From: a virus
Taxonomy: Duplodnaviria; Heunggongvirae; Uroviricota; Caudoviricetes
DNA: 6,485 nucleotides
Virus record (IMG/VR): IMGVR_UViG_2660238548_000012
Strand: one strand, 5' to 3'
Part shown: in pieces, positions 1-6,485 of the stretch
Position numbering within the stretch: the stretch's first letter is position 1
How the letters are laid out: each line of letters begins with the position of its first letter
Notes under the pieces: generated by a model
The model's database searches: none
What the model was told of the DNA's origin: nothing
Seen by the model: only the letters and a program-made list of their open reading frames with translations
Translations under genes and position numbers: made by a program

Positions 1-269
1 GGCTTAAGGAAGCCGGATTACTGGCATCAACAGGGAGTACTGGCGACTCGTATGACAACGCGATGGCTGAGAGCATCAATGGTCTTTACAAAGCGGAGGT
101 AATACACCGTAAGAGCTGGAAAAACCGGACAGAAGTGGAACTGGCCACACTAACGTGGGTGGACTGGTATAACAATCGACGATTGCTGGAAAGGCTGGGC
201 CATATTCCTCCGGCAGAAGCAGAAAAAGCTTATTATGCTTCCATCGGAAATAATGATCTGGCAGCCTGA
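1..269 (+). CDS. IS3-family transposase OrfB, C-terminal part (5' partial)
   Basis: Frame open from window start (codons from position 3); translation ...GSTGDSYDNAMAESINGLYKAEVIHRKSWKNRTEVELATLTWVDWYNNRRLLERLGHIPPAEAEKAYY... contains the conserved DDE-region D-x-YDNA-x-ES and YNxxR motifs of IS3-family transposases; stop at 267-269. Confidence 0.85.
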   Translation, partial: LKEAGLLASTGSTGDSYDNAMAESINGLYKAEVIHRKSWKNRTEVELATLTWVDWYNNRRLLERLGHIPPAEAEKAYYASIGNNDLAA

Positions 270-311
270 GTTCACAGATAAAATACTCTCCAGGAAACCC
301 GGGGCGGTTCA
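1..311 (+). mobile_element. Right end of an IS3-family insertion sequence (IS629/IS1203/IS3411-like), truncated by the window edge
   Basis: Transposase reading frame runs into the window and ends at 269. Terminal sequence ending ...CCCGGGGCGGTTCA at 311 (reverse complement TGAACCGCCCCGGGTTTCC...) is a typical IS3-family TG...CA inverted-repeat end. The P reading frame diverges from lambda P exactly at this junction. Specific IS name is from memory. Confidence 0.8.
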
Positions 312-982
312 GCTTTGATTTCTGCGATCTTCGCCAGAGCCTGTGCACGATTTAGAGGTCTACCGCCCATGACAGGAAGTTGTTTTACTGGTTCAGGTAT
401 AGCCTCACCACGGTTAATTCGTGCGGTCATACAGGACAGTTCATCGGCAGCCTTGCGCCGTAATTCCGCATCAGTAAGCGCATTGGCCCGCATGTTCTGA
501 TACAGGTTGGTAACCAGCCAGTAGTGCGCGTTTGATTTCCACGGATAAGACTCCGCATCCGGATACAGGCCTCGCTTCCGGAAATACTCGTAAACCATAT
601 CAACCAGCTCGCTGACGTTTGGCAGTCCGGCGATAACGGATGCTTCTTCCCGGCACCATGCAACAAACTGCCCGGGTGATGGCAGAAATGGTCGATTCTG
701 CCGACGGGCTACGCGCATTCCTGCGTTAACCTGTTCCATTGTGGTGATCCCGTTTTCCCGGAAAGCCAGAACCCACTGGCGGCGGATTTCGTTCAGTTCG
801 TTCTGGTCACGGTTAGCCAGGCTCGCCGGGAAAGTTGCCAGTAACTGGCTGAACACACCGTTGATGATCTGCGCTACCTGCTGTACCTGAGGCTTTTCGT
901 CGTACTGTTCCGGCATGTTGTTGGCGATCCGACGCATCTGCTCACGGTCAAAGTTAACCATCTGTGCGGCGATGTTTTTCAT
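272..982 (-). CDS. P: Lambda-type replication protein P (DnaB helicase loader), C-terminus replaced by IS-derived codons
   Basis: 236-aa ORF; about the first 224 residues (MKNIAAQMVNFDREQMRRIANNMPEQYDEKPQVQQ...AKIAEIKA) match lambda P as recalled. The last 12 residues (EPPRVSWRVFYL) and the stop are encoded within the IS terminal repeat (272..311). ATG at 982 overlaps the O stop (ATGA). Confidence 0.88.
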   Translation of the reverse strand: MKNIAAQMVNFDREQMRRIANNMPEQYDEKPQVQQVAQIINGVFSQLLATFPASLANRDQNELNEIRRQWVLAFRENGITTMEQVNAGMRVARRQNRPFLPSPGQFVAWCREEASVIAGLPNVSELVDMVYEYFRKRGLYPDAESYPWKSNAHYWLVTNLYQNMRANALTDAELRRKAADELSCMTARINRGEAIPEPVKQLPVMGGRPLNRAQALAKIAEIKAEPPRVSWRVFYL

Positions 983-1878
983 AAATCCACCCCGTAAATC
1001 CAGTCTGTGTTTGTCAGGTCGAGTTTTGGTTTGCTGGCTGTCACGACTGCCTGTTGCTTGTTACGGTTGATTTCGAGCTGGGTCCACTTGTCGCGGAGTT
1101 TGGCCGGGCTCAGCACATTACCGGACCAGAAGTTGTCCTGGCAGGCCCAGCGGAACAGCACACACATATCGCGGTGGTTACGTCCGTCACGTTCACGCAT
1201 CAGGCGGATATCGTTAGCCCACCCTGCAAAATTCGGTTTTCTGGCTGATGGCGCGATAGTCTTCACCATGTCAAACATCCACTCTGCGGCGGTCAGGTCT
1301 TCTGCTGTCCCCCATTTGCTGCCGCTCTGAATTGCAGCATCAGGTTTCACCACAGAAAGGTCGTTTTCTGGCTGGTCAGAGGATTCGCCAGAATTCTCTG
1401 ACGAATAATCTTTTCTATTTTCTTTTGTATTAGTGTCTTTTGTGTTCCCCTGTTTTGAGGGATAGCAATCCCCCAATTTGAGGGATGTTTTATCCCTCGT
1501 TTTAGGGGATTTTCCCTCGTTTTGAGGGATACACCATTCTGAGATGTTTTTATTTGGTCCAAACATGCCGCCTTGCTGCTTGATAATATTCATTCTGACG
1601 AGTTCTAACTTGGCTTCATTGCACCGTTTGACAGGTAACTTTGTAATCTCGCTAAGTTGAGAATCGGTGATTCTGTCCATTGGTTTATTCCACCCATAGG
1701 TTTTACGCAGAATGGCAAGCAGCACTTTAAACTGTCGCTTGGTCAGATCTGCGCCTGAATAAGCCTCAAGCAGCATATTTGATAGTCTGGCGTAACCATC
1801 ATCGAGATCTGCCACATTACGCTCCTGTCCGGCAAAGTTACCTCTGCCGAAGTTGAGTATTTTTGCTGTATTTGTCAT
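979..1878 (-). CDS. O: Lambda-type replication initiator protein O
   Basis: 299-aa ORF (MTNTAKILNFGRGNFAGQERNVADLDDGYARLSNMLLEAY...DWIYGVDL) recognisable as lambda O; contains the iteron array internally; stop overlaps the P start. Confidence 0.95.
   Translation of the reverse strand: MTNTAKILNFGRGNFAGQERNVADLDDGYARLSNMLLEAYSGADLTKRQFKVLLAILRKTYGWNKPMDRITDSQLSEITKLPVKRCNEAKLELVRMNIIKQQGGMFGPNKNISEWCIPQNEGKSPKTRDKTSLKLGDCYPSKQGNTKDTNTKENRKDYSSENSGESSDQPENDLSVVKPDAAIQSGSKWGTAEDLTAAEWMFDMVKTIAPSARKPNFAGWANDIRLMRERDGRNHRDMCVLFRWACQDNFWSGNVLSPAKLRDKWTQLEINRNKQQAVVTASKPKLDLTNTDWIYGVDL
1400..1531. repeat. ori-lambda: four ~19-bp iterons (O-binding sites) plus adjacent AT-rich unwinding region, inside the O gene
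   Basis: Four tandem repeats of the form TCCCTC-N-GAGGGA at about 1447..1531 (cccctgttttgagggata / atcccccaatttgagggatg / atccctcgttttaggggatt / ttccctcgttttgagggata); AT-rich tract ttttctattttcttttgtattagtgtcttttgt at about 1400..1446. Confidence 0.9.
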
Positions 1879-1888
1879 AATGACTCCT

Positions 1889-1966
1889 GTTGATAGTTCC
1901 AGTAATAACCTCAGAATTCCATCTGGATTTGTTCAGAACGCTCGGTTGCCGCCGGGCGTTTTTTAT
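1889..1966 (+). ncRNA. oop: oop antisense RNA (antisense to the cII 3' end) with its intrinsic terminator
   Basis: gttgatagttccagtaataacctcagaattccatctggatttgttcagaacgctcggttgccgccgggcgttttttatt is nearly identical to lambda oop RNA as recalled; GC-rich stem followed by a T6 run at 1941..1966; opposite strand to cII. Confidence 0.8.
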
Positions 1967-2204
1967 TGGTGAGAATCGAAGCAACTTGTCGTGCCAATCG
2001 AGCCATGTCGTCGTCGACGACACCCCATTCAAGAACAGCAAGCAGCATTGAGAACTTTGGAATCCAATCCCTCTTCCACCTGCTGATCTGCGACTTATCA
2101 ACTCCCACAGCTTCCGCTGTCTTCTCAGTTCCAAGCATTGCGATTTTGTTAAGCAACGCACTCTCGATTCGTAGAGCCTCGTTGCGTTTGTTTGCACGAA
2201 CCAT
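1911..2204 (-). CDS. cII: Transcriptional activator cII (lysogeny establishment)
   Basis: 97-aa protein MVRANKRNEALRIESALLNKIAMLGTEKTAEAVGVDKSQISRWKRDWIPKFSMLLAVLEWGVVDDDMARLARQVASILTNKKRPAATERSEQIQMEF, starting at the ATG at 2204. The 117-aa ORF in the track is an upstream in-frame extension. Confidence 0.95.
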   Translation of the reverse strand: MVRANKRNEALRIESALLNKIAMLGTEKTAEAVGVDKSQISRWKRDWIPKFSMLLAVLEWGVVDDDMARLARQVASILTNKKRPAATERSEQIQMEF

Positions 2205-2221
2205 ATGTAAGTATTTCCTTA
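2182..2221 (+). promoter_or_regulatory. PRE promoter with CII recognition repeats TTGC-N6-TTGC
   Basis: TTGCgtttgtTTGC at 2182..2195 on the strand antisense to cro/cII, followed by an AAGTAT -10-like hexamer around 2209..2214; matches the lambda PRE architecture overlapping the cII start. Confidence 0.7.
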
Positions 2222-2283
2222 GATAACAATTGATTGAATGTATGCAAATAAATGCATACACCATAGGTGTGGTTTATTTTGAT

Positions 2284-2315
2284 GCCCTTTTTCAGGGCTG
2301 GGATGTGTAAGAGCG
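2284..2315 (-). promoter_or_regulatory. nutR site (boxB hairpin 2284..2298, boxA 2308..2315) in the cro-cII intercistronic region
   Basis: Minus-strand reading gives boxA CGCTCTTA followed by boxB GCCCTGAAAAAGGGC (plus strand shows gccctttttcagggc and taagagcg); canonical lambda nutR. Confidence 0.85.
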
Positions 2316-2323
2316 GGAATGTC

Positions 2324-3676
<1,353 letters not shown>

Positions 3677-3726
3677 TCCCCACCTCAATCTCGATAACAA
3701 AAAAACAAACTATTTTCCGTTTAAAA

Positions 3727-3806
3727 ACAATGGAGTTTGTTTTTCACGCCCCTTTTTACAATATTTCTTGTTTACAACATACAATCTTCCTTGTAATTTT
3801 AAGCCA
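3727..3806 (+). promoter_or_regulatory. Left operator of 434 type (OL3 3727..3740, OL2 3758..3771, OL1 3781..3794) with PL promoter (-35 tttaca 3771..3776, -10 about 3794..3799, start near 3806)
   Basis: Three ACAA-N6-TTGT sites: acaatggagtttgt, acaatatttcttgt, acaatcttccttgt. Downstream transcript start region atcagcaggacgcactgacc matches the lambda PL leader. Confidence 0.85.
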
Positions 3807-3839
3807 TCAGCAGGACGCACTGACCACCATTGAAGGTGA

Positions 3840-3870
3840 GGCTCTTAAAAATTAAGCCCTGAAGAAGGGC
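3840..3870 (+). promoter_or_regulatory. nutL site (boxA-like GGCTCTTA 3840..3847; boxB GCCCTGAAGAAGGGC 3856..3870)
   Basis: boxB hairpin is identical to lambda nutL boxB; boxA has G in place of the usual first C. Confidence 0.85.
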
Positions 3871-4027
3871 AGCATTCAAAGCAGAAGGCTTTGGTGTGTG
3901 TGATACGAAACGAAGCATTGGCCGGAAGTGCGAATCCGGATTAGCTGCCAATGTGCCATTGCGGGGTGTTTTCGTTCAGGACTACGACTCCCACACACAA
4001 CCAAAGCTAACTGACAGGAGAATCCAG

Positions 4028-4351
4028 ATGGATGCACAAACACGCCGCCGCGAACGTCGCGCAGAGAAACAGGCTCAATGGAAAGCAGCAAATCCCCTGT
4101 TGGTTGGGGTAAGCGCTAAACCAGTTAACCGCCCTATTCTCTCGCTGAATCGCAAACCGAAATCACGAGTAGAAAGCGCACTGAATCCGATAGACCTTAC
4201 GGTGCTGGCTGAATACCACGAACAGATTGAAAGCAACCTGCAACGTATTGAGCGCAAGAATCATCGAGTTTGGTATAGCAAGCCAGGTGAGTTCGGTATA
4301 ACTTGTCAAGGAAGACAAAAGGTTAAAGGGGAATCCATTCCATTGGCATGA
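4028..4351 (+). CDS. N: Antitermination protein N
   Basis: 107-aa protein MDAQTRRRERRAEKQAQWKAANPLLVGVSAKPVNRPILSLNRKPKSRVESALNPIDLTVLAEYHEQIESNLQRIERKNHRVWYSKPGEFGITCQGRQKVKGESIPLA; arginine-rich boxB-binding N-terminus. The 151-aa track ORF is an upstream extension over the leader. Confidence 0.95.
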   Translation: MDAQTRRRERRAEKQAQWKAANPLLVGVSAKPVNRPILSLNRKPKSRVESALNPIDLTVLAEYHEQIESNLQRIERKNHRVWYSKPGEFGITCQGRQKVKGESIPLA

Positions 4352-4359
4352 GGTACGTA

Positions 4360-5229
4360 ATGAAGAAGATTGATTACAAGTCCATACCAAAACCAATAGA
4401 CTCAGCATCAGAGCGAAAAAAACACAAAAAAGAGGCTGAAAAATTAGCAAATTATATCAGTTTTATTAGAAACAATGCTCACGGCGATGGCGACAAGAAG
4501 TTGCTTTCAGATGCTCGGACCCAAGCGTTCGGTATACTTCGTAAGCAGATGCAATATCGTCTTCATCCTGGCTACATAATTGAAATTCGCCCTACTGAAA
4601 GACAATTGTTCTTATTAAACTCTGTCTTTGACTTTGTAAACGTAGTTGGAGATCTTATCGACAGGTCTGTAGATAAGGATCCTGATACAAATAGTTTTCT
4701 TCTAACAAATAAAGAATACTTATATGGTAAATTCGGTATAAACGGATGGCAAAAATATGTACGCTTCTTACGTGCATTCGTTGATGCGTATAAAAATTCC
4801 GACATGATTTATACATATTTGCCTGGTGGTGATAATTGTACGCTTTCGGCAGACAATAGAATATTCATACCTGTACTTGGTCTTGGGCTGATTAATGCAG
4901 TAAATGAAAAAGATGTTATAATTGTTAAGCAGTGGCGAAAATATGAGGGATATAGATATCTGCCATGCTTTGATATATTAAAAATACAGAATAAATTCTA
5001 TGTAAAAATTAAATATAAAGAAGATATTTTCTTCCTCAGAAAAAACATAGATCTTTTACAAGAACTTTCTGGTACAATAGATGTCATCTTAGGTTCTAGG
5101 TTTATAAAAGAACTGAAAGAAAGCAGGTCTTTCTCTCGTGTAGAGATAAGCGAGTCAGAGTTATGGGGTATATCAAATAATCCTGTAAACCACGCTCACC
5201 AACGAAACCCAAACAAAAAGTGGTCATAA
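4360..5229 (+). CDS. Hypothetical protein (289 aa), AT-rich cargo gene in the N-proximal slot where lambda carries sieB/ral; function unknown, candidate exclusion/defence protein
   Basis: Long uninterrupted ORF with GAGG Shine-Dalgarno 6 nt upstream of the ATG at 4360 (alternative in-frame ATG at 4348 overlaps the N stop). Strongly AT-rich with Lys/Ile/Asn/Tyr-rich composition, unlike the flanking lambda-like genes. No transmembrane segment and no motif I can assign. Confidence 0.7.
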   Translation: MKKIDYKSIPKPIDSASERKKHKKEAEKLANYISFIRNNAHGDGDKKLLSDARTQAFGILRKQMQYRLHPGYIIEIRPTERQLFLLNSVFDFVNVVGDLIDRSVDKDPDTNSFLLTNKEYLYGKFGINGWQKYVRFLRAFVDAYKNSDMIYTYLPGGDNCTLSADNRIFIPVLGLGLINAVNEKDVIIVKQWRKYEGYRYLPCFDILKIQNKFYVKIKYKEDIFFLRKNIDLLQELSGTIDVILGSRFIKELKESRSFSRVEISESELWGISNNPVNHAHQRNPNKKWS

Positions 5230-5278
5230 CCCGCTCAGGCGGATTTCATTTTCACGCAAACAACAGAATAAACACAGC

Positions 5279-5311
5279 GCTGTGTATTCATTCCAACGAG
5301 TGAATACACGG
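5279..5311 (+). other. Near-perfect inverted repeat / RNA hairpin (about 13-bp stem, 4-nt loop) with no following T-tract
   Basis: ctgtgtattcattc-caac-gagtgaatacacg: arms 5280..5293 and 5298..5310 are complementary apart from one G-U position. Confidence 0.5.
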
Positions 5312-5371
5312 AGCAATGTCGCTCGTAACTAAACAGGAGCCGACTTGTTCTGATTATTGGAAATCTTCTTT

Positions 5372-5397
5372 GCCCTCCAAGATGAGGGCGATTTTTT
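5372..5397 (+). terminator. Rho-independent terminator candidate between the cargo gene and ea10
   Basis: GC stem gccctc / gagggc (5372..5377 and 5384..5389) with loop caagat, followed by gattttttat. Confidence 0.6.
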
Positions 5398-5417
5398 ATC
5401 TGTGAGGATATGAACAG

Positions 5418-5786
5418 ATGTCAAACATCAAAAAATACATCATTGATTACGACTGGAAAGCATCAATAGAAATTGAAATCGACCATGACGTAATGACAGA
5501 GGAAAAACTTCACCAGATTAATAATTTCTGGTCAGACTCTGAATACCGACTCAATAAACACGGCTCTGTATTAAATGCTGTATTAATCATGCTGGCGCAA
5601 CATGCTCTGCTTATAGCAATTTCAAGCGACTTAAATGCATATGGTGTTGTGTGTGAGTTCGACTGGAATGATGGAAATGGTCAGGAAGGATGGCCTCCAA
5701 TGGATGGTAGTGAAGGAATAAGAATTACCGATATCGATACATCAGGAATATTTGATTCAGATGATATGACTATCAAGGCCGCCTGA
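5418..5786 (+). CDS. ea10: Ea10-like early protein (lambda ea10, annotated as 'ssb' in some lambda records)
   Basis: 122-aa ORF with GAGGA Shine-Dalgarno; same length as lambda Ea10, and the 73-bp gap from its stop to the cIII start matches my recollection of lambda coordinates. Assignment rests on position and size, not on a recognised motif. Confidence 0.65.
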   Translation: MSNIKKYIIDYDWKASIEIEIDHDVMTEEKLHQINNFWSDSEYRLNKHGSVLNAVLIMLAQHALLIAISSDLNAYGVVCEFDWNDGNGQEGWPPMDGSEGIRITDIDTSGIFDSDDMTIKAA

Positions 5787-5858
5787 GCGCGGCGTTACCG
5801 CATACCAATTACGCTTCACTCGAGGCGTTTTTCGTTATGTATAAATAAGGAGCACACC

Positions 5859-6023
5859 ATGCAATATGCCATTGCAGGGTGGCCTGTTGCTGGCTGCCCT
5901 TCCGAATCTTTACTTGAACGAATCACCCGTAAATTACGTGACGGATGGAAACGCCTTATCGACATACTTAATCAGCCAGGAGTCCCAAAAAATGGATCAA
6001 ACAATTATGGCTATCCAGACTAA
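5859..6023 (+). CDS. cIII: cIII (inhibitor of FtsH-mediated degradation of CII)
   Basis: 54-aa protein [54 protein letters not shown] matches lambda CIII including the amphipathic helix region; strong AAGGAG Shine-Dalgarno 6 nt upstream. Not listed in the ORF track, where the overlapping 89-aa frame masks it. Confidence 0.92.
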   Translation: MQYAIAGWPVAGCPSESLLERITRKLRDGWKRLIDILNQPGVPKNGSNNYGYPD

Positions 6024-6135
6024 ATTCACTATCGCCACTTTTATTGGCGATGAAAAGATGTTTCGTGAGGCCGTCGACGCTTATAAAAAATGGATATTAA
6101 TACTGAAACTGAGATCAAGCAAAAGCATTCACTAA
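5992..6135 (+). CDS. kil: Kil (host cell-division inhibitor)
   Basis: 47-aa protein [47 protein letters not shown] with AGGAG Shine-Dalgarno; overlaps cIII by 32 nt and gam by 46 nt, as in lambda. Corresponds to the C-terminal part of the 89-aa track ORF. Confidence 0.88.
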
Positions 6136-6485
6136 CCCCCTTTCCTGTTTTCCTAATCAGCCCGGCATTTCGCGGGCGATATTTTCACAGCTATTTCAGG
6201 AGTTCGGCCATGAACGCTTATTACATTCAGGATCGTCTTGAGGCTCAGAGCTGGGCGCGTCACTACCAGCAGATAGCCCGTGAAGAGAAAGAGGCAGAAC
6301 TGGCAGACGACATGGAAAAAGGCCTGCCCCAGCACCTGTTTGAATCGCTATGCATCGGTCATTTGCAACGCCACGGGGCCAGCAAAAAAGCCATTACCCG
6401 TGCGTTTGATGACGATGTTGAGTTTCAGGAGCGCATGGCAGAACACATCCGGTACATGGTTGAAACCATTGCTCACCATCAGGTT
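6090..6485 (+). CDS. gam: Gam (RecBCD inhibitor), 3' partial; long form starts at 6090, GamS start at 6210
   Basis: Open frame to the window end; [100 protein letters not shown]... matches lambda Gam; AGGAG Shine-Dalgarno before the internal ATG at 6210. Confidence 0.9.

Follow-up and report, generated by a model that had tools for sequence, protein, structure and literature searches.

IS629/IS1203-type insertion at the 3' end of replication gene P in a phage 434-type prophage of Escherichia coli and its likely effect on DnaB loading

Insertions of IS629 in lambdoid prophages of E. coli, gene P included, are already documented, especially in STEC. IS1203 is treated as an isoform of IS629, an element that duplicates 3-4 bp of its target and of which 62% of the O157:H7 copies are found within prophages (PMC3271280). 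Stx2a phages are described as differing from one another mainly in where IS629 sits, and phages with the element can still be induced (PMC4587872; PMC10810198). The prophage analysed here carries the same element in the same type of host, and it differs in that the P reading frame runs into the end of the IS, which yields a near-full-length fusion instead of a grossly truncated P. Phage 434 and the wild 434-type prophages at the lambda attachment region, its closest relatives, are without an IS in P.

The partner of P, the helicase DnaB, has been described in contact with the region concerned. In the 2.66 Å cryo-EM structure of the B6P5 complex (DnaB6-P5), P domain IV (residues 193-233) forms a C-terminal 'lasso', the helix of which (211-227) packs on the DH and LH helices of two DnaB subunits; DnaB Trp294 touches P Ala215, Lys218 and Ile219, Met301 touches Ile222 and Phe226, and Leu305 touches Phe226 (PMC12661323). 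The P tail is ordered up to residue 232/233 in the models, the segment 131-141 also touches DnaB, and the lasso has been proposed as the first P element to bind (PMC12661323). In addition, P Lys229 cross-links to DnaB Lys373 (PMC6391071). Among lambda P mutants with an altered DnaB interaction, the pi mutants (R137Q among them) and the Delta-76 deletion lower DnaB sequestration or P lethality (PMC3640518). The lesions of the P protein described below map to DnaB-contact segments, namely 131-141 and the C-terminal lasso (PMC12661323). The pi mutants, however, came from laboratory selection and are viable point mutants, whereas the present allele is a tail swap generated by an IS.

We analysed a stretch of 6,485 nucleotides (hereafter the window), which is the entire 6485-bp draft contig JZDU01000014.1 of assembly GCA_000965545.1. 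Over positions 1-311 (+) it agrees at 311/311 bases with the right-hand terminus of an IS3-family element, 1310 bp long and of the IS629/IS1203 type, which bears out the original prediction of an IS3-family element in the 3' end of P. The start of the contig falls within the IS and the terminus of the element is base 311 (Table 1). An identical element is found in thousands of E. coli records. In one complete 1310-bp copy (L010 602-1911), which interrupts ycgR in strain 2017C-4109, the last 311 bases equal window 1-311; this copy has TG...CA ends, is flanked by a 3-bp GAT duplication, starts with TGAACCGCCCCGG and finishes with CCGGGGCGGTTCA, and TGAACCGCCCCGG is found at both ends. When the two ends of this copy were aligned with each other, 13/13 terminal bases matched, as did 22 of the first 25. 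The 88-residue transposase fragment of the window aligns to positions 296-369 of 369 of the NCBIfam model transpos_IS3 with 76.9 bits, a score below the whole-protein cut-off of 160 bits only because the query is a fragment. Full copies sharing this right end carry a programmed frameshift and an AL1L pseudoknot in their annotation, and RefSeq names them 'IS3 family' or 'IS3-like element IS1203 family' transposase with programmed frameshift.

Table 1 Features at the left end of the window, with positions counted from its first letter.
Feature	Position	Strand	Evidence and remarks
Transposase OrfB, C-terminal 88 residues, end of the integrase core	3..269	+	rve_3 1.8e-12, rve_2 1.4e-7 (Pfam); stop TGA 267-269
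Right terminal inverted repeat	287..311	+	End ...CCGGGGCGGTTCA, GGTTCA 306-311, terminal CA 310-311
Fused P reading frame, 236 aa	272..982	-	Phage_lambda_P (PF06992), E 7.7e-61, 205 bits (Pfam)
GCT, target bases adjoining the IS	312..314		Candidate copy of the 3-bp target-site duplication; partner beyond the contig
Cys134Phe, single-base difference in P	582..582	-	Only mismatch to the UTAK-6 prophage
Replication gene O, intact, with ori iterons (about 1446-1530)	979..1878	-	Phage_rep_O 5.6e-36 (Pfam); phage 434 annotation transferred (L011, offset +11)

The junction with P could be read to the base. Window 982..311 matches the P gene of phage 434 at P nucleotides 1-672, where the match ends, and the insertion point lies between base 2 and base 3 of P codon 224, with the transposase genes directed towards P. 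Base 311 is the terminal base of the IS and also agrees with the base that native P has at this position. The native 434 gene ends AAA GCT AAG TTT GGG CTG AAA GGA GCA AGT GTA TGA, and the window gene ends AAA GC/T GAA CCG CCC CGG GTT TCC TGG AGA GTA TTT TAT CTG TGA, the slash marking the junction. Codons 1-224 are thus native (window 982-311), while codons 225-236 and the stop come from the IS end (310-272, with the stop TGA at 274-272). In place of KFGLKGASV, the nine native residues 225-233, the protein ends in 12 residues read from the IS (EPPRVSWRVFYL), so that the earlier count of about nine residues lost and 12 IS codons gained, with the terminus at 311, proved exact in the codon comparison with 434 P. 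Residues 1-224 of the fused protein are identical to an allele known with the native tail. P lies directly downstream of O and overlaps it, the O stop and the P start sharing 979-982.

Outside the IS, the window is closely related to known phage DNA. Positions 312-6485 gave a single 6174-base alignment with Escherichia phage 434 (OL657226.1) at 100.0%, with 3 mismatches (582, 3767 and 5048), and 1 mismatch (582) in the same 6174 bases with the UTAK-6 prophage, which stands uninterrupted beside ybhC in a complete genome. Four contigs (L014-L017) are free of mismatches to window 311-6485 (0 in 6175 bases) and run on through the native P tail, ren, ninB, dam, ninE, ninF, ninG, a phosphatase, lpxR, ylcG and Q. 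They are the exact empty-site haplotype of the window prophage, so that the insertion is a recent event, probably a single one, on a known phage background. The bases at 3767, inside the annotated oL2 operator, and at 5048 are common to UTAK-6 and the four contigs, so that at both it is laboratory phage 434 that deviates. In the UTAK-6 prophage, otherwise identical and uninterrupted, the exo gene is annotated as frameshifted (L012 15983-16664).

The gene order of the window is gam-kil-cIII-ea10-like-Nun-tail protein-N-hex-cI-cro-cII-O-P, and the imm434 cI, cro and operators, the early-left genes and the replication genes are collinear with phage 434. No mismatch to the uninterrupted haplotype occurs in the immunity and early-left genes, which are intact, in agreement with the expectation that the immunity module had been retained. 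Two reading frames of this region deserve mention. An AT-rich frame at 4348-5229 (+), of 293 aa (or 289 aa), overlaps the end of N and matches PHROG 12139 (unknown function) over its full length; the final 20 residues (...NPVNHAHQRNPNKKWS) correspond to the C-terminal end of Nun-like termination factors, Pfam and PADLOC gave no hit, and the phage 434 record calls it a 'Nun C-terminal peptide-containing protein'. A 134-aa frame at 3272-3676 (+) overlaps the end of cI, has a hydrophobic N-terminus, matches PHROG 2651 and occupies the position of rex in lambda; in the phage 434 record it is Hex, 'repressor protection protein'. A reading of the neighbouring cargo frames as defence genes was rejected, with 0 PADLOC hits.

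The explanation that we consider likely is that a full-length 1310-bp IS629/IS1203 element inserted into P of a 434-type prophage and weakened DnaB loading. The element would have transposed into P within codon 224 as a simple insertion with a 3-bp GCT duplication. The resulting protein would keep domains I-III and the lasso residues 211-224 and would lose the end of the helix, Lys225, Phe226 and Gly227, where Glu-Pro-Pro stands instead, as well as Lys229. Each P protomer would then grip the DnaB DH/LH junction less, and DnaB loading at ori would be reduced or abolished; host killing through sequestration of DnaB by P would be expected to drop too.

Several observations bear on this prediction. 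The fused P does not have a complete C-terminal lasso, residues 225-233 being replaced and the contact Phe226 lost. The motif [KR][FHYL][GH][LMF] is found in 113 of 114 homologues, a set made of P-family proteins with an AEI[RK] anchor and with identity down to about 63%, and is absent only from the fused allele; Gly227 and Leu228 are conserved at 90% or more in 18 homologues of 63-80% identity. AlphaFold2 models of the fused P keep helix 212-224 and all other helices, the pLDDT of residues 221-230 going from 74 to 55 in the fused P, with 33 for the new tail. The original prediction had implicated the P C-terminus in the DnaB interaction, and the lost tail does lie at that interface (Phe226, PMC12661323; Lys229 cross-link, PMC6391071). 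As the tail lies at the DnaB interface and the motif is kept in 113/114 homologues, impaired helicase loading is therefore plausible, and we predict as reasonably likely that loading by the fused P is weakened or lost. It is reasonable to suppose that the prophage may be defective.

The insertion may instead be nearly neutral, the last nine P residues being dispensable, DnaB still loaded, the prophage inducible and viable and the IS a passenger; we hold this to be unlikely. Most of the named lasso contacts stay in the fused P (Ala215, Lys218, Ile219 and Ile222), together with all domain III contacts; of the 17 lasso-helix residues 14 are kept, and of the 5 named contact residues 4 (PMC12661323). 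A 66-residue tag (SPA) after residue 233 is tolerated and leaves P active (PMC3640518), the last five P residues are variable among homologues, and Leu in place of Phe226 is frequent in nature (P0003, at least 1000 contigs). Stx phages with 1-3 IS629 copies have been obtained as induced phage DNA (PMC4587872), and the same P::IS segment is present in a second immunity/O background, described below, which could mean that there is no strong counter-selection. Against near-neutrality, K-[FHYL]-G-L is kept in all but one of the 114 homologues, Phe226 contacts DnaB directly, the change at the helix end is from Lys-Phe-Gly to Glu-Pro-Pro, and the fused allele is rare, with 11 contigs, all E. coli, whereas the common intact one is on at least 1000. 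In the lambda P literature cited here, we found no published test of a P without residues 225-233.

The genes that follow P in lambda are not on the contig, and the original prediction had them displaced or absent. Short-read assemblers break at multi-copy repeats, which is why the contig ends in the IS. Two sister contigs (L005 and L006), 100% identical to the window across 6.3-6.4 kb, end at window 143 and 69, elsewhere within the IS; the contig end is therefore an effect of assembly and not a truncation of the IS or of the prophage. The apparent absence of ren, nin and Q is an assembly limit, and of the two options displacement, by about 1.3 kb, is favoured through a scaffold with the same fused P (L004, LM997205.1; 4 mismatches in 1890 bases). 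After the fused P, this scaffold has 456 IS bases, a single N and then ren from codon 62 to codon 96 and its stop, followed by tR2, ninB, ninG, phosphatase, Q, holin, lysozyme and Rz in canonical order. On the opposite strand of its nin region (L004 4053-5825, minus strand of the locus), a 590-aa reading frame without a Pfam hit could be a moron or a defence gene.

In complete genomes, IS copies of this kind are located at the start of ren (DLI.6n), in P about 100 nt from its 3' end (O157:H7 strain 8368) and, in C7, both behind ren and within ninB, and the duplications at the four insertions of the P-ren region are AAT, TTG, GGT and GTAA. Since the comparable IS copies are all simple insertions with duplications, and given the right arm of the L004 scaffold, a simple insertion with a GCT duplication is rated the most likely case in the window, and probable. 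In the favoured simple insertion, ren, nin and Q would stand about 1.3 kb further off, on another contig, and would be reached from pR only through N-antiterminated transcription across the IS, in antisense, over 1.3 kb. By the 434 annotation both N and nutR are intact, and a consensus scan of the relevant strand of the IS found 2 weak terminator-like hairpins against 1.3 ± 1.0 in shuffled sequences, i.e. no excess. Polarity on ren, nin and Q is possible, and absolute polarity is not predicted.

The IS might alternatively mark the boundary of a deletion or rearrangement, in which IS-mediated deletion, or recombination between IS copies, took away or relocated the P end, ren and perhaps further parts of the right arm, leaving the prophage truncated at this point. 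The left IS junction is seen on no contig: exact-pattern scans of the genome (species-representative genomes), metagenome and viral contig collections found neither the predicted left junction, with a 3- or 4-bp duplication, nor the right one. The post-gap sequence of L004 begins in mid-ren and not at a remnant of P, and IS629 copies are many, with as many as 49 IS places per genome in the IS629-bearing genomes considered. A joint between the IS and mid-ren should, however, leave some IS bases on the piece after the N, and this piece starts without any; the break is therefore more likely to reflect a short P-ren repeat common to another lambdoid prophage, which would explain it better than an IS/ren deletion joint. 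The canonical order of the 3' part of ren, nin, Q and the lysis genes in L004, and the simple nature of 4/4 comparable insertions, also argue against a deletion, which we regard as quite improbable.

Besides the tail, the window P carries a second difference. Residue 134 is Cys in phage 434 and in the UTAK-6 prophage and Phe in the window; Cys134 is invariant across 18 diverse P homologues, and the residue sits three residues from the pi site R137Q (PMC3640518). Combined with the native tail, C134 is the common form (at least 1000 contigs) and F134 a rare one, found on the four contigs of the empty-site haplotype, and a protein look-up found no IS-fused C134 allele on record. Decay after inactivation by the IS was considered as an origin of Cys134Phe and ruled out by these four contigs of the same prophage: F134 occurs there with an intact tail, and Cys134Phe therefore predates the IS.

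The fused allele is present in two prophage backgrounds. In the second (L008), compared over window 69-1968, P and the IS part (69-983) are identical to the window, and O and cII show 47 differences, none of them below window 984. This prophage is a mosaic, in which O and cII are about 2.5% diverged from the O/P border onward, with another cI and a DUF1828 neighbour. We favour a single insertion followed by homologous recombination at the O/P border. An independent insertion at a hot spot of the very same base is not favoured, as the other IS629 insertions in the P-ren region occupy different sites. The fused P with Cys134Phe could conceivably be a selected, attenuated pi-like loader, with less killing by DnaB sequestration and enough loading for mobility, the two backgrounds then reflecting spread by recombination under selection; this we consider very improbable. 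That the P/IS junction is an assembly chimera of an IS read and a P read, as a short draft contig ending in a repeat might suggest, is practically refuted by the identical junction in five independent assemblies from different projects, one of which reaches 456 bases into the IS.

Other 434-type prophages carry such elements at other places. In the complete genomes of O103:H2 and O121 (L013 7369-8582), an IS629-type copy lies between kil and gam of a 434-type prophage, and in the F134 sister lineage two contigs (L014 and L015, 1-60) begin with 60 bases of an IS right end, near a small reading frame beside xis. No complete E. coli genome of the collection has this junction at the codon 224/225 site. 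Element, phage, target gene and kind of event were thus known before, and what the complete-genome collection lacks is the exact site alone.

The availability of the exact uninterrupted parent haplotype is of modest practical value, and the case illustrates a hazard of reading, as a contig that ends in an IS tells nothing of what follows. Taken alone of little weight, the insertion adds one further case of IS629-type elements eroding or diversifying lambdoid prophages.

What the first reader, a model, noticed from the sequence alone, without database searches (positions are those of the whole stretch)
4348..5229. AT-rich 289-aa gene of unknown function in the sieB/ral slot downstream of N
Between N and ea10, where lambda carries superinfection exclusion (sieB/esc) and restriction alleviation (ral), this element has a single long ORF. 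It is much more AT-rich than the flanking N, cIII, kil and gam genes, and the compositional block starts at the N stop and ends just before the lambda-like hairpin/terminator, so it looks like a horizontally acquired cassette. It has no membrane-spanning segment, so it is not SieB-like, and I recognise no catalytic motif. Genes at this position in lambdoid prophages are typically host-protective or anti-defence functions, which makes this the best candidate for a new abortive-infection or exclusion determinant.
Basis: partly seen in the sequence, partly recalled or inferred. Interest (0 to 1): 0.85.

Follow-up and report, generated by a model that had tools for sequence, protein, structure and literature searches.

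The report
Phage 434 long Nun-tailed, TnpB-like protein
The AT-rich gene after N is phage 434's uncharacterised 289-aa protein, whose last 14 residues are the RNA-polymerase-jamming peptide of the HK022 exclusion factor Nun and whose body is predicted to fold like the nucleic-acid-recognition half of a TnpB/Cas12 nuclease, so it is probably a re-targeted transcription-arrest weapon and not an unknown.

Summary
The ORF is real: 4360-5229, 289 aa, GC 0.35 against 0.49 for N, under purifying selection. It is 99.9% identical to phage 434 gene CPT_434_48, named in GenBank "Nun C-terminal peptide-containing protein" but never studied; RefSeq E. coli copies say "hypothetical protein".

- **Tail.** The last 14 residues (VNHAHQRNPNKKWS) are identical to HK022/HK75 Nun and include every residue that cryo-EM and mutagenesis tie to RNA polymerase arrest. 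Homologs of 40-68% identity keep those residues through synonymous codon changes.
- **Relatives.** Distant relatives carry a different conserved tail (GGLPSLGKRR) and sit in defence islands, including between brxC and pglX of BREX operons.
- **Specificity.** The long gene occupies the nun slot in a put-type phage and follows N in N/nut phages, which carry λ boxB themselves (25/31 against 0/75 for classical nun). Its target therefore cannot be λ nut.

Best reading: a Nun-type arrest factor with a new targeting module, probably used in phage competition. The target and the timing of expression are unknown.

The parts
4360..5229 (+). Complete gene for the 289-aa 'long Nun-tailed' protein (stop codon 5227-5229). 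An upstream in-frame ATG at 4348 overlaps the N stop.
   Evidence: ORF list. 99.9% identical to phage 434 CPT_434_48 and 100% to E. coli WP_001299183.1. PHROG 12139 matches over its full length. Purifying selection.
4350..4353 (+). GAGG ribosome-binding site, 6 nt before the ATG at 4360 and overlapping the N stop codon (4349-4351). This indicates translational coupling to N.
   Evidence: Read directly from the sequence. Annotated as an RBS in the 434 record.
4360..4566 (+). N-terminal extension, residues 1-69: a basic (pI 10.05), lysine-rich helical hairpin (helices 16-38 and 43-65). It is found only in the Nun-tailed clade.
   Evidence: AF2 model, alignment A3, pI. The basic residues are not conserved as an arginine-rich motif.
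4567..5019 (+). Central body, residues 70-220: a beta-strand, a helical bundle and a beta-sheet, predicted to fold like a TnpB/Cas12 WED-REC-WED lobe. Family-wide conserved positions include P78, Q82, F90, C160-S161-x-S163, Y200 and F204.
5020..5136 (+). Long C-terminal helix, residues 221-259, ending in the family-conserved motif E-S-(R/K)-S-(F/Y)-(S/A)-R-V-(E/D) at residues 254-262.
   Evidence: AF2 secondary structure, with lower confidence of 55-73. The motif is shared with the distant GGLPSLGKRR-tail family.
5137..5184 (+). Flexible linker, residues 260-275 (pLDDT below 50), between the body and the arrest peptide.
   Evidence: AF2 confidence profile.
5185..5226 (+). Nun arrest peptide, residues 276-289 (VNHAHQRNPNKKWS), equivalent to HK022 Nun residues 96-109.
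   Evidence: 14/14 identity to HK75/HK022 Nun and to PDB 6alg chain N. PHROG 5632 C-terminal hit. The residues N97, H98, H100, R102, K106, K107 and W108 defined by Kang et al. 2017 are all present. They are conserved with synonymous codon turnover in divergent homologs.
5185..5395 (+). Mosaic DNA block shared with HK75/HK022-type phages: the last 14 codons plus the downstream non-coding region. It is about 93-97% identical, depending on the span compared.
   Evidence: Pairwise alignment, megablast hit over query positions 837-882, blastn of the downstream 170 nt at 93.5%.
5230..5254 (+). Degenerate hairpin plus T-rich run directly after the stop codon (CCCGCTCAGGCGGATTTCATTTT). In divergent long genes the same position holds a strong intrinsic terminator.
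   Evidence: Comparison of the downstream sequences of L005, L009, L099, L003, L083 and L126.
5370..5399 (+). Intrinsic terminator (8-bp stem followed by a T-run). It is the first consensus terminator downstream of pL, so N and this gene form the pre-terminator, immediate-early unit.
   Evidence: Terminator scan. Annotated as a terminator in the 434 record.
4028..4351 (+). Lambda-type antiterminator gene N (107 aa), immediately upstream.
   Evidence: Pfam N36 hit, E 2.8e-26. 434 annotation.
3856..3870 (+). Lambda-type nutL boxB (GCCCTGAAGAAGGGC) on the same transcript, about 490 nt upstream of the 4360 start (measured 471 nt from the start of the open frame). This is the RNA that classical Nun targets.
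   Evidence: Sequence. nutL annotated in the 434 record. Present upstream of 25/31 long genes and 0/75 classical nun genes.
3756..3785 (+). pL promoter (TTACAA-18-TACAAT), the only sigma-70-like promoter found upstream of the gene.
   Evidence: Lenient promoter scan. pL and oL annotated in the 434 record.

Best explanation
The gene encodes a chimeric transcription-arrest factor. A folded body of about 260 residues is built around a RuvC-less TnpB/Cas12-type WED-REC lobe with an extra basic helical hairpin. That body is joined by a flexible linker of about 16 residues to the 14-residue C-terminal peptide of HK022 Nun.

Proposed mechanism:
1. The body recognises a specific nucleic acid or complex on the target: nascent RNA, upstream duplex DNA, or a factor-modified elongation complex.
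2. This raises the local concentration of the tail.
3. [quoted passage not shown]

Because 434 and most other carriers themselves use lambda-type N and boxB, the target is not lambda nut. The most likely role is competition with other phages or mobile elements. In 434 the protein is made together with N as an immediate-early pL product.

Shown here: identity and selective conservation of the arrest peptide; predicted fold of the body; absence of a nuclease domain and of a guide-RNA partner; gene position and co-transcription signals.

Inferred: RNA polymerase arrest by this protein, a targeting function for the body, and an exclusion role.
For: **Tail**
- The tail is 14/14 identical to Nun and hits the C-terminal end of PHROG 5632.
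- Kang et al. 2017 (PMC5386594) show that Nun residues 87-109 hold all known arrest determinants, that N97, H98, H100, R102, K106, K107, W108 and the S109 carboxylate make the contacts, that N103 makes no important contact, and that loss of the last 13 residues abolishes RNA polymerase binding. Their complexes carried no nut RNA, so the peptide works without it.
- In homologs of 40-68% identity found by protein homology, exactly those residues are invariant. Changes fall at positions 101 and 103-105, and the invariant residues use different synonymous codons.
- The tail region is predicted to be disordered, as expected for a peptide that must thread into the polymerase.

**Body**
- AF2 model: pLDDT 81, pTM 0.71.

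**Context**
- The gene sits in the nun slot behind an HK022-type pL-putL in L003.
- It sits directly after N in 434, L005, L009 and L099.
- In L009 it lies in tandem with a classical ARM-bearing Nun-type ORF.
- Lambda boxB lies upstream of 25/31 long genes and 0/75 classical nun genes.
- Distant relatives are embedded in BREX operons and a DISARM-like island.
Against: - There is no experimental evidence for this protein. Only a GenBank product name exists, and the genome announcement does not mention the gene.
- Nun H93 and R94, which contact the upstream duplex, are not conserved: they are N-N in 434.
- Two members end at W and lack the final Ser.
- The TnpB relationship rests on a predicted structure. 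Pfam and PDB sequence searches find nothing, and hhalign against ISDra2 TnpB gives only a 26-residue match at E 0.035 and 1.5% probability. Foldseek E-values are all above 0.001.
- No promoter of its own was found, so expression in a repressed 434 lysogen, which is how Nun acts, is unproven.
- In 434 the tail lies in a DNA block recently exchanged with HK022-type phages. For this particular allele the exact tail sequence reflects recombination as much as long-term retention.
- The loci fetched from IMG/VR were selected by a pattern that forces the invariant residues. Only the homology-derived members count as a test.
Confidence: 0.5

Rival explanations
1. It is a lytic-phase transcription modulator, not a prophage exclusion factor. 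Made with N immediately after infection or induction, it would arrest host polymerases or the phage's own, for example as host shut-off, as a brake on early transcription, or to silence resident prophages, satellites or defence genes. N-modified complexes on the phage genome would be spared.
For: - In 434 the gene has no detectable promoter of its own, is translationally coupled to N, and lies before the first terminator downstream of pL.
- Most carriers encode N and lambda boxB.
- The Nun peptide arrests complexes that lack nut when Nun is at saturating concentration.
Against: - In the put-type phage L003 the gene replaces nun itself. Nun is a prophage-expressed exclusion factor; for this I have only the title of King et al. 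2000, seen.
- Every divergent copy is insulated by a strong terminator directly after the stop codon, as a moron would be.
- Whether N-modified complexes resist the peptide was not tested here.
- General shut-off fits poorly with a temperate lifestyle.
Confidence: 0.2
2. The body carries the real function: a DNA- or RNA-recognition accessory of the kind found in BREX and other defence islands. On this view the Nun peptide is a passenger, acquired because a mosaic junction happens to lie in the last 14 codons, and contributes little.
For: - In 434, DNA identity with HK75 starts exactly at the first tail codon and continues through the terminator region.
- The distant family has the same body with a different tail and sits between brxC and pglX.
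Against: - Homologs of 40-68% identity keep the arrest residues while the codons change synonymously and the flanking DNA differs. That is hard to explain without selection on the peptide.
- No member of the lambdoid clade lacks the tail.
Confidence: 0.12
3. It is an RNA-guided TnpB derivative, like the TldR repressors, that uses a guide RNA to find DNA targets and then blocks transcription.
For: - The body has a TnpB/Cas12-like fold.
- Phage-encoded, nuclease-dead TnpB derivatives that act as RNA-guided repressors are known (titles and abstracts).
Against: - At 289 aa, with only a helix and a disordered tail after the WED sheet, there is no RuvC-like or zinc-finger domain, whereas TldRs keep an inactivated RuvC.
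- The only conserved non-coding element next to divergent copies is a terminator.
- In L003 the next ORF starts 45 nt after the stop, and the BREX-embedded relatives have intergenic gaps of only 22-34 nt.
- Rfam finds no RNA family nearby.
Confidence: 0.04
4. It is a decaying or functionless mosaic remnant.
For: - Some prophage copies are truncated or start late (L039, L062, L105, L078; P0002 and P0008).
- According to the blast results, lambda imm434 hybrids grow without the gene.
Against: - Purifying selection: dN/dS 0.23, and pN 0.19 against pS 0.83.
- Intact copies in 83 complete E. coli genomes.
- A confidently predicted fold.
Confidence: 0.03

Closest known systems
HK022/HK75 Nun transcription termination (arrest) factor (PHROG 5632; PDB 6ALG chain N)
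   Same: - The C-terminal 14 residues are identical and include all known arrest determinants.
- The tail is disordered and C-terminal.
- The gene lies in the early-left operon next to pL and is followed by a terminator.
- In one put-type phage it occupies exactly the nun position.
   Different: [quoted passage not shown]
- It has no arginine-rich boxB-binding motif.
- The residues equivalent to Nun H93 and R94 are not conserved.
- It is carried mostly by phages that themselves use lambda N and boxB, so its specificity must differ.
- In 434 it has no detectable promoter of its own.
TnpB / Cas12f / Cas12n / Fanzor RNA-guided nucleases (IS200/IS605 OrfB superfamily), e.g. ISDra2 TnpB 8H1J
   Different: - No RuvC domain, no zinc-finger or target-nucleic-acid-binding domain, and no catalytic D-E-D residues.
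- No associated guide RNA and no transposon ends.
- No significant sequence-profile similarity.
TldR (TnpB-like nuclease-dead repressors) and other exapted TnpB/Cas12 transcription regulators
   Same: It would be a domesticated TnpB-like scaffold, encoded by a temperate phage, that acts on transcription.
   Different: TldRs keep an inactivated RuvC-like domain and a guide RNA, and they block initiation by binding DNA. Here the nuclease lobe is missing altogether, and the predicted effector is a peptide that jams elongating polymerase.
Lambda SieB/Esc, Ral and RexAB (accessory genes of the same genomic neighbourhood)
   Same: It is an AT-rich accessory gene in or beside the pL operon of a lambdoid phage, in the slot where lambda carries exclusion and anti-restriction genes.
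   Different: It has no membrane segment and no sequence or fold similarity to these proteins, and the predicted mechanism is different.

Membership tests
HK022 Nun family | C-terminal arrest peptide with N97, H98, H100, R102, K106, K107 and W108 at the extreme C-terminus | tested here: met
   Residues 276-289 are identical to Nun 96-109. The residue roles come from PMC5386594. The residues are conserved in divergent homologs.
HK022 Nun family | N-terminal arginine-rich motif that binds lambda nut boxB RNA | tested here: not met
   There is no similarity to Nun outside the tail. The N-terminal basic stretch is lysine-rich and not conserved among homologs. Carriers have lambda boxB on their own transcript.
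HK022 Nun family | Small protein of about 110 aa without a folded body | tested here: not met
   The protein is 289 aa with a confidently predicted globular body.
HK022 Nun family | Gene just downstream of pL, in place of N, in a put-type phage and followed by a terminator | tested here: inconclusive
   This is met in L003 and L075. In 434 the gene follows N instead.
HK022 Nun family | Expressed from the repressed prophage and excludes superinfecting phage by arresting its transcription | not testable with these tools
   No promoter of its own was found. No experimental data exist.
TnpB/Cas12 (IS200/IS605 OrfB) | WED-REC recognition-lobe fold | tested here: met
TnpB/Cas12 (IS200/IS605 OrfB) | RuvC nuclease domain with catalytic D-E-D residues | tested here: not met
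   After the WED sheet there is only helix 221-259 and a disordered tail. A GTIDV stretch at 237-241 resembles RuvC motif I but is predicted helical and is not conserved in the wider family.
TnpB/Cas12 (IS200/IS605 OrfB) | Zinc-finger / target-nucleic-acid-binding domain | tested here: not met
   There is no Cys/His cluster and no sequence length left for it.
TnpB/Cas12 (IS200/IS605 OrfB) | Adjacent guide (omega) RNA | tested here: not met
   Only a terminator is conserved downstream. Rfam finds nothing nearby. The BREX-embedded relatives have tight intergenic gaps.
TnpB/Cas12 (IS200/IS605 OrfB) | Sequence-profile membership (Pfam OrfB_IS605 and related models) | tested here: not met
   No Pfam hit for any of 23 members, no PDB profile hit, and hhalign probability 1.5%.
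TldR nuclease-dead TnpB repressors | Retained but inactivated RuvC-like domain together with a guide RNA | tested here: not met
   Same evidence as the RuvC and guide-RNA rows above.
Known anti-phage defence systems (PADLOC-DB 2.0) | Match to a defence-protein HMM | tested here: not met
   There are no hits for the 434 protein or for any of 23 family members. The neighbours of the distant relatives are bona fide BrxA, BrxB, BrxC and PglX.
SieB-type superinfection exclusion | Inner-membrane protein with transmembrane segments | tested here: not met
   The maximum 19-residue hydropathy is 1.38, and the model is soluble.

The most novel reading that the evidence does not exclude
RuvC-less, TnpB-derived recognition lobes form a previously unrecognised family of targeting modules that carry interchangeable C-terminal effector peptides. 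In lambdoid phages the peptide is the Nun RNA-polymerase-arrest peptide, giving sequence- or structure-specific transcription-arrest immunity with specificities other than lambda nut. In Betaproteobacteria the peptide is a different conserved one (GGLPSLGKRR), fixed between brxC and pglX of BREX operons. Both peptides also occur on small proteins. That would make 'targeting body plus terminal peptide' a general modular design for defence factors, and it would be a new route of TnpB domestication.
Probability: 0.3. Interest if true: 0.85.

Novelty: new variant of a known kind. Interest (0 to 1): 0.7.

Why it matters
Nun is the textbook case of a phage protein that jams RNA polymerase, but it has been treated as a one-off tied to lambda nut.

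- **A portable arrest peptide.** This gene shows the same peptide mounted on a completely different, folded targeting body. It occurs in a classic laboratory phage (434) and in about 2% of complete E. coli genomes. This suggests that transcription-arrest exclusion is modular and can be re-targeted.
- **A new form of TnpB domestication.** If the body is truly TnpB-derived, it would be the first example known to me of the TnpB recognition lobe being kept without any nuclease lobe and without a guide RNA.
- **A link to BREX.** The family connects lambdoid exclusion genes to an uncharacterised fixed component of some BREX operons.
- **Readily testable.** The hypothesis can be tested with existing Nun assays, Nun-resistant rpoC alleles, and phage 434 genetics.

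Tried and rejected
**Searches that found nothing**
- Pfam, NCBIfam and PADLOC scans of the protein and of 23 family members gave no hits.
- The PDB sequence search found only the Nun tail, and the family profile found nothing.
- Rfam found nothing relevant except the cIII thermoregulator.
- Literature searches for Nun with 434, Nun-like with prophage, and TnpB with Nun returned nothing.

- The first AF2 run, with 5 sequences, was too poor to use (pLDDT 47). It was repeated with 29 sequences.
- The afdb50 fold library was unavailable.
The rerun used only the tail of the distant family.
- King et al. 2000, on nun promoters, is not held. Only its title could be used.

**Ideas considered and rejected**
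- The N-terminal ERKKHKKEAEKLANY stretch as an N/Nun-type arginine-rich motif: it is not conserved among homologs and gives no significant alignment.
- SGTIDVILGS (236-245) as a RuvC motif I remnant: it is predicted helical and is not conserved in the wider family.
- hhalign against the verified ISDra2 TnpB N-terminus is not significant, so homology to TnpB is claimed at the fold level only.
- A guide-RNA partner: only terminators are conserved next to the gene.
- A promoter of the gene's own inside N: none was found, even with lenient criteria.
- A third body type carrying the Nun tail: the 226-230-aa class seen in IMG/VR is the long family, either truncated or with a GTG start that my first-ATG rule missed.
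Full report
**1. Observation**

The window is the immunity and early-left region of phage 434 or a near-identical E. coli prophage. It contains the 434 repressor, hex, pL/oL, a lambda-type nutL and N, then the ORF in question, followed by ea10 (DUF2528), cIII and kil.

The ORF runs 4348-5229. The start used in GenBank and RefSeq is the ATG at 4360, which gives 289 aa. A GAGG lies 6 nt upstream and overlaps the N stop codon.

The ORF has GC 0.346 (GC3 0.30), against 0.488 for N. It has no hydrophobic segment. It evolves as a coding gene: dN/dS is 0.23 among close alleles, and against a 68%-identical homolog pN is 0.19 with pS saturated at 0.83. It occurs in 117 of 5426 complete E. coli genomes.

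- The 289-aa product starts at 4360, not 4348.
- The low-GC block ends at about 5185, inside the gene.

**2. The tail**

PHROGs placed the whole protein in family 12139 (unknown function). It also matched the last 20 residues to the C-terminal end of family 5632, 'Nun-like transcription termination factor'. The final 14 residues, VNHAHQRNPNKKWS, are identical to HK75/HK022 Nun and to chain N of PDB 6ALG.

The phage 434 GenBank record already names the product 'Nun C-terminal peptide-containing protein'. The genome announcement does not mention the gene, RefSeq calls it hypothetical, and I found no paper on it.

Kang et al. 2017 (PMC5386594) establish the following:
- Only Nun residues 87-109 are ordered in the elongation complex, and they hold all known arrest determinants.
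[quoted passage not shown] R102 pairs with the C-terminal carboxylate. K106, K107 and W108 sit in a pocket between the hybrid and the downstream DNA. N103 makes no important contact.
- Nun lacking its last 13 residues does not bind RNA polymerase.
- The complexes studied had no nut RNA.

All of these residues are present in the 434 protein. H93 and R94, which touch the upstream duplex, are not.

**3. Is the tail an accident of mosaicism?**

In 434, near-identity to HK75 at the DNA level begins exactly at the first tail codon (about 5185) and continues through the downstream terminator region to about 5395. So a recombination junction lies inside the gene.

The tail is nevertheless old in this family. 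Homologs found by protein similarity keep the pattern V-N-H-A-H-x-R-x-x-x-K-K-W. These are P0003 (68% identity), P0036 and P0005 (46-48%), P0004 (42%) and P0006 (36-40%). Amino-acid changes fall only at Nun positions 101 and 103-105. The invariant residues are written with different synonymous codons in different lineages. This is the pattern expected if the arrest contacts are under selection.

A degenerate DNA pattern for the tail found at least 120 IMG/VR contigs. In them the peptide sits on only two kinds of protein: classical Nun-sized ORFs of about 80-120 aa, and the roughly 289-aa type.

**4. The body**

- **Sequence searches.** Pfam, NCBIfam, PADLOC and PDB sequence searches give nothing for the body.
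- **Distant relatives.** An exhaustive profile search found about 20 distant proteins of 213-326 aa that match residues of about 72-227 and also the motif just before the tail (E-S-R-S-F-S-R-V-E against S-K-x-Y-S-R-V-D-F). They end in a different conserved peptide, …GGLPSLGKRR, and lack the N-terminal 70 residues.
- **Model.** With a 29-sequence alignment AlphaFold gave a good model: pLDDT 81, pTM 0.71, residues 10-225 mostly above 85. It shows a basic helical hairpin (16-65), a beta-strand, a helical bundle (80-145), a beta-sheet (152-219), a long helix (221-259) and a disordered segment (260-289) that carries the Nun peptide.
- **Sequence-level test.** hhalign against the deposited ISDra2 TnpB N-terminus aligns only residues 71-96 to TnpB residues 6-31. 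That is the expected place, but the match is not significant.

I therefore claim fold-level similarity to the WED-REC recognition lobe, not demonstrated homology. The protein has no room for a RuvC or zinc-finger domain.

**5. No guide RNA**

The only conserved non-coding feature next to divergent copies is an intrinsic terminator 5-40 nt after the stop codon. In 434 and HK75 this hairpin is degenerate, and a second terminator lies at 5370-5391. In L003 the next ORF starts 45 nt after the stop, the BREX-embedded relatives have gaps of 22-34 nt, and Rfam finds nothing nearby.

**6. Context**

- **After N.** In 434, L005, L009 and L099 the gene follows an N gene directly.
- **In the nun slot.** In L003 and L075 there is no N. 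The gene follows a cI-like repressor and a pL-putL region that is almost identical to HK75's, which is exactly where nun sits.
- **Both types together.** L009 carries the long gene and, after its terminator, an uncalled 102-aa classical Nun-type ORF with an arginine-rich motif and its own Nun tail. This argues that the two have different specificities.
- **Own nut sites.** A lambda-type boxB lies within 1.5 kb upstream of 25 of 31 long genes and of 0 of 75 classical nun genes. Carriers of the long gene use the system that Nun attacks, so the long protein cannot share Nun's target without harming its own phage.
- **Transcription in 434.** I found no sigma-70-like promoter between pL and the gene, and no terminator between hex and 5370. 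The gene is probably made together with N from pL. Expression in a repressed lysogen would need read-through from pRM or a non-consensus promoter.
- **Distant relatives.** One subclade is fixed between brxC and pglX in operons whose neighbours match PADLOC BrxA, BrxB, BrxC and PglX at E from 1e-73 to 0. Another member lies beside NYN, RelA/SpoT, PLD and DISARM-like helicase genes. Genome hits are in Dechloromonas, Burkholderia, Paraburkholderia and Neisseria.

**7. Mechanism**

The best-supported reading is a two-part arrest factor. The body docks on something specific to the target transcription complex, and the flexible linker lets the Nun peptide enter the polymerase cleft and block translocation.

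- **Shown:** identity and selective conservation of the peptide; the predicted fold; the absence of a nuclease lobe and of a guide RNA; the gene's position.
- **Inferred:** that the peptide works in this context, that the body provides targeting, and that the purpose is phage competition.

I put about 0.65 on tail-mediated RNA polymerase arrest and about 0.45-0.5 on the whole statement including the exclusion role.

Rivals:
- A lytic-phase modulator of host or phage transcription (0.2). The coupling to N favours it.
- A body-centred function with the tail as a passenger (0.12). The codon-level conservation of the tail weakens it.
- An RNA-guided TldR-like repressor (0.04).
- A functionless remnant (0.03).

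**8. Comparison with known families and novelty**

The protein works like Nun at its C-terminus, but it fails two defining Nun features: the arginine-rich boxB-binding motif and the small size with no folded body. It resembles TnpB/Cas12 only in the recognition lobe and fails every other TnpB criterion. It is not in PADLOC.

The Nun-peptide observation itself is already public as a GenBank product name. As far as my searches reach, the following are new:
- conservation of the tail across a divergent family;
- the TnpB-like fold of the body;
- the contrast with classical nun in nut ownership;
- the tandem long-plus-short arrangement in L009;
- the link to a BREX-embedded family with a second portable tail.

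I class it as a new variant of a known kind and score interest at 0.7.

Noticed in passing
L006-L008, L131-L133 (e.g. L131:8001-8867); also L010:2153-2992: Distant relatives of the body, carrying the tail …GGLPSLGKRR instead of the Nun peptide, are a fixed gene between brxC and pglX in BREX operons. The neighbours match PADLOC BrxA, BrxB, BrxC and PglX at E from 1e-73 to 0. Three unannotated genes follow (376 aa, 423 aa and an HSP70-like 610 aa), then a second MmeI-type methyltransferase. Another member sits beside NYN, RelA/SpoT, PLD and DISARM-like genes. The family itself is absent from PADLOC.
   Followed up: partly
L143:4857-5168 (Bradyrhizobium hipponense); genome scan: The GGLPSLGK[GRH]R tail matched 90 genomic stretches, but only 7 encode the family body. 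In L143 the tail ends a small 103-aa ORF directly downstream of a 721-aa AAA_15/AAA_21 ATPase. This second tail may therefore be a portable peptide on several bodies, like the Nun tail. What it binds is unknown.
   Followed up: partly
L009:9037-9345: An uncalled 102-aa classical Nun-type ORF lies just after the long gene and its terminator. It has an arginine-rich stretch (KGRRRALRMQQRRD) and the tail VVNHAHQRRPNKKWS. One prophage therefore carries two Nun-tailed proteins in tandem behind an N gene.
   Followed up: partly
window 63-269 (+) and 272-982 (-): The left end of the window encodes the C-terminal part of an IS3-family transposase (Pfam rve_3 and rve_2). It abuts the 3' end of the replication gene P, whose last residues differ from those of phage 434. 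The window is therefore a 434-like prophage interrupted by an IS element, not the phage itself. A 100%-identical E. coli copy of the ORF has an IS3 element between kil and gam instead.
   Followed up: partly
L003:2870-3005: A metagenomic lambdoid phage has a pL-putL region almost identical to HK75's but carries the long gene instead of nun. It has a different (250-aa) repressor and a ParB-like gene in the replication region.
   Followed up: partly
L005, L009, L099, L003, L083, L126 (first 40 nt after the stop of the long gene); window 5230-5254: Every divergent long gene is followed almost immediately by a strong intrinsic terminator. In 434 and HK75 the equivalent hairpin is degenerate (CCCGCTCAGGCGGATTTCATTTT) and a second terminator 140 nt further on takes over.
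   Followed up: yes
L039, L062, L105, L067 (IMG/VR prophages); P0002, P0008, P0037, P0038: Several E. coli prophage copies are shortened at the N-terminus (the match starts at residue 20 and the open frame is 276-284 codons) or survive only as fragments. P0008 is a 96-aa protein that joins an unrelated 23-residue N-terminus to the last 73 residues, including the tail.
   Followed up: no
window 3200-3676 (+): The gene after cI, in the rex slot, is the 434 hex gene ('repressor protection protein'), PHROG 2651. The GenBank note says the published start codon was wrong. The longest ORF overlaps the end of cI by 76 nt.
   Followed up: no
window 5846-5904 (+): The Rfam lambda cIII thermoregulator element (RF01804) matches at 88.5 bits at the start of cIII. 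It is also present in HK75.
   Followed up: no
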